This document shows positions 1 through 64,000 of a DNA stretch of 64,000 nucleotides, piece by piece. The notes beneath the pieces are model-generated. The model was not told the DNA's origin, ran no database searches, and saw only the letters and a list, made by a program, of their open reading frames with translations. Within the stretch, counting starts at the first letter, position 1, and each line of letters opens with the position of its first letter. The DNA is from a virus (Duplodnaviria; Caudoviricetes): IMG/VR virus record IMGVR_UViG_3300044655_001017. The stretch is one strand, 5' to 3'. The translations under genes were made by a program, and so were the position numbers.

Positions 1-2
1 CC

Positions 3-176
3 GGCGGAGAATTCCAGATTATTCCTGACGGAAATCCTAATAATGTAAATAGTACAAAGCCTAAAAAGGGAGATGTAATAGCATTTCCGTCGTTTGTTCC
101 CCATCAAGTTACAAAAGTTGAATCCGGAAAACGGAAAAGTTTAGTTTGTTGGGTACTTGGGCCAAAATTTAAATAA
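3..176 (+). CDS. 2OG-Fe(II) oxygenase, C-terminal part (5' truncated by window)
   Basis: Own translation: GGEFQII...KGDVIAFPSFVPHQVTKVESGKRKSLVCW; distal His and RxS of the PKHD/P4H-type fold. Confidence 0.8.
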   Translation, partial: GGEFQIIPDGNPNNVNSTKPKKGDVIAFPSFVPHQVTKVESGKRKSLVCWVLGPKFK

Positions 177-186
177 AAGAGGGTAA

Positions 187-906
187 ATGTCGCTTATATC
201 AATTTTTAAAGATCCACTAATAGAGTTTTTAACTTCCGAACAACATTCTACAGTATTAATCCCGCCTGGACCTGCTAATAAATTTATACCGGAATGGTAT
301 AAATCTATTCCTGCAGTTAGTAAATCTTTTAGAGACGTGAAAGGTGCACACGGAATGACTGCTAAGAAGTGTTTACCGATGTTAGATGCAATGACACACG
401 GCTACATTATTCCACTAGCAGGCGACATACATGTAAGGACAAATGAAGACGCAACTATAATTGATATTACTGAAAATCCGTATGTTCGATTAACAGACGA
501 ACACGACCCAACTCAAGTAGGACCAAATTTTCCGTATCCTGGAAAACATTTAATTAAATTTTTAAATCATTTTGTTATTAAAACTCCTCCAGGATATTCG
601 TGTTTATTTACTGCACCGGTTAATCATTTAGAATCTAGATTCTTAACATTAGGTGCAGTGGTCGAAACCGATATGTATGATAGAGAAATTAATTTTCCAA
701 CTGTGTGGCTAGCTAATAATTTTGATGACATTTTACCTGCAGGAACTCCGTTAATACAATGTATTCCGTTTAAACGCAATACTAATATTGATAAGTACAC
801 TGTTAGACCATTTACTTCTAAAGAATTTAATCAAAGAGAAATAACAAGAATGAAACAAGATAATCAGTGCAGTTATTATGTTAATAATATTAGAGTAAAA
901 AAATAA
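187..906 (+). CDS. Conserved phage hypothetical protein (KKC-P...PGYS...GTPLxQxIPFKR family)
   Basis: 239 aa ORF; paralogue of next gene. Confidence 0.6.
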   Translation: MSLISIFKDPLIEFLTSEQHSTVLIPPGPANKFIPEWYKSIPAVSKSFRDVKGAHGMTAKKCLPMLDAMTHGYIIPLAGDIHVRTNEDATIIDITENPYVRLTDEHDPTQVGPNFPYPGKHLIKFLNHFVIKTPPGYSCLFTAPVNHLESRFLTLGAVVETDMYDREINFPTVWLANNFDDILPAGTPLIQCIPFKRNTNIDKYTVRPFTSKEFNQREITRMKQDNQCSYYVNNIRVKK

Positions 907-1658
907 TGTCTATAATATCAACTATTAAATCGTTATTATTTGAAGCATTTGATACAACTCCTATGATTTCTTTCAAGTGTGAAGTTCCAGGATATGAAGT
1001 AGGGCAACCTGTAAAACGCGCAGTAGATATTAAACCAGACTGGATGATTGATCAGCAAAAAGAAGCGACCCATCATGGAACTCATAAATTCTCTGCGTGT
1101 CCGGGTATGCACGATTTGTATAAAACAGGATACATCATTCCTGCATGGGAAGATTTTGAAATTATTGTTACGGAATCTACTTTTAAAATTCAAATCGGTA
1201 GAGGCACTACATTTCCATGTTTACCTCATCAACCATTATCGTACCACGTAGTAAAAGACATAATTGCGCTCGATGAAGGTATGACAGGACATGCTATAAA
1301 ATTTCCATCTCCATGGAAGGCGTTTACTAAGCCAGGGTATTCTGCGCTTGTTATGCCGGCAATGTACCATTCTCCGTTTCTTCGTGATTTATTTGTATAT
1401 CCGGGTATTAATGATTACGACACATTTCATCATTTAAATTTAATGGTTACTCCAGTAAAACCGATGCACATTAAAATATATGCAGGTACTCCGTTATTGC
1501 AAGTAATTCCGTATAAACGAGAAATCATTACTGCCGAAGTTGGTTTAGCTAGTGCTAAAGATATTGCGTTGGCTAATTTTACATACCGAACTAGTGCTCC
1601 GGGATTTTATAGAAAATGGTTATACAAGAAAAAAACAACAGACATTAAATATATTTAA
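906..1658 (+). CDS. Conserved phage hypothetical protein, paralogue of 187..906
   Basis: Shares CP, GYIIP-W, PGYS and GTPLLQVIPYKR motifs; coupled TAATG overlap. Confidence 0.6.
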   Translation: MSIISTIKSLLFEAFDTTPMISFKCEVPGYEVGQPVKRAVDIKPDWMIDQQKEATHHGTHKFSACPGMHDLYKTGYIIPAWEDFEIIVTESTFKIQIGRGTTFPCLPHQPLSYHVVKDIIALDEGMTGHAIKFPSPWKAFTKPGYSALVMPAMYHSPFLRDLFVYPGINDYDTFHHLNLMVTPVKPMHIKIYAGTPLLQVIPYKREIITAEVGLASAKDIALANFTYRTSAPGFYRKWLYKKKTTDIKYI

Positions 1659-1670
1659 AGGATTTTAAAC

Positions 1671-2087
1671 ATGAATACAATTTTTAAAGTAAGAATTAAT
1701 CAAGACGGTTCGATTAATTTATTAAAACAAATAGTTGCAATAAACAGTGATGATACTAATTGGAGACCTGCGGTTGAAATAGAACCAGAACCGACAGTAA
1801 CATCATTAGAGAGAGTTATTCCTCAATACGATTTAACTACTGATCCAATCGGTATTACTTATGTTGTAATTAACATGACTCTTGCTGAAAGACAACAACA
1901 TGAAATTCAAAAAATTAAACAAAAGCTAATATCGTCAGTTACTACAATGGTACATTCTAATTTTGAAGTAGATCCGTCGGCGTTCGATACCGATGTACTT
2001 ACACAATCAAAATTAGAAGTAGACTCTAAAATTGCAGCTATTACTGCAGCAACTACTCACGAAGAGTTAACTGAAATTGTTAGATAA
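1671..2087 (+). CDS. Hypothetical protein, possibly tail-fibre assembly-like
   Basis: 138 aa ORF with AAGGA RBS; function is a guess from size and C-terminal helix. Confidence 0.4.
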   Translation: MNTIFKVRINQDGSINLLKQIVAINSDDTNWRPAVEIEPEPTVTSLERVIPQYDLTTDPIGITYVVINMTLAERQQHEIQKIKQKLISSVTTMVHSNFEVDPSAFDTDVLTQSKLEVDSKIAAITAATTHEELTEIVR

Positions 2088-2099
2088 AACGTATCTTAA

Positions 2100-2549
2100 T
2101 TATAAACTATCAATAATATCAATAACAGTTTGAATCTTAGTTTGTATAATTTTATTACGCAAGCTAAGATTTAACCCGCGATGAATAGGTTTTGGAAGTG
2201 CAACTAAACTAAACCAACCCCATGCAATGTGTTCATTACTTAAGGTTGGAACAAATTCATTTTCCACTAAACAAAAATATGTATGAAAATTGAAAACACT
2301 ATCATTAGATACAAACTTTTCTAATGGTAGTGTTTTTTTAATGACTGGGAGAAATCCAATTTCTTCCTCTATTTCTCTAGTAAGACCTTGCCACGGATTT
2401 TCATCAGCGAGATTAGTCCCTCCGACTAATCCCCAGGTTCCTTGATGTTTACCTGAGGATTTTTGGATCAACAGAAATCTATGTGTAGCTTGAGAATATA
2501 TAAGTGCGCCGCTACATATTACCTGTTCGGTTACATTTCTAGTCGCCAT
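2100..2549 (-). CDS. NUDIX hydrolase
   Basis: Nudix box GG-x5-E-x7-REIEEEIG (GGTNLADENPWQGLTREIEEEIG). Confidence 0.9.
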   Translation of the reverse strand: MATRNVTEQVICSGALIYSQATHRFLLIQKSSGKHQGTWGLVGGTNLADENPWQGLTREIEEEIGFLPVIKKTLPLEKFVSNDSVFNFHTYFCLVENEFVPTLSNEHIAWGWFSLVALPKPIHRGLNLSLRNKIIQTKIQTVIDIIDSL

Positions 2550-4003
2550 TTACCCACCTTGTAAATTCCTTCAAAACTTTTAAGCCATGATATCCCATTC
2601 CACACATATTGTATACTAGTAAAAATATTTGTTTGCCAAATCATATAATCAAACGCATTCACTGAATCAAAAATTACAATCCACTGATTACCATCCCATT
2701 CAATAATATCGTTAGCATGCGCAACTAGCGGTTGTCCGTTGGCTCCTTTCCAACCATCTGGATTATCTTCGTTATGTTCATTACCAGTATCTTCAATTAA
2801 TAGATATCGGCATCCTGAATATATAGGATGATCAGTTGGATCAAATGTAAGAGGATTAATAATTGCATCAACGGTTCCGGGAGATTGCATGTATCCCGGA
2901 ACATCTCTATAGTTTGGACCTGCGTCGTAATTTAAATCAAAATCAAACAATCCTACACTGTTAATGCCAGTGTTTGGATTTTTAGTATCTTGATCCCAAA
3001 CAACGTCTAATATTGTTTCTTCATATTGATGTCTAGAAACAGTACCATTAACTTCTGTGCCGTCGGGCTGCATTAAAAATATCCTAGTTACTCCTGATAT
3101 AAATTTATCTGGGAACATCTCTAACAACTCGTCCCATTTAACTTCTGCATTATAATGTTCTGGCATGTCTAGTGACAAATCATTAGTTAACGAAGAATTT
3201 TTTGAGTTTAATAATGTAATCTGATTGTTTACTACTTCAATTGCATAATCTTCAGTCACTGAAATAATCTGAGTCATTAATGTAGACGTAGTTAAGTCTG
3301 GTATAAACGCATCATTACCAAAACCTGAAATGTACGGTGCATTTGCATCATGTAATCCGGTAATAATCTTTGTAATAATCCCATGTTGTTTAAGTTTAAC
3401 TGGCGGACTAATCCATATAGGCGCACTTACGGTTAATGTTCCAATGTCAATTGGTGTATCATTGCCAACTGGTACTGCTTTGCTTGACCATGCAATTGAA
3501 TCTAAATTTAATACTGAAATACTTGTCCAATCAAAATAGTTATCAGTTGTTTGTAATTCCAAACTTGGATTAAACAACATTAAAATTTGTTCTAAAATTT
3601 GTAATTTTTGATCAGTATTTGCAGTCCAAATGTCAACTTTCATAGTTAACTTAAACGGTGTTGGCATTAATCGTTCTATTGTATAATTTCTACCAACGTT
3701 ACTCGTATATTGCCCGTCTACTATTTCACGTTCTCTAACATGCTTTTTACTAACAAATGTTGAATCTTGAAGACGTTCTCTTTCTAAATCTAATCCGTAT
3801 ATATACACACTGATTCTTGGTATAGAATTTAGTGTATTTTCTGAATTCTGCCTTATTACAGTAGCAGCTTGTCTATCCGAATCACCATACGCAACTGGAA
3901 TACGATGTAACGATCCGTCGCTGTATCGTACAGTAAACTCACTAAAAACTCTAATTGTTTGTGTAACGTACCGTCTTATGGCACCGTCATAAAAATGTTG
4001 CAT
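2531..4003 (-). CDS. gp15: Tail sheath stabiliser/terminator, T4 gp15-like, with C-terminal extension
   Basis: N-terminus FYDGAIRRY...IPVAYG resembles gp15; ATAAATA late promoter upstream (~4020). Confidence 0.65.
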   Translation of the reverse strand: MQHFYDGAIRRYVTQTIRVFSEFTVRYSDGSLHRIPVAYGDSDRQAATVIRQNSENTLNSIPRISVYIYGLDLERERLQDSTFVSKKHVREREIVDGQYTSNVGRNYTIERLMPTPFKLTMKVDIWTANTDQKLQILEQILMLFNPSLELQTTDNYFDWTSISVLNLDSIAWSSKAVPVGNDTPIDIGTLTVSAPIWISPPVKLKQHGIITKIITGLHDANAPYISGFGNDAFIPDLTTSTLMTQIISVTEDYAIEVVNNQITLLNSKNSSLTNDLSLDMPEHYNAEVKWDELLEMFPDKFISGVTRIFLMQPDGTEVNGTVSRHQYEETILDVVWDQDTKNPNTGINSVGLFDFDLNYDAGPNYRDVPGYMQSPGTVDAIINPLTFDPTDHPIYSGCRYLLIEDTGNEHNEDNPDGWKGANGQPLVAHANDIIEWDGNQWIVIFDSVNAFDYMIWQTNIFTSIQYVWNGISWLKSFEGIYKVGKWRLEM

Positions 4004-4039
4004 ACATTCTCCTATTCCGTTATTTATTGCAGCAAAAAT

Positions 4040-5473
4040 TTACAAATCTGCTTTTGGTTTAAGTACCTTTGATAAACTTTGACGTTCAGCTTCTCTATTA
4101 TTAAACAGCATTACACGCCATGCACCATCGTACGGAATAGTAATTTGGGATTCGTCTACTATTGGTAACGTTACTTTGATTTTGTTAACGCCATTAGAAA
4201 TGTAAGGCGTGATTAACGTTGGATTATCTGCAATTACAAATTCTAAACGGGTAGCTGATAGTTTAATTACAAGATATAAACCTTGTATTGAATAGTTAAT
4301 ATCAGTGTTAAATTCATAATCACCAACTTCTAGTCTTACATAATCTACAGCAACTTCGTCGTTGTACATAAATTTAGAGTTATTAATAAATCCAGTTTTA
4401 AGTGTTTGTCTAGTATCAGTATTTGTCATAGTCATACGCACGTTATCTTCTACTTTTAGCCATCGTTGCCCGTTAAATGTAAACAATCTATTTGGTAAAA
4501 AGTCAAGTCTTAAATAATAATCATTTAATGCAGGTGCTTGCGGAAACGCAATTCCAGTTCCAAATACATACCCATTAGGTGGATATCCGTCACCAAATAA
4601 GTATCCGCTATAACCTGTTCTTAACGGTACTGCGTTAACACTGCTAACATTAATATTTGATAATCCGTTAATTGTTTGACTGCTATAACTAGCATCAATT
4701 GCATCGGAATCAACAGTAGTTAACAACGCGGCACCGGTTACTGGATCAGTTGCTAATGTATAATATTGTCTAACTTGGAATCCACTCATTGGTGAATCAA
4801 GTTCTGCTTGTTTTATAATTGCATCGTTAATTTCAAGTTCTTTAGTACGAGTGCTTAACAATTCACGTAGTGCATAATTTGAATCTTCCCCTGCAGGCTG
4901 ATCAAGAATATCGGAATATTGCTGACTATCTGTAAGTTTTTTCAGTTTTAATCTATACAAATGCGGATACCATGTAGCACTGTACCCCTCACTTGGACGA
5001 TCTACTTCCTCAACTACAAAAAATCTAGGCATGCTTAAATCTAAGTCGTTTAATGCAAAATCATCTTTTAAATGCGGCAACTCCATAACATCACCTGCAA
5101 TTAATTTGCGACCAATTGTAGTAATAATGTCGTTAATATGCACTGTCATAAACACTGTATCGTTATCAATAAACAAACCAAACTGGCTTAAATTGAAATT
5201 AAGATTTTGAAGTTGATAATGACCACGAATACGATAAATTTCTTGTTCATACTTGCGATCACGGTTTTCTAAGAATAATAAATCTTGAATATTTGTTTCT
5301 TTTATTACATCATATATTGGTTGATCAGCAGTTCCTTCTAACGGATTTTTAGGTCCTAAATATTTATGAACGTGGCAATCTGTGCAACCAACTTGAAACA
5401 TCAATGATATTTGACGATCGATAAATCTGTAGTTATTGCCTTTCTCGGGTTTATAAAGACTAAGCCTCGGCAT
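4040..5473 (-). CDS. Neck/head-closure protein, T4 gp14-like
   Basis: 477 aa; LSQFGLFI motif and position beside gp13/gp15-like genes. Confidence 0.5.
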   Translation of the reverse strand: MPRLSLYKPEKGNNYRFIDRQISLMFQVGCTDCHVHKYLGPKNPLEGTADQPIYDVIKETNIQDLLFLENRDRKYEQEIYRIRGHYQLQNLNFNLSQFGLFIDNDTVFMTVHINDIITTIGRKLIAGDVMELPHLKDDFALNDLDLSMPRFFVVEEVDRPSEGYSATWYPHLYRLKLKKLTDSQQYSDILDQPAGEDSNYALRELLSTRTKELEINDAIIKQAELDSPMSGFQVRQYYTLATDPVTGAALLTTVDSDAIDASYSSQTINGLSNINVSSVNAVPLRTGYSGYLFGDGYPPNGYVFGTGIAFPQAPALNDYYLRLDFLPNRLFTFNGQRWLKVEDNVRMTMTNTDTRQTLKTGFINNSKFMYNDEVAVDYVRLEVGDYEFNTDINYSIQGLYLVIKLSATRLEFVIADNPTLITPYISNGVNKIKVTLPIVDESQITIPYDGAWRVMLFNNREAERQSLSKVLKPKADL

Positions 5474-5497
5474 ATTACTTCTCCTTGAGTGTTATCA

Positions 5498-5517
5498 TAT
5501 TTATCGTAAGATAAATA
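5498..5517. promoter_or_regulatory. Divergent T4-type late promoters (ATAAATA on both strands); same motif also at ~6993, 11130, 13510, 16033, 17899, 21770, 30758, 30802(-), 34004
   Basis: (T)ATAAATA shortly upstream of many structural genes, matching the gp55-type late consensus. Confidence 0.7.
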
Positions 5518-5533
5518 TAGTAGGAGAACTATT

Positions 5534-6304
5534 ATGTCTGACGAAACCACATCATTGATAGAAAGAAATAAAGTATTTGAATATGTAAGCACTATGTTAG
5601 GTGCGGGAATGATTGATTTGGACCTCGACCCAATTCATTACGAAACTGCATTAGATAGAGCGTTAACTCGCTTTAGACAACGCAGTCCAAATGCAGTAGA
5701 AGAAAGTTATAGCTTTTTAGAACTAGTACAAGATCAAAACGATTACAGATTACCTGACGAAATTATAGAAGTACAGAGTGTATTTAGACGTGCTATTGGT
5801 TCACGTTCCGGTATGGGTGCAGGTGGAACATTGTTTGAACCATTTAATTTGGCGTATACTAATACATACATGATGAGTGGTAGTATGATGGGCGGACTTG
5901 CAACTTATGAATTGTTTGCAGGTTACCAAAAACTAGTTGGTAAAATGTTTGGTAGTTATATTGAGTTTAAATGGAAACCTACTAGTCATGTGTTGACAAT
6001 CTTACAACGTCCATTTGCACAAGGTGAACAGATTTTAATTAAGTCACATAATTATCGACCTGACTTTGTATTATTAACTGACATCTATGCTAAACAATGG
6101 TTGCGTGACTATACACTTGCAACTTGTAAAATTATGTTAGGAGAAGCACGTAGTTTATTTTCAACTATTGCAGGACCGGGTGGCGGAATTACACTAAACG
6201 GTAATGATATGAAATCTGCAGGTAAAGAAGAACTTGTTGCACTTGATAAAGAACTTGAAACACAAATATCTGGCGGTCAAGGCTATCATTTTATAATTGG
6301 TTAA
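5534..6304 (+). CDS. gp13: Neck protein, T4 gp13-like
   Basis: YVSTMLGAGMIDLDL...ALDRALTRFRQ and KQWLRDYTLA...LGEARS pattern. Confidence 0.7.
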   Translation: MSDETTSLIERNKVFEYVSTMLGAGMIDLDLDPIHYETALDRALTRFRQRSPNAVEESYSFLELVQDQNDYRLPDEIIEVQSVFRRAIGSRSGMGAGGTLFEPFNLAYTNTYMMSGSMMGGLATYELFAGYQKLVGKMFGSYIEFKWKPTSHVLTILQRPFAQGEQILIKSHNYRPDFVLLTDIYAKQWLRDYTLATCKIMLGEARSLFSTIAGPGGGITLNGNDMKSAGKEELVALDKELETQISGGQGYHFIIG

Positions 6305-6305
6305 C

Positions 6306-6334
6306 TTGACATTTTCCTAAGATGAGCGTATAAT
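6306..6334 (+). promoter_or_regulatory. sigma70 consensus promoter
   Basis: TTGACA-N17-TATAAT upstream of dNMP kinase. Confidence 0.85.
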
Positions 6335-6353
6335 GCGTTTTTAGGAGAATAAA

Positions 6354-6971
6354 ATGATAATTGGAATCGTAGGAAACATAGGTGAAGGCAAAGACACTAT
6401 TGCTGATTACTTAGTAAGTAACTATAACTTTAAACGTGAAAGTTTTGCAGGTACTTTAAAAGATGCAGTGTCTGCAGTGTTTGGATGGGACAGAGAATTA
6501 CTTGAAGGTAGAACTAAAGAGTCTCGAGAATGGCGTGAACAAGTTGACACATGGTGGGAAGATAGATTAGGTATGGTTGGATTAACTCCTAGATTAATTT
6601 TACAGCTGTGGGGTACTGAAGTATGTAGACGTGGCTTTCATGACGATATTTGGGTTGCTAGTTTAGAAAACAAATTACGTAATGTAGGTACTGATGTAGT
6701 TATAAGCGATTGTAGATTTCCTAACGAGTTTGATACTATTAAGAACTTAGGTGGTATTATTGTTCGAGTAAAAAGAAGTCTAGATCCGGAATGGCATTTA
6801 CATGCTAAGGGTGCATCAGCCGGTAACATAGAAGATATTTTAATGTTAAAAGAGTTCGGAATCCACGAAAGTGAATGGGCATGGTATGGTTTAGAAGTAG
6901 ATCATATAATTGATAATACCGGCACATTAGACGAGTTGTACGCAAAAGTAACCAAAATAGTTAAGATATAA
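6354..6971 (+). CDS. Deoxynucleoside monophosphate kinase (T4 gp1-like)
   Basis: MIIGIVGNIGEGKDT P-loop, PRLILQLWGTEV, ISDCRFPNE, IDNTGTLDEL. Confidence 0.9.
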   Translation: MIIGIVGNIGEGKDTIADYLVSNYNFKRESFAGTLKDAVSAVFGWDRELLEGRTKESREWREQVDTWWEDRLGMVGLTPRLILQLWGTEVCRRGFHDDIWVASLENKLRNVGTDVVISDCRFPNEFDTIKNLGGIIVRVKRSLDPEWHLHAKGASAGNIEDILMLKEFGIHESEWAWYGLEVDHIIDNTGTLDELYAKVTKIVKI

Positions 6972-7033
6972 CGCCATAAAATTACAATTTACTATAAATA
7001 CAGTTAGAACTTGTATATATGGAGATTATAATT

Positions 7034-10000
7034 ATGGCTCAACTTAGTTCACCAGGCGTTAGCGTATCTGTTATTGATGAAAGTTTTTACACAGTATCCA
7101 ACGCCGGTACAATACCTTTAATTTTTGTCGCTTCTGCTTCAAATAAATTAACAGGGTCTGGAACAGGCTTTGCTCCAGGCACTCTAGCAAAAAATGACGG
7201 TAAGGTATATTTACTTACAAGTCAAAAAGATTTAGTGGACACATTCGGCACTCCAATTTTTAAAACCGATACAAACAACAATCCAATTCACGCTGGCGAG
7301 CAAAACGAATACGGTTTGCAAGCTGCGTATAGTTTCTTAGGTGTAAGTAATCGTGCATATGTTGCGCGTGCAAGTGTTGATTTATCTCAACTTAATGCTA
7401 CGGCAGTAATGCCATCTAGTGATCCAGTTGACGGCGCAGTTTGGTTAAACACAGCTTCTACACGTTGGGGCGTATTTGAATGGAATGGCTATGATGCAAC
7501 GTATGTTGACGGGCAAACATTTAAAAATGTAGTACCATTAGTTATTACTGAGTTAACACAAGTTGAAACACTTGGAAATGGAAGCATTGCTCCTAAATCA
7601 AGTGTTGGGTTAACTGGTTCATACGCAATTGTTGCAGTATCAAGTCTTAATAAATTGTGGTACAAAAAATACGCAACGAACACAGCTGCTGGTAATTGGG
7701 TAGAAGTTGGTTCATCTGAGTGGAAAGCAAGCCGCCCAACTGTTATCGGTTCAGGTTCTGCTGTTGAATTAGATATTCTTTTAGATGGATTTATTCTAAA
7801 TGGAGTTGAAATTGCACTTGATACCGTAGGTAGTACAATTACTACTTTTGCAGGATTAGTTGCTGCAATTAATGCTAACACTGCTCTTGCATCTGACGGC
7901 GTTACCGCTGCATTGATTAACAACAAACTTGAAATTTATTCAACAGGTGTAGATATTACTTTTGCTGATACTCAAACACTTACTGCTAGTAAACTCGGTG
8001 TTACTATTGCTAAACCGTATGTAGCACCTGCATTACAAATTTCAGCACACACAGCTGTTCCGTTGTTCAAAATAAAAGATAATACCGATACAGTTAGCAA
8101 CAGACCGTCGGGATCTATTTGGATTAAAACAACTGCAATTAATAATGGCGCTGATTTTATCATTAATACATACAAAACGGCTTCAAAATCGTGGATTCCT
8201 TCAACAGTTTCTGTATACCCAACAGGTGCTGCTGCGTTAGCAGGGTTAGATCCAACAGGTGGTGGTTTGCACATTGCAGGTAGCACTTATTATGTTAAAT
8301 CTAACGAAACACAAGACTCACCAAATCCGCTTGCAACATTTACAGTATATCGTCGTAGCGGCGTAGGTGCTACTAGAATTGAATCTGAAGACATTAGTGT
8401 TACTAATTTTCCAGGTGGTAGTGGTACTGCAGGTGACTATTCGTTTAACTTGTATGAAAGCGTAGTAGGTTCTTCAACATTAAAAAGCAGAGTAGTTTCA
8501 TTCCATATTAATGCAGATACATCAACTTCTGCTATTATTGATATTATCTTAAGTGCAATTAACACACCGTCAACTACTTCAAACGTGTCTGCAGTACATG
8601 TAGGTACTTCAAAAATTGCTATTATTCATGCAACTGGTGGTGACATTGAATTCCAAGACTTAACAAATAGTCCAATTAGTGCGTTGTTTTCTACAACAAC
8701 TACACCAAACTTCTATGAACATTCAAATGGATTATGGTTTATTGCTAGCTTATGGACAAAATTTACATCTAATAAAACATCATCATTTATTACTCCAAAA
8801 TCTACACAGCCAACTGCTGGACCATCTAATGGCCAATTGTGGTATGATTCAAAAATTGAAGAAGTTGATATTATGGCACACAATGGTACTACTTGGGTAG
8901 CTTATCGTAACTATAACCCAGGTGACGGATTATCATCTACAGATGCATCTGGACCAATTGTAAGTCCAACTCGTCCTCTTTATCAAAAAAATGGAGATGA
9001 TTTAGTTAATGGTGATTTGTGGATTGATTCTTCAGATACTGACAACTACCCAACGATTTATAAATTTAACTCGTATACTATGGTATGGGATTTAGTTGAT
9101 AAAACTGATCAATCTACAGAAAATGGTATTTTGTTTGCTGATGCAAGATGGGATACATCTGGTACTACAGACACTCCTGCAACAATCACTGCGTTGTTAG
9201 GCGGACTTAACCTACCAGTAGACGAAAGAAACGCAGCTAACTTCTTAGACTTCGATGCACCAAATCCTGCATTATATCCAAAAGGTATGTTGTTATGGAA
9301 TTTGCGTAGAAGCGGATTTAATGTTAAAAGATTACACACAAACTATGTTAACAGATTAACCCGTAACACTAGATATAATAACGAAAGTATGGGATTGTAT
9401 TATACATCTCGTTGGGTATCTGAAGCAGCTAATAACGAAGATGGGTCAGGTGCATTTGGTCGTATTGCACAACGTAAAGTTGTAGTACAGTCATTGCAAG
9501 CGTTAGTTAATGCAAATCAACAAATTCGTGAAGAAGAAAGAGTTCTTAATTTAATTGCAGCACCTGGTTATCCAGAGTTAGTAGGCGAATTAAAAATCTT
9601 AAATTATGATCGTGGTATTACTGCGTTTGTACTTGCTGACGCACCTGCTCGTTTAACTGCTGATGCTACTTCTTTAAGTAACTGGGGTAACAACACAAAT
9701 GTTGCAGTTGAAGATAATGATCATGGTTTAGTATCGGCTGATCCGTATATGGCGTTCTTTTATCCATGGGGTTATTCAAGTGACAATATTGGAAACAACA
9801 TTGTTGTTCCACCAACTTATATGATGTTACGTACAATTGCGTTAAGTGATAATATTAGTTATCCTTGGTTTGCGCCAGCTGGAACATCTAGAGGTGTTAT
9901 TAACAATGCAACAGCGGTTGGATATGTAGACAGCGAAGGTGAATTTAAAACAGTTGCATTAAACGGCGGCCAACGTGATACATTAGCTAGCATCAAAGTT

Positions 10001-10399
10001 AACGCGCTTACATCTATTGCAGGTTCTGGTGTAGTTAATATGGGACAATACACTCGTGCTTCGGCAGCAAGTGCATTAGACCGCATTAACGTTGCACGTT
10101 TAGTAGTTCATTTACGTAGAAAATTTGCATTATTAGCTAGACCATATTTATTTGAACCAAATGATGATGCAACTCGTAAACAAATTAAACATGCTGCAGA
10201 ATCTATGTTAATTGAATTAATGGGCCAACGTGCAATTTACGATTATATTGTAGTGTGTGATAGTTCTAATAATACACCGGATAGAGTCGATCGTAGCGAA
10301 CTATGGCTTGATGTTGCAATCGAACCAACAAAAGCTGTGGAATTTATTTACATTCCATTGCGTTTGAAAAATACTGGCGAACTTAAAGGTCTAGGATAA
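7034..10399 (+). CDS. gp18: Contractile tail sheath protein
   Basis: LSSPGVSVSVIDES N-terminus; WFAPAG, RINVARL, LFEPND C-terminal sheath motifs. Confidence 0.93.
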   Translation: MAQLSSPGVSVSVIDESFYTVSNAGTIPLIFVASASNKLTGSGTGFAPGTLAKNDGKVYLLTSQKDLVDTFGTPIFKTDTNNNPIHAGEQNEYGLQAAYSFLGVSNRAYVARASVDLSQLNATAVMPSSDPVDGAVWLNTASTRWGVFEWNGYDATYVDGQTFKNVVPLVITELTQVETLGNGSIAPKSSVGLTGSYAIVAVSSLNKLWYKKYATNTAAGNWVEVGSSEWKASRPTVIGSGSAVELDILLDGFILNGVEIALDTVGSTITTFAGLVAAINANTALASDGVTAALINNKLEIYSTGVDITFADTQTLTASKLGVTIAKPYVAPALQISAHTAVPLFKIKDNTDTVSNRPSGSIWIKTTAINNGADFIINTYKTASKSWIPSTVSVYPTGAAALAGLDPTGGGLHIAGSTYYVKSNETQDSPNPLATFTVYRRSGVGATRIESEDISVTNFPGGSGTAGDYSFNLYESVVGSSTLKSRVVSFHINADTSTSAIIDIILSAINTPSTTSNVSAVHVGTSKIAIIHATGGDIEFQDLTNSPISALFSTTTTPNFYEHSNGLWFIASLWTKFTSNKTSSFITPKSTQPTAGPSNGQLWYDSKIEEVDIMAHNGTTWVAYRNYNPGDGLSSTDASGPIVSPTRPLYQKNGDDLVNGDLWIDSSDTDNYPTIYKFNSYTMVWDLVDKTDQSTENGILFADARWDTSGTTDTPATITALLGGLNLPVDERNAANFLDFDAPNPALYPKGMLLWNLRRSGFNVKRLHTNYVNRLTRNTRYNNESMGLYYTSRWVSEAANNEDGSGAFGRIAQRKVVVQSLQALVNANQQIREEERVLNLIAAPGYPELVGELKILNYDRGITAFVLADAPARLTADATSLSNWGNNTNVAVEDNDHGLVSADPYMAFFYPWGYSSDNIGNNIVVPPTYMMLRTIALSDNISYPWFAPAGTSRGVINNATAVGYVDSEGEFKTVALNGGQRDTLASIKVNALTSIAGSGVVNMGQYTRASAASALDRINVARLVVHLRRKFALLARPYLFEPNDDATRKQIKHAAESMLIELMGQRAIYDYIVVCDSSNNTPDRVDRSELWLDVAIEPTKAVEFIYIPLRLKNTGELKGLG

Positions 10400-10411
10400 G
10401 GAGAGAGAAAT

Positions 10412-11047
10412 ATGTCAATTGCATCATTATCACACTTTTCAGTCCCTATAAACGGGGGTGATAACACAGGCATGTTAATGCCTAAATTAAAATATCGATT
10501 TAAAGTAACATTTGATGGCTTAGGTATATCAGCTGATACTACTGAGTTAACAAAACAAATAGTCGAAGCGGCTAGACCGACAGCTACGTTTCCTGATCAA
10601 AAAATTGATGTATACAATAGTGTCATCCATTATGCAGGTAAACCAAACTGGGGCACAGTTGCTGTTAAACTACGTGACGATTCGACTGGCGTAGTTAACA
10701 AAATTGTTGGCGAACAAAACCAAAAACAATTTGATTTCTTTGAACAAAGTTCAGCTGCAGCAGCAGGTGATTATAAATTTAAAATGACAATTCAAATGCT
10801 AGATGGTGGTAACGCTGGTAACTTCTCAGAAGCAAACGTATTAGAAACATGGGAATGCTATGGTTGTTATATTACTACAACTACATTTGGTGCGTTAGCG
10901 TATGCTGATGCAGGTACAGGTATGACGATTGATTTAGTAATCCAACCTGATAACTGTGTTCAAATCGTTGGCGGCGGCATTGGCGCAACTGATACTGCAA
11001 GAAACCCCGGCACTAGTGCTGTGGGCGGAACTGGTACTGCTGTGTAA
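10412..11047 (+). CDS. gp19: Tail tube protein
   Basis: Follows sheath; PKLKYRFKV, YAGKPNW, ETWECYGC. Confidence 0.8.
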   Translation: MSIASLSHFSVPINGGDNTGMLMPKLKYRFKVTFDGLGISADTTELTKQIVEAARPTATFPDQKIDVYNSVIHYAGKPNWGTVAVKLRDDSTGVVNKIVGEQNQKQFDFFEQSSAAAAGDYKFKMTIQMLDGGNAGNFSEANVLETWECYGCYITTTTFGALAYADAGTGMTIDLVIQPDNCVQIVGGGIGATDTARNPGTSAVGGTGTAV

Positions 11048-11066
11048 TACAGCTCTACATAATAAT

Positions 11067-11093
11067 AAAAAGCCCGTGTATGCGGGCTTTTTT
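11067..11093 (+). terminator. Rho-independent terminator
   Basis: aaaagcccg-tgtatg-cgggctttttt. Confidence 0.85.
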
Positions 11094-11141
11094 ATGACTA
11101 AAATATAAACTATACACTTTATGAAATAGATAAATATATGT

Positions 11142-12197
11142 ATGGCATACGCAGATAATAACCTTATAAAAACAGATCCATTTCAACAAATAAGATGTCA
11201 ACAACACGCGTCTAGGACGTTTGTTGACGACAGTTTTAGATTACTTCCAAAAAACAAGTTCTTATTCCACGTTGCATTTAATATCAACTGGCCGGCATTT
11301 AAGGGTAAAAATCTTAATTTTAGTTTACTAGAAACTCTTAAAGACGAAATTAACTTATTAGTTAAGTCAGTTGATTTACCTGCATATACGGTTACCCACG
11401 AAACATTAAATCAATACAATAGAAAGAAAGTAGTTCAGTGTCAGCACAAGTACGGCGAGTCATCAATTTCATTTCATGATGACAACATGGGATTAATAAA
11501 TCAATTATGGCAAGCATACTACAAATATCATTATTCTGACCCAACAGTTGCAACTGCAAAGGGTGCATACAATAAAACTGCAACTAAACCGTCATCGTAT
11601 ATTAAAAATCCATACGGTTATAACGGCCGAATTGCACCATTTTTTAATTACATTACTATATACCAAATGGCTAGACATGAATATGTTAGTTATACATTAG
11701 TTAACCCAATTATTACATCGTGGACTGGTGGAAAGGTTGCTTATTCGGAAACTTCTTCATCGCACGGATTTGAAATGAAACTTGCATATGAAGCAGTATC
11801 GTACGATACTGGATATGTAGACTCTGGAAGAATGGAAGGGTTTGGATCGTCTCATTACGATTGGACTCCGTCACCATTAACAACTGATCAGTCGTTAGAT
11901 ATTAACACATCAACATCACCATCATTTGCTAGAACAGGCGGGTTTGGCTCATCTGACTCTACATCAGCAACTAACACTAATAATACTACTGCTGCTCAGA
12001 AATCTGCAGCTGCTAGTAAAAGTGCTGCATTTAATAACGCAGCATCGGGACTTACAACCGGCAGTTTACAAGGAGTCTCTCTTCCGCAATCGTCAGCATT
12101 ATCAAGAACCCAAGCAGCGCAAGTTAATTTGTTGCAGACAGTAGTACCAAGAACAACAACTAACACTATTGCTCCAGAATATACCGTAGGACAATAA
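11142..12197 (+). CDS. Tube-like baseplate/tail tube initiator protein (gp48/gp54-like)
   Basis: LLVKSVDLPAYTV..ETLNQYNRK and F.YITIYQ...YTLVNPII tube-fold motifs. Confidence 0.55.
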   Translation: MAYADNNLIKTDPFQQIRCQQHASRTFVDDSFRLLPKNKFLFHVAFNINWPAFKGKNLNFSLLETLKDEINLLVKSVDLPAYTVTHETLNQYNRKKVVQCQHKYGESSISFHDDNMGLINQLWQAYYKYHYSDPTVATAKGAYNKTATKPSSYIKNPYGYNGRIAPFFNYITIYQMARHEYVSYTLVNPIITSWTGGKVAYSETSSSHGFEMKLAYEAVSYDTGYVDSGRMEGFGSSHYDWTPSPLTTDQSLDINTSTSPSFARTGGFGSSDSTSATNTNNTTAAQKSAAASKSAAFNNAASGLTTGSLQGVSLPQSSALSRTQAAQVNLLQTVVPRTTTNTIAPEYTVGQ

Positions 12198-12199
12198 CA

Positions 12200-12568
12200 A
12201 TGATTACTAATTTACCAACTCCGGCCCAAGCAGCTAGCGAAACTGAAATTAAACAATTCTTTGATAAATTTTATACAACTGAAGTATCATTTCCTGCTGC
12301 AGAAATTGATGCAGTAATTGGTTTTTTTCAACGTCGTGAATTTGATATTACGAGTGCTAGATCTATTGCAATCGTACTTTTAAATCAAGCTAGATCTGAT
12401 GACGTAAATGTGTTTACGTTATTAGAAACTCTTAAATCTATACCAACTATGCAACTGTCGTCAGTAGTTGCTCAAATTTTAAATTCATATCGAGAAAAAA
12501 CAAGTTTAGTTGGCTATCGCACTAGTATAAGTGATAACTCGTACGAAACGAGAAATATCTTAGTATGA
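12200..12568 (+). CDS. Hypothetical (probable virion) protein
   Basis: 122 aa ORF in structural operon. Confidence 0.5.
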   Translation: MITNLPTPAQAASETEIKQFFDKFYTTEVSFPAAEIDAVIGFFQRREFDITSARSIAIVLLNQARSDDVNVFTLLETLKSIPTMQLSSVVAQILNSYREKTSLVGYRTSISDNSYETRNILV

Positions 12569-13005
12569 GCAGTCGTAAATTTGCTAAAGGTAAATACACA
12601 CCTAAAAATCCAGGAAAGTATGTAGGAACGAAAACTCCATATTACAGAAGCTCATGGGAAATGAGTTTTATGAATATGTGCGATACTAATCCTGCTATAC
12701 AAAAGTGGGCAAGCGAAGCAATAACTATACCATATAGAGATCCATTAACTAATCGTAATACAATTTATCTTCCAGATTTTTTTATACAATACATAGATAA
12801 AAATCATATTATTCACAACGAAGTAATTGAAATAAAACCCGCAAGTCAACACATATTAGAACGTGTTGGTAAAAACAAATACAACCAAGCACAGTATATT
12901 AAAAATCAAGCTAAATGGGCAGCAGCAATGTCCTACTGTAAACAGAATGGGTTAGTATTTAGAGTCATAAATGAAAATGATATTTTTCATAACGGTTCTA
13001 AATAA
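12565..13005 (+). CDS. gp4: Head completion nuclease, T4 gp4-like
   Basis: YRSSWE..FM..CD, KWASE, IPY..P, YLPDF, EIKP. Confidence 0.85.
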   Translation: MSSRKFAKGKYTPKNPGKYVGTKTPYYRSSWEMSFMNMCDTNPAIQKWASEAITIPYRDPLTNRNTIYLPDFFIQYIDKNHIIHNEVIEIKPASQHILERVGKNKYNQAQYIKNQAKWAAAMSYCKQNGLVFRVINENDIFHNGSK

Positions 13006-13036
13006 CTTAAATAGTTATACTATATGAGGATAATTC

Positions 13037-13513
13037 ATGACCCGCAAATTGGAAGAGCTCCTAAACTTACCAGAAAGTAAAACAATTATAAAAGACGATA
13101 CACCTGCCCCACCACCTGCTACTGTTCCTCTATTTAGAAATATGGATGAATTTGACAAAATATCTGCGGCATTACCTCAAGTAAAAGGCCTAGGCGATAT
13201 TAGTGATTCTGAGTTTGATGCGCTAGCACAGCGTGCAACTGATGCATATGACGACTTAATGGATTTAGGAATGAATGTTGAAGCACGGTATAGCGGCCGC
13301 GTATTTGAAGTAGCAGCAAGTATGCTTAAAAATGCAATTGATGCAAAATCTGCTAAAATAGATAAAAAACTTAAAATGATTGATCTTCAACTTAAAAAAC
13401 AAAAGTTAGACAGTGATACACATCCTGAAGATACTGGCGTTAACATTCAAGGTGACGGCTATATTGTTACAGATAGGAATAGTCTTATCGAAAAATTAAA
13501 GAATATGAAATAA
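13037..13513 (+). CDS. Probable terminase small subunit
   Basis: Helical 158 aa protein near terL ending in RNSLIEKLK; inference only. Confidence 0.4.
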   Translation: MTRKLEELLNLPESKTIIKDDTPAPPPATVPLFRNMDEFDKISAALPQVKGLGDISDSEFDALAQRATDAYDDLMDLGMNVEARYSGRVFEVAASMLKNAIDAKSAKIDKKLKMIDLQLKKQKLDSDTHPEDTGVNIQGDGYIVTDRNSLIEKLKNMK

Positions 13514-13534
13514 ATATAGTATCAAGGATATATT

Positions 13535-14158
13535 ATGAAATCATTTACACAACATTTACTAGAATCAAAACAAGTTTATGAATTTAAAATTAAAATTGCA
13601 GGAGAACCTGCAGATGAACAAATTAATAAACTTAAATGTGCATTAGAAAAATTCACAGTTGAATCTTTTTCAGAAGGCACCCGCACACCTATTCAAGAGT
13701 CTCACGTTGATTTTCCAGATCACGAAAACATTAACGTATCAACTTATAATGTTACATTAACTTATCCTGCAACTAGTTTTCAAATAAGATACCTAGCTGC
13801 AGAAGCAATGAATGTATCGCAAAGTTGTGTAAGGGTGCGAAATCTTAGAGAAGACGCCGAAACTGATATCAACCATGCGCATGATATAAAAACAGGTGAA
13901 TCATTATTAGGTAAAGATTATAACAAAGAAAATAATCAAAATTTAGTAGGTGAAACCCATAAGCTAGCATTATTAAAAGAATTAAGCAAGGTTAAACATC
14001 AAGGTGAGCAATACAAAGGTGTTAACGATAAATTGTTAGCAAAAAAAGCACCTGTTGAAAAAACAACAGCTGCAAAAGTTGATAAAACACTTGGAATAAT
14101 TAGCCCAATTGGATCTAGACAAGTTACGTTGCCAACTTCTAAAACAGGAAACTACTAA
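13535..14158 (+). CDS. Hypothetical late protein with capsid-targeting-like N-terminus
   Basis: Late promoter at 13510; starts MKSFTQHLLE. Confidence 0.5.
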   Translation: MKSFTQHLLESKQVYEFKIKIAGEPADEQINKLKCALEKFTVESFSEGTRTPIQESHVDFPDHENINVSTYNVTLTYPATSFQIRYLAAEAMNVSQSCVRVRNLREDAETDINHAHDIKTGESLLGKDYNKENNQNLVGETHKLALLKELSKVKHQGEQYKGVNDKLLAKKAPVEKTTAAKVDKTLGIISPIGSRQVTLPTSKTGNY

Positions 14159-15012
14159 TGGATTTTAAAGAATTAATGCAAAAAATGCAACAAATTGATG
14201 AAGGGTTAACTATAGACCCTGCAATGGAAGAATGTGATGGAATGCCTGCAGCTATTATTCAAGGTGGACATCCACCTGAAGAATCATTAAACATGAACCT
14301 TACTATTAATAGTAAAGGTGCAGATGGCATTCGTGAATTAATAGATGTATTAAAAGGTATTGGCAGCAACAATGATCCAACTGATGACCAACATGACGAT
14401 AGTGAAATTGTCATTGGCGATAATTATGAGAATTCAGTTGACGATGATGCCGGTCCGCATACATACGGAACTGATGCAGTTATCTTTAAAGGTAACGACA
14501 TGCACAACAAAGGTAGAAAATCACTTAAGGTAAATGGTGGAGAAAATCCACAATTTCACGAATCAATAATTTCTAATCTTTCTGCGTTATACGAAGAAAT
14601 TAAAGGTCGTACTGCATTATCTGAAATGTCTCCTGAAGAAAAACAAGCTGCTCAAGATGCGTTCTTTGCTAAAGGCGGCACTGTAACACATGGAAAAAGT
14701 AAAAGAACTAAAAAAGATCGAATGATAGGTCGCCTTCCTGGAGAACACGAAAGTGGGGTTCTTCATTCTGTTGATGCAAAAGTTCCACCTAGACGTGCAT
14801 CTAGACACGACCATGTTAATGTTGCTAGTAAAAAAGGAGAGATTACACCGGATTGGGAAGACAGATTAAATAGATTAGCAGCAGTTGGTGATGAAGATCG
14901 AGCACGCAAGGCAGCTGAACGTGATGCAAAAGATCGTGAAGATAAAGACAATGAAATGAAATCATTTAAAAAGTTACAACGCCTTAACAGATCATTAGTT
15001 AAAGACTTATAA
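14158..15012 (+). CDS. Hypothetical late protein with SutA-like motif
   Basis: 284 aa; contains QAAQDAFFAKGGTVTHG. Confidence 0.5.
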   Translation: MDFKELMQKMQQIDEGLTIDPAMEECDGMPAAIIQGGHPPEESLNMNLTINSKGADGIRELIDVLKGIGSNNDPTDDQHDDSEIVIGDNYENSVDDDAGPHTYGTDAVIFKGNDMHNKGRKSLKVNGGENPQFHESIISNLSALYEEIKGRTALSEMSPEEKQAAQDAFFAKGGTVTHGKSKRTKKDRMIGRLPGEHESGVLHSVDAKVPPRRASRHDHVNVASKKGEITPDWEDRLNRLAAVGDEDRARKAAERDAKDREDKDNEMKSFKKLQRLNRSLVKDL

Positions 15013-15033
15013 GTTAACTTAATCATAACTCAT

Positions 15034-15060
15034 AAAGCGGACATATTGTCCGCTTTTTTT
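15034..15060 (+). terminator. Rho-independent terminator
   Basis: aaagcggac-atatt-gtccgcttttttt. Confidence 0.85.
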
Positions 15061-15091
15061 TGTAAATACATAATACAAAAAAGGATTATAT

Positions 15092-16018
15092 ATGGGTAAA
15101 TCGCTAGACGGTGTCCTTACAAAAAAAGCACACAAGACTGAAAAATTTGATGAGCAACAAATTAATGACATGCTGTTGTGTTCTGATACAGCTAACGGAT
15201 TTTTACATTTTTCAAGAAAATTCTTTCATATCCAACACTCGGTAAAAGGTAAACTATTATTTCAGCCATTTGATTATCAAGTTAATCTGTTAAATTGCTA
15301 TCATGATCATCGTTTTAATATCAATATGTTACCTCGTCAAAGTGGTAAAACAACCTGTGCATCTGCGTACTTGTTATGGTTTGCAATGTTTCATCCAGAT
15401 CAAACTATTCTAATTGCAGCGCACAAATATACTGGTGCTCAAGAGATTATGCAACGTATACGATACGGATACGAACTATGTCCGGACTTCTTACGTGCAG
15501 GGGTAGTAAGTTATAATAAAGGGTCTATGGAGTTTGATAACGGTTCTCGTATTGTAAGTCAAACTACTACTGGTACTACAGGACGAGGTATGTCTATTTC
15601 GTTATTGTATTGCGATGAGTTTGCGTTCTTACAACCTAACATTGCTGAAGAATTTTGGACTTCTATATCACCCACACTAGCAACTGGTGGACGTTGTATT
15701 ATTACATCTACACCAAATAGTGACGAAGATCAATTTGCTACTATATGGAAAGAAAGTCAACAGTTTTTTGACGAGTTTGGCAATGAGAAAGCAGACAAAG
15801 TTGGCATTAACGGTTTTTCTGGATTTAGATCAGATTGGTGGGATCATCCAGATCGTGACGATGCATGGAAACAAGAAGAGCTTGGTCGTATAGGTGAGGA
15901 AAAGTTTAGACGTGAATACGGTTGTATTGTGCATGATTCAGTTGTAACTGTTAAATGGCCATCTGGAAAAATTGAAAAACTAACAATGGGCGATATTATG
16001 CGATTATTAAGTTCATAG
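15092..16018 (+). CDS. terL: Terminase large subunit N-terminal (ATPase) fragment fused to 31-aa N-intein
   Basis: PRQSGKT Walker A, LLYCDEFAF Walker B, ITSTPN; ends REYG|CIVHDSVVTVK...LLSS (intein block A from 15923). Confidence 0.93.
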   Translation: MGKSLDGVLTKKAHKTEKFDEQQINDMLLCSDTANGFLHFSRKFFHIQHSVKGKLLFQPFDYQVNLLNCYHDHRFNINMLPRQSGKTTCASAYLLWFAMFHPDQTILIAAHKYTGAQEIMQRIRYGYELCPDFLRAGVVSYNKGSMEFDNGSRIVSQTTTGTTGRGMSISLLYCDEFAFLQPNIAEEFWTSISPTLATGGRCIITSTPNSDEDQFATIWKESQQFFDEFGNEKADKVGINGFSGFRSDWWDHPDRDDAWKQEELGRIGEEKFRREYGCIVHDSVVTVKWPSGKIEKLTMGDIMRLLSS

Positions 16019-16029
16019 TATATGACGAA

Positions 16030-16824
16030 ATGATAAATACTAGCATGTATTATGTATATATTTATAAAACCCCAATTAACATCACAGTAAGTTATATGAG
16101 TATTTTAGCAAATCAACCTTTTTATATTGGGAAGGGCCACGGTAGGCGATATAAAGATCATTTATCAGAAACTGCAGAAACTACGTGTAATCATTTAAAA
16201 GTTGCGGTAATTTCTAGATTAGTCGCGCAAAATCTAACTCCAGTTATAGAAATGTATCAAACTGAGTTAACAGATGCTGCAGCAAAGGCTCTTGAAATTG
16301 ATCTGATTAACCAGTACGGCCGATTAATTGATCATGCCGGCCCGTTAACAAATAAAACACTAGGCGGAGATGGGTGTACTGGATTTAAACATACTGAAGA
16401 AACCAAACAATTAATGAGTATTCAGAGAAAAGGAACCATTCCATATAATAAAGGTATCGCTCGTCCAGGAATTGGTGGACGTACATTAGGTACTAAATGG
16501 TCTGAATCTGAAAGAGAAACTCAACTGTTAGTTAGAAGCCAACCAGGTTATTATGAGTTTAACAAATGTCCTATAAGAGCAAAAAAAATAAGTGACTCCA
16601 AAAAAGGAAAACCTGGATCAGCAAAAGACAAACAATGGTTTAATAATGGAGTTATTGAGACCTATAAAGATATATGCCCTGACGGATTTGTTAAGGGAAG
16701 ACTTCCTAGATTACAAATATCAAAGAGAGGCATGTGTTGGTATAATAATGGAGTAATTAACAAACAATTTAAAGAAGGAACAGAACTTGATGGATTTACA
16801 CGCGGAAGAATTAATAAAAAATAA
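16030..16824 (+). mobile_element. Free-standing GIY-YIG homing endonuclease (probable start ATG 16045)
   Basis: YYVYIY...FYIGKG..RRYKDH, LTNKTLGGDG, NUMOD3-like HTEETKQLMS; own ATAAATA promoter at 16033. Confidence 0.88.
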
Positions 16825-17899
16825 GTTAGGATTAACGGTGCTAACTGACACCGGCTGGAGCAAGTTTGACGGAATCTTAGTTAAAGGTGTTAAAAAGATA
16901 CTTCATGTAACTACACAACGTCATTCACTTAAAAGCACTCCTGATCATAAATATTTTCTTAATGGGTTTAAACCGATAGAAGGTAGATTATTATTGCCTA
17001 AACAAAAAATTTTAGTTAATGGCAAACTTGATAATGTCGTGTCTGTTAAGTGGCTGTTAGATGAAGAACCAGTATACGATCTGTTTAATGTTGAACAGAA
17101 TCACAGGTATTATGCAAATAACGTTCTAATCAAAAATTGCGAATTTTTAGTATACGACGAAACTCTTATTAACAGTTTAAAATTAGTAGAGTTATACGGT
17201 AAAGAACCACTAATGAAAATGGGGCAAGTGCGATGGTATAAAAAACCAACTGCAGGTAATTTATATTTAATTGCGTTAGATCCTAGTTTAGGAACAGGTG
17301 GGGACTATTCGGCAATATCAGTATTTGAATTACCATCAATGGTGCAAGTTGCAGAATGGCATCATAACATTACTCCTATACAAGGACAGGTAAAGTTATT
17401 TAGAGATATATTATTATATATACAAGATGAAATTGGATCAGATCAGTATAATTCAATATATTGGTCAGTAGAAAATAATACAGTAGGTGAGAGCGCATTA
17501 GTAGTAATTGACAATTTAGGAGAAGAAACATTTCCGGGATTATTTGTAAGTGAACCGGGCAGAAAGGGGCATGTTCGTAAGTTTCGCAAAGGATTTAACA
17601 CAACTTTTAATAATAAAATAGCTGCATGTTCAAAATTAAAATATTTTGTTGAAGAAGATAAAATGGTTATTAATAGTAAACCATTAATAACTGAATTAAA
17701 ATCTTTTATTGCACATGGCATTAGTTTTAAAGGTAAACCGGGCCAGCATGATGATTTAGTAGCAGCATTATTACTAATAGTAAGAATGATTGATATACTA
17801 GCAGAATGGGATCCGTTAGTGTTTGAAAAAATGCGGATTGAAGATCGAATTGAGGACTGGGAAGCACCTCTACCAATATTTGTTTCCTCTAATATGTGA
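16790..17899 (+). CDS. terL: 116-aa C-intein fused to terminase large subunit C-terminal (nuclease) fragment
   Basis: TPDH (block B), VYDL (F), YYANNVLIKN|CEF (G, ends 17137); then ALDPSLGTGGDYS, VENN, HDDLV; AAGGA RBS upstream. Confidence 0.9.
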   Translation: MDLHAEELIKNKLGLTVLTDTGWSKFDGILVKGVKKILHVTTQRHSLKSTPDHKYFLNGFKPIEGRLLLPKQKILVNGKLDNVVSVKWLLDEEPVYDLFNVEQNHRYYANNVLIKNCEFLVYDETLINSLKLVELYGKEPLMKMGQVRWYKKPTAGNLYLIALDPSLGTGGDYSAISVFELPSMVQVAEWHHNITPIQGQVKLFRDILLYIQDEIGSDQYNSIYWSVENNTVGESALVVIDNLGEETFPGLFVSEPGRKGHVRKFRKGFNTTFNNKIAACSKLKYFVEEDKMVINSKPLITELKSFIAHGISFKGKPGQHDDLVAALLLIVRMIDILAEWDPLVFEKMRIEDRIEDWEAPLPIFVSSNM

Positions 17900-17910
17900 T
17901 AAATATAAAC

Positions 17911-20214
17911 ATGGACAATAATTTAGATAAAATCGCTTTAGACCTTTATGGTAAAATAGAAACACGTTTCTCAGATATTAAAATGGGTGACGAAAACGCA
18001 GAAGTATTAAGTAAAAAAGTTGACATCCCAAGAGCTCGATTTTTTGAGTTTGAATATACAGAAGACGGCGAACCACTTGGAACTATTACTATTACTTTAG
18101 ATAAAGATGACGGAGTTGTGTTGCAAGTTAGTGGAGATTTAGTAGATGATGATTCAAATACTACAAACCGCAGCGCATACAAATTTATAAGATCATTTAG
18201 AAAATTTGCTAAAAATCGCTTATTAAATTTTGATGTTCAAAACATTGGAAAGAGTAATTTAGACAAACGAGACTATCAGTTTCAAGCAAAACCCAAGGAA
18301 CAAACAATGATGGAAAGTAAAATGTTTGGTACTTCTAGAATAAGTTACCAAGACTTAGGTGAGGCTCGTTTAATAGTTAAACATACTCAACCTATTAATC
18401 CGGAGTTAGCCGCAGGACGCACTATGCATATTGAGTGTATATACATTGAAAATGCAGAAGGCGAAAGATTTAAATACCCTTATAAACATTTACCCGGCGC
18501 TCGTGCATTAGCAGAACATATTAAACACGGTGGAATTCCGTACGATGACATTGGTAAACACATTACTAAACTTAGTGAAGAATTAGCAAGTTTGCGTAAA
18601 TTTAAAGGCTACGTTAGTCGTCAGTCACAGATATCAGAAGCAATGGGAGATGTTACATCTCGTGTAATTGAACGCATTGAATCAGTTAAAAAAGAAATCA
18701 TTAGCTTACAACGTCCTGCATATTATCAACAATTTGCAGAATCATTTACTGCAAAAGAAGATCGTGCAATTCCAGAAACTATAATGAATGACTGGATTGA
18801 TCGATTGACAGTGCGCACATTTAATGAAGAAATGAAAACAGTATTTCCGTTCTTGTATAATATTATAGACGAAAGCGAATTACCAGTGTGTGAATTATCG
18901 TCAGATTACTTCTTAGATGAAAAAGCACCTAAAGGTTGGGAAGGTACTGTTAAAGCAATGAAGAAACACAAGGAAATAGATAATCCTTGGGCATTAGCAC
19001 ACTCAATGAAAAACAAAGGGTATAAAAGCCATAAGACAGAAACCTTTGATCCGGAGATTGCCTTTGAATCGTTTATTAATCGCATTATGCTTGAAGATAA
19101 AGATGAATTGTTTAGTCCAAATAAAGATGCACAAAAAGTTGCTATTGACAAATTAAATAAAATTTTAGAAAAAGAATTACGTGGCGGACCAGATGGTATT
19201 AATGCTATTGATAGCTTATCTGGGTTAATTGACGATACTGAATTTTTAGATTCATTAAAAGATATTGATCCTGATTTAGATGTACGTCCGTTAATTCAAC
19301 AATACGTAACACAAGTTGATCCGAGTATTGCCATCCAATTAAAATTTGGCGACGGCGAAGTAGGCGGACAAGATTTAGCACCTGCAGCTGATGGTGCAAC
19401 TGCACCTAGCAGCGCACCTGCACCAGGCGGCGAAGCTCCTCCAGACTTAGGTGGCGGAATGGGCGGCGGAATGGGCGGCGGAATGGGCGGCGGAATGCCT
19501 CCAGACTTAGGTGGTATGCCTCCGGAAGGTGAAGTTCCTCCAGAAGGTGAAGTTCCTCCAGAAGGCGCCCCTGCTCCGGAAGGTGAAGTTCCTCCAGCGC
19601 CAGGTACAGAACCTCCTGCACCTCCAGTAGCAGAAGGTATTAATCATAAAAAATCCAAAATTAAAGCTAAGTTTATTAAAGCAAAGGCTGCTGGCGCTAC
19701 ATTAGAAACAATGTTTGCAGAAGGTATGACTATTCGCGATGCACTTAGAGAAAGTGGATTAACTCCGTGCGAAGCCGGTTTTGGCGAATGTGAAATGGAG
19801 GACGACGATGGTAGTGCACCAGACGAAGAAAATATTTCCGGTAAAGAACAGATTTTAAATTCAATTGAAGGATTTTGGAATAAAGAAGAACGTAACTTTA
19901 CTATTGGCGGACAACAGGTTAAGAATAAGATTATTAAACGATTCAAAGACGGAGAATATAGTAATGCGTCAGAAGAAGATGTTAAGGAAATTTTACAAAA
20001 AGTTGATCAGCTAGATCCAAGCGAAGATGCTAGAGAACAAAATGATGTTTTACGATTAGCAGGAGTAAGTCATCAAAATTTAGATACTGATCAAATAGAC
20101 ATGGAAGGATTTGGTGGTAGACGTTTTGATAGTATTGACAAACAAAAAATGCGTAAAACAATGAGGAATAATCATGAAACAAATTTTAAAAATCGATTCA
20201 ATAAATTCCGTTAA
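17911..20214 (+). CDS. Large conserved hypothetical protein with Pro/Gly-rich linker
   Basis: ~767 aa; late promoter at 17899. Confidence 0.55.
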   Translation: MDNNLDKIALDLYGKIETRFSDIKMGDENAEVLSKKVDIPRARFFEFEYTEDGEPLGTITITLDKDDGVVLQVSGDLVDDDSNTTNRSAYKFIRSFRKFAKNRLLNFDVQNIGKSNLDKRDYQFQAKPKEQTMMESKMFGTSRISYQDLGEARLIVKHTQPINPELAAGRTMHIECIYIENAEGERFKYPYKHLPGARALAEHIKHGGIPYDDIGKHITKLSEELASLRKFKGYVSRQSQISEAMGDVTSRVIERIESVKKEIISLQRPAYYQQFAESFTAKEDRAIPETIMNDWIDRLTVRTFNEEMKTVFPFLYNIIDESELPVCELSSDYFLDEKAPKGWEGTVKAMKKHKEIDNPWALAHSMKNKGYKSHKTETFDPEIAFESFINRIMLEDKDELFSPNKDAQKVAIDKLNKILEKELRGGPDGINAIDSLSGLIDDTEFLDSLKDIDPDLDVRPLIQQYVTQVDPSIAIQLKFGDGEVGGQDLAPAADGATAPSSAPAPGGEAPPDLGGGMGGGMGGGMGGGMPPDLGGMPPEGEVPPEGEVPPEGAPAPEGEVPPAPGTEPPAPPVAEGINHKKSKIKAKFIKAKAAGATLETMFAEGMTIRDALRESGLTPCEAGFGECEMEDDDGSAPDEENISGKEQILNSIEGFWNKEERNFTIGGQQVKNKIIKRFKDGEYSNASEEDVKEILQKVDQLDPSEDAREQNDVLRLAGVSHQNLDTDQIDMEGFGGRRFDSIDKQKMRKTMRNNHETNFKNRFNKFR
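19441..19620 (+). repeat. Coding tandem repeats (GGGM x4; EGEVPP x3)
   Basis: ggcggaatg-based and gaaggtgaagttcctcca repeats. Confidence 0.85.
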
Positions 20215-20587
20215 ATCTTTAAGAGAGATGATGGATGGCGTTGATGCACCTCCACATCCTGCAGGTCAACCTGCTTCAGCTAACGTTAAATTTGACCCTG
20301 CTGTTCAAAAACAACAATATGAATTGAGAGCAAAAGGCTATCCAGTTAAAACTAACGGTATTTTAGATGATGAAACTACTCAAGCACTTGATTGGGAACG
20401 TCAAAGTGCTGAAAGAGATGATCGTATTACTGGATATGACGAATTGAAAGCAGACATGGATCAATCTATTGCTCTGCCAGAACCTTTTGATAATCCGCAA
20501 GGTGATTTTGATCGTATGCCAGAATTAAATGAATCAACCGAACCAACCGAACTACATAGAATATTGCAAATTGCGCAATGGAGATAA
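20174..20587 (+). CDS. Protein with peptidoglycan-binding-like domain
   Basis: VQKQQYELRAKGY...NGILDDETTQAL fits the PG_binding_1 pattern. Confidence 0.55.
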   Translation: MKQILKIDSINSVKSLREMMDGVDAPPHPAGQPASANVKFDPAVQKQQYELRAKGYPVKTNGILDDETTQALDWERQSAERDDRITGYDELKADMDQSIALPEPFDNPQGDFDRMPELNESTEPTELHRILQIAQWR

Positions 20588-20588
20588 A

Positions 20589-21734
20589 ATGAAAAAAATT
20601 ACAGAAAACGCACTGTTATACAGAGTTAACCAATTAAGAGAAAAGATGGCATTTTATGAAGCTGTAGGTGATGGTAGCCAAACTCCAGTCGGCGGGTTAC
20701 CTAGTCAAACACCTAATAGACAAACACCGGGAAATCCTGGATACAACGTTAAACCTGCACCAGCAGAAAAAGCACCTGCAGCACCGGCAGGATCAGATGC
20801 AGTTACACCGCAGTTTCAATCACAAGCACCTGTAGCACAAGGGCAAACTACGCCGTCTAACTTATCTACCCAAGTAGCAGCTGCAGTACCTAATACATCA
20901 CCGGCGCATCAGCAAGTGCAACAGCAACAACAACAAGCTGATCAAACTGCAAGAGATTCTAAACAACCTGAAGGACATTTTTACGACCCTGCAGTAAACT
21001 TTGCAAAACGTGTAGGTGACAATCTTAGTTATGCTGTAGATCACGCAAGTGAACTTGGCCAAGGCGTAGGTCAAACTGCAGCAAACATGGCAAAAACTGT
21101 CGGTAATGCAGCCGGAGTTGCAGGCAATTTTATCGGCGGAGCAGTTAAAGGTGCTATGGGCGGCGGTGATACACAAGGTCAACAAAAAGTCGGAGCTAAC
21201 CAAGGTACACAAACTGGCGGAAAATGGCCAACTACTGATCCAGAAATTAGAGCATTCCAGAAAGCAAATGGGTTAAAAGCTGATGGTATGATCGGTGCTA
21301 ACACTATGGCTGCATTACAAAAGCAAGGTGTTCAACCACCTGCAGGATTTAAACCAGTTGCTAATAGACAACATACTGCACAACAAGGAACAGCAGCTAA
21401 ACCAGTAGCAGGTGCAGCACCAGTTGCTGGACAAGTAATGCCAAATGGGTCTGTTTCATCTGGTGACGCTGATCGTGATGAAAGACTCGCACAAGCTAAC
21501 CAAGTTATGAATATGACCTCTGATCAACGCCATGCCTTTGATATGGCTGCTGGACAAAAAGATTATGCAGCAACACATCCGGCCGCATCTGCAGCAAACA
21601 AAGCGCCAGTTGGTGGTCAAATGCAAAGCACAGGTGATCCAGTAAAAGATAGCGAATTATCAAAACAAGGTAATACTATTGTTTATAAAGAAGATCAAGA
21701 TTTAGCTAGAATTGTTCAATTAGTTAACTGGTAA
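20589..21734 (+). CDS. Low-complexity Gln/Ala-rich protein with peptidoglycan-binding domain
   Basis: IRAFQKANGLKADGMIGANTMAAL. Confidence 0.7.
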   Translation: MKKITENALLYRVNQLREKMAFYEAVGDGSQTPVGGLPSQTPNRQTPGNPGYNVKPAPAEKAPAAPAGSDAVTPQFQSQAPVAQGQTTPSNLSTQVAAAVPNTSPAHQQVQQQQQQADQTARDSKQPEGHFYDPAVNFAKRVGDNLSYAVDHASELGQGVGQTAANMAKTVGNAAGVAGNFIGGAVKGAMGGGDTQGQQKVGANQGTQTGGKWPTTDPEIRAFQKANGLKADGMIGANTMAALQKQGVQPPAGFKPVANRQHTAQQGTAAKPVAGAAPVAGQVMPNGSVSSGDADRDERLAQANQVMNMTSDQRHAFDMAAGQKDYAATHPAASAANKAPVGGQMQSTGDPVKDSELSKQGNTIVYKEDQDLARIVQLVNW

Positions 21735-21762
21735 AATAATTTGAAAAAGTGAAAGATTTCAC

Positions 21763-21791
21763 TTGCTCATATAAATAATAGAGTATATAAT
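21763..21791 (+). promoter_or_regulatory. Nested early and late promoter for gp32
   Basis: TTGCTC-N17-TATAAT with TATAAATA (21770-21777) inside the spacer. Confidence 0.7.
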
Positions 21792-21912
21792 AAGCACATA
21801 CTTTAATAGTAATGCATTATATATTAACGTATAAAACATTAAAAAACACAATAGGCTTATAACACACAGATTTATTTCTGTGTGTTAACTCAAAACACAA
21901 TAGGAAATTACA

Positions 21913-22911
21913 ATGGCAACACTAGCAGAAATCAGAGCAAAATTAAAAGCGGCAGAAACACGTAGCACAGATAGCAACACAGGTGGTGATAAATCAATTT
22001 ATCCTTTCTGGACTATTAAAAATGGCGGTGAAGCAGTTTTTAGATTCTTACCAGACGGCAACCCAAACAATACTTTTTTCTGGGCTGAACGTTCTGTAAT
22101 CAAATTACCTTTTGCAGGTATCAAAGGTCGCACAGATAGCAAACCAGTAGTAGTAAATGTTCCATGCGTTGAAATGTACAACGACGGTGCAGTATGTCCA
22201 ATTCTTTCAGAAGTGCGTCCTTGGTTTAAAGATCCTTCATTAGAAGAAATGGGCCGTAAATACTGGAAAAAGAAGTCATATATCTTCCACGGCTTTGTTC
22301 CTGAAGATGGCTTAGACGAAAAAGAAAAACCAGAAAATCCAATTCGCAGATTTGTTATTGGACCACAAATTTATAAATTAATCCATGCAGCATTGCTTGA
22401 TGATGAATTTACAGAATTACCTACAGACTATGTAAACGGTTTTGATTTCCGTTTAAAAGTTGGTTCTAAAGGTGGTTATGCAGATTACTCTACTTCTACT
22501 TGGAGCAGACGTACACGTCCGCTTGGTGAAGAAGAACGTGCAGCAATTGATAAATTCGGGTTACCTGACTTATCAGAATACTTACCTAAAAAACCAAACG
22601 AAGTTGAACTTAAAGTTATGATGGAAATGTTTGAAGCATCAGTAAATGGTGAAGCATATGACGTTGAACGTTGGGGCAAATACTTTAGACCATATGGTAT
22701 TTCAGCAGACGAATCTACATCATCTGCAACTGCTACAGTAGCTCCGGTTATTGCACCAGTAGCACCTGTAGTACATACACCCGAAGAAGCTATGCCTTGG
22801 GATGAACCTGCTACTACCTATACTCCACAGCCTGCAGTAGCTGAATCAGCACCTGCAAGTGATTCAAGAGCAGCTGATATCTTAGCAAAAATTAGAAATC
22901 GCGGCGCTTAA
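21913..22911 (+). CDS. gp32: Single-stranded DNA-binding protein
   Basis: ATLAEIRAKL, FRFLP, CPI, GRKYWKK, DFRLK, YADYSTS. Confidence 0.88.
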   Translation: MATLAEIRAKLKAAETRSTDSNTGGDKSIYPFWTIKNGGEAVFRFLPDGNPNNTFFWAERSVIKLPFAGIKGRTDSKPVVVNVPCVEMYNDGAVCPILSEVRPWFKDPSLEEMGRKYWKKKSYIFHGFVPEDGLDEKEKPENPIRRFVIGPQIYKLIHAALLDDEFTELPTDYVNGFDFRLKVGSKGGYADYSTSTWSRRTRPLGEEERAAIDKFGLPDLSEYLPKKPNEVELKVMMEMFEASVNGEAYDVERWGKYFRPYGISADESTSSATATVAPVIAPVAPVVHTPEEAMPWDEPATTYTPQPAVAESAPASDSRAADILAKIRNRGA

Positions 22912-22970
22912 CACAACAGTGATTAACGTAGCAAGGGGTCTTGCTACGTTACATTATTAGGAGTATAACC

Positions 22971-24059
22971 ATGGCAACAAAACCCTTTGATTTAACAAAA
23001 TTTCGAAAAACTCTAACAAAAAGTATTGACGGCCTAGGCGTAGGCTTTAATGATCCTACTGATTGGGTCGGTACAGGTAATTATGCACTTAATTACCTTA
23101 TTAGTTCAGACTTCCACAAAGGCATTCCACTAGGTAAAGTAACTGTGTTTGCAGGCGAGTCAGGTGCAGGCAAAAGTTATATTTGTTCAGGTAACATTGT
23201 TAAAAATGCACAAGAACAAGGAATATACGTAGTACTAATTGATTCAGAAAACGCACTTGACGAATCATGGCTACACGCATTAGGTGTAGATACTACTGAA
23301 GAAAAACTTCTTAAACTTAATATGGCTATGATTGATGATGTAGCTAAAACTATTAGTGAGTTTATGAAAGAATATAAAGCAATGGAAGACAAACCAAAAG
23401 TATTGTTTGTAGTAGATTCGTTAGGTATGTTACTAACTCCAACTGATATTAATCAATTTGAAGCGGGCGATTTAAAAGGTGACATGGGTCGTAAACCTAA
23501 AGCACTTACTGCACTTGTTCGTAATTGTGTTAATATGTTTGGTAGTCACAACGTTGGATTAGTGTGTACTAACCACACGTATGCAAGTCAAGATATGTTT
23601 GATCCGGATGATAAAATATCAGGTGGTCAAGGATTTGTTTATGCATCAAGCATTGTAGTAGCAATGAAAAAACTTAAACTAAAAGAAGACGAAGACGGTA
23701 ACAAAGTTAGTGAAGTTAACGGCATTCGCGCCTCTTGTAAGATTATGAAAACACGTTATGCTAAACCATTTGAGACTTTGCAAATTAAAATCCCATATAC
23801 AACCGGTATGAATCCTTTTAGTGGTTTAGTTGACTTATTTGAAAAAAAGAACATTTTGAAAAAAGATGGTAATAGACTTAAATACGTGGCTACCGACGGT
23901 ACTGAAATTAAACAATATCGTAAGGAGTGGGAAAGTAATGCTAACGGTGCTCTTGAAAGAGCAATGGCTGAATTTACCGACGAACCTGTGTTATTAGATG
24001 TACTTGATGATGCAGATGATATCAACGACTACGTTACGGAGGACGAAAATGTTGAATGA
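22971..24059 (+). CDS. uvsX: RecA-like recombinase
   Basis: GESGAGKS Walker A, IDSENA, VDSLG, NHTY, SGG.GF.YASS. Confidence 0.93.
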   Translation: MATKPFDLTKFRKTLTKSIDGLGVGFNDPTDWVGTGNYALNYLISSDFHKGIPLGKVTVFAGESGAGKSYICSGNIVKNAQEQGIYVVLIDSENALDESWLHALGVDTTEEKLLKLNMAMIDDVAKTISEFMKEYKAMEDKPKVLFVVDSLGMLLTPTDINQFEAGDLKGDMGRKPKALTALVRNCVNMFGSHNVGLVCTNHTYASQDMFDPDDKISGGQGFVYASSIVVAMKKLKLKEDEDGNKVSEVNGIRASCKIMKTRYAKPFETLQIKIPYTTGMNPFSGLVDLFEKKNILKKDGNRLKYVATDGTEIKQYRKEWESNANGALERAMAEFTDEPVLLDVLDDADDINDYVTEDENVE

Positions 24060-24282
24060 AACACAAATTGCTGATGTATGGTTAATGTTTGCAGATTATA
24101 TTGATAAGAAACAAGCAGAGATTGCTGCTGAAAGATTTATTGAATTACTTGCAGATTTTGGAGCTACAGATCGTACATTTTTAGGTGCAACTGGAATTGA
24201 CCCAACGTTAGATCAAGCAATTAATTATTATTTAGAAGATAATGAAGACGAAGACGACGGCTATAACGACTTGGAGTTCTAA
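24049..24282 (+). CDS. Small acidic hypothetical protein
   Basis: 77 aa from ATG 24049 with GGAGG RBS. Confidence 0.6.
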   Translation: MLNETQIADVWLMFADYIDKKQAEIAAERFIELLADFGATDRTFLGATGIDPTLDQAINYYLEDNEDEDDGYNDLEF

Positions 24283-24737
24283 TGAGTTGGTATTCTACAA
24301 TTACTAGGGATATTACACGATTACCAGATGGTATTTTGCACTTTGAATCAGAATTGACAGATGCCAAAAAAGAATGTAAAATAGCAGGAAACGTAGAAAA
24401 GGCATCTGCAGCAATGCCAGGCATTGTAGAACACAGATATGGACAGCTTCAAGAAATTGAAGCTATCCTAGAGTTCCTTAACATTGAACTTAAACGATTA
24501 AAGAGTTATCACTTTAGAAAGTATTTAGAAACATACGCAAGGGCATTAAGCAGTCGTGATTGTGAAAAATATGTAGAAGGCGAAGATGAAGTAATTGAGT
24601 ATGAAAAAATTATAAATGAATTTGCGTTAATAAGAAATCAATGGTTGGGTATTACAAAAGCCTTAGATCAAAAATCGTATGCATTAAGTAATATTATACG
24701 ATTAAGATGTGCAGGCATGGAAGACGCAACCCTTTAA
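24282..24737 (+). CDS. uvsY: Recombination mediator UvsY-like
   Basis: Helical 151 aa with FRKYLETYARALSSRD..KYVEGE; between uvsX and uvsW. Confidence 0.7.
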   Translation: MSWYSTITRDITRLPDGILHFESELTDAKKECKIAGNVEKASAAMPGIVEHRYGQLQEIEAILEFLNIELKRLKSYHFRKYLETYARALSSRDCEKYVEGEDEVIEYEKIINEFALIRNQWLGITKALDQKSYALSNIIRLRCAGMEDATL

Positions 24738-24785
24738 ATTAATATGACGGGCTTAGTGCCCGTCACTACTTTAGGTGTATAACAC

Positions 24786-26000
24786 ATGAACACAATTGAC
24801 AATCTGCTTCATTTTGTATTTCTTGAAGCTATGACAACCCCTCTGCCGTTCTCATCAAGAGATAACCGTACATTGCAAAGTTTACATACTGCAATGCAAA
24901 CTGATACATACATTACCGAAAAACAAGGTAATTTATTACTTCAAATAATAAGCAATGAAATTTACGCGCCATTTATGCTGTTAGCTAATGAACACTATGC
25001 AGATTATATCAATAACCCAGTATGGAAGAAATCATTTCGTATATTACCAGAGGTAAAACGAATATATCATATTCCTGCAGGATCTGACCAAATTAACATT
25101 AACTTGTTAAAAGAAAACTATACTGGTGTAATTGCAATTGATTTTACGTTTTCAAGTACGATTCGTAATGAATTAAAACCGCTGTCTGATGTGTTATGGC
25201 AAGTTAAATCCGGATCGTTATACTATGCAGATTTTACTGAATCTAATCTTGTAACTATTATACAATTATTAGATCCTTATAAGTTTGAAGTTGAACCAGA
25301 GTTACGAGATTACTACAACACAATTAGACTATGGGATAAACAAGATTTTAAAGATATGTATGATGTACACAAATTAGAACATACTAGATTTCAAACCCTT
25401 ATTTCAAAAGATTTAGAATCTAATGATTCCACCATCATAGTTGATAGACGACTAAGATATCAATATTCAACAACTGTTGAATGCCAGACTACTAATGAAT
25501 TAACTAAACAAATTGCAACCCGTGAAAAATCTAAAGTTTGGATTGATAGTAATACATATTCAATATCCAATGTAGTTGCATCATTAGTAGAGCTACAACG
25601 ATTTCCGTTATTAGTAGTATTTGAACAATCAACTGATTTTACAACCATAACACAGTTTAACGAGTTATCTCAGGCGCTAACTGATCACGGCATCACTGAT
25701 AACATTGGATTCCATTTTAGATTAGACAATACACCTGATGGAAAAATGTTTAATGACGGGATTGGAAAAAGACAGTATAATAGTGTACTAAACAATGATA
25801 CAAAGGTTGCAGCAGTACTTGGTGGTAAATTACCAAAATTCTTCCTTAAAGAAACTTGGAGACCAATGAGTGTTCTTTGTATTAAAAATACACTAAGACA
25901 TAGCAAAACTGCAGTGTATGCGAATAGCAGTGATTTAATCATATCGTATACGCACGTAGAACCAATTATAGAAACGAGGAACAAATGGGAGTCAAACTAA
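24786..26000 (+). CDS. Conserved hypothetical protein
   Basis: 404 aa ORF coupled to uvsW. Confidence 0.55.
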   Translation: MNTIDNLLHFVFLEAMTTPLPFSSRDNRTLQSLHTAMQTDTYITEKQGNLLLQIISNEIYAPFMLLANEHYADYINNPVWKKSFRILPEVKRIYHIPAGSDQININLLKENYTGVIAIDFTFSSTIRNELKPLSDVLWQVKSGSLYYADFTESNLVTIIQLLDPYKFEVEPELRDYYNTIRLWDKQDFKDMYDVHKLEHTRFQTLISKDLESNDSTIIVDRRLRYQYSTTVECQTTNELTKQIATREKSKVWIDSNTYSISNVVASLVELQRFPLLVVFEQSTDFTTITQFNELSQALTDHGITDNIGFHFRLDNTPDGKMFNDGIGKRQYNSVLNNDTKVAAVLGGKLPKFFLKETWRPMSVLCIKNTLRHSKTAVYANSSDLIISYTHVEPIIETRNKWESN

Positions 26001-27448
26001 TTATAAAAGATGAAGTTAATATTAAGTTTGAACATTTACCATTAGATGCAAGGAAGAAGCTAGCAAGTGCATTCAAATACGAAGTGCCGTATGCTAGATA
26101 TCAACCTTCGTTTAAGTTGGGCAGATGGGATGGTACAGTTAGCTTATTTGGTATAGGCGGTACTGGTTACTTAAACAACTTAGAATCGATACTTGCAATA
26201 CTTAATAAGATGGGAGTTGCAATAGACGACATTGAAGATTTGCGTAAACCATTTAATTTAGATTTTACACCAATTACTGAAACATATTGGGCAGACTTAG
26301 GCAAAGTATGGCCAGTGGGACATAATGATGTTGGTAAGCCTATTATGTTAAGAGATTATCAAGTAGACGCTGTTAATAAGTTTTTACAACAACCCCAGGC
26401 ATTACAGGAAATCGCAACTGGCGCCGGAAAAACGATAACAACTGCTACACTAGCACATATATGCGAGTCACAAGGGCGTACAATAGTTATTGTACCAAAT
26501 AAAAGTTTAGTAGAACAAACTCATGAAGACTTCGTAAACGTTGATTTAGATGTAGGCATGTACTATGGTGATCGTAAAGATTTAAACAAAACACATACTA
26601 TTTGTACTTGGCAAAGCCTTAACATATTAGATAAGAAAAGTAAAAACTCAGAACACGATATTATAACATTAGCAGAATTTTTAGACGGTGTAGCAGCAGT
26701 AATTGTTGACGAGGTACACATGGCAAAAGCTGACGTATTAAAAAATTTACTTACTCACAACTTATGTAATGCACCAATTCGATGGGGGCTAACTGGTACA
26801 ATACCTAAAGAAAAGTTTGAATACGAACAAATATTTGCAAGTATAGGTCCTGTCATTGGCGGAATTAAGGCACACGAATTACAAGATGCAGGTGTGCTGT
26901 CAGCGTGCCATGTTAAGGTATTACAATTAATTGATTTGCCATCATTTAGATCTTATTCAGATGAAATAACATATCAAGTTACTAATAAAGATCGAATGAT
27001 GTTTATTAGCGATACTATTAAGACTATTGCAGAAACTGGCAATACGTTAGTGTTAGTTGGTAGAATTGAAAGTGGAAAATTGTTAATTGAAAATATTCCA
27101 GATGCAGTATTTGTATCAGGTAATGTAAAAACAAAAGATAGAAAAACAGAGTACGACGAAATTAAAACATCAACAAACAAAATTATCGTAGCAACATATG
27201 GGGTAGCAGCAGTAGGTATTAACATTCCAAGAATTTTTAATTTGGTGTTAATTGAATCGGGTAAAAGTTTTACACGAGTTATTCAAAGTATTGGTAGAGG
27301 AATTAGAAAGGCACATGATAAAGATTTTGTGCAAATTTATGACATTACTAGTACCTGCAAGTATGCTAAAAAACACTTAACAGAAAGAAAAAAATTCTAT
27401 AAAGATGCAAAATATGAATTTGAAATTAATAAGGTAGATTGGAAATGA
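25985..27448 (+). CDS. uvsW: SF2 DNA helicase
   Basis: LRDYQ, ATGAGKT, DEVH, TGT, QSIGRGIR. Confidence 0.92.
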   Translation: MGVKLIIKDEVNIKFEHLPLDARKKLASAFKYEVPYARYQPSFKLGRWDGTVSLFGIGGTGYLNNLESILAILNKMGVAIDDIEDLRKPFNLDFTPITETYWADLGKVWPVGHNDVGKPIMLRDYQVDAVNKFLQQPQALQEIATGAGKTITTATLAHICESQGRTIVIVPNKSLVEQTHEDFVNVDLDVGMYYGDRKDLNKTHTICTWQSLNILDKKSKNSEHDIITLAEFLDGVAAVIVDEVHMAKADVLKNLLTHNLCNAPIRWGLTGTIPKEKFEYEQIFASIGPVIGGIKAHELQDAGVLSACHVKVLQLIDLPSFRSYSDEITYQVTNKDRMMFISDTIKTIAETGNTLVLVGRIESGKLLIENIPDAVFVSGNVKTKDRKTEYDEIKTSTNKIIVATYGVAAVGINIPRIFNLVLIESGKSFTRVIQSIGRGIRKAHDKDFVQIYDITSTCKYAKKHLTERKKFYKDAKYEFEINKVDWK

Positions 27449-27951
27449 ATATTTTAACTGTAAATAACTACGCGTTTTCGTTAAACAATTTACCTGACGA
27501 AGTTGACGATAGTATGCAATTTAGTATATTAGATAACAGTAATCCGCAAGATCCGGATTTCTTTTTTATGCCATTAATTTATTTAGAATCGTTTAATGCA
27601 CCTGCGATTGTATTAAAAATTGGCAATGATGAAGTAACTATGCCAATTGATTGGTGTGTAGCAGTAGGCGACGGTAGTAGTGCTACAAATATTGAAATCA
27701 TTCCGTTAACTAGCTTAAATGATAGAGGATTTGATGCATTAGTGTTTAATCCAATATCTGATTTTAGAATTGAATTTAAAAAAATAGAAATTATAAATTT
27801 TTACAATGATGTTAAATGGTACTTTCCAAAAATGAAAGTAGGACATTTATTAACTACCCCATTACAATTAATTCATCAACCGGCGTGTTCATTTTTTGTA
27901 AAAGAAGTATCACGACATAGTGAGATGATTCATTTAGATAAGTTATTATAG
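27445..27951 (+). CDS. Conserved hypothetical protein
   Basis: 168 aa ORF overlapping uvsW stop. Confidence 0.55.
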   Translation: MNILTVNNYAFSLNNLPDEVDDSMQFSILDNSNPQDPDFFFMPLIYLESFNAPAIVLKIGNDEVTMPIDWCVAVGDGSSATNIEIIPLTSLNDRGFDALVFNPISDFRIEFKKIEIINFYNDVKWYFPKMKVGHLLTTPLQLIHQPACSFFVKEVSRHSEMIHLDKLL

Positions 27952-27960
27952 GATTATATT

Positions 27961-28608
27961 ATGGCATTTAAAGTAGCATATTTTACACCAACTATTATTG
28001 CGGCGGATCAAGTTCCGCCTGTAGAATTTAGTAAATTATTTAATTTAGTAGAAGATTTACATAACCATCCGGAACTAAATGAACACGAAAATCCGTTTAT
28101 TAGTATTCGAGGAGGCCAGCATGTTCAAATATTTCCTGCTAGAATTGAATTAGATGTTGAATGGCTTAAAATATGGATTGAGAAAGTTTCACAAAACTAT
28201 ATGGATGTAGTATCAGAACAAACTGGTAGTACTGATTTTAAATTATGTAAACCGGTGGTTACTAATATTTGGACTACCCGTCAGTACGCTGGGCATTATC
28301 ATGAGATGCATACTCATTTAGGAAGTAATATTAGCGGTAACATTTACATTAGTGCCCCGCAGTTATCGGACACAGGTAACTTATCTGATGGTAAATTTGT
28401 TTTGAAATTACCACAGACAAAAGACATCTCTAGATTTATTATGCAAGACGCGTGGCAAACAGATCCAACACCTGGTACATTTGTGGTATTTCCAAGTTGT
28501 TTATCACACACCGTTTATCCATGGCAAGGTGATGGTCATAGAACTGTAGTGTCATTTGAAGCATCACTAGTTCCTATTGAAAATAACAATGACGAAGGTG
28601 ACGAATGA
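27961..28608 (+). CDS. 2OG-Fe(II) oxygenase (TIGR02466-like)
   Basis: HEMHTH..SNISGNIYI; PGTFVVFPSCLSHTVYP; RTVVSF. Confidence 0.82.
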   Translation: MAFKVAYFTPTIIAADQVPPVEFSKLFNLVEDLHNHPELNEHENPFISIRGGQHVQIFPARIELDVEWLKIWIEKVSQNYMDVVSEQTGSTDFKLCKPVVTNIWTTRQYAGHYHEMHTHLGSNISGNIYISAPQLSDTGNLSDGKFVLKLPQTKDISRFIMQDAWQTDPTPGTFVVFPSCLSHTVYPWQGDGHRTVVSFEASLVPIENNNDEGDE

Positions 28609-29084
28609 GCAACAAAGTAGAACTAAAAGAAAAAATTAGTGCAGTTGATCTTAATATCCGTGAACTATGGGACGAGCTTGACGAAGAAAATCAAAAAGCT
28701 CTTAAAGGCGAACTATTCATTTTAAATAGGTACATTAGTAATGTTAAAACAAGTGATGGCGAAATACAATCAAAGTTTGTAATTGCAGTTAACGATTACT
28801 ATAATAAAAATTGGTTTTTATTACAGAAGCATCCTAAATTGTTATGGTTGCTATTATGTATGTGTAGTTACAATGGAGAAAAAACATTTTATCATGAATG
28901 GATTGGTAATAAGAAAAAAGACGGCAACGATAATAAAAAGATACAATTTTTAGCCGAATTAAACCCTAGTATGAAAATGTCTGAAGTTGAGATGCTAGTA
29001 AAAATAACACCTGCTAAAGACTTAAATAGGCTAGCTAAAGATTACGGATTTGAAGATAAAGACATTAAAAAGAAATTAAAATGA
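28605..29084 (+). CDS. Possible clamp-loader small subunit (gp62-like)
   Basis: FILNRYIS...KHPKLLWLLLC...HEWI..KKK pattern; weak recall-based match. Confidence 0.4.
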   Translation: MSNKVELKEKISAVDLNIRELWDELDEENQKALKGELFILNRYISNVKTSDGEIQSKFVIAVNDYYNKNWFLLQKHPKLLWLLLCMCSYNGEKTFYHEWIGNKKKDGNDNKKIQFLAELNPSMKMSEVEMLVKITPAKDLNRLAKDYGFEDKDIKKKLK

Positions 29085-29773
29085 TGAGTTTACAACCAAA
29101 GCCATTTGAATGTCAATACTGTAAGAGTAAATTTGTAAAAGAATCTACTCTTATGGTTCATGTCTGCGAATCAAAGCGCAGAGCGTTAGCACAAACAGAA
29201 AAGCACGTAGTAATTGGATATGAAACATATAACACGTTTTTTCAAAAGACACAAAATTTTTATGGTATGAAAACGTACGAAAACTTTTGCAAGAGTCCAT
29301 ATTATAATGCATTTGTTAAGTTTGGAAGTTTTGTTAGTAATGTAAAACCGTTATACCCTGATAAGTTTATTGTGTATGTAGTTACAAGCGGCACCAAGTT
29401 AGATCATTGGTGTAGAGACGACTTATACGATAGGTATGTAGTTGATCTAATTAAAACTGAATCTGTTGAAACTGCATTAGAACGTAGCATTAATCATATG
29501 ATTGAGTGGGGCGATACTAATAAAGCACAGTGGAATCATTACTTTTTGTATGTAAGTTTGAATAGGGCAATGTATGATATTAAAGACGGAAAGATAAGCC
29601 CGTGGCTGGTGTTAAATTCAAACTCGGGTAAGTTAATGATAAAAAAGTTTAATGACGAACAGTTGTCTGCAATAAGCAGTGTGTTAGATATACCATTTTG
29701 GATGCATAAATTTCATAAACTAGCAGCCGATGCAGAGCTTGTACGAACAGTGGTTAAGGAGAGTAGCATTTGA
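29081..29773 (+). CDS. Hypothetical protein with N-terminal Zn finger
   Basis: FECQYCKSKF.KE.TL..HVCE. Confidence 0.6.
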   Translation: MMSLQPKPFECQYCKSKFVKESTLMVHVCESKRRALAQTEKHVVIGYETYNTFFQKTQNFYGMKTYENFCKSPYYNAFVKFGSFVSNVKPLYPDKFIVYVVTSGTKLDHWCRDDLYDRYVVDLIKTESVETALERSINHMIEWGDTNKAQWNHYFLYVSLNRAMYDIKDGKISPWLVLNSNSGKLMIKKFNDEQLSAISSVLDIPFWMHKFHKLAADAELVRTVVKESSI

Positions 29774-29827
29774 GCATAAATATTGAGGTTGAAACATTAC
29801 ATCTTTATCAATGGAGGTTCATTACCT

Positions 29828-30388
29828 ATGCCAGATGTAGACATTGATTTTGCTAATAGAGACCTGGCATTAGCAAAGTTAAAACATGTTACGGCATCTA
29901 TTAGTACTCAAAAAAAACACAATACAGGCATTTATTGTCACAATATTCCACACAATCCGTTAACTGGTGTGAGTACAATTGGCTATAAAGAAGCCGAAGA
30001 CAGAGGTTATTTTAAAATTGATTTTCTTAATGTTATGATATATAAAGATGTTAAGAACAACGATCATCTATTACATTTAATGGGAACTGAACCAATATGG
30101 GAACTATTACTTCAAGAAGACTTTGTAAATCTATTATTTCATATAAACGGGCACATAGATATTCTGAGACAGATGCAGCCGACTTCGGTGGAACAATTAG
30201 CTGCAGTCCTAGCAATGATAAGACCGGCGAAACGTTATTTGATTGGGAAAGAATGGACTACGGTGATGACAGAAATATGGGATCACACAGACACTGACGC
30301 TGGGTACGCGTTTCGCAAATCACATGCGATCGCGTATGCAATTGCAATTGTAGTGCAAATGAATTTAATTTGTGAACAATTAAATTAG
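29828..30388 (+). CDS. Minimal DnaE (Pol III alpha)-like protein
   Basis: MPDVDIDF, KHNTG, YFKIDFL, LAMIRP, GYAFRKSHAIAY within 186 aa. Confidence 0.8.
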   Translation: MPDVDIDFANRDLALAKLKHVTASISTQKKHNTGIYCHNIPHNPLTGVSTIGYKEAEDRGYFKIDFLNVMIYKDVKNNDHLLHLMGTEPIWELLLQEDFVNLLFHINGHIDILRQMQPTSVEQLAAVLAMIRPAKRYLIGKEWTTVMTEIWDHTDTDAGYAFRKSHAIAYAIAIVVQMNLICEQLN

Positions 30389-30759
30389 TGGGGTTTTCGA
30401 ACGAGTTGAACAGATTTACGTTTGACTCGTTTAATTGTTAGGTTCATTAAGTTAACAACTGGTCCTAATATAATGCGAGTATCTTTACTATTAAATGTTT
30501 TAATAGCGTATGCAAACGGTCGTATTTCTTCTCTGCAAAAAATTGAAATTGGAAATTGTCGATTTGATTCCCACCACCAAATTTCACCTATCTCTAAAAA
30601 TGCTGCTTTATCTGTAGCAGCTAATATTGCATTTAAGTCGTAGAAGCTTGTTACGTATTGATCTTGATTGATAATTATACCAACGTATTCATCATTTCCG
30701 TAATTAAGGACACTAATAAATGGTAAATTTTGTTCTATGTTATCTCTTAAGTTTGCCAT
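30385..30759 (-). CDS. Hypothetical protein
   Basis: 124 aa from MANLRD; late promoter on minus at ~30802. Confidence 0.6.
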   Translation of the reverse strand: MANLRDNIEQNLPFISVLNYGNDEYVGIIINQDQYVTSFYDLNAILAATDKAAFLEIGEIWWWESNRQFPISIFCREEIRPFAYAIKTFNSKDTRIILGPVVNLMNLTIKRVKRKSVQLVRKPH

Positions 30760-30783
30760 AAATATATATAAAGGATATTGCCA

Positions 30784-31590
30784 ATGCAAAAAATATCAAG
30801 TTATTTATACCCAAATAGGATCGAACTTCTCATCGATCTGGCTGGATTTACAGTGGAGTTTACATCAGTGTATCAAAGAAACGTAAAAATTTATAATGGT
30901 ATTGATAATACCATTGAGTTCGATATTAAGAACGCAGATCAAAAACGAATTGACTTAACTACGTTAAGTACTATCGAATTAAACATCATGGATGTAACTG
31001 GTACTGCCCTGCCAAATAGTCCATATAAAGTTATTCCAATTACTGCAAAAAAAGGAATAGCGTATTCAACTATACCAGAAGAAGATTTAGTAGAGCTATC
31101 ATCTCAATATTTAAAATATAGCGTATCTGCTGTTAAAGACGGTATGGATGTTATGCTATATGCAGATACTCGATTTGGTGCAGTAGGTACTATTGAATTA
31201 GTAGGCGATGCGATGCCAACATTCCGTGATGAGATCGTCTATAACACGTTTACTGGTGAAATTGATTTTATGGGAAATGTTGTGCATCACACTAGTTCTA
31301 TTCCTTCTACATTTTACGAAGCAGTGCCGACTACTCAATTGTCATTTGAAATTTCAATTACTGGGTTTATTGGAAAAATATGGTTAGAAGGTACTACTGC
31401 TTCAACTATTAGCGTTAACTCTTACTTACACGCGCAAACGCTTGCATCACAATCTATACTAGTAGCAAGATCAACTCCTGTAGTGTTTAACAATATTGAT
31501 GTTGCATATTTTAAATACTTTAGAGTATTATATCAAGGTAACCACCCAATCAATCCAACCGGAACAGTTGACAAAGTGACTGTTTGGTAG
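30784..31590 (+). CDS. Hypothetical beta-rich (probable virion) protein
   Basis: 268 aa; late promoter at 30758. Confidence 0.5.
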   Translation: MQKISSYLYPNRIELLIDLAGFTVEFTSVYQRNVKIYNGIDNTIEFDIKNADQKRIDLTTLSTIELNIMDVTGTALPNSPYKVIPITAKKGIAYSTIPEEDLVELSSQYLKYSVSAVKDGMDVMLYADTRFGAVGTIELVGDAMPTFRDEIVYNTFTGEIDFMGNVVHHTSSIPSTFYEAVPTTQLSFEISITGFIGKIWLEGTTASTISVNSYLHAQTLASQSILVARSTPVVFNNIDVAYFKYFRVLYQGNHPINPTGTVDKVTVW

Positions 31591-31596
31591 TATAAT
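31568..31596 (+). promoter_or_regulatory. sigma70 consensus promoter
   Basis: TTGACA-N17-TATAAT upstream of primase. Confidence 0.85.
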
Positions 31597-31620
31597 ATAC
31601 TTTTAAATTAAAACATTCCT

Positions 31621-32598
31621 ATGAACCTTATTACAGATACATTAATGATGTACTGGCAATCTGGTAGACGAACTAAAAAAACTCCAAGTGGATGGATAAC
31701 TGGCAACGCTCCTTGTTGCCAGGATACCCGATATCGTGGCGGATTTATTGTAAACGATGGCGATGCAGTTACATTTCACTGCTTCAATTGTAGCTTTAAA
31801 GCTAGTTGGCAACCAGGTCGGCACATTAGTAAAAATATGAAAGACTTTATGCGGTACTTGCATATGAGCGATTCTGAAATCTCTAAACTTAGTTTAGAAG
31901 CATTTCGATTAGAAGCATCAGAAACTCTTAGAGAAGAGCTGATGTTACCTACATTTGAAAATCGTACATTACCTATTGATGCGGCGCTAATAAGTTCATT
32001 TTTAGATAATATTCCTAAACCATTAATGCCAGTACTAGAATACATGGCTGAACGTAACTTATGTATAGACGATTACCCGTTTCATTGGACTCCTAAAGCT
32101 GGATTTAATGATCGATTAATTATACCATACTATTACGAAAAACGTATAGTAGGATATACTGCAAGACGTATTGGATCAAATAAAAACCCAAGATACTTTT
32201 CAGAACAACAACCGAATTTTGTTTTTAACTTAGATAGACAATTGTATGAGCGTAAGTTTGTTATTGTATGCGAAGGCCCAATTGATGCAATTAGTGTTGA
32301 CGGATGTGCTATATTAGGTTCACAAATTAAAGATAAACAAGATTGGCTATTAAAAAGATTAAACAAAGAAATTATATTAGTACCAGATAGAGATCACGAA
32401 GGCCCTGCTACTGTAGAACAAGCAATAGAATATGGCTGGTCTGTTAGTATGCCAGAATGGCCTGCAGGTGTTAAAGATGTTAATGATGCTGTCATTAAAC
32501 TAGGTAGATTAGCTACCCTATGGCTAATTATCAATGCAAAACAAAACTACGCACTTAAGATTCAACTAAGAGCAAAACAATTTTTTAAAGGATATTAA
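31621..32598 (+). CDS. gp61: DNA primase (gp61-like)
   Basis: Zn finger CC...HCFNC; TOPRIM VCEGPIDA, PDRD, KDVND. Confidence 0.88.
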   Translation: MNLITDTLMMYWQSGRRTKKTPSGWITGNAPCCQDTRYRGGFIVNDGDAVTFHCFNCSFKASWQPGRHISKNMKDFMRYLHMSDSEISKLSLEAFRLEASETLREELMLPTFENRTLPIDAALISSFLDNIPKPLMPVLEYMAERNLCIDDYPFHWTPKAGFNDRLIIPYYYEKRIVGYTARRIGSNKNPRYFSEQQPNFVFNLDRQLYERKFVIVCEGPIDAISVDGCAILGSQIKDKQDWLLKRLNKEIILVPDRDHEGPATVEQAIEYGWSVSMPEWPAGVKDVNDAVIKLGRLATLWLIINAKQNYALKIQLRAKQFFKGY

Positions 32599-34002
32599 AT
32601 GGCACAAAACGTAGACTACGGATATGATATTCAAAAGCTATATTTAGAAATGATGATAAGCGATGCGGCTACATTTGTTAGGTGCCAATCTATATTTGAT
32701 CATAGATTGTTTGATCGCAAGCTACAAAAGCCAGCAGACTTTATAAACAGCTATGTTGACGAACACAACGTAATGCCAACTCTTGAAATCGTTAACGCCG
32801 CTACACAAGGTGATTTTAAACCCGTAGAAGGCCTTAAAGAAGAACATTACGATTGGCTACTTAATGACTTTGAAACGTTTATTAGACATAAAGGGCTTGA
32901 ACGTGCTATTAACGAATCAGCTGACTTACTTGAAAAAGGCGAGTATGGACCAGTAGAAGATAAGATTAAACAAGCAGTACAAATTGGCTTACAAAAAGAT
33001 TTAGGTACAGACTACTTTGCTAATCCAAGAGAGCGATTAATGAAGATTAAAGATAAGAACGGTCAGGTATCTACTGGTTGGAAGAACATGGATGATAAGC
33101 TGTTTGGTGGCATGAACAGGGGAGAGCTTAATATATTTGCAGGTGGATCAGGTGCAGGTAAAAGTTTATTCTTAGCTAACTTAGGTGTTAACTGGGCACT
33201 TGCAGGATTTAATGTAGTGTACTTAACACTAGAGCTTAGTGAAGAACTTGTATCAATGCGTATTGATAGTATGATAACAGGTATCTCAACCAGAGAAGTA
33301 TTTAAAAACATTGAAGACGTAGAACTTAAAGTTAGAATGATTGGTAAGAAATCCGGATCGTTACAAGTAAAATATATGCCATCAGGTAAGACTGCTAACG
33401 ATATTAGATCATACTTAAAAGAATATGAAATTAAAACAGATAGAAAAGTTGACGTGTTGCTTGTGGATTACTTAGACTTGTTGATGCCAATGAGTAAAAA
33501 GATTAGCCCGGCAGACTTATTCATTAAAGACAAGTATGTATCAGAAGAATTGAGAAACTTAGCAGTAGAAAAGAATTGTGTGTTTGTTACTGCGGCACAG
33601 CTTAACAGGGGTGCAGTAGAAGAAGTAGAGTTTGATCATAGTCACATCTCAGGAGGGTTAAGTAAAATTCAAACTGCAGATAACGTGTTTGGTATCTTTA
33701 CAAGTAGAGCTATGCGTGAACGTGGCAGGTATCAAATCCAGCTTATGAAAACACGTAGCAGTTCTGGTGTTGGTATGAAGATTGATTTAGAATATGACAT
33801 CGATACATTACGTATTACTGACTTAGAAGAAGAACAAGGCTACGGCAATGCAAGTACAGTATCGGCAGGTAGCGCACTACTAAGCTCTATTAAAAACAGA
33901 AATACAGTAGAAGGCGAAGCACCTACTGCAAAAGTAACTGCAGGAATACAAAGCACTGCATTAAGAGACCTAATAAACAATTTAGACGTAGACGATTTTT
34001 AG
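32599..34002 (+). CDS. gp41: Replicative DnaB-like helicase
   Basis: GGSGAGKS, TLEL, VDYLDL, TAAQLNR, KTRSS. Confidence 0.92.
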   Translation: MAQNVDYGYDIQKLYLEMMISDAATFVRCQSIFDHRLFDRKLQKPADFINSYVDEHNVMPTLEIVNAATQGDFKPVEGLKEEHYDWLLNDFETFIRHKGLERAINESADLLEKGEYGPVEDKIKQAVQIGLQKDLGTDYFANPRERLMKIKDKNGQVSTGWKNMDDKLFGGMNRGELNIFAGGSGAGKSLFLANLGVNWALAGFNVVYLTLELSEELVSMRIDSMITGISTREVFKNIEDVELKVRMIGKKSGSLQVKYMPSGKTANDIRSYLKEYEIKTDRKVDVLLVDYLDLLMPMSKKISPADLFIKDKYVSEELRNLAVEKNCVFVTAAQLNRGAVEEVEFDHSHISGGLSKIQTADNVFGIFTSRAMRERGRYQIQLMKTRSSSGVGMKIDLEYDIDTLRITDLEEEQGYGNASTVSAGSALLSSIKNRNTVEGEAPTAKVTAGIQSTALRDLINNLDVDDF

Positions 34003-34037
34003 AATAAATACTACAAATATATTTTAAAGGATTTACA

Positions 34038-37016
34038 ATGCGGTTACGCGAATTATACGAAACAATAAATCTGTTTGAAGCATACGATACTAAAGTTGCT
34101 AAACTACATAAAGAATTTGCTCAAATGCGAGCAGGCTTTCCAGAAAAGCCTGAAACACAATGGGGGCCTGCAGTACCCGCAATTCCAGGTGACCCAAATG
34201 TACCGGATGAAACTCAATTAGCAGCATTAGTTAGTTTTGCCGAACAAGCATTTAAGTCAGGTGCAAAACCATCTGAACAAGCAATGCAATGGTACTTGTC
34301 ATTACTTGAAACTTATTATAAACAAAACGATCCTAAGTTTGCAGGTAAGTTTGCTGCAATGTGCGGTGAATATCAATTTACTGATTTTAATTCATTAAAC
34401 AATGATCTAGCACATTTCTTCACATCAGAATATGCTGATTCACAGTATATAAAGGACATAGTTAAAGCAATTAGACCAGCTACTACTCAAATTGATAATC
34501 TTATTACTAATGCAACTGCAGCTGAACAAAGAATACATGCAGAACACGAAGCAGCACGTAAATTAGCAGGTCGTCCGGATATTAAATTAATGGAAGGCGA
34601 TCAAGTAATATTACCAGTAGATAACAAATATGATTGGTGGTGGTTACCATATAGATCACACGAGTTTGAATCGGCAGCTATGGGACATTGCGGTAACTGT
34701 CAAACATCTGATGGAAATATGTTAAGTCTTCGTACTAACAAACCTATATGGCCTGAATTAACATTTGAATGGAATCCACAAGATAAAATGTTATATCAAA
34801 CAAAAGGCCCTCATAATTCAAAACCTGCTCATAGATATCGTCCGGCTATTTTAAAATTAATGCTTAGTGATTTAATAAGCGGCATTGGTAATGACTCATA
34901 TCAACCAGCTAACGACTTTTCTATATTTGACTTTGAACCAGCAGATGTAAAAACAATTGCAGATCAAAAACCAGATTTGATTACTAGCCAAATAGTAAAG
35001 TATCCGATTGACTTTTTAAGAGCTCCAGAATTTATTAGAGCTATTCCTGAATTTAGAGATATTGCAGTACAAAACGCACGCGGACTAGCAGCACTAGTTG
35101 ACAATACTGGCAAAGTTAACACATCACTAGATGCATGGGAAGATGCAATCGAAGCTGACAGAAGTATTATTATTTACGCTCCGGAAAATCTTAAAGATTA
35201 TGAAGACCGAATTATCGATGCGTTAAAACGTGATTCATCATTGCTAGGATTTGCAAGTGCTAAGATTCGCGGTAATCACAAAATTATGTCTGAAGTAATT
35301 AGATGGAATCCTAACTCAATTGAACTAGTTCCTCTTAGAGCACCTGCATATGAAGAACTAGCACTACAAGCAGTTACAAAAAGAGGTGAGCTATTAAAGG
35401 CTATTCCTGTAGAAAAAAGAACATATGAAATGTGTCTTACAGCTGCAAAAAATCGCCAGCTATGGGATGAAACTCCATTGAGAGAGTTTTACGAATTGTT
35501 TAATACACTACCCTTTACTAAAGACCAACATAGTGAATTAGCTTCATTGGTATTACAATACGATACAGAAAATAAATTATTAGATTTACTACCGGCTAAA
35601 ATTAGAACATTCCTATCATCAATGGCTCGTCTTAAACGCAGTGAACGTGACTATTATGGTGACGACCGCGCAGTACACGTAAAAGAAATAGTTGATTCAG
35701 TTACTCCTGGTTCAGTATCTGATGAAGAATATATGAAAATCTGTTTAAAGGCAGGTGAATTATCATTCCACCGCGCAGTACCAACAGAATTCCAAACATA
35801 TGAATATTTTAAAAAATATATACTTACTATAGAACCAACTGCAAACCGTATTATTACACCGGTCTTTACTCCCGCGTTTAAACAATTACCGCCTGAACAA
35901 CGAGAAGAGTTAGTATCAATTGCTGTAAAGTTATGTCCTGAATCGTATTTTGAATTACCATACGAGTATAAACTTAACTTATCTAGAACACTGAAGATGA
36001 TACAAAAAACTGATAGACCGTTAACTCATGGCATCGTTGCCGATATTACACTAGCGGCAAGTGAAAATGGTGTAACTGACGAAGACTATGATAAGTTAAT
36101 TGCGTATTACAAACACTCGCTTAAAGAAAGTGATGGTTCAGCTATATCCTATTTAAAAAACTATGCATTGACGCAAGCTAAAAAATATAATAACGATGAT
36201 TGGTTTGACGTGTTAGCATATGGCGCTAAACTTAACTTAACAGAATTTATAAATATTTTAACTCCTGATTTTGTTGATAATAACTTCGAATGGGTTGTTG
36301 ATACTATATGTAAAGAATTTAGTCAGTCTAGCTCAAATTTGCACTTTAGTGTATTAACCAACCGATATCCTGAAATTGTTGTTGAATTATTCAAACGCCT
36401 ACCAACTAGTGAGCTAGGTAAACTACAATACCCGCATTATATAGAACAAATGTATGAACTTGATCCTCGCAAGTTTAAACGAGTATTAGAGATTATGGTA
36501 GATCGAGAACCGCATTTAATTGCAGAAATACAAAATTTAGTACCAGACTATATTCCAGAAACAGAACAACCTTGGTTAGATAGATTAAACCATAAAGGAT
36601 TTACTAATGGTGGAATTGCGGCATTAAAATATAACTTCCCAATAGAGCTACTAACTCCTGAACTATTAAATACTGCAATCCTTGGTGCAAATAGAATGGA
36701 TGCTAATATTGAAAGAAAAATAGAGGAGTTATACAAATACTATAAAGATAAACCGGAATACGACGCCGTATTAGAAAATATGTTAGATCTTGTACCTAAC
36801 ATAATTACAATGTTATCTCCTCAAGAGATTGAGCTGTTTCATGTAAAACGCTTTATAACGTATTTAGAAAACAAAAAACATCCACCAGAAAGTATACTGC
36901 TACATTTTAGAAGAGAACCATTTCCGTCAGCTGCATCCCTAAAACCAAACATCGCAGAATATCTAAACAAATATAAAGCAGAGAAAGCACCTAACCTTAG
37001 CACTATCTCTTTTTAA
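34038..37016 (+). CDS. Large protein: PcfJ-like domain plus DUF4116-like helical repeats
   Basis: ESAAMGHCG..LSLR..LTFE..LYQTKGPHNSKP; RTYEMCLTAAK repeats; late promoter at 34004. Confidence 0.55.
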   Translation: MRLRELYETINLFEAYDTKVAKLHKEFAQMRAGFPEKPETQWGPAVPAIPGDPNVPDETQLAALVSFAEQAFKSGAKPSEQAMQWYLSLLETYYKQNDPKFAGKFAAMCGEYQFTDFNSLNNDLAHFFTSEYADSQYIKDIVKAIRPATTQIDNLITNATAAEQRIHAEHEAARKLAGRPDIKLMEGDQVILPVDNKYDWWWLPYRSHEFESAAMGHCGNCQTSDGNMLSLRTNKPIWPELTFEWNPQDKMLYQTKGPHNSKPAHRYRPAILKLMLSDLISGIGNDSYQPANDFSIFDFEPADVKTIADQKPDLITSQIVKYPIDFLRAPEFIRAIPEFRDIAVQNARGLAALVDNTGKVNTSLDAWEDAIEADRSIIIYAPENLKDYEDRIIDALKRDSSLLGFASAKIRGNHKIMSEVIRWNPNSIELVPLRAPAYEELALQAVTKRGELLKAIPVEKRTYEMCLTAAKNRQLWDETPLREFYELFNTLPFTKDQHSELASLVLQYDTENKLLDLLPAKIRTFLSSMARLKRSERDYYGDDRAVHVKEIVDSVTPGSVSDEEYMKICLKAGELSFHRAVPTEFQTYEYFKKYILTIEPTANRIITPVFTPAFKQLPPEQREELVSIAVKLCPESYFELPYEYKLNLSRTLKMIQKTDRPLTHGIVADITLAASENGVTDEDYDKLIAYYKHSLKESDGSAISYLKNYALTQAKKYNNDDWFDVLAYGAKLNLTEFINILTPDFVDNNFEWVVDTICKEFSQSSSNLHFSVLTNRYPEIVVELFKRLPTSELGKLQYPHYIEQMYELDPRKFKRVLEIMVDREPHLIAEIQNLVPDYIPETEQPWLDRLNHKGFTNGGIAALKYNFPIELLTPELLNTAILGANRMDANIERKIEELYKYYKDKPEYDAVLENMLDLVPNIITMLSPQEIELFHVKRFITYLENKKHPPESILLHFRREPFPSAASLKPNIAEYLNKYKAEKAPNLSTISF

Positions 37017-37025
37017 GGAAAAATA

Positions 37026-39758
37026 ATGAGACTAAGAGAATTATACGAAACAATACAACTAGATGAAAACTATAATGGTAAGGTAAACAAACTTAAAAAC
37101 TCACCTTTGTTTGCACAAAACCCTGATCTACTACAAGACTTTGATGCACGACTTGGATGGGCTAAACAAGTGTTCAGTGATAAGAATCAACCTATGCTTT
37201 GGTATATCACACTATACGAAGCTTGGCTATTACAAGAACAAGACCCTAATGCAAAAACAAAATACGAAACAATGTTAGGCGGCCATCCACCTTTTGACTT
37301 TGCTGAATTTGAACAAACATTAAATCACTGGCTGTCTAGTGCATACGCAGAAAGAAATCAAATTAAAGACGTAGTTAAAAAGATCAACGCCCAAACTACA
37401 ACTGTTGATGCATTAATTAAAAACTTAGAAGCAGCTGAAGCAGTTATTAAAAAAGAAGATGAAGCTAAAGCTAAGAACGCAACTCCGATTGAAATACTTG
37501 AAGGCGACCATATTATATTGCCGCTTGGTAATCAAGGAGATTGGTGGTTACTACCTACTAGTTCTCATAAGGCAGAATCTAAGATTATGGGACATTGCGG
37601 TACAGCAGGAAACAACAAAAACGTACTATTGAGCTTACGTGATAAAACTCCAATACCTTGGGTTACTATGGAATACAGTGCTGACAACAAAGAACTACAT
37701 CAAATGAAAGGAAGATCTAATTCTAAACCTGCAAATAAATTCCATCATGCAATACTTGCATTATTAAAAAGCGATTTAGTTGACGGAATGTTTACTGGTC
37801 AAACATATCAACCAGCAAGTGACTTTTCTATATTTGATATGAACCCTGCAATGATAGAAGATGTTGCCGCTACTAAACCAAATCTTATAATGACTCAAAT
37901 TAAAAAGTATCCAATTGACTTTTTAAGAGCACCTCAAACGTTACGTGCAACTCCCGACTATAGAAACTTTGCTATATCATGCTTACCGGGTATTGCTGTA
38001 ATCTTAGACGAAGATGGCGTTACTTCAACAGATAACGACACTTGGGAAGAAGCAATTAACCAAGATCCTGGTATGATTATCTATTCACCCACTACATTAA
38101 AAGATTGGGAAAACCGTGTTACTAAATATTTGGTAAAAAATCATAGAAACTTAGGCTATTGCGGTAATCATATCCGTAGTAATTATAATATAATGAAAGA
38201 AGTAATTACACACGGAGATGCAGCTGCAATTGAATTAGTACCATACAGAGCACCTCAGTATAAAGAACTAGCATTACTTGCTATTGGACAATCGCCAATA
38301 TTGATTAAATCAGTAAACACAGAAGGCTGGTCTAAAGAGGAAATGAGAAAAGCATGGATGAATGCAGCTCATACATATTTAGATACAGAAGATTGGCCAG
38401 ATGAGTTATTTACACCTGAAGATGACAAAGAAATTTGGCGTACACAGGTTAAAAATAATAGATATTCAATTTCAAAAATTCCACCTGGATTGTTTGATGA
38501 ACAAGAATTAATTGAGGTATGGGGTGATGCAACTAAAGCACATCCTGGATTAATAAAGTCATCAGGGTTTATCAACTTAAATATCCCAAACGAAGCAAAA
38601 GATCAAATGAGAATTGCTGCAGTATTTGAACACCCAGAATATATTGCTGAATTTAGACCTGACTTAATTGAAGATGAAAATGATAGAATTGAACTTTGGA
38701 CTAAGGCATGTGATAGCTATCCTAACTTAATTACTGTACTTAAGAAAGCAGCAATACCTGATGAAGTTAAAATAGAATTAACTGTTAAGACAGTACGTGA
38801 TAATCCTACATATATTACAAATATTGATCAACGCTTAATACCTGATGAAAACGAAAGAATTGAACTTTGGATTAAAGCATGCAAAGTTCAACCAAAATAT
38901 AAAAATGATCCGCAATTTCCAACAGACGCATTCGATAGAAATCCTGCAAAACTAAAAGAATTATGGATTAGTATGTTTGAAACCACCTTACCTCATGATT
39001 GCCCTCGGTTGAATGAAATTCCAACAGAACTATTTACCCCAGAAGAATTAACTACATTAGCACGTAAAGTAATTGATAAAGACCCAAGCCAACTAATGTA
39101 CGCGCCGCCCTCTATAACAACTGCTGAAGAAAAATTAACTACTATTAAAGATCTTATGAATAGTGACCCGTGGAAGGTGATGAGCTCGCCACATAATCCA
39201 ACTCCGCCTGATCTGTATACTAGAGAACAAATTAAAGAAGTTTGGGATTATGCGCTTAGTAACGTTACTGACCCAGAATCAGATAGCAACGATGGCTATA
39301 TCGTAACGTCCGATTGGTTGCCATATCATATCGTTGATCAAGACTTGTTAAAGAGTGCTATACAACACGCTGCAATATACGACTATTATGAGAACGATTC
39401 TATATTAGCTAGAATAAATTATAATTTGCTCGAACGACTATTTACTCCAGCAGAAATAAGAAAGTTACATAAAGATGTGATATTAAATGCCAATTGCTAT
39501 ATGGAAGCCGGCGGACCGTTTGCTGCTATACCTCTAAATTATAGAACTTATGAGTTATGTAGATTTGCACTTGATCATGACCCGTCTAATATAAACATAG
39601 TGGTAGCATCAAAAGAAAACTTTACTGAACGTGAATTTGAAGAATTGCGGGCAATGTCCAATGACCCAATTGATGAAGAGTTTGTTAGAGATATACAACA
39701 ACATACCGCACATAACTCATTCCAAAATTACCGCCCATTACCATTTGAAGGACAATAA
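37026..39758 (+). CDS. Paralogue of 34038..37016
   Basis: Same MRLRELYETI start; ESKIMGHCG..LSLR..VTME..HQMKGRSNSKP; KYPIDFLRAP shared. Confidence 0.6.
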   Translation: MRLRELYETIQLDENYNGKVNKLKNSPLFAQNPDLLQDFDARLGWAKQVFSDKNQPMLWYITLYEAWLLQEQDPNAKTKYETMLGGHPPFDFAEFEQTLNHWLSSAYAERNQIKDVVKKINAQTTTVDALIKNLEAAEAVIKKEDEAKAKNATPIEILEGDHIILPLGNQGDWWLLPTSSHKAESKIMGHCGTAGNNKNVLLSLRDKTPIPWVTMEYSADNKELHQMKGRSNSKPANKFHHAILALLKSDLVDGMFTGQTYQPASDFSIFDMNPAMIEDVAATKPNLIMTQIKKYPIDFLRAPQTLRATPDYRNFAISCLPGIAVILDEDGVTSTDNDTWEEAINQDPGMIIYSPTTLKDWENRVTKYLVKNHRNLGYCGNHIRSNYNIMKEVITHGDAAAIELVPYRAPQYKELALLAIGQSPILIKSVNTEGWSKEEMRKAWMNAAHTYLDTEDWPDELFTPEDDKEIWRTQVKNNRYSISKIPPGLFDEQELIEVWGDATKAHPGLIKSSGFINLNIPNEAKDQMRIAAVFEHPEYIAEFRPDLIEDENDRIELWTKACDSYPNLITVLKKAAIPDEVKIELTVKTVRDNPTYITNIDQRLIPDENERIELWIKACKVQPKYKNDPQFPTDAFDRNPAKLKELWISMFETTLPHDCPRLNEIPTELFTPEELTTLARKVIDKDPSQLMYAPPSITTAEEKLTTIKDLMNSDPWKVMSSPHNPTPPDLYTREQIKEVWDYALSNVTDPESDSNDGYIVTSDWLPYHIVDQDLLKSAIQHAAIYDYYENDSILARINYNLLERLFTPAEIRKLHKDVILNANCYMEAGGPFAAIPLNYRTYELCRFALDHDPSNINIVVASKENFTEREFEELRAMSNDPIDEEFVRDIQQHTAHNSFQNYRPLPFEGQ

Positions 39759-39829
39759 AAAAGATGACAACATACTGACCCTGCGAAGCAGGCGGTAAAA
39801 CAATTTTTCAGCTTTTAGATACTAACCTT

Positions 39830-39861
39830 AAAATAAAACCAGCAACAGCTGGTTTTATTTT
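39830..39861. terminator. Bidirectional terminator
   Basis: aaaataaaaccagc-aaca-gctggttttatttt between convergent blocks. Confidence 0.85.
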
Positions 39862-40009
39862 GGCCCCAGGCCCTACATAATAAAATCCGGCCCCTACATG
39901 GTTACGATATCGTGAAATCCACTGTTTATTCACTGTGCTTATGGATTAGGGGCATAACAGTATATTCACCATTTTAACAAGTTTTCTAGACCATCCAAAC
40001 ACCGTAGAA

Positions 40010-40228
40010 CTATTCACTACGGTTGCGTATGGTAGACTTAACTTCACTTATGGTAGATTCCAGCCTTGAGATTTGACGCGCTTGACGTTCTACCGTTTCC
40101 ATTAGACGGTTGACTAGCGTATATAGATGGCTAGAGTCACTGTGCATAAACTTACTGCTACCATTTTCAAACTCTACTCGGCCCGGGACTATGCTTTTCG
40201 GGACCGGCTCTTGATTATATTGTTCCAT
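40010..40228 (-). CDS. Small coiled-coil hypothetical protein
   Basis: 72 aa with GGAG RBS. Confidence 0.55.
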   Translation of the reverse strand: MEQYNQEPVPKSIVPGRVEFENGSSKFMHSDSSHLYTLVNRLMETVERQARQISRLESTISEVKSTIRNRSE

Positions 40229-40732
40229 ACTAACTCCACTGTGTGTATACTGTATATATCACTGTGACGCCACTGTAGAGGTAGGGTGCGGGCCGAAAGG
40301 GTCCTAGGGGTCTAAAAAATTTCCCGCGCAAAAAATTAGAGAGAAGTACTTACAGATTCTCCCTGGTGATTTAGTACCTATGGGGTTAAATTTAGAGGAG
40401 TTTTTAGAGTTTTTAGAGTTTAGGGAAAAAAGGTTGCGTTGTTGTAAAAAAACAACAAATTGTTGTATTATATGTCCCCCCACCCCTCGGGGCATTGTAT
40501 TGCGTTACACTATTATAGCACACTACACACTACATTGCAAGCTTTTTTTACGCAAAAAACTAAAAAAATAAAAAAATAATTTAACATTTTTTTAAAAAAA
40601 CGCTTGCTATTTTTTTAAATTACTGTATAATATGCTGTAAGTTAAGTAGTTAAGCAGTTTACTTAACTAGCGCACTAAATGTGTGCATACACGTTTAGTG
40701 CTACATTATACGCACTAAAAAAGGGCATAACT

Positions 40733-41113
40733 ATGTTAGACAATATTACAGTACAAAGCATTGCAAGTAAAAGCAACAAAACCGTGCAATGTGTAGGGGT
40801 TAGCACGCACGAAAAAGCGACAATAGGCACTAAGATACGTTTTAGCGGTAAGCCCGATAGTAGTGCGCGTGTTAGCACGCTAATTGCAACAAAATTGCAC
40901 AGCGACATAATTATGTGCGATTTAAGTGCGCAGGTTAGCGAATTGCAAGGCGCGGTTATAGTGCGCGATACGTTAGCAGATACAGACTACTTGCAAGCGC
41001 ACCAATTAAGTGCAATAGATAGCTACATTGCTAAATACAGTACGCACGAAATTAGTGCAGCACGGGAAAACATTAGCAATAACAATATTAAAATTGTTAA
41101 AATACTAATGTAA
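40733..41113 (+). CDS. Early protein, K(I/V)RF...H(S/T)DI family, copy 1
   Basis: Own promoter and terminator; paralogue of 43310..43693 and 48826..49179. Confidence 0.7.
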   Translation: MLDNITVQSIASKSNKTVQCVGVSTHEKATIGTKIRFSGKPDSSARVSTLIATKLHSDIIMCDLSAQVSELQGAVIVRDTLADTDYLQAHQLSAIDSYIAKYSTHEISAARENISNNNIKIVKILM

Positions 41114-41125
41114 CACAGTAACACA

Positions 41126-41158
41126 GCAACTACACTGCAAAGTGTAGTTGCTTTTTTA
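41126..41158 (+). terminator. Rho-independent terminator
   Basis: agcaactacact-gcaa-agtgtagttgct-ttttt. Confidence 0.85.
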
Positions 41159-41327
41159 CTTGCTTTTTTAGTTTGTTTATGCTATAATAACGCATAGTAA
41201 AAAGTTAAAATAAAAAGCTATAGCGGGGCCGTCGGTGGCCAAGACAGACTGGATTTGAAAAGGCCGGAACCGAAACCACTATCCGATAGCTCTCCAAGTA
41301 TCTACCATAGCTCTCCACCTAGACCTC

Positions 41328-41366
41328 ACTGTATCCTTACTGTATCCTTACTGTATCCTTACTGTA
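41328..41366. repeat. 11-bp tandem repeat (ACTGTATCCTT x3.5)
   Basis: Directly visible; reads AAGGATACAGT on minus. Confidence 0.9.
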
Positions 41367-41407
41367 CCGGCAACAGGTGCTATATTAGTATAGCACCTTT
41401 CCCCACC

Positions 41408-41557
41408 TTAGTCAACTAAGTCTTTAAACCGTTTTATCTTACTAGTAAAGCGTGCCGCGTGTTCCTTACGTGTAAGGCTAAGCACGGTAACAAACGCTCC
41501 GCTTAATGCGTATGCGTTTCGTTTATATATGTAACCATAATAGTTGTTTGTTTGCAT
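41408..41557 (-). CDS. Small early protein (49 aa)
   Basis: ATG after promoter and ACAGCGTG leader. Confidence 0.55.
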   Translation of the reverse strand: MQTNNYYGYIYKRNAYALSGAFVTVLSLTRKEHAARFTSKIKRFKDLVD

Positions 41558-42153
41558 AGTATGTTGCACGCTGTAGTTGTTTAGTAAGTGCATATTATAG
41601 CACGCTACACAAAAAATGCAAGCATTATTTTTACAAACAATAACCACACACAACCACCTATCCATAACCCCAATTTTCAAATATCTCACAGCGGGGCCTT
41701 TATAAAAGTGGTCACTTATGGCAAATGGATACAAGCGGTAAGCACTAACGCAAATTTGCGTTTTAAGCGTTGTTTGTTGTGTACTGCTATAGTTGCATTG
41801 CTTAGTATATAAACGCGTATTGTGTACACGTTAACGCGCAAGTTTTAGCAATGTAAATTATAAATGCTAAGTGTATTTTACACGCGCACGACAAATATTA
41901 AAAGTTTACAGCGGGGTATTGATATACCGGTTGCTCATTATGCTATACTATAGTATAATATTGGTATATTGAAACGTTGGTAAGATGGTAAAGAGGTTGA
42001 GGGCAGAGATAAGGGAAAGCCCGGTCCATTGCATACTGGATTCCGGGCTTTGGGCATACTATGTAAGTATGTTGTATGGTTGGTGAACAAATGCTACTAC
42101 CCATCTGCCCACCTGAGGTCTTTAGTCTTTACAGCGGGGCCTTTCTATAGGTC

Positions 42154-42231
42154 CTACTTTGTTTTGCGTCTAATTACTCGACGGCATGCGATTGTACTTT
42201 TTTTGGTTGCGCGATCGGATCTTCTTGCCAT
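42154..42231 (-). CDS. 25-aa basic peptide MARRSDRATKKSTIACRRVIRRKTK
   Basis: Promoter at 42278-42305, GGAGA RBS; absent from ORF track. Confidence 0.45.
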   Translation of the reverse strand: MARRSDRATKKSTIACRRVIRRKTK

Positions 42232-42338
42232 GTTGTTCTCCAGTGTTGTTGTAAAAAAGTATTTAACGTTTTAACTATTATACTATAGTGTTAAAGTAAA
42301 TGCAAGCACTTTTTACAGTGCTTGCATTGTGTTATTGT

Positions 42339-42698
42339 TTAATTAACAGTGCTATTTTGCACTTGTTTAACATACTTATTAAATGTTTTTTTAGTAACAC
42401 ATTTTATGTAAGCGTTGTTAATTTGCATTTGCGTTAAATTAGCGTTATTTGCTAGCGTTACTGTATAGCTAACACTGTAATTGCTAGCAAAGTTAATGTT
42501 AGCAACAAAAGCACTGCTAACATAGCATAACACATAATTTTTAGCTGCTTTGTATATTGTACGCTTTGCGTGTTTTTGCTTTGTTGCTATTACTTTGTTA
42601 TTAGCTACATAAGCGTTAAGCACTTGTAACATAGCTTGTTGCGTTGCTTTGTTACTGTTTTTTTGCGCTTGTTTGCGCGTTGCTGTAATTGTTTGCAT
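42339..42698 (-). CDS. Early protein (119 aa) with no Asp, Glu, Gly, Pro or Trp
   Basis: Own promoter (42765-42792) and terminator (42299-42328). Confidence 0.6.
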   Translation of the reverse strand: MQTITATRKQAQKNSNKATQQAMLQVLNAYVANNKVIATKQKHAKRTIYKAAKNYVLCYVSSAFVANINFASNYSVSYTVTLANNANLTQMQINNAYIKCVTKKTFNKYVKQVQNSTVN

Positions 42699-42805
42699 AA
42701 TATACACACTATAGTTAAATTGTTAAAAAGCGTATGTTAAACGTAATTGCTTAACACAGTGCATATTATACACGTTTGTGTACAATATGCAAGCGTTATT
42801 TTTAA

Positions 42806-42982
42806 TTATTTTAGCAGTGCATCAAACGCTCCGCAAAACCCTGCAAACGCTATTGTTATCGGAGTAGCAACCAGCATCCACGTTACCGCGTCCACCATGA
42901 AGTTCATAACTCCATATTGCGTGTTACGCGCGTTTGCTTGTTTGTTTAAAAAATTTTGTACTGTTTGTTGTTTAGTTTGCAT
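42806..42982 (-). CDS. Small early membrane protein (58 aa)
   Basis: Promoter 43019-43046; hydrophobic C-half. Confidence 0.55.
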   Translation of the reverse strand: MQTKQQTVQNFLNKQANARNTQYGVMNFMVDAVTWMLVATPITIAFAGFCGAFDALLK

Positions 42983-43309
42983 AGTAGTAAGCACGCTGTT
43001 GTTGTTTAGTAAGTGCATAGTATAGCACGTTTAAAAATAATTGCAAGCTTTATTTGTATATTGTTTTCCGGTTGCCCAACACCTGCGAAGCCGGGGGGGG
43101 GGGGTGGTTGGTCGGTCTGTCCGATTGCCTAGCGGTCTAGTCCGGCTCTGTGGTGTGCATAGTATAGCACGTTTGTGTTGTAATTGCAAGCACTTTTTTA
43201 TTTAATTTTAGCATAGTAGTTTGCACGCTGTAGTTGTTTAAGTAGTGCATAGTATAGCATAGTTAAAACAAAAACGCAAGCACTTTTTACAGTGCTTGCG
43301 CTTGCTATG

Positions 43310-43693
43310 TTATTTAAGCACTGCTATTATTTGCACGTTATTAGTGCTTAATTCGTCTTGTGCATTGCTTTGCTCTTGTGCATTAAACTTATTTACAAAA
43401 GCTTGCATTGCACTATTTTGTTGCTCGTTATGATGTTCGCCTTGTTGTAGTGCAACAAGTGTTGCAGCTAATTCCGTGCATTGCACGTTTAAAGTGTAAA
43501 ATACTATATCGCTATGCTCTTTTGTTGCTAAAAGCGTGCTTACGCGTGCTTGCGCTGTTTTATCTGTAAAGCGTACTTTATAACCTATTGTCGCTTTAAC
43601 GTGCAAGCTTGCGCCTACTGCTATTACTTTTTTAGTGCTTGCGTTAATGCTGTTAACTACAATGTTTTGCACGCTAATGTTGCTGTTTGTCAT
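43310..43693 (-). CDS. Early protein, KVRF...HSDI family, copy 2
   Basis: GGAGCG RBS, tandem promoters, terminator 43274-43300. Confidence 0.7.
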   Translation of the reverse strand: MTNSNISVQNIVVNSINASTKKVIAVGASLHVKATIGYKVRFTDKTAQARVSTLLATKEHSDIVFYTLNVQCTELAATLVALQQGEHHNEQQNSAMQAFVNKFNAQEQSNAQDELSTNNVQIIAVLK

Positions 43694-43975
43694 TTTCTCG
43701 CTCCGAGTGTTGCACTAAAATAGTGCTATTAGTTAATACTGCTGTTTGTTACTACAAGTGCTATTATACGCTGTTTATTTGCACTTGTAAAGCGTTTTTT
43801 TAAAATACTTTTAAAACGCTTTTTTGTTGCACTGCTTTACTACAAAAACTATTATACGCTTTTTTGCGTAAATGTAAAGCGTTTTTTTATTTTATTTTTT
43901 GCTTGCATTTACTGTTTTATTGTGTTATAATAGCGCAAGCGTAAAGCCCGCGCTACCGGTTCTCTCTATACCGCC

Positions 43976-44173
43976 TTACCTCATATCGCTGTCCGCCGCT
44001 TTATCACAGCGTGTCGCATATCCGGTGAGCACCGACTCATTCAACTTATCGAGGAGTTGAACTTCCATTGCCCGGTGTTGTTGGCACTCAGCTAGTGTTG
44101 GATATATGAATGTGTTATCAATTTCCTGCGCCCCAATAAACATCATCACTTTCAATATATATAATGCTTCCAT
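43976..44173 (-). CDS. Small early protein (65 aa)
   Basis: Promoter 44221-44249, GGAGCA RBS. Confidence 0.6.
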   Translation of the reverse strand: MEALYILKVMMFIGAQEIDNTFIYPTLAECQQHRAMEVQLLDKLNESVLTGYATRCDKAADSDMR

Positions 44174-44264
44174 TGTTCTTGCTCCGCTTGTTACGTTAGC
44201 TTTATTGCTAACTTGCATATAGTATAGCAAACTATTAAACTATATGCAAGTGTTTTGTTTTCGA

Positions 44265-44438
44265 CTAGTCCACTAATGCACTTGCTCTAAGATCCACAAA
44301 GTTCGCATACTTCATTGTGTCTTTTGTTTCTCTGCGCTCACGTAGTAGTGCAGTCCGGGCACGCTCGACTTCTCTGCGGGTCTGTACACCAATTAGTCTT
44401 GCGCTCAACACTGCCGTATATTCTTGTACCGGTTTCAT
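44265..44438 (-). CDS. Small basic early protein (57 aa, MKPVQEYTAV...)
   Basis: AGGAG RBS; absent from ORF track. Confidence 0.55.
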   Translation of the reverse strand: MKPVQEYTAVLSARLIGVQTRREVERARTALLRERRETKDTMKYANFVDLRASALVD

Positions 44439-44501
44439 TCTATGCTCCTAATGGTTTCAAAAGTTCGTTGTTGTCAGCACGTCCATGTGCCCTGTGTTAG
44501 T

Positions 44502-44801
44502 TTATAGTCCGTACATTTCAGCTACGCTGTTTGCCACACGTCCGTCGTTACCCCATTGTACTTTAATGCAACCCGGATGTTCATTGCCCAGTGCTGCCAA
44601 CTTAGCAAGTGCCAATTCCCAGTTGTTTAGTTTGTCTACTGGTTTCGGAGCGTCAGCACTTGTAAAGTAGTTAGCTGGTGGTACCTTACGTTCCGGAACA
44701 TTGCTTTTACTTGTTTTCACTTTGCCGCCTGCTTCCAAAAACGCTTGTACTGCATTGTTTGTTGCTGTGTTTTTTGCTTGTTTGTTTGTATTAGTAAACA
44801 T
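44502..44801 (-). CDS. Early protein with SutA-like RNAP-binding motif
   Basis: NAVQAFLEAGGKVKTS. Confidence 0.55.
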   Translation of the reverse strand: MFTNTNKQAKNTATNNAVQAFLEAGGKVKTSKSNVPERKVPPANYFTSADAPKPVDKLNNWELALAKLAALGNEHPGCIKVQWGNDGRVANSVAEMYGL

Positions 44802-44976
44802 AATTTGCACGCTGTAGTAGTGTTAACAGTTAAACGTTATTGCTTAACTTGCATATAGTATAGCAAAGCAAAACTGGTATGTAAAGCGTTTTTTTTAAGT
44901 GTTGTTTCCATTGTGCCCACGCGTGTACACATAAACAGCGGGGCCTTTTCGGCACTTCCCTGTGCCGTTGTATCCG

Positions 44977-45318
44977 TTATAGTCCCGATCCGCATAAGCA
45001 GTTATACACAAACTCAGCATCCTGTAATGCCACATTGTTTATGTAATCCACTAAGTCCTTGTGCTCCTCTACTTCCTCTACAAACGCTTGTACCGCAGCA
45101 TCATCGTTCCACAAGTCATCATGTGCTTCGTAATGTCTGTTGTATATTGTTACCATTTGCGCAATTATATGCACCGGATGTTCAGTAGTGCCCCACTCCT
45201 CCGCATAGTTCTCGTCCGCCAACATAAACACTGTACTTGTTACGCTGGGAGTTAGCGGGTACTTGCTTGTGTTTGCGTTTGCTGTGTTAATTTTTGTTGC
45301 TGTAGTAGTATTTTGCAT
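44977..45318 (-). CDS. Early acidic protein, tandem duplicate A
   Basis: YNRHYEAHDDLWNDDAA shared with 45487..45834. Confidence 0.7.
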   Translation of the reverse strand: MQNTTTATKINTANANTSKYPLTPSVTSTVFMLADENYAEEWGTTEHPVHIIAQMVTIYNRHYEAHDDLWNDDAAVQAFVEEVEEHKDLVDYINNVALQDAEFVYNCLCGSGL

Positions 45319-45486
45319 AGTTAGCACGCTGTAGTTATAAGTTAGCTTAATTGCTAACTTGTACATATTATAGCACGTTTAAACATTTTGTAAAGCGTTT
45401 TTTTAAGTTTTGTTTTCGCTGTTACCATACGCGTGTACACATAGCAGCGGGGCCTTTCCGAGCACGTCCATGTGCTCTGTGTTATC

Positions 45487-45834
45487 TTACAAGCCCGAGC
45501 AACATAAGCAATCATACACAAACACTGTGTTCTGTAATGCCACATTGTTTATGTAATCCACTAACTTCGCATTGTCCTCAACTTCCTCTATACACGCTTG
45601 CATCGCAGCATCATCGTTCCACAAGTCATCATGTGCTTCGTAATGTCTGTTGTATATCTCTGCTATCTTTAATACTATGTGTGTCGGATGTGTCGTTGTG
45701 CTCCACTCCTCCGCAAAGCTCGCATCCGCCAACAGTGCCAGCACACTTGTTTTGCTCGGATAGTACCCGGGCAATTTGCTTGTGTTTACGTTTTGTGTGT
45801 TAATTTTTGTTGCTGTAGTAGTATTAGTTTGCAT
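45487..45834 (-). CDS. Early acidic protein, tandem duplicate B
   Basis: Paralogue of 44977..45318 including promoter and 3' elements. Confidence 0.7.
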   Translation of the reverse strand: MQTNTTTATKINTQNVNTSKLPGYYPSKTSVLALLADASFAEEWSTTTHPTHIVLKIAEIYNRHYEAHDDLWNDDAAMQACIEEVEDNAKLVDYINNVALQNTVFVYDCLCCSGL

Positions 45835-46013
45835 AATAAGCACGCTGTAGTAGTGTTAACAGTTAAGCGTTATTGCTTAACTTGTACATAGTATAACACG
45901 TTTAAACATTTTGTAAAGCGGTATTTTAGAGTATTGTTTCCGACATAACCGGGGGGGGGGTGGTCGGTCGGTCTGTCAGATTGCTTGGCACTTCCCTGTG
46001 CTCGATATATCAG

Positions 46014-46385
46014 TTATGCCATTATGCTCGCTACTTCAGTGTATCGTTGTTTCAATCTTTCGATCATATGGAGTAAGTCGACATTAAAGACTAAGTCATA
46101 TACATCGCTTTCCGTTGTACTCACTATACCAATTGCACTCGTGTAATGGAGTTGTTCGACTATAGTCGTTACAGTCGTTACATCTATTTTCAATTGTTTC
46201 GATACTTCGGCTAGTAACACTTTCGAAACTGTCTTGCGATCTCTGTCCGCTAGTCTATGAAACCCTTTTGCCAACATCCTTGCAACATCGGTATTTTGGC
46301 GTATCGTTGCACCAATGCTATCGTTATGCTCGTGTAACTCGTTTAAAAACTTAATATGGTTTCTCAATACTGTTTGGATAATCAT
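46014..46385 (-). CDS. Hypothetical early protein
   Basis: 123 aa, GGAGCG RBS. Confidence 0.65.
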   Translation of the reverse strand: MIIQTVLRNHIKFLNELHEHNDSIGATIRQNTDVARMLAKGFHRLADRDRKTVSKVLLAEVSKQLKIDVTTVTTIVEQLHYTSAIGIVSTTESDVYDLVFNVDLLHMIERLKQRYTEVASIMA

Positions 46386-46450
46386 TATGCGCTCCAGTTA
46401 ATCAGTTAAGTACGCGCATACTCGATATATGCGCGTGTAAACAGCGGGGT

Positions 46451-46717
46451 CTATTGGCGTGCTTTGATTGCCGATTGCACCTGCTTGTTCAACAGCCCAA
46501 TTGCCGCTAGCTCCTCTTTAGCTTGTTCCCATGTGTATCGTTGTTTCTCTACTACAACTACGCGGGGAGTATGGACTTGTGATACTGTAGTGCGTCCTCT
46601 GCGTCCTGTTTTAGTTGTTTTAATTGCTCCTCCGGTTGCTAAGAACATTGCCACGCGAGCCGCTAACTCCGCTGCTTGTTGTTGTTTAACTTCGTTGTTC
46701 ATAATACCTGTTGCCAT
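46451..46717 (-). CDS. Early protein with SutA-like RNAP-binding motif
   Basis: LAARVAMFLATGGAIKTT; GGAGCG RBS. Confidence 0.55.
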   Translation of the reverse strand: MATGIMNNEVKQQQAAELAARVAMFLATGGAIKTTKTGRRGRTTVSQVHTPRVVVVEKQRYTWEQAKEELAAIGLLNKQVQSAIKARQ

Positions 46718-46878
46718 TATACACGCTCCGCTTTATCGTTAATGTCAGTTTCTTCAGTTTGCTCACAATCCCAACATGGTTCAAGCTCATCTGTTTCCAT
46801 GTTGTATAGTACAGTCAAGTCCCCACACGTAGTGCAATACGCGCGTAGTGGGTAAGTGTTTTTGTATTGTACTTGCAT
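46717..46878 (-). CDS. Small Zn-ribbon-like protein (53 aa)
   Basis: CTTC...CWDC; promoter 46912-46940. Confidence 0.55.
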   Translation of the reverse strand: MQVQYKNTYPLRAYCTTCGDLTVLYNMETDELEPCWDCEQTEETDINDKAERV

Positions 46879-46983
46879 AATTTTTACACGCTGTTTTGTT
46901 AATGTGTGCATATTATAGCATTGTAACACGCGCATTGCAAGTAGTTTGTTAACCGCAATGCGCGTGTACATAAGCAGCGGGGC

Positions 46984-47400
46984 CTATACGGTAGTTACGA
47001 GCAACAAGTTGTCCAACACATCCGCTTTAGCTCTGTATACCATGTTGCCGTGTCTCGTATGCTCAATTACAATCCCATTTGCCTCACACCACAAGTCCAA
47101 ACGCGCTGCTCTTAAGCTCACTTTATCTTTAAACTGTGGTTTGTTGACTTTAACGGCAATAAACTTTTTTCTGTAGTTCATAAACACGTTGCTCTGTATA
47201 TACACATCCTCAATGTGTGCTAACAACGCTTCCCCTGCGCTCAATTGCACTAAGCTATACAAACTCTCATTCTCAGCGTCTCTGCGTTTAATATCCTCTA
47301 AGCACACGTAAGCTGGAAGTTTGACGTCATCCGATGTGTGTGATACAGCGTGTACAATAGCAGTAGCTGTGTTTTTGAGTAATTTAGTAGTTGTTGACAT
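46984..47400 (-). CDS. Hypothetical early protein
   Basis: 138 aa, GGAGCG RBS, own promoter. Confidence 0.65.
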   Translation of the reverse strand: MSTTTKLLKNTATAIVHAVSHTSDDVKLPAYVCLEDIKRRDAENESLYSLVQLSAGEALLAHIEDVYIQSNVFMNYRKKFIAVKVNKPQFKDKVSLRAARLDLWCEANGIVIEHTRHGNMVYRAKADVLDNLLLVTTV

Positions 47401-47505
47401 ATGATACGCTCCGAAAGTTATGTTAAGTTTTAAACAGTTAGCTGTTTTGCTAACTTGTACATATTATAGCAAACTAAGTACAAGTTAGCAAGTGATATTT
47501 TTGAA

Positions 47506-47694
47506 CTATAGTTCCACTAGCTCGCCGCGTGCTACTGCGTCCGCAGCTTCTAGTTCCTCTTTATAGAACTTGTTGATAGCATTGTTTGTTTCGAGATACG
47601 ATTTGGAGTTTTTGGCTTGTGTACGCAATTGGCGTGTGAGCATGTTAATGTATTTGATACGCGCGGCGCTTGTGATGTAAAGTATTTTTTGCAT
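47506..47694 (-). CDS. Small early protein, NSKxYLE family
   Basis: NSKSYLETNNAINKFY; paralogous to 48161..48418. Confidence 0.6.
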   Translation of the reverse strand: MQKILYITSAARIKYINMLTRQLRTQAKNSKSYLETNNAINKFYKEELEAADAVARGELVEL

Positions 47695-47793
47695 AATATA
47701 CACGCTATAGTTATAAGTTAGCTTAATTGCTAACTTGTACATATTATAGCAAACTATATACAAGTTAGCAAATGGTATTTTAGAACTTTGTTT

Positions 47794-48066
47794 TCACCCT
47801 TCCGGATAGCAACCAGCTTCCATCATTGCATAGATAACTCGTTCTCTTGGTAGAGTATCTTGATATACCAGCGAGTTGATTAACTGATCGTAGTCGCCGC
47901 TTTTCATATAACTGATTAAACACTTTTGGTTGTACTTGCCATCTTCAATTGCCAAGTCCATAAAGTCCCACTCATCTGCTTCGGCATACTCTTTTGCTTG
48001 AGCATTGAAGTCGGTAACACATTGTTTGAGGGTAGCGATTACAACAGGATTAGTAGTGTTTGGCAT
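47794..48066 (-). CDS. Hypothetical early protein
   Basis: 90 aa, own promoter. Confidence 0.65.
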   Translation of the reverse strand: MPNTTNPVVIATLKQCVTDFNAQAKEYAEADEWDFMDLAIEDGKYNQKCLISYMKSGDYDQLINSLVYQDTLPRERVIYAMMEAGCYPEG

Positions 48067-48160
48067 AGTAGTTTACACGCTGTAGTAGTTAAGTAAGTGT
48101 ATATTATAAAGCATTGCAGGCGGTTTGTAAAGAACTTTGTTAACCGCCTGCCGGTATATA

Positions 48161-48418
48161 CTACGCGGCTTCTAATTGCGCCAATGCAAACGCTTCATCA
48201 AGTGCCATCTCCGCAATGTATATACGGTTTAACTGAGTGTTGGCTTCCAGGTAAGCTTTGGAGTTAACACGCGCGGCACTGATTTGAGAGCGGAGCGAAC
48301 GGATTTGGCGGGCGGTCGCTTCCGATACAAGGCGCTTTGGCTTTTGGGCAGCTGCCTCCGCTTCGGCTTGCTTGTGTGCTTTAAGTTTGGCTGCTAACGA
48401 TACATTGTATTTTGACAT
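48161..48418 (-). CDS. Small early protein, NSKxYLE family
   Basis: NSKAYLEANTQLNRIY. Confidence 0.6.
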   Translation of the reverse strand: MSKYNVSLAAKLKAHKQAEAEAAAQKPKRLVSEATARQIRSLRSQISAARVNSKAYLEANTQLNRIYIAEMALDEAFALAQLEAA

Positions 48419-48587
48419 AGTAGTTTACACGCTTGTTGTTAAGTAAGTGCATATTATACTATAGTATGCACTGGTTGTCAAGAACTTTATATTCACCCGC
48501 GCTCGCACACGCGTAAACAGCGGGGTCTATCCGGGGGGGGGGAGGTCGGTCGGATTGGCCGGTTATTCGCTGCCCCCAATCTATCGG

Positions 48588-48761
48588 TTACTCATCGTCC
48601 CATATGTCGTCCCAGTCTATTGGTGTGTAGGCATCATCTATATCGTCTCCCCAGTCTTCGTCCATTCCTGCAAAGAACTCTTTTCGCTCTTGCATTAAGG
48701 TCGCACCGCGTGTTTGAAGTATTGCTAACTGCTCTCTTAAGTTTTGCTCTATAGCTTCCAT
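48588..48761 (-). CDS. 57-aa protein with highly acidic Asp/Trp tail
   Basis: ...DEDWGDDIDDAYTPIDWDDIWDDE; GGAGC RBS; absent from ORF track. Confidence 0.6.
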   Translation of the reverse strand: MEAIEQNLREQLAILQTRGATLMQERKEFFAGMDEDWGDDIDDAYTPIDWDDIWDDE

Positions 48762-48825
48762 AACAGCTCCGACTAATTAGTTAAGTCGCCCCGCCATACA
48801 CACATATGCAGCGGGGCCTATTACT

Positions 48826-49179
48826 CTATGCTACTGCTAACTCAGCTTCCAGTGCATCTGCTGCTGCCGCGTAGTCCACTTCCTCAACTACTACACTTTG
48901 TGGAGCAACCACTGTGTACTTGCTAAAGAAGTCATCGAATGCTTGTTGTGCATCTAAGTCCTCTAACTCTGTGTAGTTCTTAATTGCCATTGCTGCATCA
49001 TACTTGGTCATTGCACCGTCTAGCGCAAACAATCTAATGTCTGTGTGTCCATTGCGTTGTAACACTTTCACACGATCCGCTTTGTTAGCAAATCGTACTT
49101 TGTACACACCATTTAAGTTGCTGATGCCAGCGAAAGTAAATGTTTTTTCAACTGCAGTAACTGTGATTAAGTTTGACAT
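48826..49179 (-). CDS. Early protein, KVRF...HTDI family, copy 3
   Basis: KVRFANKADRVKVLQRNGHTDIRL; GGAGCG RBS. Confidence 0.7.
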   Translation of the reverse strand: MSNLITVTAVEKTFTFAGISNLNGVYKVRFANKADRVKVLQRNGHTDIRLFALDGAMTKYDAAMAIKNYTELEDLDAQQAFDDFFSKYTVVAPQSVVVEEVDYAAAADALEAELAVA

Positions 49180-49273
49180 ATTGTACGCTCCAAAAAATAG
49201 AAAAGTTAAGTTGTTTTACTGCTAGTTAGCTAACGCGCTTGTTAGCTAACTTGTTACATATTATACAGCATTT

Positions 49274-49507
49274 TTAAAACATTGCAAGCATTTTGTTTTC
49301 TCTTGCTTCAAGTATTGCATCAATACGCGCCTCAACACTCTCTGCGCTCTCAAGTGTTGTCCAGCCGCCGTTGTTGTGGCGTCCATCTTGTACTGAAGTT
49401 TCCATAATTCCTGTGTTTCTATTTTTATACTCCGACACTGTGATAGTAGTGTTAAAGTAGATAGTAACGATGTTGTTGCTTGTTGTAGTAATTTTTAATT
49501 TATACAT
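49274..49507 (-). CDS. Hypothetical early protein (77 aa)
   Basis: Own promoter, GGAGCG RBS; 3' end carries next -35 box. Confidence 0.6.
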   Translation of the reverse strand: MYKLKITTTSNNIVTIYFNTTITVSEYKNRNTGIMETSVQDGRHNNGGWTTLESAESVEARIDAILEARENKMLAMF

Positions 49508-49577
49508 AATACGCGCTCCGCATTGTTGTTTAACTTGTACATAGTATAGCAAACTTATTTTGGTTTGTAAAGAAGTT

Positions 49578-49667
49578 TTAAATCACTAGCTCATACCAGT
49601 TCAATACAGCGATTGCGCTCAATAATACGATAGTAGTGAATACTGCGAATGTGTGTATAAACGACAT
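49578..49667 (-). CDS. 29-aa hydrophobic peptide
   Basis: TTGACA promoter and AGGAGC RBS; single TM-like stretch. Confidence 0.45.
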   Translation of the reverse strand: MSFIHTFAVFTTIVLLSAIAVLNWYELVI

Positions 49668-49737
49668 TTTGTTTGCTCCTCATATATATAGTACACGCAT
49701 AGTATAGCAAACTACATACAGGTTGTCAACTGGTTTG

Positions 49738-50304
49738 TTACTCGGTGTATGCCGCCATTACCAATCCCACATAGTTCTGAGTCTCCGGATATGGTGGAAC
49801 CTTATTCTTATGCCGCATCACCGCATGCTCGCCCGCATTGTAACCGGCTACTGCTAGTTTGGTATCTTTGAATGTATCGAGCAAGAACCTTAGGAACCGA
49901 ACTCCACCTTCAATGTTCTGTCTTTCATCCATCCGATCACTCACTCCAAATCGCTCTGCCGTTGCCGGCATCAGCTGCATCAATCCAGCCGCACCTTTCT
50001 TACTTACAGCCGATTTGCGATATGTACTTTCCGTTTTAATGACTGCATGTACCAACTTCTCATCCACTCCATACTTCTTTGCAGCGATATGAACATAGTG
50101 ATTGACTTCCCATCGGGTTAATGGTTTGGTCTCCGGTTTCGCTACTATAGTAGTATGAACAACTGGTTTGGCTGCAGTATTGATCTCAACCGGATGATCT
50201 GTTAACCAAACTCGCCCATCCGCTCCCGTATATCTATATACATCCGCATTCACCGGCATTACTACTATAGTAGCGAGAATGGCAGCGCGGATCATTTGGC
50301 GCAC
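49738..50304 (-). CDS. Lytic transglycosylase (SLT) with signal peptide and DUF4124-like N-domain
   Basis: AVIKTES catalytic Glu, GAAGLMQLMP, AGYNAGE, PPYPETQNYV; DVYRYTGADGRVWLTD. Confidence 0.92.
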   Translation of the reverse strand: MRQMIRAAILATIVVMPVNADVYRYTGADGRVWLTDHPVEINTAAKPVVHTTIVAKPETKPLTRWEVNHYVHIAAKKYGVDEKLVHAVIKTESTYRKSAVSKKGAAGLMQLMPATAERFGVSDRMDERQNIEGGVRFLRFLLDTFKDTKLAVAGYNAGEHAVMRHKNKVPPYPETQNYVGLVMAAYTE

Positions 50305-50588
50305 TCTGCTGCGAACTTAACCATTGCTGCATACTCTGGATTGGCTACAGCGGTGACTACATGAGTAAGTAAATGAGCAATCATTGTAATCCCACCGATC
50401 CATGCTACGATCATTACACATGCATAGGTAAACGCATCCGATCCATTGAACTCATCTTTTAATAACTTAAACAGATAGTATGATCCAGCTAATACTCCAG
50501 ATATTACTACTATAGCGGCAATGTCTGGAATGGTGTCTATAATAGCTTGCTTTGCCAATAACTCTTGTGGTACATTGCATAACTTCAT
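50292..50588 (-). CDS. Two-TM membrane protein
   Basis: 98 aa, own promoter, GGAGCG RBS. Confidence 0.6.
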   Translation of the reverse strand: MKLCNVPQELLAKQAIIDTIPDIAAIVVISGVLAGSYYLFKLLKDEFNGSDAFTYACVMIVAWIGGITMIAHLLTHVVTAVANPEYAAMVKFAAECAK

Positions 50589-50989
50589 AACGCGCTCCGC
50601 AGTTGTTGTTTAACTTGTACATATTATAGCATACACAGCGGGGTCTGTAAAGAACTTTGTTACTCGTATACGCCCACTTGTATGTGCGCGTGTAGCGTGT
50701 TATATTATAAGCGCATAGCATACTATAGTATAAGTATGCTCACGCACTATAGCGCATTTATACGCGATATACGCTATGATACACTATAGTATAATAATAA
50801 GCGCATATACACATATGAGTAACTATGCACAGCGGGGCCTTTTATAGGTCCAGGACTCGATAATAACTCGTCATCTTCGGTTTTTGGCCCGCGTCGTTAG
50901 CGGTCTGCAACACCATGATTTTGCCGTTTTTCACGTTTATAGACCGACCTAGTACCAGAGTACAGGGTCCGGTTAAAAAGAATAAGAAA

Positions 50990-51104
50990 AAGCTCACTTT
51001 AGGGAGCGAATCTAAAGTGAGCTTATAGAGTTACTATAGTATAGGGAGCGAATCTATACTATAGTATATAGAGTATAGTTGGGAGCGAATCAACTATACT
51101 CTAT
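50990..51104. ncRNA. Three tandem hairpins with identical 11-nt loop (candidate regulatory RNA element)
   Basis: Perfect 12-13 bp stems of different sequence around GGGAGCGAATC at 51002, 51044, 51081. Confidence 0.6.
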
Positions 51105-51121
51105 TCATATGCGCGTTATTA

Positions 51122-52000
51122 TTATCTATGTGGGCGCATACAAGTTACAGAAGCTACTGCTTCCCAGTTAGTTGGCATTGCTTTACGCAAATCTGCTACT
51201 TTAAGAACCATACGCAAACTCAATTCACGCATTTTCTTTCTGTGTGTATCGATGTAGTTGAGGATCTCTTCAGCTTCATCTTCTTGGAATTCATACTTGT
51301 CTAGCATACCGTCGCTTACGATTTGCTTAATACGCAACATCTTTTCGCGTTCTGTGTCTATAGTAAGATCTAAGTAGTGGCAACGCGACTCTAATGCTTC
51401 TAAATGATCTTGCAATTTCTTGCTACGAACATGATCAAACTTAACATTTGTAATGAATATACAGCCGCCTTCAAAGTCAAAACTATTTGGAATACCTGCG
51501 TCCTTTAGTATGCGTGACTCTGTGTGCCAACTGATAGTACGCTTACGCCCAGTATCCAATGCTGCTTTGAGCAAGTTGAGCGCAATATCATCAAACAATA
51601 CACTATCGCAGTCGTCAAACACTACGATACACTTCTTGTCCTTATAGTCCCACAGCATTTGATATAAACATAATGCACTGATGTTACCTTTTGCTATAGT
51701 GTACTTCTTTAAGGTTTCATCTTGTGCTACATTGGCGAACACATCATAACGCGATAACACTGTTTCTACACCGTGTGATTTGCCTACTCCAGGTGGTCCA
51801 CTTACGATCATAGCGCGAACATCACCTTTCTTTACTGCACGAGTCATATCATCTAGTATGGCAAACCGTGTGCGCAACCGTTCTACAATCTCTTCGTCCG
51901 TTTCGTGTGATACATGTTCAGCCGGTCTTTGCGCTATAGTACGGTTGGTCTTGATTGTGTCTACGGTGATCATTTGTGGTCTTGCTACTGTTTGTTGCAT
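51122..52000 (-). CDS. AAA+ ATPase
   Basis: SGPPGVGKS, VFDDCD, IFITN, ALESRC; TTGACA promoter at 52033-52061. Confidence 0.85.
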   Translation of the reverse strand: MQQTVARPQMITVDTIKTNRTIAQRPAEHVSHETDEEIVERLRTRFAILDDMTRAVKKGDVRAMIVSGPPGVGKSHGVETVLSRYDVFANVAQDETLKKYTIAKGNISALCLYQMLWDYKDKKCIVVFDDCDSVLFDDIALNLLKAALDTGRKRTISWHTESRILKDAGIPNSFDFEGGCIFITNVKFDHVRSKKLQDHLEALESRCHYLDLTIDTEREKMLRIKQIVSDGMLDKYEFQEDEAEEILNYIDTHRKKMRELSLRMVLKVADLRKAMPTNWEAVASVTCMRPHR

Positions 52001-52065
52001 ACTTGCTCCGCATTGTGTGTTAGTAAGTGTTTATTATACTATAGTATAGTATGACTGTCAACTGG

Positions 52066-52251
52066 TTATCTAATCATTAGCGATATACATACACCAGTTA
52101 TCAATGGCACTAGATATATAGGTTCATGTGTTTCAATGTAGCCAGCTGCTCCTACACTGACTAATACAGTGACTAATCCAATCCAAAATACTGCTAATAT
52201 TGCTCCAATTACTACTATAAAAAAAGCTAATGAGAATATCGAACCTATCAT
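52066..52251 (-). CDS. Small membrane protein (61 aa)
   Basis: Hydrophobic; own promoter and GGAGCG RBS. Confidence 0.55.
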   Translation of the reverse strand: MIGSIFSLAFFIVVIGAILAVFWIGLVTVLVSVGAAGYIETHEPIYLVPLITGVCISLMIR

Positions 52252-52500
52252 TGTTGCGCTCCTACGTTGTTTAACTGTTATGCACATTATAACACACTGC
52301 TTTGAACATTGCAAGCACTTTTTTGGCACAATTTTACCACTGTAATACAACTGTAATGATATAGTAGGAATGGGTGGTTGGGCGGCATAGCTACAATAAA
52401 TACCCCATTGTTTTCCACAAAACCCCTCATATCCCCTGTAACCACCATAGGCCTCCTCTATTGTTTACCAAATAGTGCCACGTGTGCCGCAGGCCTAGCT

Positions 52501-52735
52501 TTCATCTCTATACTATAGTGTTTACTATAGTCAGGGTTCTCGTATACGCTACTATAGAGAATCTCTATAATTCTTATACTATAGCGTGTATCATTAGTGT
52601 TATCACTATAGTCTATATTACTGTGTGTATAGCGTGGATATGTGTTACTGTTTGTTATTATACTATAGTTGTTTATGATATGTAAAGGATTATTATTGGG
52701 TTTATTATCACTATAGTCTATACTACTATAGTATG
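52501..52735. repeat. AT-rich non-coding region with 8 ACTATAG repeats
   Basis: Copies at 52512, 52524, 52551, 52578, 52605, 52662, 52710, 52725. Confidence 0.8.
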
Positions 52736-52791
52736 CAATGGATAAGTTGCTTTCTTTTTGTTTTGCTACAAATATGTTGCTTTTTTATGGA

Positions 52792-53055
52792 TTATACATA
52801 ACGTCCGGGACTTCTAGTTGGAAAAGGATAATCTCTCACCGGAACAGCTGTGTATGTCAAATCAATCAAGTGAATAAGTTTAGCAGATACATTATCAGAT
52901 CTCCATGGATCTAGATTCTCAAACTTACCACTATATATGATTTCAAACATAGTAGGGAATCGCCAGTCGTATTTGTCTTTGTGTGTGCAAGTAATAATGA
53001 ATAAGAACGCATCGTCTTGTGTCGTTTGGTATAAGTGGGGAGCAAGTTCAATCAT
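52792..53055 (-). CDS. Mini Lcl/DUF1566-like protein 23
   Basis: TCTHKDKYDWRFPT...PVRD. Confidence 0.7.
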   Translation of the reverse strand: MIELAPHLYQTTQDDAFLFIITCTHKDKYDWRFPTMFEIIYSGKFENLDPWRSDNVSAKLIHLIDLTYTAVPVRDYPFPTRSPGRYV

Positions 53056-53267
53056 AAGGTTCTCACTGGGATTACATAGAGTACATAATATTCTTGTAGA
53101 ACTTGAAATCTACCTTCATGCCAAGCTGATGTAAACTGAAAACTTTTATATTCGTTAGCTGTTGGTAGTCGCCAGTCCTTATGGCCATTGTAGTCAAGTG
53201 TAATACAGTATAGCCAAGCTTCGTCATAAGTTATTTCTTGTTGTGTTTGTAGGGCTAGTTCAATCAT
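53052..53267 (-). CDS. Mini Lcl/DUF1566-like protein 22
   Basis: YDEAWLYC..DWRLPT...PVRT. Confidence 0.7.
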   Translation of the reverse strand: MIELALQTQQEITYDEAWLYCITLDYNGHKDWRLPTANEYKSFQFTSAWHEGRFQVLQEYYVLYVIPVRTL

Positions 53268-53428
53268 TTGCTTACTCTTGTGGGTACTGCTATAAAAAGG
53301 GTGTGACGACCTGAGACGTCTAAGCAGTGTATCCAATCATAGTGTCCATCGTGTGTACAGGTATAACAATAAAGCATCGCTTCGTCATATAACAAGGGTT
53401 CGCTCCGTGGGGCGTATTCAAGCGTCAT
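53264..53428 (-). CDS. Mini Lcl/DUF1566-like protein 21 (degenerate, lacks RLPT)
   Basis: YDEAMLYCYTCTHDGHYDW then diverges. Confidence 0.55.
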   Translation of the reverse strand: MTLEYAPRSEPLLYDEAMLYCYTCTHDGHYDWIHCLDVSGRHTLFIAVPTRVSK

Positions 53429-53643
53429 AAGTCTCTTATAAGTCGTATTATCTTCCAATCTTGGTTTGTACTATTTCTCGATAAGTAGGGTATATCGACA
53501 AATCCATTAGTGTCGGTTAGTTCGCGAATAGATGCTGGCCTCCAGTCGTATTTGCCATTATGGGTACATGTAGCCGAGTATAGCCAAATCGAGTCTTGGT
53601 TCCAGTCATATAAATCGCTAATAGGGGATAGTTCGTGTTTCAT
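53425..53643 (-). CDS. Mini Lcl/DUF1566-like protein 20
   Basis: TCTHNGKYDWRP...LIRD. Confidence 0.7.
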   Translation of the reverse strand: MKHELSPISDLYDWNQDSIWLYSATCTHNGKYDWRPASIRELTDTNGFVDIPYLSRNSTNQDWKIIRLIRDL

Positions 53644-53855
53644 ACGTCTCTCACTGGGGTTACATATGTTTGGTGATCGAAATAGTCTCGCTCATACCAC
53701 TGTCCGAGTATCAGAGGTTGATACTTTCTTCCAAAGTGTTCTAGCATCGTAGGCATGCGCCAATCATATTTCTTTTTATGGGTGCAAGTGGCTACATATA
53801 GCCAAGCTTCGTCATATGAGAAGTCACGTCGTTTAGTAGTAGCTTGTTCAATCAT
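53640..53855 (-). CDS. Mini Lcl/DUF1566-like protein 19
   Basis: YDEAWLY..TCTH..YDWRMPT...PVRD. Confidence 0.7.
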   Translation of the reverse strand: MIEQATTKRRDFSYDEAWLYVATCTHKKKYDWRMPTMLEHFGRKYQPLILGQWYERDYFDHQTYVTPVRDV

Positions 53856-54045
53856 CTCTTGATCCTCTTACTGGGCAGAATTGTATGTTGCGACGTTGCT
53901 CTGTTGTTCTTAGTTTAACATTGCTGGAGAAGTCGCCAGCAGTTGGCATTCGCCAGTCATACTTGTTGTTGTGTGTACAAGTTATCGCATATAAGAATGC
54001 TTCGTCATATGGCATTAAATGTGACATAGGGGCTGCTTCAATCAT
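53848..54045 (-). CDS. Mini Lcl/DUF1566-like protein 18
   Basis: YDEAFLY..TCTHNNKYDWRMPT...PVR. Confidence 0.7.
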   Translation of the reverse strand: MIEAAPMSHLMPYDEAFLYAITCTHNNKYDWRMPTAGDFSSNVKLRTTEQRRNIQFCPVRGSRDD

Positions 54046-54262
54046 CTTTAGTTCTCACAGGGGATACCTTCCACATATATGGTACCATTGTCTTACGATT
54101 AAAATCACTAGCATTCCAACTACCGGTTATAATCAAGTCTGCACATTCTTTTATAGTAGGCATTCGCCAGTCGTATTTGTTTTCGTGTGTGCAAGTGTAT
54201 ATGTATAGTTCGGCGTTATAGGCATCTAGTTTGGCGGTAGTCTTAGGGGCTTGTTCAATCAT
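54038..54262 (-). CDS. Mini Lcl/DUF1566-like protein 17
   Basis: TCTHENKYDWRMPT...PVRT. Confidence 0.7.
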   Translation of the reverse strand: MIEQAPKTTAKLDAYNAELYIYTCTHENKYDWRMPTIKECADLIITGSWNASDFNRKTMVPYMWKVSPVRTKDD

Positions 54263-54456
54263 ATAGTTCTCACTGGGGTTACATAGAACCATTCGGATGG
54301 TTGTGAAAAACTATACTTGAGAATATTAGGGTACACTGATACATCTCCAATAGTAGGATATCGCCAGTCATACTTGTTGTTGTGAGTACAAGTAACGCAG
54401 TATAGCCAAGCTTCGTTATAAGAGAGTACCTGGAATTCAATAGCAAACTCAAGCAT
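54259..54456 (-). CDS. Mini Lcl/DUF1566-like protein 16
   Basis: YNEAWLYC.TCTHNNKYDWRYPT...PVRT. Confidence 0.7.
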   Translation of the reverse strand: MLEFAIEFQVLSYNEAWLYCVTCTHNNKYDWRYPTIGDVSVYPNILKYSFSQPSEWFYVTPVRTI

Positions 54457-54673
54457 CTGTATCCCTCACTGCTATTAAAATAAAGCGGTCGAGTGGCTCT
54501 ATATATGGACTTTTGATTAGTGAATCACACCATATTGGACCATCTGTAAGTTTTACGCATTCATCGCGTGTTGGGAAACGCCAATCGTACTTGTTTTCGT
54601 GTGTTAGTGTCCAAATGTAAAGTTCAGCTTCTTCACACGATTTTGAGTGTGATAAAATTTTAGCTTCAATCAT
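54449..54673 (-). CDS. Mini Lcl/DUF1566-like protein 15
   Basis: THENKYDWRFPT..E...AVRD. Confidence 0.7.
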   Translation of the reverse strand: MIEAKILSHSKSCEEAELYIWTLTHENKYDWRFPTRDECVKLTDGPIWCDSLIKSPYIEPLDRFILIAVRDTDA

Positions 54674-54890
54674 CTTTATCTCTCACTGGGTGTATGTACC
54701 ATGCAACACCTGCGTAACGATAAGTCTCATAAGGCAGATGGAACCAATGCGAATCCATATTATATATTGAGCATTCAGTAAACGTAGGTATTCGCCAATC
54801 ATACTTGTTGTTATATGTTAAGGTAGCACAGTATAGCCAGGCTATATCATACGAACACTTTGTCTTATGCTTTGTTGCTTGTTCAATCAT
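54666..54890 (-). CDS. Mini Lcl/DUF1566-like protein 14
   Basis: YNNKYDWRIPT..E...PVRD. Confidence 0.7.
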   Translation of the reverse strand: MIEQATKHKTKCSYDIAWLYCATLTYNNKYDWRIPTFTECSIYNMDSHWFHLPYETYRYAGVAWYIHPVRDKDD

Positions 54891-55110
54891 CTTTATCTCT
54901 CACTGGGTAAACTGCTCTTTCTAAATCCTTATTGTTATAGTCATACCAGGTGCTATGCCAGGTCAGAGGAGGCATCTCATCAGTGTCATCATATTCTGCT
55001 GATGTCGGAAACCGCCAGTCATATTTGTTGTTGTGGGTTAGGGTATAGATGTATAACATTGCTTCGTCTATTGTTACAAAGCAGTCGTCATGTGGTCCTA
55101 ATTCAATCAT
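54883..55110 (-). CDS. Mini Lcl/DUF1566-like protein 13
   Basis: THNNKYDWRFPT..E...PVRD. Confidence 0.7.
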   Translation of the reverse strand: MIELGPHDDCFVTIDEAMLYIYTLTHNNKYDWRFPTSAEYDDTDEMPPLTWHSTWYDYNNKDLERAVYPVRDKDD

Positions 55111-55334
55111 ATAGTTCTCACTGGGATCAATGCGCATTTCATATCATCCAACTGACCCATAAGATCATGCTGATGCCAACATACTGGGCGTTTGGGTAGA
55201 GCAGGCGTAGCGTGCCGTAGTTCCATTATAGTAGGGAGCCTCCAATCGTAGTGATTGTTATAGGTTAGCGTCATCGTGTATAGTTCAGCTTCATCTATAG
55301 TAACAAACTTGATCATAGGTGCTTGTTCAAACAT
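55107..55334 (-). CDS. Mini Lcl/DUF1566-like protein 12
   Basis: YNNHYDWRLPTIMEL...PVRT. Confidence 0.7.
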   Translation of the reverse strand: MFEQAPMIKFVTIDEAELYTMTLTYNNHYDWRLPTIMELRHATPALPKRPVCWHQHDLMGQLDDMKCALIPVRTI

Positions 55335-55545
55335 CTTTATCTCTCACTGGAATTACATAAAGTTCCATCCATAGGACCATATCGGGTATTCTATCAATAT
55401 GCCAAGTAGTAGCTGGGAAGTGGTTGTGTTCTTTTGATGTAGGCATACGCCAGTCATATTTTCGTCTATCGGTACAGGTATAACAATACAGCAATGCTTC
55501 GTCATACTCTAATTGTTGTGCTGATTGGTATCCTGTTTCAATCAT
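55327..55545 (-). CDS. Mini Lcl/DUF1566-like protein 11
   Basis: YDEALLYCYTCT..KYDWRMPT...PVRD. Confidence 0.7.
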   Translation of the reverse strand: MIETGYQSAQQLEYDEALLYCYTCTDRRKYDWRMPTSKEHNHFPATTWHIDRIPDMVLWMELYVIPVRDKDV

Positions 55546-55760
55546 ATATCTCTCACTGGGTAAACAAGCATTTGGCTAAGACTAGAACTAAGATAGTACG
55601 GGTTCGTCCAGCCGCTATAGTTTCGCATTTGATGGCTATTCATTTCCTTCCAAGTAGGCAATCTCCAATCTCTATATCCGTTATGTTCTAGTGTAATACA
55701 GTATAGCCAGGCTTCATCTAATATTAGTGTATGAGATGAGCATGGGCCTATTTCTAACAT
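55542..55760 (-). CDS. Mini Lcl/DUF1566-like protein 10
   Basis: DEAWLYC..LEHNGYRDWRLPT..E...PVRD. Confidence 0.72.
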   Translation of the reverse strand: MLEIGPCSSHTLILDEAWLYCITLEHNGYRDWRLPTWKEMNSHQMRNYSGWTNPYYLSSSLSQMLVYPVRDI

Positions 55761-55969
55761 TTATCTCTTACCAATATCAGATGCATTAGGTCAATGTCTG
55801 GATCTTGGAATGCTGGAGAATCAGTCCATGACCATCCAATGCCTATGTTATAGGTCTCTTGATAAGTAGGAAACCTCCAGTCGTTATGTCCGTTGTGTGT
55901 ACAAGTTAGCATATAAAGAAAAGCTTGGTTATATGTTAGGTTACATTCTATAGGTGTTCCTTCAATCAT
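55754..55969 (-). CDS. Mini Lcl/DUF1566-like protein 9
   Basis: TCTHNGHNDWRFPT..E...LVRD. Confidence 0.7.
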   Translation of the reverse strand: MIEGTPIECNLTYNQAFLYMLTCTHNGHNDWRFPTYQETYNIGIGWSWTDSPAFQDPDIDLMHLILVRDKC

Positions 55970-56180
55970 TCTTATCCCTCACTGGTACTACATACCATGC
56001 TCTGCGCCAGTCTGGCTTAGTTTCATACCACACTCCACTAACTAGAGCTAAATCAAAATACTCAGCTCTAGTTGGTAATCGCCAATCATAATATCCCTTA
56101 TGGTCACATGTTAAACAGGTTAAGAATGCATCGTCGTATTCGATAATGCCTCTTTCTAATTTTGGTCCAAACTCTAACAT
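55962..56180 (-). CDS. Mini Lcl/DUF1566-like protein 8
   Basis: CDHKGYYDWRLPTRAE...PVRD. Confidence 0.72.
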   Translation of the reverse strand: MLEFGPKLERGIIEYDDAFLTCLTCDHKGYYDWRLPTRAEYFDLALVSGVWYETKPDWRRAWYVVPVRDKND

Positions 56181-56434
56181 ACATCTCTCACTGGAATAAC
56201 TTTAGCTTTAAAGGGAACCACTGACCTGTTATCTAAATCAAACATTTCAAACAATGGGTCACGTACTGTGGTTTCAGTCCACACTAATATTACTTCTCGG
56301 TTTAGTATTTGTCTCATTTGAGGTAGTTCTTCAAATGTAGGCAAGCGATAACCCTTTTGGAAGAATATGTGCATCAATGCTTCGTTTTGTGTAGAATGTT
56401 CAAGCCATAGTTCTTTAGGTGCTAGTTCTATCAT
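56174..56434 (-). CDS. Mini Lcl/DUF1566-like protein 7
   Basis: KGYRLPTFEEL...PVRD. Confidence 0.65.
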   Translation of the reverse strand: MIELAPKELWLEHSTQNEALMHIFFQKGYRLPTFEELPQMRQILNREVILVWTETTVRDPLFEMFDLDNRSVVPFKAKVIPVRDVC

Positions 56435-56712
56435 CTGTATCTCTTATTAAACAGTATGTCTTTATTATAACACGTTATGCTGGGTATGTAAACAAATTTG
56501 ACATCTCTCACAGGGGTTAAGTACCAGTTAGTAAACTCATCTACTTTTTCGCGATGCCACGACTTCTCTATAGCTCGGGCAGGACCGTAGTAGTATTCGT
56601 ATTCGGTAGGCATGCGCCAGTCTTTCTTTCCATTATGTACAAACATGAATAAGTTTAATATGGCTTCGTCGTATGTCATACGTTGTGCGAATCTTGGGGC
56701 TATTTCAATCAT
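56431..56712 (-). CDS. Mini Lcl/DUF1566-like protein 6
   Basis: HNGKKDWRMPTEYE...PVRD plus tail. Confidence 0.7.
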   Translation of the reverse strand: MIEIAPRFAQRMTYDEAILNLFMFVHNGKKDWRMPTEYEYYYGPARAIEKSWHREKVDEFTNWYLTPVRDVKFVYIPSITCYNKDILFNKRYR

Positions 56713-56936
56713 AAGTCTCTCACTGGGGTAATTGTCCAATAGATTGGGTCGTATGATATCTCATGTGCAAATACATATAAGTCATATTCGTTCCAGCCAG
56801 TAAGATTATGTTTGCTCGATTCATGTAGGGCAGGCAGACGCCAGTCATACTTGTTGTTGTGTGTACAAGTCCAAACATATAGGAATGCTTCATCTCTGTG
56901 TAGTTGAATGGATGGAGGAGCTAGTTCAAGTTTCAT
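56709..56936 (-). CDS. Mini Lcl/DUF1566-like protein 5
   Basis: TCTHNNKYDWRLP...PVRD. Confidence 0.7.
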   Translation of the reverse strand: MKLELAPPSIQLHRDEAFLYVWTCTHNNKYDWRLPALHESSKHNLTGWNEYDLYVFAHEISYDPIYWTITPVRDL

Positions 56937-57190
56937 AAGTCTCTTACTGGGGTTACATAACGAACTATATCACTACTATGTTCTCCGTGATCATCCCACC
57001 CTATCAATGGTGGATTATGGCTTAGCCATTCTTGTAACGTAGGCAACCTCCAATCTCTATGTCCATTGTGTTCATAGAACATGATATACATCTTAGCATG
57101 GTCGTACGTCATCATTTCATTAGACGTTGGAGCTACTTCAATCAAATGGTGAAACCTTATATTATTAGCATAGTAACTGACCTGGGTCAT
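56933..57190 (-). CDS. Mini Lcl/DUF1566-like protein 4
   Basis: EHNGHRDWRLPTLQE...PVRD. Confidence 0.72.
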   Translation of the reverse strand: MTQVSYYANNIRFHHLIEVAPTSNEMMTYDHAKMYIMFYEHNGHRDWRLPTLQEWLSHNPPLIGWDDHGEHSSDIVRYVTPVRDL

Positions 57191-57426
57191 AGCGATCGTA
57201 CAGGCACTACTCGCATTTTAGCAGGTTGTTGATGTATTTTCTCTGCAAGCTGATCTCTGTCTTCATACCATTTAGGTATTACGTTACCTGGGTAGCGTAG
57301 CATTGTCTGAAAGTATTCCTGTTCAGTTGGAAGCCGCCAAGTGCCTACTGGCTCATGCCAAAAGCAATACATAAATGCCGCATCATAGTTTAAGTCTTGT
57401 TCTGATTTCTTTCCATATTCTATCAT
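57187..57426 (-). CDS. Mini Lcl/DUF1566-like protein 3
   Basis: YDAAFMYC..WRLPTEQE...PVRS. Confidence 0.7.
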   Translation of the reverse strand: MIEYGKKSEQDLNYDAAFMYCFWHEPVGTWRLPTEQEYFQTMLRYPGNVIPKWYEDRDQLAEKIHQQPAKMRVVPVRSL

Positions 57427-57665
57427 GTTATATCTCTCAGTGGTATAGCTGTTCCGGTTTCGTCGTCTGGTATAGCGTCGCTATCTATTGCATCTAGTGT
57501 CCATGCGTCCCACATTTCATAATCAACTTCTCGTATAGCGTCGATTAATGATTGCATCTCTCCTAATGTACCCATTCTATAGCCTTTAAGCATGAATATG
57601 TACAGCCTAGCTTCATGTTTGTTTACGTCATACTTCCATAGCTCATGTGGCGCTAGTTCAATCAC
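57423..57665 (-). CDS. Mini Lcl/DUF1566-like protein 2
   Basis: EARLYIFMLKGYRMGT...PLRD; closest to protein 7. Confidence 0.6.
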   Translation of the reverse strand: MIELAPHELWKYDVNKHEARLYIFMLKGYRMGTLGEMQSLIDAIREVDYEMWDAWTLDAIDSDAIPDDETGTAIPLRDIT

Positions 57666-58030
57666 TTTTTATCTCTCACTGGTTGTGCATACCAGTCTTT
57701 ATCCGTTACTACGTTGTCCTTTTCAACTAGCCATACAGGTGTCTCCCAACCGTTGATAGTTTCCCATTCTTCACGCGTTGGAAGTCGCCAATTCTTATGC
57801 CCGAGATGTCTACAAAAGAGAATATACATTTGAGCTTCATCAAATGACATTTTGTTTTGTGACCTAGGGGCTATTTCTAAGTTTAACATTGTTCTGCCTG
57901 CCCATCTAAGCACCGGCTTAATAACTTGTTCGCTAAGTCCTGTCCTTAACTCTTGCATATTGCTGTTACTGATTACAGGACGTGAAAAGTATGATCCGGT
58001 TGGTGGCGGGTTAGTTGGTATTACTCCCAT
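57662..58030 (-). CDS. Mini Lcl/DUF1566-like protein 1 with N-terminal extension
   Basis: FDEAQMY..GHKNWRLPTREE...PVRD. Confidence 0.68.
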   Translation of the reverse strand: MGVIPTNPPPTGSYFSRPVISNSNMQELRTGLSEQVIKPVLRWAGRTMLNLEIAPRSQNKMSFDEAQMYILFCRHLGHKNWRLPTREEWETINGWETPVWLVEKDNVVTDKDWYAQPVRDKK

Positions 58031-58218
58031 GTTGTACCTGCTTCACGTATTCTATCGTGGATGTCTCTTTTTGATTCAACAATATTAAACTGATGGCTTC
58101 CTACTACAATCAGACCATCGTGAAATGCTACAATGTCTTTTACTCTAATGTCTATTTCGTATGTGTCTACTTGTACTGTTGACTTATGGACTACTCTGTT
58201 TAATGTTATAAAGCTCAT
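58021..58218 (-). CDS. Hypothetical protein
   Basis: 65 aa, AAGGA RBS. Confidence 0.55.
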   Translation of the reverse strand: MSFITLNRVVHKSTVQVDTYEIDIRVKDIVAFHDGLIVVGSHQFNIVESKRDIHDRIREAGTTWE

Positions 58219-58236
58219 AATGTTTCCTTAAAGAGG

Positions 58237-58271
58237 ATTGGCGTAGTAGGTATAATCACTACTACGCCAAT
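58237..58271. terminator. 13-bp hairpin (terminator or processing stem) upstream of the Lcl array
   Basis: attggcgtagtag-gtataatca-ctactacgccaat; weak U-tract. Confidence 0.55.
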
Positions 58272-58275
58272 AATG

Positions 58276-58518
58276 TTATTCGGATTTGCTAATCTGTTGG
58301 CCAAAGCTAATTAAGTAATTACCAAAACATCCGCGCTGTATCATTAGTTTAGTATCAGCGTCTGGTGCTAAGGTCCTAGCAGTTTCCATACATTGATGAA
58401 ATTGTTCACCCTCTGGTGAATCATCTGGGATTGAATACGCCCATATACCAAATATCAATACAGTTGCAGTAATGATATACGAGAAGATGTTGATAGCGGT
58501 AATTACGTGTTGTTTCAT
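58276..58518 (-). CDS. Small membrane-anchored protein
   Basis: N-terminal TM helix, two Cys. Confidence 0.55.
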   Translation of the reverse strand: MKQHVITAINIFSYIITATVLIFGIWAYSIPDDSPEGEQFHQCMETARTLAPDADTKLMIQRGCFGNYLISFGQQISKSE

Positions 58519-58531
58519 GTGTTCCTTTTAG

Positions 58532-58807
58532 TTATTGAATTCGGTAGCTAAAGCGATAGTCCGCATTAGGATCAATTTTGCGCATTTGCGCTCTAGTGTC
58601 AGTTCTTGGAAGATGAATCTGTTTGGGGGCTTGTGCTTGTACACAACAGGTCACTTCTAATTTAGTTGGGCATACTTCGTATAGGCTTTCACCTGAACAA
58701 CGAACGTGTGCATAAAACCCAGTAGGGTCTTTATAAGCTGGAATAGTAACTAATGGATCAGCCATTACGTTGGATGTTAGAGCTAATGCTAGTAATACAC
58801 GTTTCAT
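58532..58807 (-). CDS. Small secreted Cys-rich protein
   Basis: Signal-like MKRVLLALALTSNVMA; four Cys. Confidence 0.55.
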   Translation of the reverse strand: MKRVLLALALTSNVMADPLVTIPAYKDPTGFYAHVRCSGESLYEVCPTKLEVTCCVQAQAPKQIHLPRTDTRAQMRKIDPNADYRFSYRIQ

Positions 58808-58810
58808 ATC

Positions 58811-58972
58811 TTACTCCCAAGTGTGTTCTACCGTTTGCTCAGTGTCAATGACATCTTGCATTTCGTCTAACATATCTGTTAGTTCTTTATCTGAATACAA
58901 GCCTGGGTTCTCAATATAAGACATTGCACGATCTAATAATTGGATTAACTCGTTACGTGTGTAGTTTGGCAT
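58811..58972 (-). CDS. Small acidic protein (53 aa)
   Basis: AAGGAG RBS; absent from ORF track. Confidence 0.55.
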   Translation of the reverse strand: MPNYTRNELIQLLDRAMSYIENPGLYSDKELTDMLDEMQDVIDTEQTVEHTWE

Positions 58973-58982
58973 AGTAGTCTCC

Positions 58983-59183
58983 TTAAAGTGATTGGATTGC
59001 TTGTTCTAAGTATGCAAAGGTAACTGTTTTTTTAGTACCCTTAGGTAATCCTAACAACTGGCAAGCTAAGGTGTTAGCTGATTTGCCGCGGCCCTTTAAT
59101 CCCTTAATCTCTAAGCCTAGTGCAGACTTTAAGGTTAGCAGTTTGTACTTGTTAATCTGTTCCGGGGTAGTTAAGGCGTACAT
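58983..59183 (-). CDS. Small basic early protein
   Basis: Promoter 59218-59246, GGAGCA RBS. Confidence 0.6.
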   Translation of the reverse strand: MYALTTPEQINKYKLLTLKSALGLEIKGLKGRGKSANTLACQLLGLPKGTKKTVTFAYLEQAIQSL

Positions 59184-59253
59184 TGTTGTGCTCCGCATTG
59201 TGTGTTAGTAAGTGCATAGTATAACATACTATGCACTGGTATGCAAGTGGTAA

Positions 59254-59451
59254 TTAAGCCGTACACTCTCTAAGTACAGTGAGGTTAGCAAGGCAATGGT
59301 TACACAAAGTTTCTAAATTTGACATTGCAGTATTACGAGGATTACCATCTTTAAACCATAAGATTAATTCAGGTTTACTAGCATTACACACATAGCCTAA
59401 ATTACTATCACAATGGTCTTTTCTTAATGATCTAAATTTTACAGCAGTCAT
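59254..59451 (-). CDS. Degenerate HNH-like Zn-binding protein
   Basis: LWFKDGNPRNTAMSNLETLCNHC resembles DHIDGNxxNNxxxNLxxLCxxC without the His. Confidence 0.5.
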   Translation of the reverse strand: MTAVKFRSLRKDHCDSNLGYVCNASKPELILWFKDGNPRNTAMSNLETLCNHCLANLTVLRECTA

Positions 59452-59459
59452 GTTACCTC

Positions 59460-59900
59460 CTATAGTAGAGTTAAAATTGGGTCTGGCTTACATGGTTGAT
59501 CAATGCGCTCTAACGGCCTAAAGTAATTGCTAACAACCAACTTAAGATGGTTAGGCTTCTTAATTACAGAAGCTATAGTCGCAGAGGTACTGCCCATACG
59601 GCGCCCATATATCTCATCTATTGGAAAGTCTTCAGAGTCAACCCCAGAGTCCTGTAACTGCTCAATGAAGTCTTCTAATCGTTGTGCAGTGTCATCAGTG
59701 AACGTCTGTAGCCATGCTTTTTGTTTACAAATCATATCCCACACAATAACAGCTTCGTTGTGCCACATCTCATTAATTAAGACTTCAAGCCACTTAGCTT
59801 CGTGTGTGTTATGTTCTGCAAGCCATTGCCGATCCTTAAACAACGTGTTCCAATCAGCAAAGTCAGTTTTGATATTTACGTTAACTGTGTTTTTACTCAA
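59460..59900 (-). CDS. Hypothetical early protein (TTG start)
   Basis: Promoter 59933-59961, GGAGCA RBS. Confidence 0.6.
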   Translation of the reverse strand: MSKNTVNVNIKTDFADWNTLFKDRQWLAEHNTHEAKWLEVLINEMWHNEAVIVWDMICKQKAWLQTFTDDTAQRLEDFIEQLQDSGVDSEDFPIDEIYGRRMGSTSATIASVIKKPNHLKLVVSNYFRPLERIDQPCKPDPILTLL

Positions 59901-60146
59901 AGTATGCTCCTTTTTGTTGTTAGTAAGTACATAGTATAACAAAATTGCTATTGGATAGCAATTGGTCCATATTCATTGCGTGTTGCGCGTTTTTTAAAAG
60001 CAATGCTACGCTATAACTTTATAATTTAAGCGTTGGACACCAGCGTTTAAAACGCGCATTTTTTAGTGGAAGTTGTTACAGTTTACACGTTAAAACGTGT
60101 AAAAATTATCTAAAAGTCGGACTATTTTGTGTAACCATTGTAGCCA

Positions 60147-60422
60147 TTAAGCTTCTGCCTCTTCCCAATGATAACTTATACTCGCATAGCCATTAGCCGC
60201 AGTGTTGTTTACAGCATTGTTTAAGTTAGTGATAAGAGACGCGATGCTCTTAGGTTTTTGATTGATCTTTTTGTTACCCGTTTCGTGTTGCCAGCTTGCG
60301 CCGCATTCCAATGTGTAAGCGTGTGCGTGGATTAGCACATCTAATTCTGCTGTTATCGCAGACGTAGTGCCGCTACGGTGACGAGTTGATACTACTCTAA
60401 ACATTTTTTTTGCTCTAGCCAT
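60147..60422 (-). CDS. Conserved phage hypothetical early protein
   Basis: YTLECGASW...GNKKIN..PKSI.SL..NLN; own promoter. Confidence 0.65.
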   Translation of the reverse strand: MARAKKMFRVVSTRHRSGTTSAITAELDVLIHAHAYTLECGASWQHETGNKKINQKPKSIASLITNLNNAVNNTAANGYASISYHWEEAEA

Positions 60423-60491
60423 AAGTTACTCCGCAGTTGTTGTTAGTAAGCGCATAGTATAACAAACTATGCGCTGGTATGCAAATAGTAT

Positions 60492-60815
60492 TTAGATCAC
60501 TTGCCTAACTAACTTTGATAGTTCAAATGAATCATAATCAAACTTAAAAGAATCATCATCTTCATATGGCTTTATCAGTTCTGAATAATACTCATCAGAA
60601 ATATCGTCATAGTCAAGAAACTCTAATCTAATACCGTCATTGTGAGTTTTAAATACCGCAATTGTATGAATAGGAAGCCAACCTTGTATAAAACAGTTAT
60701 GTAGCAATTCAAAGTTGTTACTATCTACATAGTATCTGATAAATCCTTCTTCCTGTTTTGGATAATAAAGAACGTTACGTTCAACTAAGGTTGTTACAAA
60801 CTCTGATAGTTCCAT
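60492..60815 (-). CDS. Hypothetical protein
   Basis: 107 aa, coupled operon. Confidence 0.6.
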   Translation of the reverse strand: MELSEFVTTLVERNVLYYPKQEEGFIRYYVDSNNFELLHNCFIQGWLPIHTIAVFKTHNDGIRLEFLDYDDISDEYYSELIKPYEDDDSFKFDYDSFELSKLVRQVI

Positions 60816-61108
60816 TATAAATAATCTCCCCAGCGGTTGGATAACAAGTTGTTACTGCCCATCATCATAATATCATAATTAAAGCTCTTAAAACTAGAGC
60901 CATCTAAGTGCCACGTATAGCCATAATCAACTGATGTAAAGTGTACTGATTCAGTATCGTCTTCAAGGTCTTCGTACAGCTTAACACTTACAATGGTGTT
61001 GTTGCGTAACTGAACTAATACACTACCTTGTTCTCTACACTTATCGGCTAACTTAGAAGTGAATACATTGTACTCGTCTTGTTTCACAGCCATTGCAGTG
61101 TTTATCAT
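60815..61108 (-). CDS. Hypothetical protein
   Basis: 97 aa, coupled operon. Confidence 0.6.
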   Translation of the reverse strand: MINTAMAVKQDEYNVFTSKLADKCREQGSVLVQLRNNTIVSVKLYEDLEDDTESVHFTSVDYGYTWHLDGSSFKSFNYDIMMMGSNNLLSNRWGDYL

Positions 61109-61443
61109 TATGCACCTATATCGTCATTAAGTCTAGGATCAACAAATACGTGTCCGCAATTCTCACACGCTTTTCCGTTTACTACATCAGTTGGAATCTC
61201 TTCTCCGCAATCTGGACATACACTGCCTTCATACGACTCGCGTATTACACGCGATTGGACTTCTTTGTGTATTAACCATAACGCGCTTGCTACAGACTCA
61301 GTTGCTTCATCAATTGAAGTAATAAGCTCGTCATTAGTGCCACTAACTAGTGTATCATATACAGTGTCAAGTATCTCTAATACATCGTGTAGTTTGCTTG
61401 CAATGTCGTCATTGCTCATAGGACTAGTATTCGTAGACATCAT
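61108..61443 (-). CDS. Protein with C-terminal Zn ribbon
   Basis: CPDCG...CENCGH. Confidence 0.65.
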   Translation of the reverse strand: MMSTNTSPMSNDDIASKLHDVLEILDTVYDTLVSGTNDELITSIDEATESVASALWLIHKEVQSRVIRESYEGSVCPDCGEEIPTDVVNGKACENCGHVFVDPRLNDDIGA

Positions 61444-61624
61444 ATCTCACTCTCTCAAAGTCATCATCAGCTTCGCGTGTGTCAAGTTCAATTGCAATCA
61501 TTTCCAGTTTAAGTTCATCGCCAACTGATCTTGATTGCATTTCACTGTACTGTTCAAACATGGCTTCAAGTTGTTCCCAACTCATAGCGGCTAGTTTGTT
61601 TTTGAATTGTTTGTAATAGTGCAT
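61424..61624 (-). CDS. Small acidic early protein
   Basis: Promoter 61657-61685, AGGAGC RBS. Confidence 0.6.
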   Translation of the reverse strand: MHYYKQFKNKLAAMSWEQLEAMFEQYSEMQSRSVGDELKLEMIAIELDTREADDDFERVRYDVYEY

Positions 61625-61691
61625 AACTGCTCCTGTTGTGTTAAACTAAAAACATATTATAGCAAAAAGTTATTTGATTTGCAAATGGTAT

Positions 61692-61832
61692 TTAAATCGT
61701 ATATAACAACACGCCGTTGCCCATATCAACTACGCCTGGTGCTGGAATAAGTTCATACTCATAAGAAGTGGTAGCATACATAAAGATTGCTAACAACACT
61801 AGGATTTCAATTAGGGTACGTTTAGTGAACAT
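61692..61832 (-). CDS. Small membrane/secreted peptide (46 aa)
   Basis: MFTKRTLIEILVLLAIF; absent from ORF track. Confidence 0.4.
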   Translation of the reverse strand: MFTKRTLIEILVLLAIFMYATTSYEYELIPAPGVVDMGNGVLLYTI

Positions 61833-61840
61833 ATGGTATA

Positions 61841-62065
61841 TTAATATGCCTTTGTGTAGTTGTGTCTGCTTAATGATGCAAAACGATTTACGCCATTAAT
61901 CCAAAATGGATCTGTTACTAGGCCATCGTTGTGTACTCGGTTAGCAAGTTTTTGAATTTGATCTGATTTTGGGGTAGGGGCGGCCCAAGAGGTGTCAAAC
62001 TCTAGGTCCATTACATATTTTTGATATATAGGCATTGAAGCCTTAATTGCTGAAATGTTTTGCAT
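61841..62065 (-). CDS. Hypothetical protein
   Basis: 74 aa, AAGGA RBS. Confidence 0.55.
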   Translation of the reverse strand: MQNISAIKASMPIYQKYVMDLEFDTSWAAPTPKSDQIQKLANRVHNDGLVTDPFWINGVNRFASLSRHNYTKAY

Positions 62066-62127
62066 CTTATTTTCCTTTTGTGTATTTACCGCGCATAGCT
62101 TTCACTATGCGCTGGCATACAAGACTG

Positions 62128-62541
62128 CTAGTCGTCTTGTTCTATTGCAAGTTGTTTACCTAGTTCCCATACCCATGTGCTGCCATCTTCACCTTCCCAC
62201 ATAATCTGACCTTTGATTAAATGAGATGCATGTTTAAAGAACAAGTCCTCCTGGCCACGCTTGCTATCGTACTCGCAAATTAGCACGTTACCCTCGTGAT
62301 CAAGTACAGTCTCAAACCCTAACTCAGTAAGTACGTCTTCAACTGATGTAACTGTTAGATCATAATTTGACGGCATCCATGAATACCACCATACCTTCTG
62401 TTCACCCTTGCTCCAACTTCCGCCACGCTTAAGATGATTGTTCTCTGGCTTGTTAAGATCTTTCCAAATCTGCAACACCTCGTCACGATTCTCGTTTAGA
62501 ATAACTGCTGTTGAGTGTTTAATTTTTACACAATACCCCAT
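62128..62541 (-). CDS. Conserved phage hypothetical protein
   Basis: 137 aa, MGY N-terminus, WEGEDG..W. Confidence 0.6.
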   Translation of the reverse strand: MGYCVKIKHSTAVILNENRDEVLQIWKDLNKPENNHLKRGGSWSKGEQKVWWYSWMPSNYDLTVTSVEDVLTELGFETVLDHEGNVLICEYDSKRGQEDLFFKHASHLIKGQIMWEGEDGSTWVWELGKQLAIEQDD

Positions 62542-62550
62542 GATGCTCTC

Positions 62551-62880
62551 CTAAGCGTAAATTAGTTCAATGCCGTATTTTGCACGGGCTTCGTTAATGT
62601 ATTCGTCAATGCCACTTAATGCAAAGATGTGTTGGTTCTCAACTACTTTAGCAGTAACCCTTGGATACTTGTGACTGTCAAGTTGGCGGCTATAGTCTTC
62701 ATACATTCTGTGTGTATAGAAGTTGCCCTCGCGTTTAGCAACGGATGCTGAAGTAACTACTGAACCCGATGCGCGTTTCATTGTTGTTAAAGTGAAGCAT
62801 AAGGTATCATCAAGCATTACACTTGATTCTGCTTTCCATACGCCGTGCATAGTTTTGCTAATTCTTGTTTCATGTAACAT
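62551..62880 (-). CDS. Conserved phage hypothetical protein
   Basis: 109 aa, GGAGCG RBS. Confidence 0.6.
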   Translation of the reverse strand: MLHETRISKTMHGVWKAESSVMLDDTLCFTLTTMKRASGSVVTSASVAKREGNFYTHRMYEDYSRQLDSHKYPRVTAKVVENQHIFALSGIDEYINEARAKYGIELIYA

Positions 62881-63066
62881 AACGCGCTCCTAAATTACTA
62901 TTAAAGTGATTACTAATACTACTAAAATTGCATCCACAATAGCAAACCCTAATGTGTAGTCGCCTGATGGAAATAACTTGTTGCGTAACGATTGCATATT
63001 GTGCTCCTAATTGTTTGTTAGTAAGCGCATAGTATAACAAACTATGCGCTGGTATGCAAGTGGTAA

Positions 63067-63225
63067 TTACTTCTTGCCTTCGAGCTGTAGCTCGTCGTAA
63101 CGTCCTAAGTTAAATGTCCATGTAGCATTACGATCATGTAACCAGTTAGCATACTTTGAAGGCATGAACATCATTAATGGGTGAACGATTACATTGTGAA
63201 CGAATTCTTTAAACCATTGTTTCAT
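63067..63225 (-). CDS. Small hypothetical protein (52 aa)
   Basis: MKQWFKEFVHNVIVHPL; absent from ORF track. Confidence 0.5.
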   Translation of the reverse strand: MKQWFKEFVHNVIVHPLMMFMPSKYANWLHDRNATWTFNLGRYDELQLEGKK

Positions 63226-63237
63226 ATTGTATTCCTC

Positions 63238-63519
63238 TTATTTGCTACGGGCCGCAACCCATACAGTAAATTCAGTTAGTGACATCTTATCATCTAACAC
63301 CATGTTATACACTTCTTCAACTGACAAGCCAGTGTTAACTTTGCTTGTTACTACTGGTACTAATGTAGTTAGGCCCACAATCATTGTTTTACCATTGTTA
63401 AACTCAATAGCTACATTCTTGCCGCCGGCTGGATGAAGCTCTCTAATTACTTGCAGGACTCCAGTTTCAACAATAACTGCATCACCTTTACGCAAATCGT
63501 TTACAAACTTATTAGCCAT
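63238..63519 (-). CDS. Hypothetical beta-rich protein
   Basis: 93 aa, coupled. Confidence 0.55.
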   Translation of the reverse strand: MANKFVNDLRKGDAVIVETGVLQVIRELHPAGGKNVAIEFNNGKTMIVGLTTLVPVVTSKVNTGLSVEEVYNMVLDDKMSLTEFTVWVAARSK

Positions 63520-63659
63520 TACACATCACCTTCTACAAGGAACCCTACTAATAGGTGTTCAGGAATAGCTGTTAACAGTTCTTCAATAGCTGTGTAGTCT
63601 TGGAACCTAACATCACTTACAATCTGTGCTAACGCTTTATCAACTAGTTCTTGATTCAT
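63519..63659 (-). CDS. Small hypothetical protein (46 aa)
   Basis: MNQELVDKALAQI; coupled to both neighbours. Confidence 0.5.
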   Translation of the reverse strand: MNQELVDKALAQIVSDVRFQDYTAIEELLTAIPEHLLVGFLVEGDV

Positions 63660-63940
63660 TCTGCATCCTCTTCTTCGTCTTCGTCTTCTTTAACTGGAGC
63701 AAGTTCTTCTGCTACTAACTTGTTCCATTCGCCTGAGTAGTCATTAGCTTTGATCCATTCAATCATTGCTTCAATGCAACCACTGTTGTCAGCTAGGAAG
63801 TTTTCTAATACGCCACCGTAGCCGCTATAGCCAATTGTTGTAATAATGTTCTTTAAATTGCGAACACCTCGCTCGCCTTCAAAGTGCCAAATGTCTTCTT
63901 GTTCAATGTACTGATCAAGTGTGTTACTAAATTTTGACAT
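63656..63940 (-). CDS. Acidic early protein
   Basis: 94 aa, promoter -10 at 63974, GGAGCA RBS. Confidence 0.6.
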   Translation of the reverse strand: MSKFSNTLDQYIEQEDIWHFEGERGVRNLKNIITTIGYSGYGGVLENFLADNSGCIEAMIEWIKANDYSGEWNKLVAEELAPVKEDEDEEEDAE

Positions 63941-64000
63941 AGTGTGCTCCAGTTATTGTGTAAGTAAAAACATATTATAGCAAACTGCTATTGATAACGC

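Follow-up and report, generated by a model that had tools for sequence, protein, structure and literature searches.

Results

Three genes that share a pair of motifs lie in the window, the 64,000-nucleotide stretch of DNA analysed here, which comes from an uncultured jumbo phage recovered in a lake metagenome (Table 1). Two of them, designated families A and B, are small early genes encoding basic proteins, and the third, family C, encodes a larger protein of the late region. Among the 889 six-frame ORFs of at least 30 aa in the window, the pattern F[LF]xxGGx[VI] is found only in these three, and the looser pattern F[LIVMF]xxGGx[VI] recovers the same three and none besides. A second motif, WExxxxxLxxxG (WE-x5-L-x3-G), follows 35-60 residues after the first and is again confined to the same three of the 889 ORFs. 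Residue shuffles give an expectation of 0.24 ORFs with the first motif, 0.10 with the second and 0 with both. The three peptide strings quoted in a preliminary description of this DNA are present in the ORFs that it named; the second motif is absent from that description. The early proteins have dozens of metagenomic orthologues at 60-100% identity, and dN/dS for the 88-aa family, calculated against orthologues on related phage contigs, is 0.11-0.13; the genes are therefore real, and family A is under purifying selection.

Table 1. Positions of the three genes, their motifs and the neighbouring features in the window
Feature	Position	Strand	Basis or context
Family C gene, 284 aa	14158..15012	+	between small-terminase gene and split large-terminase gene
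Family C motif 1, FFAKGGTV, residues 169-176	14662..14685	+	motif scan, hhalign
Family C motif 2, WEDRLNRLAAVG, residues 233-244	14854..14889	+	orthologues, motif scan, AF2
Family B early gene, 99 aa, pI 9.4	44502..44801	-	ORF, orthologues, hhalign to family A
Family B second motif, WELALAKLAALG	44586..44621	-	orthologues, motif scan
Family B SutA-RBD-like segment, residues 1-33, MFTNTNKQAKNTATNNAVQAFLEAGGKVKTSKS	44703..44801	-	PF20661 (E 0.028), RBD HMM, contact residues
Promoter, extended -10 sigma-70-type, TTTACA-17-TATACT with TG	44857..44885	-	upstream of family B
Family A early gene, 88 aa, pI 10.7	46451..46717	-	ORF, orthologues, AF2, dN/dS
Family A second motif, WEQAKEELAAIG, opens helix 63-73	46496..46531	-	orthologues, AF2, motif scan
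Family A residues 5-40, aligned to SutA 54-89	46598..46705	-	hhalign, PF20661, NF058628, contact residues
Zinc-ribbon-like gene, 53 aa, four cysteines, acidic (pI 4.1)	46717..46878	-	sequence, weak Zn_ribbon_8 match
Promoter, extended -10 sigma-70-type, TTGCAA-17-TATAAT with TG	46912..46940	-	zinc-ribbon and family A pair

The family A protein is laid out as an N-terminal segment resembling the RNA polymerase (RNAP)-binding domain (RBD) of SutA, a basic linker (KTTKTGRRGRT) and a C-terminal WE-helix hairpin. In the AF2 model a helix is predicted at residues 9-27, disorder at 28-62 and further helices at 63-73 and 78-87 (pTM 0.31), and residues F25, L26, G29, G30 and W63 are invariant among the orthologues. 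The zinc-ribbon-like gene runs into family A, its stop codon overlapping the ATG of the latter (TAATG), and the adjacency of the two genes is kept in three related phage contigs (L001, L003 and L004). The 53-aa product matches Zn_ribbon_8 at a sub-threshold E-value of 0.005; this weak match is its sole one, and identification as DksA/TraR was rejected. Family B combines the bipartite module with a conserved C-terminus of its own, IKVxW-NDGRvAnSvxEmYGL. Its ATG start is used by nearly all orthologues, and an alternative GTG at 44810 would give a protein of 102 aa. The ESM Atlas yielded nothing useful for family B. Strong extended -10 promoters of the sigma-70 type, an early type, precede both families.

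The family C protein joins an acidic N-terminal domain (residues 1-156, pI 4.4) to a basic copy of the module at its C-terminus (residues 157-284). The addition of the module is specific to this lineage; related phages encode the acidic N-terminal domain alone, at 156-172 aa. A long helix predicted at residues 233-283 begins at the second motif, in an AF2 model of low confidence (pLDDT 58, pTM 0.19). The T4-type late promoter sequence TATAAATA shows no enrichment in the window and does not occur upstream of this gene, and the label "late" is therefore given by position alone.

At the profile level families A, B and C are paralogues carrying one bipartite module. Family A aligned to family B at 96.3% in hhalign (E 1.7e-9) and the C-terminus of family C to the two early families at 93.7%, and an HMM built from both early families found family C at E 7e-4 and nothing further in the window.

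Relation to the SutA RNA polymerase-binding domain

SutA, described by PF20661 and NF041490 and by the structures PDB 7XL3, 7XL4 and 7F0R, is described as having no homology to earlier characterised RNAP-binding proteins and as restricted to the Pseudomonadales-Oceanospirillales clade (PMC9300723; 10.1101/423384); PF20661 was found in only 5 of 300 sampled Gammaproteobacteria. This model, the SutA RBD, is the top Pfam family for both early proteins, with 14.2 bits for family B and 13.8 bits for family A (at residues 16-42) against a gathering cut-off of 29.3. It also heads the Pfam matches for 17 of 21 orthologues of one early family and 15 of 22 of the other, the best E-value among the orthologues being 0.0067, and related phage records score 12.6-15.4 bits. 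The SutA equivalog model NF041490 gave 12.8 bits against a cut-off of 145, and the 51-position model NF058628, with a cut-off of 60, gave 20.8 bits for family A (E 2.2e-4, the best curated-model E-value for that family) and 12.9 bits for family B. Family C has no match to PF20661. The nearest ESM Atlas cluster, which we treat as a lead only, is viral and carries PF20661 on 39% of its members.

An alignment of the phage proteins was compared with one of 12 real SutA, PFL_1563-type and L135 segments, and hhalign returned 92.7% (E 4.2e-7) over 32 columns, with family A residues 9-40 placed against RBD columns 5-36. Reversed alignments gave 0.1-0.2%, and none of 200 column shuffles exceeded 11.8%, their highest score being 18.6 where the real one is 35.5. 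Reciprocal HMM searches were specific, each recovering only the proteins of the other side: the RBD HMM over the 889 window ORFs placed family B at the top (E 2e-4), followed by family A (E 1.5e-3) and then by nothing better than E 5.8, and the phage HMM over 13,992 bacterial ORFs ranked 126 SutA-RBD ORFs ahead of all others, the next ORF lying at E 2.8. Among 1.84 billion proteins a profile search gave 9 matches, and SutA was not reached within E <= 0.001; one of the nine, P0091 (882 aa), was discarded as a repeat-protein false positive. SutA was not found by a single-sequence search of the PDB, and a profile search of the PDB placed it at E 0.69, beneath an ArsR regulator that is considered below. 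The relation to SutA is one of about 30 residues. The preliminary description had claimed a SutA-like motif and had named an HMM search with the SutA domain as its check: a profile-level relation holds, with the 92.7% alignment and its clean controls, and membership of the family does not, the search having produced sub-threshold matches only (14 bits against 29.3). The segment in the early proteins thus appears to be a distant relative of the SutA RBD at the profile level, and the SutA reading as a whole is partly supported.

Mutagenesis of SutA mapped ten polymerase-contact residues, K60, R64, L67, M71, F74, L75, G78, G79, V81 and I84 (PMC9300723). Seven or eight of the ten are kept in the phage proteins: K60, M71, F74, L75, G78, G79 and V81 in both early families, and L67 in family A. 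At L67, M71, F74, L75, G78, G79 and V81, family A has L, V/I, F, L, G, G and I, and family B has T (I or L in 4 of 31), V/I, F, L/I, G, G and V; at the K60 position almost every member of either family has lysine. Neither the R64 contact (A or N in the phage proteins) nor the I84 contact (T, R or S) is kept. The GG pair is present in 59 of 59 family A and 30 of 31 family B sequences. Residues 5-40 of family A cover the SutA wedge-loop position, helix, GG and strand, and the helix predicted at residues 9-27 leads directly into G29 and G30. The free protein is without a predicted strand, and the SutA strand is modelled in the beta-protrusion sheet solely in the complex (PMC9300723); SutA is reported to be an isolated helix and otherwise disordered (10.1101/423384), and the family A model is alike. 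As for the third, late-region copy of the preliminary description, its motif and its paralogy are borne out, and its likeness to SutA is weak: the C-terminus of family C aligns to the SutA RBD at 49% in hhalign, and two family C orthologues have lost the GG. Two further suggestions of that description, a virion-delivered copy and a role in transcribing modified DNA, are unsupported.

Discussion

How do the phage proteins compare with SutA? In common with it they have an amphipathic helix, some 20 residues long, that closes with F-L-x-x-G-G-x-[VI], the register of K60, L67, M71, F74, L75, G78, G79 and V81 along it, and predicted disorder beyond that helix. SutA, however, is an acidic protein (pI 4.1) with a D/E-rich N-terminal tail of 55 residues, on which activation depends, and a conserved DPPKKPDSKYGSRPI tail, whereas the two early proteins are basic (pI 9.4-10.7), start at the wedge-loop position only 6-10 residues before the helix, lack equivalents of R64 and I84, and add a basic linker and the WE-helix part. 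The early proteins, called phage mimics in the preliminary description, do not mimic SutA over their whole length, being basic, without an acidic N-terminal tail and different at the C-terminus. An acidic region ahead of the motif is found only in the family C fusion, where it is a separate conserved domain. SutA is also chromosomal, whereas the phage copies are jumbo-phage genes.

The PFL_1563 proteins (NF058628) are bacterial proteins of 59-64 aa that resemble the early phage proteins in being basic (pI 9.9-10.5) and in having no acidic tail. Their motif, AFLKAGGxIxKIxxGxxGQTT, is close to MFLATGGAIKTTKTGRRGRTT of family A, and the NF058628 members in the genomes searched (L130, L131, L136, L138 and L139) exceed the PF20661 cut-off. 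They differ from the phage proteins in lacking the WE motif and in that a basic leader, about 20 residues long, precedes the helix at the N-terminus. The sources searched give no function for PFL_1563 proteins, and the link therefore adds no mechanism. Three function-unassigned phage families, PHROG 9129, 14822 and 5249, match the window proteins, SutA and PFL_1563 proteins at common N-terminal positions, approximately 7-40, which points to further phage proteins with the anchor; the E-values, 1e-2 to 1e-5, are weak, and only the N-terminal segment is involved, the remainder of each family being different. Pfam and PHROG scans matched the early proteins to no named phage family. Searches of 50,697 deposited phage genomes with megablast and tblastn found no match for the region or for either early protein, and the same genomes contained no match for a PFL_1563-type protein or for the distant member P0096.

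The three related phage gene products probably bind host RNA polymerase, because their helix-plus-Gly-Gly segment resembles the docking peptide of SutA. We infer the binding, its site and its effect on transcription, and we put at roughly 50% the probability that the bipartite module is a SutA-RBD-related anchor, located on the RNAP beta protrusion, that alters host promoter use. Most likely, the amphipathic helix would dock in the hydrophobic groove of the beta protrusion (beta1 domain) through its F-L-x-x-G-G-x-[IV] end, and the residues after the GG would add a strand to the protrusion sheet in the fashion of SutA. In SutA it is L67, M71, F74 and L75 that contact this groove, for which PMC9300723 names the RpoB residues S59 and E73. 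The lobe-wedging route of SutA is unlikely to be used, since the phage proteins start at the wedge-loop position and are without the activating acidic N-terminal tail. Instead, the basic linker and the helical part that begins at WE-x5-LAA-x-G would extend from the protrusion toward the upstream promoter edge and sigma region 3, from where host promoter use could be changed soon after infection. Two points count against the anchor reading: PF20661 is rare among the sampled Gammaproteobacteria, and the 2018 SutA preprint needed the cognate P. aeruginosa transcription system (10.1101/423384), which is a hint of a lineage-specific RNAP interface.

Could the module be a docking peptide for another partner altogether, a phage or a host protein, with the likeness to SutA reflecting generic beta-augmentation, shared architecture or convergence? 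We consider this possible though rather unlikely. The second motif is as conserved as the first and has no SutA counterpart, WE-x5-LAA-x-G being kept by each of the three paralogues, as also by the distant members P0092-P0096, and absent from SutA, and for this reason the module may have another partner. One copy is fused to a protein that lies between terminase genes and has no obvious link to transcription, and the two family C orthologues without the GG have both kept the WE motif. Every score from a SutA model is sub-threshold, and the eight-residue motif is by itself not specific, because unrelated Pseudomonas ORFs carry FLEAGGNV or FFEAGGDV. The match nevertheless exceeds these eight residues, with the register of K60, L67, M71, F74 and L75 kept; the hhalign alignment stands well clear of its controls, and Pfam, NCBIfam and the PDB offer no rival family of comparable rank for both paralogues.

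It is improbable that the similarity to SutA is a compositional accident, an alanine-rich helix followed by GG in small, fast-evolving proteins, that carries no functional meaning. The segment is short, the scores lie under curated thresholds, and with E <= 1 allowed per genome, the 35-position Pfam model also finds matches in half of the control genomes (7 of 14). Set against this, PF20661 is the best Pfam match for two diverged paralogue families, an agreement that is not fully independent because the families share ancestry; the column-shuffled and reversed controls, which keep composition, fall far below the real score; and both reciprocal searches are clean. A remnant of an ArsR/SmtB-like winged-helix domain, by which these basic proteins (pI 9.4-10.7) would bind DNA directly, is very unlikely and was rejected: the ArsR-family regulator 3f6o is the best PDB profile match and spans both motifs (positions 20-77), and the TGRRGR turn can be read as resembling a wing tip, but the E-value of 0.032 is not significant, no HTH or ArsR Pfam family is matched at E <= 1 in 43 family members, the single helix before the motif means that the three-helix core is missing, and AF2 predicts no hairpin or compact fold (pTM 0.31).

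The preferred reading, a SutA-related anchor on the beta protrusion, can be extended to a more specific and rather doubtful proposal, that these are phage-specific two-part RNAP adaptors in which one SutA-type anchor on the protrusion serves across infection stages. For the WE-helix part, which is in no bacterial SutA-RBD protein examined, the point of contact would then be sigma region 3, the DNA of an extended -10 promoter or some phage partner. There would be two basic early versions, one of them made together with the acidic zinc-ribbon partner, and a late-region version behind an acidic domain, echoing the order of acidic region and then anchor in SutA.

To our knowledge, no characterised protein other than SutA has this anchor, and the literature searched describes no SutA-like anchors in phages. 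T7 Gp2 and T4 AsiA are phage modulators, small early proteins that bind host RNAP, and the early phage proteins are likewise small and would redirect host transcription; we know of none in this class that docks in the groove of the beta protrusion or by a helix-GG anchor of the SutA type. Because the phage family keeps the SutA anchor but has no acidic tail, on which activation by SutA depends, it offers a natural experiment. If the anchor reading is true, the beta-protrusion groove is a site exploited by viruses, and the anchor is a portable peptide that can be joined to differing effectors, acidic in SutA or basic and helical in the phage. Many unnamed small phage genes, several PHROGs among them, would gain a testable function. 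If the two-part adaptor proposal is also true, the beta protrusion would be a previously unrecognised target in the phage takeover of host transcription.

A two-part module in three phage proteins

The preliminary description had reported a SutA-like RNA polymerase (RNAP)-binding motif in two early proteins and one late protein, and the three peptide strings are present where it placed them, in proteins of 88, 99 and 284 aa. By a regular-expression count over the 889 six-frame ORFs of at least 30 aa in the window, no ORF but these three contains F[LIVMF]xxGGx[VI]. They alone also share a motif absent from that description and found in the present analysis, WE-x5-L-x3-G, 35-60 residues downstream of the first. 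Residue shuffles give a chance expectation of 0.24 ORFs for the first motif, 0.10 for the second and none for both together, and F, GG, K, WE, LAA and G are invariant in an alignment of the three proteins. Because both motifs share the same three ORFs and the invariant positions extend across both, the repeated feature, judged by sequence, is a bipartite module, about 70 residues long, rather than a single short motif; the 8-mer by itself is also found in unrelated bacterial proteins.

Comparison of the 88-aa and 99-aa families with hhalign gives 96.3% (E 1.7e-9, 68 columns, both motifs inside), the C-terminal part of the 284-aa protein matches the early families at 93.7%, and an HMM of the early families recovers the 284-aa protein (E 7e-4) as its sole additional match in the window. 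The two early proteins each have dozens of metagenomic orthologues at 60-100% identity, part of them carried by contigs of 274-372 kb, and dN/dS for the 88-aa family against orthologues in related viral contigs is 0.11-0.13. No match for the early proteins was found in deposited phage genomes, and a 176-kb contig with a 100%-identical 88-aa gene has no further module copies. Among 1.84 billion representative proteins, a profile search recovered nine matches only: besides known orthologues, these are five more distant proteins of 79-95 aa (P0092-P0096) that keep both motifs and a repeat-protein false positive. As far as these sources show, the family is small and restricted to phage-like metagenomic DNA.

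Coordinates of the module genes and their neighbors
Feature	Position	Strand	Remark
Small terminase	13037-13513		upstream of 284-aa gene
'Virion structural protein' PHROG	13535-14158		between small terminase and 284-aa gene
284-aa protein	14158-15012	+	third module copy
Acidic N-domain of 284-aa protein	14158-14625	+	
Large terminase, split	15092-17899	+	two ORFs, 15092-16018 and 16787-17899
Homing/HNH endonuclease gene	16030-16824		splits large terminase; reading frames overlap at 16787-16824
99-aa protein	44502-44801	-	ATG used by nearly all orthologues; alternative GTG at 44810 gives 102 aa
Strong sigma-70-type promoter, TG extension	44885-44857	-	upstream of 99-aa gene
Early paralogue	44977-45321	-	114-115 aa
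Early paralogue	45487-45834	-	114-115 aa
Run of about 11 C (G on + strand)	about 45951-45961	-	intergenic, downstream of gene 46014-46385
88-aa protein	46451-46717	-	
53-aa acidic protein	46717-46878	-	directly ahead of 88-aa gene
Strong sigma-70-type promoter, TG extension	46940-46912	-	upstream of 53-aa and 88-aa gene unit

Genomic setting of the early and late copies

All strong early promoters in the window are of the extended -10 type. The 88-aa gene is second in its unit and translationally coupled, its ATG overlapping the stop of the 53-aa gene (TAATG). The 53-aa product (pI 4.1) carries four cysteines as CxxC-x16-CxxC, and a weak Zn_ribbon_8 match is its only family match. This gene pair and the surrounding gene order are kept in three related phage contigs, one of which lacks the 99-aa gene. 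Between the 99-aa and 88-aa genes lie two paralogous early genes (~69% identity), whose products end in CLC-x-SGL and have no family match; each gene has a separate extended -10 promoter, and related contigs hold further copies. At its length, the nearby C homopolymer might be prone to slippage or mark a weak spot in the assembly.

The third copy sits in the structural block, and its gene is labelled "late" by position only; upstream of it no T4-type late promoter was found, and the window shows no enrichment of TATAAATA. Its orthologues occur in a short form of 156-172 aa, consisting of the acidic N-domain only and found, among others, on the 274-kb and 372-kb contigs bearing the early genes, and in a long form of 252-289 aa with the module appended. 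Since orthologues occur with and without the module, the third copy is, on sequence comparison, a lineage-specific domain addition. Two long-form orthologues have lost GG and retained the WE motif. The acidic N-domain, with a strictly conserved LNMNLTINSKGADGIRELIDVLKGIG, stands alone as the 156-172-aa protein in related jumbo phages, has no match in Pfam, NCBIfam or PHROG, and is predicted by AF2 to be largely disordered; in the same model, poor overall (pLDDT 58), the WE motif starts a long helix (233-283).

Relationship to SutA

How close is the helix-GG segment to SutA? The SutA RNAP-binding domain (RBD), PF20661, is the top Pfam match of both early proteins, with 14.2 bits (99-aa) and 13.8 bits (88-aa) against a cut-off of 29.3; the 284-aa protein has no PF20661 match. 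The weak match recurs in 17/21 and 15/22 orthologues, which are close relatives of each other and therefore not independent trials. The 88-aa protein matches the NCBIfam model of PFL_1563 small proteins at E 2.2e-4, and the SutA equivalog model gives 12.8 bits against a cut-off of 145. For comparison, genuine SutA sequences from Pseudomonas and relatives were gathered by back-translated pattern and other proteins scoring above the PF20661 cut-off from whole-genome searches; besides SutA, the set holds basic PFL_1563-type proteins of 59-64 aa and one 183-aa fusion. Of 300 Gammaproteobacteria sampled, only 5 have a PF20661 match above the cut-off. With an HMM of the RBD, the two early proteins lead the 889 ORFs of the window (E 2e-4 and 1.5e-3, followed by an ORF at E 5.8), and in the reverse direction 126 SutA-RBD ORFs head the ranking of 13,992 bacterial ORFs by the phage-family HMM (best E 6.7e-4, first unrelated E 2.8). 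With hhalign, the phage alignment matches the 12-sequence RBD alignment at 92.7% (E 4.2e-7, 32 columns), the third copy at only 49%. PHROGs 9129, 14822 and 5249 are matched at the same N-terminal profile positions by window proteins and by genuine SutA and PFL_1563 proteins. The nearest ESM Atlas cluster to the 88-aa protein is mostly viral, with PF20661 on 39% of members; its score of 0.85 makes it a lead only. Counting against a relationship to SutA, the search of 1.84 billion proteins did not reach it, and a PDB profile search placed an ArsR regulator (E 0.032) above SutA (E 0.69). We read the segment as distantly related, at profile level, to the RBD family, and as lying outside that family by the curated Pfam test.

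Among the bacterial genomes G004-G006, G015, G128, G235 and G305 (loci L130-L140), some hold both an acidic SutA of about 110 aa and a second small basic SutA-RBD protein, PFL_1563-type, of 59-64 aa. The 183-aa protein (L135:1075-1623(-), genome G005) has a SutA-RBD-like N-terminus at a sub-threshold 23.4 bits and aligns with phrog_9129 almost end to end (residues 12-172 on profile positions 11-180 of 184). The encoding gene probably belongs to a prophage, and this protein suggests a SutA-type anchor in phrog_9129 as a phage family.

Contact residues and a possible mode of action

The RBD of SutA comprises residues 57-90; helix 57-76 occupies a hydrophobic groove in the beta protrusion, to whose sheet residues 81-84 probably contribute a strand, and mutagenesis confirmed K60, R64, L67, M71, F74, L75, G78, G79, V81 and I84 as contacts (PMC9300723). 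With the register anchored on the GG pair, 7 or 8 of these 10 positions are kept in the phage families: K60 is a nearly invariant K, L67 is L in the 88-aa family and mostly T in the 99-aa family, M71 is V or I, F74 is F, L75 is L or I, G78 and G79 are both G, and V81 is I or V, whereas R64 (A or N) and I84 (T, R or S) are not kept. The hhalign alignment sets K60 opposite residue 11 of the 88-aa protein, whose residues 5-8 (I-M-N-N) therefore fall at the SutA wedge loop (residues 54-57). Unlike SutA (pI 4.1), the early phage proteins are basic (pI 10.7 for 88-aa, 9.4 for 99-aa), as are PFL_1563-type proteins, and the 88-aa protein lacks any counterpart of the acidic tail. The 284-aa protein echoes the SutA layout with its acidic N-domain (pI 4.4) ahead of the anchor, although this domain is more than a tail, being conserved as a protein by itself. 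Downstream of GG come a basic linker, which reads KTTKTGRRGRT in the 88-aa family, and then the WE motif, which in the AF2 model of the 88-aa protein (pLDDT 72, pTM 0.31) opens a helix hairpin (63-73, 78-87); helix 9-27 precedes it and the remainder is disordered.

We propose, at about even odds, that the module proteins bind RNAP, the helix-GG segment docking on the host beta protrusion in the manner of the RBD. Residues 77-90 of SutA cross the protrusion toward sigma region 3.1 (PMC9300723). Because they run that way, the linker and WE helices of the phage proteins would point toward the same region. Extended -10 promoters, the type to which all strong early promoters here belong, are known to be recognized by a part of sigma close to region 3.1. 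SutA-style lobe opening would be unlikely for the early proteins because the acidic tail, which activation by SutA requires (PMC9300723), is missing; their effect on transcription could be activation, inhibition or altered promoter preference.

The main rival to RNAP binding is docking on some other partner, favored by the conserved WE motif and by fusion of the module to a protein encoded in the packaging region. A winged-helix reading of the segment, which the ArsR match would favor, is less likely. Pure chance is likewise a less likely source of the SutA resemblance, the reversed hhalign controls giving 0.1-0.2% and 200 column shuffles at most 11.8% (top score 18.6 versus the real 35.5).

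Full-text searches of the literature found no mention of phage homologues of SutA, which is described only as a bacterial factor. This case is distinguished by the divergence of the family and its second conserved part, by the presence of three paralogues in a single genome, and by a late-region protein having gained the module in modular fashion. That the module may be an RNAP anchor is easily testable at the bench.

Follow-up and report, generated by a model that had tools for sequence, protein, structure and literature searches.

Among the closest described systems are the cuckoo/alpha-r14 sRNAs of Alphaproteobacteria (RSs0680a-d, SmelC397/C14), in which two to four adjacent hairpins carry one identical, pyrimidine-rich loop motif, CCUCCUCCC, that resembles the anti-Shine-Dalgarno (anti-SD) sequence (PMC4615179). 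Their stems vary freely through compensatory changes, and their copy number and genomic context are modular (PMC4615179). In S. aureus, RNAIII and the Rsa RNAs use C-rich loops with UCCC, including that of a terminator hairpin, for seed pairing at the SDs of multiple mRNAs (PMC2837412, PMC2790875). Another S. aureus example is icaR, whose 3′-UTR contains an anti-SD motif that complements the mRNA's own SD (PMC3868564). In phage T4, early genes are marked by an SD-based signal that is read by a phage factor, the nuclease RegB, and the class is switched off; the RegB/S1 site is the 11-nt GGAGRAYARAA, in which C is almost absent at positions 5-6 (PMC1702504).

A hairpin array with features of each of these systems is found in an uncultured lake jumbo phage, an AT-rich myovirus with a tail sheath of 1126 aa whose DNA has been seen in many metagenomes of lake water. 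The stretch of DNA analyzed (64,000 nucleotides; hereafter the window) carries small minus-strand genes from 41 to 64 kb, with many sigma-70-like promoters between them. Within this region lies a gene for an AAA ATPase (51122..52000, minus strand), identified from the ORF list and by homology as a homolog of T4 NrdC.10 (phrog_1250). Judged by this gene, the closest cultured relative is PA5oct, whose copy is 49% identical to that of the window, compared with 36% for the copy of KVP40. The public sequencing runs found to contain the phage are DNA, and in the single lake metatranscriptome the contig matches were short and divergent only, which makes them uninformative on expression.

Three inverted repeats with 100% complementary arms and unrelated stem sequences lie back to back at 50990-51104, beginning 17 nt past the ATPase stop on the minus strand. 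The arms are separated by 9 nt in all three repeats, and each repeat encloses GGGAGCGAATC on the plus strand. Inverted-repeat search and folding define, in transcription order on the minus strand, hairpin 1 (51068..51104; 14-bp stem, arms 51068-51081/51091-51104), hairpin 2 (51032..51066; 13-bp stem, arms 51032-51044/51054-51066) and hairpin 3 (50990..51024; 13-bp stem, arms 50990-51002/51012-51024). The loop of hairpin 1 comprises the 9 nt AUUCGCUCC at 51082-51090, closed by a G-C pair, and the same loop recurs at 51045-51053 in hairpin 2 and at 51003-51011 in hairpin 3. The 11-mer GGGAGCGAATC occurs exactly three times in the 64 kb, each time in this array, whereas the chance expectation of the exact 11-mer is about 0.03. 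The minus-strand array is predicted to fold into three hairpins at -51.1 kcal/mol (z = -7.6 versus shuffled sequences), with loops that are fully accessible in the ensemble (opening energy 0.01 kcal/mol); the plus strand likewise forms three hairpins, at -55.3 kcal/mol. The UUCG in the loop conforms to YUNR, the U-turn motif of antisense loops that pair rapidly. The original prediction, made from the letters of the window, had described three hairpins with different stems and one loop just past the ATPase stop on the minus strand, and both the repeats and their placement are confirmed here. It had also matched the loop to the 3′ end of 16S rRNA at 9 of 13 positions; the arithmetic is correct, but the last letters of the match, UA, are stem bases that are unconserved in relatives. 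Such a resemblance is to be expected of any anti-SD-like sequence and is thus not independent evidence.

The array appears to close a transcription unit. Consensus scanning places a sigma-70-type early promoter, TTGACA-17-TATAAT (12/12), at 52033..52061 on the minus strand, from which the ATPase gene and the array would be transcribed together as a single RNA of about 1.05 kb. The next early promoter, TTTACA-17-TGnTATAAT (11/12), lies at 50623..50651 on the same strand, so that the array stands at the end of one early unit. Hairpin 3 is stable and is followed directly on its 3′ side by the U-rich tract UUUCUUAUUCUUUUU (50973..50989, minus strand), the arrangement of an intrinsic terminator; its counterpart in most relatives is an uninterrupted run of seven to nine U, and the lower stems there are rich in G+C. 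A simple terminator scanner missed hairpin 3 because it accepts only loops of 8 nt or fewer. The simplest reading of this organization would be one early transcript consisting of promoter, ATPase gene, three hairpins and stop. Orientation of the genes, U-runs and stem mismatches all agree that the folded RNA is likely the minus strand: the run of A that precedes the array in the GGGAGCGAATC orientation becomes a run of U after the array on the transcribed strand, and interior stem mismatches of relatives, read on the gene strand, are G-U in nine cases versus A-C in two.

The hairpins belong to a large family. When IMG/VR was scanned for the 11-mer in two copies 18-45 nt apart, 57 loci were returned: three are simple tandem repeats, and 54 have two or three hairpins that share the motif but differ in their stems. 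Additional copies, including single modules and wider spacings, were recovered by fetching loci via the ATPase protein. Altogether the motif occurs on about 120 different stems in more than 100 uncultured phage contigs. In 45 of 54 loci the ATPase stop and the array are no more than about 100 nt apart, with a few arrays overlapping the stop codon, and the array is always on the strand of the gene, so that the RNA loop reads GAUUCGCUCCC. This loop is identical in 120/120 unique hairpin contexts, while the stem columns show two to four Watson-Crick pair types at 7-10 positions within each geometric class. Comparison across related phages, a check proposed together with the original prediction, shows co-varying stems around a constant loop, and conservation of the loop on unrelated stems extends from three stems to about 120. 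One-mismatch versions of the 11-mer numbered only three across all fetched loci, none of them between stem arms, and the two-mismatch versions flanked by a helix of at least 7 bp almost all represent the ribosome site AGGAGCGAAAC read as its reverse complement. In whole contigs (88-278 kb), exact copies number only two or three.

The genes and structures that surround the motif differ among relatives. The ATPase homologs are 59-70% identical to that of the window in most loci, and 87% and 99% identical in its two close relatives. Stems with bulges and G-U pairs are found in relatives, and in modules outside the clade of the window, internal loops (CCAAC...GGYAA or RUAARYCC...GG) are conserved above co-varying lower stems. 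Other copies lie 3′ of genes for two further proteins, one of 75 aa and the other a conserved winged-helix protein of 90 aa (Pfam HTH_39, phrog_4973). The gene for the latter is the second that regularly precedes the loop motif (L001:3085-3354(-), also L013, L014, L021, L034, L035, L037, L052 and L209-L238); its ribosome site is AGAGGAAA, and no homolog of the protein is present in the window. In one subclade (L091-L097), a small Cys-rich gene (GCQY-GPE...C...KSYC..H) is found directly 3′ of the ATPase gene, and the array is elsewhere in the locus. In PA5oct and KVP40, ordinary terminators stand 3′ of the nrdC.10 homologs.

Searches for relatives of the element beyond these phages gave no further members. 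Rfam cmscan of positions 40000-64000 of the window, at E values up to 1, produced no match at the hairpin locus, and a full-text literature search found no published description of the hairpin-loop element. A collection of representative genomes from bacteria and archaea (185,579 species), scanned for the paired motif, yielded 88 matches. The 80 of these that were examined are tandem direct repeats or REP-like sequences with identical flanks, none beside an ATPase homolog, and on this basis the bacterial and archaeal matches were treated as unrelated. The REP-like family, TCGCGAATAGCCTTCGGCT-GATTCGCTCCC-ACAGGG, contains the 11-mer many times per genome in Thalassolituus and Oceanospirillaceae genomes (L105, L110, L129, L133, L142, L165 and L170) and likewise appears to be unrelated to the phage element. 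The phage hairpins, 120 distinct ones from over 100 contigs, have no Rfam model and so could enter curation as an RNA family of their own, irrespective of mechanism.

The loop has a counterpart in the ribosome sites of early genes. The original prediction had listed nine genes of the window preceded by GGAGCG, and all nine sites are present, 4-8 nt before an ATG. In the ribosome-site scan these sites, all on the minus strand, are 43699-43704, 46390-46395, 46724-46729, 47407-47412, 49186-49191, 49514-49519, 52257-52262, 62885-62890 and, as an example of a target, 50593..50598, which belongs to the early gene next to the array (ATG at 50588). One further GGAGCG in the window precedes a TTG start. 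Among the 29 GGAG-type sites of the minus strand, 18 are GGAGCR, comprising ten GGAGCG and eight GGAGCA. The ATPase gene itself has GGAGCA (52004-52009), which matches GGAGCG at five of six positions. By contrast, the late genes (the structural and replication genes on the plus strand of the window) have AGGA or GGAGA and never GGAGCG.

The tag is stricter in relatives than in the window, where matches extend over 6 nt and eight genes have GGAGCA. In relatives, counted without the clade of the window itself, GGAGCG makes up 238 of 437 ribosome-site-like GGAGNN sequences (54% of early genes), and 238 of the 275 GGAGCG on the same strand lie at ribosome-site distance. A logo from 214 unique contexts reads A(86%)-GGAGCG-A(79%)-A(68%), with a gap from GGAG to ATG that is mostly 6 nt. 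By these counts GGAGCG is a tag of early genes throughout the clade, with the consensus aGGAGCGAA, and the ATPase gene of relatives bears it in 30 of 31 distinct contexts. A 96%-complete relative of 356 kb, from which five 20-kb stretches were fetched, has a block of ten GGAGCG genes, with the ATPase gene and two hairpins at its end, and the fetched stretches contained no tagged sites in the 35 kb downstream of these hairpins. At a second hairpin locus of the same phage, the 11-mer is found exactly once, with a second GGAGCGAA 40 nt away and tagged genes upstream. In PA5oct, 49 kb around the nrdC.10 homolog contained no motif, and 0 of 18 GGAG-type sites there were GGAGCG.

The consensus tag aGGAGCGAA is complementary to eight contiguous bases of the loop, 5′-UUCGCUCC-3′. 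Predicted duplex energies are -13.3 kcal/mol for the consensus tag with the loop, compared with -7.9 kcal/mol for the same tag with the canonical 16S tail, and range from -10.0 to -12.7 kcal/mol for the GGAGCG sites of the window with the loop. Pairing with the canonical 16S tail leaves the CG of the tag unexplained.

If loop and tag pair, they should change together, and their joint change was examined in 79 loci picked by ATPase homology only. A crude contingency table of hexamers in hairpins was too noisy, as control hexamers scored as often as the real ones; loci were therefore scored by which anti-tag hexamer occurs within 250 nt 3′ of the ATPase stop. In the 36 loci whose dominant tag is GGAGCG, 14 have CGCTCC and 22 have none of the three anti-tags; in these 22 another gene is directly 3′ of the ATPase gene. 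Thus, wherever a GGAGCG-dominant locus has any anti-tag in this interval, it is CGCTCC (14/14). The four loci dominated by GAGGGC(A) all have GCCCTC, one of them with a single TGCTCC in addition, and a fifth locus of the same clade, L246, also has GCCCTC. The anti-tag of this clade is in or atop hairpins, some of them followed by a U-run (e.g., GUGCCCUCG in L246, L237 and L244). On the ATPase tree the GAGGGC(A) clade is monophyletic, GGAGCG with UCGCUCC is found in two clades, and clades that have no dominant tag mostly have no such loops. Judging from these loci, a sister clade has switched both partners, with the tag GAGGGCA and loops reading UGCCCUC.

A third group is less regular. Among 11 loci with the dominant tag GGAGCA, one (L202) has CGCTCC and ten have none of the anti-tags. 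The GGAGCAA clade is mixed: UUGCUCC loops, which are perfect complements, occur in L224, L254 and L255, the loop stays UUCGCUCC in L243, L257 and L261, and L202 combines GGAGCA sites with CGCUCC loops. A clean second switch to GGAGCAA/UUGCUCC was rejected on account of this mixture and of paired UUGCUCC sites in only one of five larger contigs. The joint change therefore amounts to one clean multi-base switch and one partial switch, and across these few independent events it lends real support to a link between tag and loop.

These features set the element beside the systems described above without placing it in any of them. Similar to the cuckoo RNAs, it has adjacent hairpins (three in the window, two or three in relatives) that carry one identical pyrimidine-rich loop on stems that co-vary, in modular number and context. 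However, its loop is AUUCGCUCC rather than CCUCCUCCC, and together with the lack of an Rfam match this means that it is not a member of the cuckoo/alpha-r14 family. It also forms the 3′ end and terminator of a coding early transcript, whereas the cuckoo RNAs are free-standing chromosomal sRNA genes, and its predicted target is a private, class-specific extension of the SD, whereas theirs is the generic SD. RNAIII and the Rsa RNAs share with it C-rich loops, one of them in a terminator hairpin, and UCCC is found in the phage loop as well. RNAIII, however, is a bacterial effector of quorum sensing, its loops are heterogeneous and its secondary contacts long, while the phage array consists of three identical modules and is matched to one tag; for RNAIII there is experimental proof, whereas pairing by the phage loops is a prediction. 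In icaR a single motif serves a single gene, while the phage motif is repeated two or three times, recurs after other genes and matches a tag shared among the majority of early genes. The RegB system is similar in its logic of marking early genes at the SD and having a phage factor act on the class, yet its reader is a protein nuclease and the reader proposed here is an RNA loop. The tag itself was rejected as a RegB site, since positions 5 and 6 of GGAGCGAA are C and G, against the RegB rule (PMC1702504). No RegB homolog was found among the ten small neighboring ORFs scanned. What is new is the combination of a phage-borne element, a private tag of the early class, and pairs of tag and loop that are matched by clade.

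The best reading of the locus, to which we assign a probability of roughly 60%, is an anti-RBS RNA embedded in a terminator that would pair with the start sites of early genes. An RNA of this kind had been suggested by the original prediction, and the comparative expectations that follow from it (an invariant loop, the strand, the tag and the joint switch) are what was found. The three hairpins would form the 3′ end of the early AAA-ATPase mRNA, transcribed from the minus strand, and each open 9-nt loop would display the complement of the private SD extension aGGAGCGAA. Hairpin 3 with its U-tract is predicted to terminate the transcript and should protect its 3′ end. The loops may then pair with early mRNAs at their tagged start sites, including that of the ATPase mRNA, and by occluding these sites could limit or time the translation of early genes, leaving the untagged late genes unaffected. 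Accumulation of the RNA, its pairing, a repressive effect, and action in cis or in trans are all steps that we infer from the arrangement of loops and tags.

Several observations weigh against this proposal. The element would be made from a strong early promoter alongside its presumed targets, which makes a simple late shut-off not obvious. Each array has two or three loops and each genome one or two arrays, against some 10-30 tagged sites. The untagged site of the winged-helix gene implies that strict self-regulation is not universal. Moreover, 11 of 11 nt and the flanking boxes (CCAAC...GGYAA) are invariant, which goes beyond what pairing needs, so that an additional protein reader or a structural constraint may exist. 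A wider form of the proposal, which we regard as tentative and place somewhat below even odds, is an orthogonal translational code for early genes in a freshwater jumbo-phage clade, in which private SD extensions and a co-transcribed loop array would act as a master switch or timer and the pairs GGAGCGAA/UUCGCUCC and GAGGGCA/UGCCCUC would co-evolve. If true, this code would be an RNA-based counterpart of T4 RegB. To our knowledge, the factors described for early-gene shut-off in T4-type phages are all proteins (RegB, RegA). Should the pairing be real, a phage RNA would control a whole temporal class of genes through a private ribosome-site tag, for which no description was found. The matched pairs, which differ between clades, would then be natural orthogonal translation switches and would also offer a signature by which early genes of uncultured jumbo phages could be called from sequence.

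Other readings account for parts of this evidence. Under purely cis autoregulation, similar to that of icaR, the 3′ loops would pair only with the ribosome site or sites of their own transcript, capping translation or triggering decay without any effect in trans. The array is indeed physically linked to the ATPase gene in most loci, the ATPase site of relatives is tagged far more regularly than early genes generally, and in the near-complete relative tagged genes are found just upstream of each array. A circuit confined to one gene, however, leaves the tag shared by most early genes unexplained, and it fits poorly with the window, in which the ATPase site GGAGCA is a mismatch and tagged genes lie on both sides of the array under separate promoters, as well as with the second type of site, whose winged-helix gene carries the untagged AGAGGAAA; we consider it improbable. 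It is also rather doubtful that the loops are in essence recognition sites for a phage or host protein, such as a factor for termination, antitermination or mRNA stability or a processing nuclease, with a secondary match to the tag. Such a reader would explain why all 11 nt are invariant, even at positions that do not pair with the tag, why the boxes CCAAC/GGYAA and RUAARYCC/GG are conserved, and why the motif sits in terminators. It would not explain the 8-nt complementarity to the early tag or the joint switch to GAGGGCA/UGCCCUC in the sister clade, and no candidate RNA-binding gene is linked to the motif, whose neighbors vary among the ATPase, the winged-helix protein and the 75-aa protein. 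The CGCUC of the loop weakly recalls the core of boxA, a resemblance that was set aside as too short.

Two further readings move the function away from minus-strand RNA. An active plus-strand RNA would present loops reading GGGAGCGAAUC, copies of the tag that could serve as a decoy or sponge for the 30S subunit, a RegA-like repressor, a RegB-like nuclease or CsrA. These loops contain GGA and share 9 of 11 positions with the tag consensus AGGAGCGAAAC, folding of the plus strand is just as good (-55.3 kcal/mol), and a weak promoter-like TTGTAT-N17-TATATT lies at 50678-50706. Its -35 hexamer, however, matches at only three of six positions by eye, the consensus scan did not return it, every locus has all its flanking genes on the opposite strand, and in this orientation a run of A precedes the hairpins and no run of U follows them. 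The 9 to 2 excess of G-U over A-C mismatches likewise favors the minus strand, and in T4 RegB sites position 5 is hardly ever C (PMC1702504). A plus-strand function is accordingly very unlikely, and the CsrA/RsmA sponge offered as an alternative by the original prediction fares no better, having no supported plus-strand promoter or terminator and the wrong G-U pattern; the loops of the likely transcribed strand, AUUCGCUCC, contain no GGA. Equally hard to credit is its other alternative, DNA cruciforms, here taken to include single-strand hairpins for replication or packaging and sites for a DNA-binding protein that also recognizes GGAGCGAA. The perfect palindromic arms could extrude as cruciforms, and the same duplex 8-mer occurs in the loops and upstream of early genes. 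Yet a DNA element accounts for neither the U-run nor the match to ribosome sites: the bulged, G-U-containing stems of relatives and the one-sided U-run are typical of RNA, the tag keeps a fixed ribosome-site distance (mostly 6 nt from GGAG to ATG), and no origin-like iterons or AT-rich unwinding features were found.

Two chance likenesses in the hairpins were considered and rejected. The left arm and loop of hairpin 3 (50990-51012, plus strand) read CTCACTTTAGGGAG, a 13/14 match to the core of the T7 promoter; it was considered coincidental, being shared only by the close relatives of the window, while the other stems are unrelated. A likeness to the tRNA T-arm (GGUUCGAAUCC) was dismissed because the hairpin lacks an A58 equivalent and its loop is 9 nt long. 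A 51-aa ORF with a GTG start (50842-50997, minus strand) begins within the hairpin 3 stem. It matches no family and is retained in close relatives, where its conservation is uninformative on coding versus non-coding because the DNA there is nearly identical.

Additional elements occur near the array. The sequence GGTCGGTCTATAAA is found at 50936-50949 on the minus strand, about 25-40 nt past the terminator. It occurs nowhere else in the window, and both close relatives carry it with 100% conservation. Across relatives, 38 of 91 arrays are followed by a GGTCG(G/A) or CCGACC box, often with an ATA-rich hexamer after it. The GGTCGGTCTATAAA/GGTCG-type box may be a phage-specific promoter, perhaps for middle genes, or a factor site. 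Another sequence, CCCCGCTGTG, occurs eight times with at most one mismatch in 41687-50837, always on the minus strand, compared with 0.7 occurrences expected. One copy, at 50634-50643, is the spacer of the TTTACA/TATAAT early promoter, and CCCCGCTGTG looks like a conserved spacer element in a subset of early promoters.
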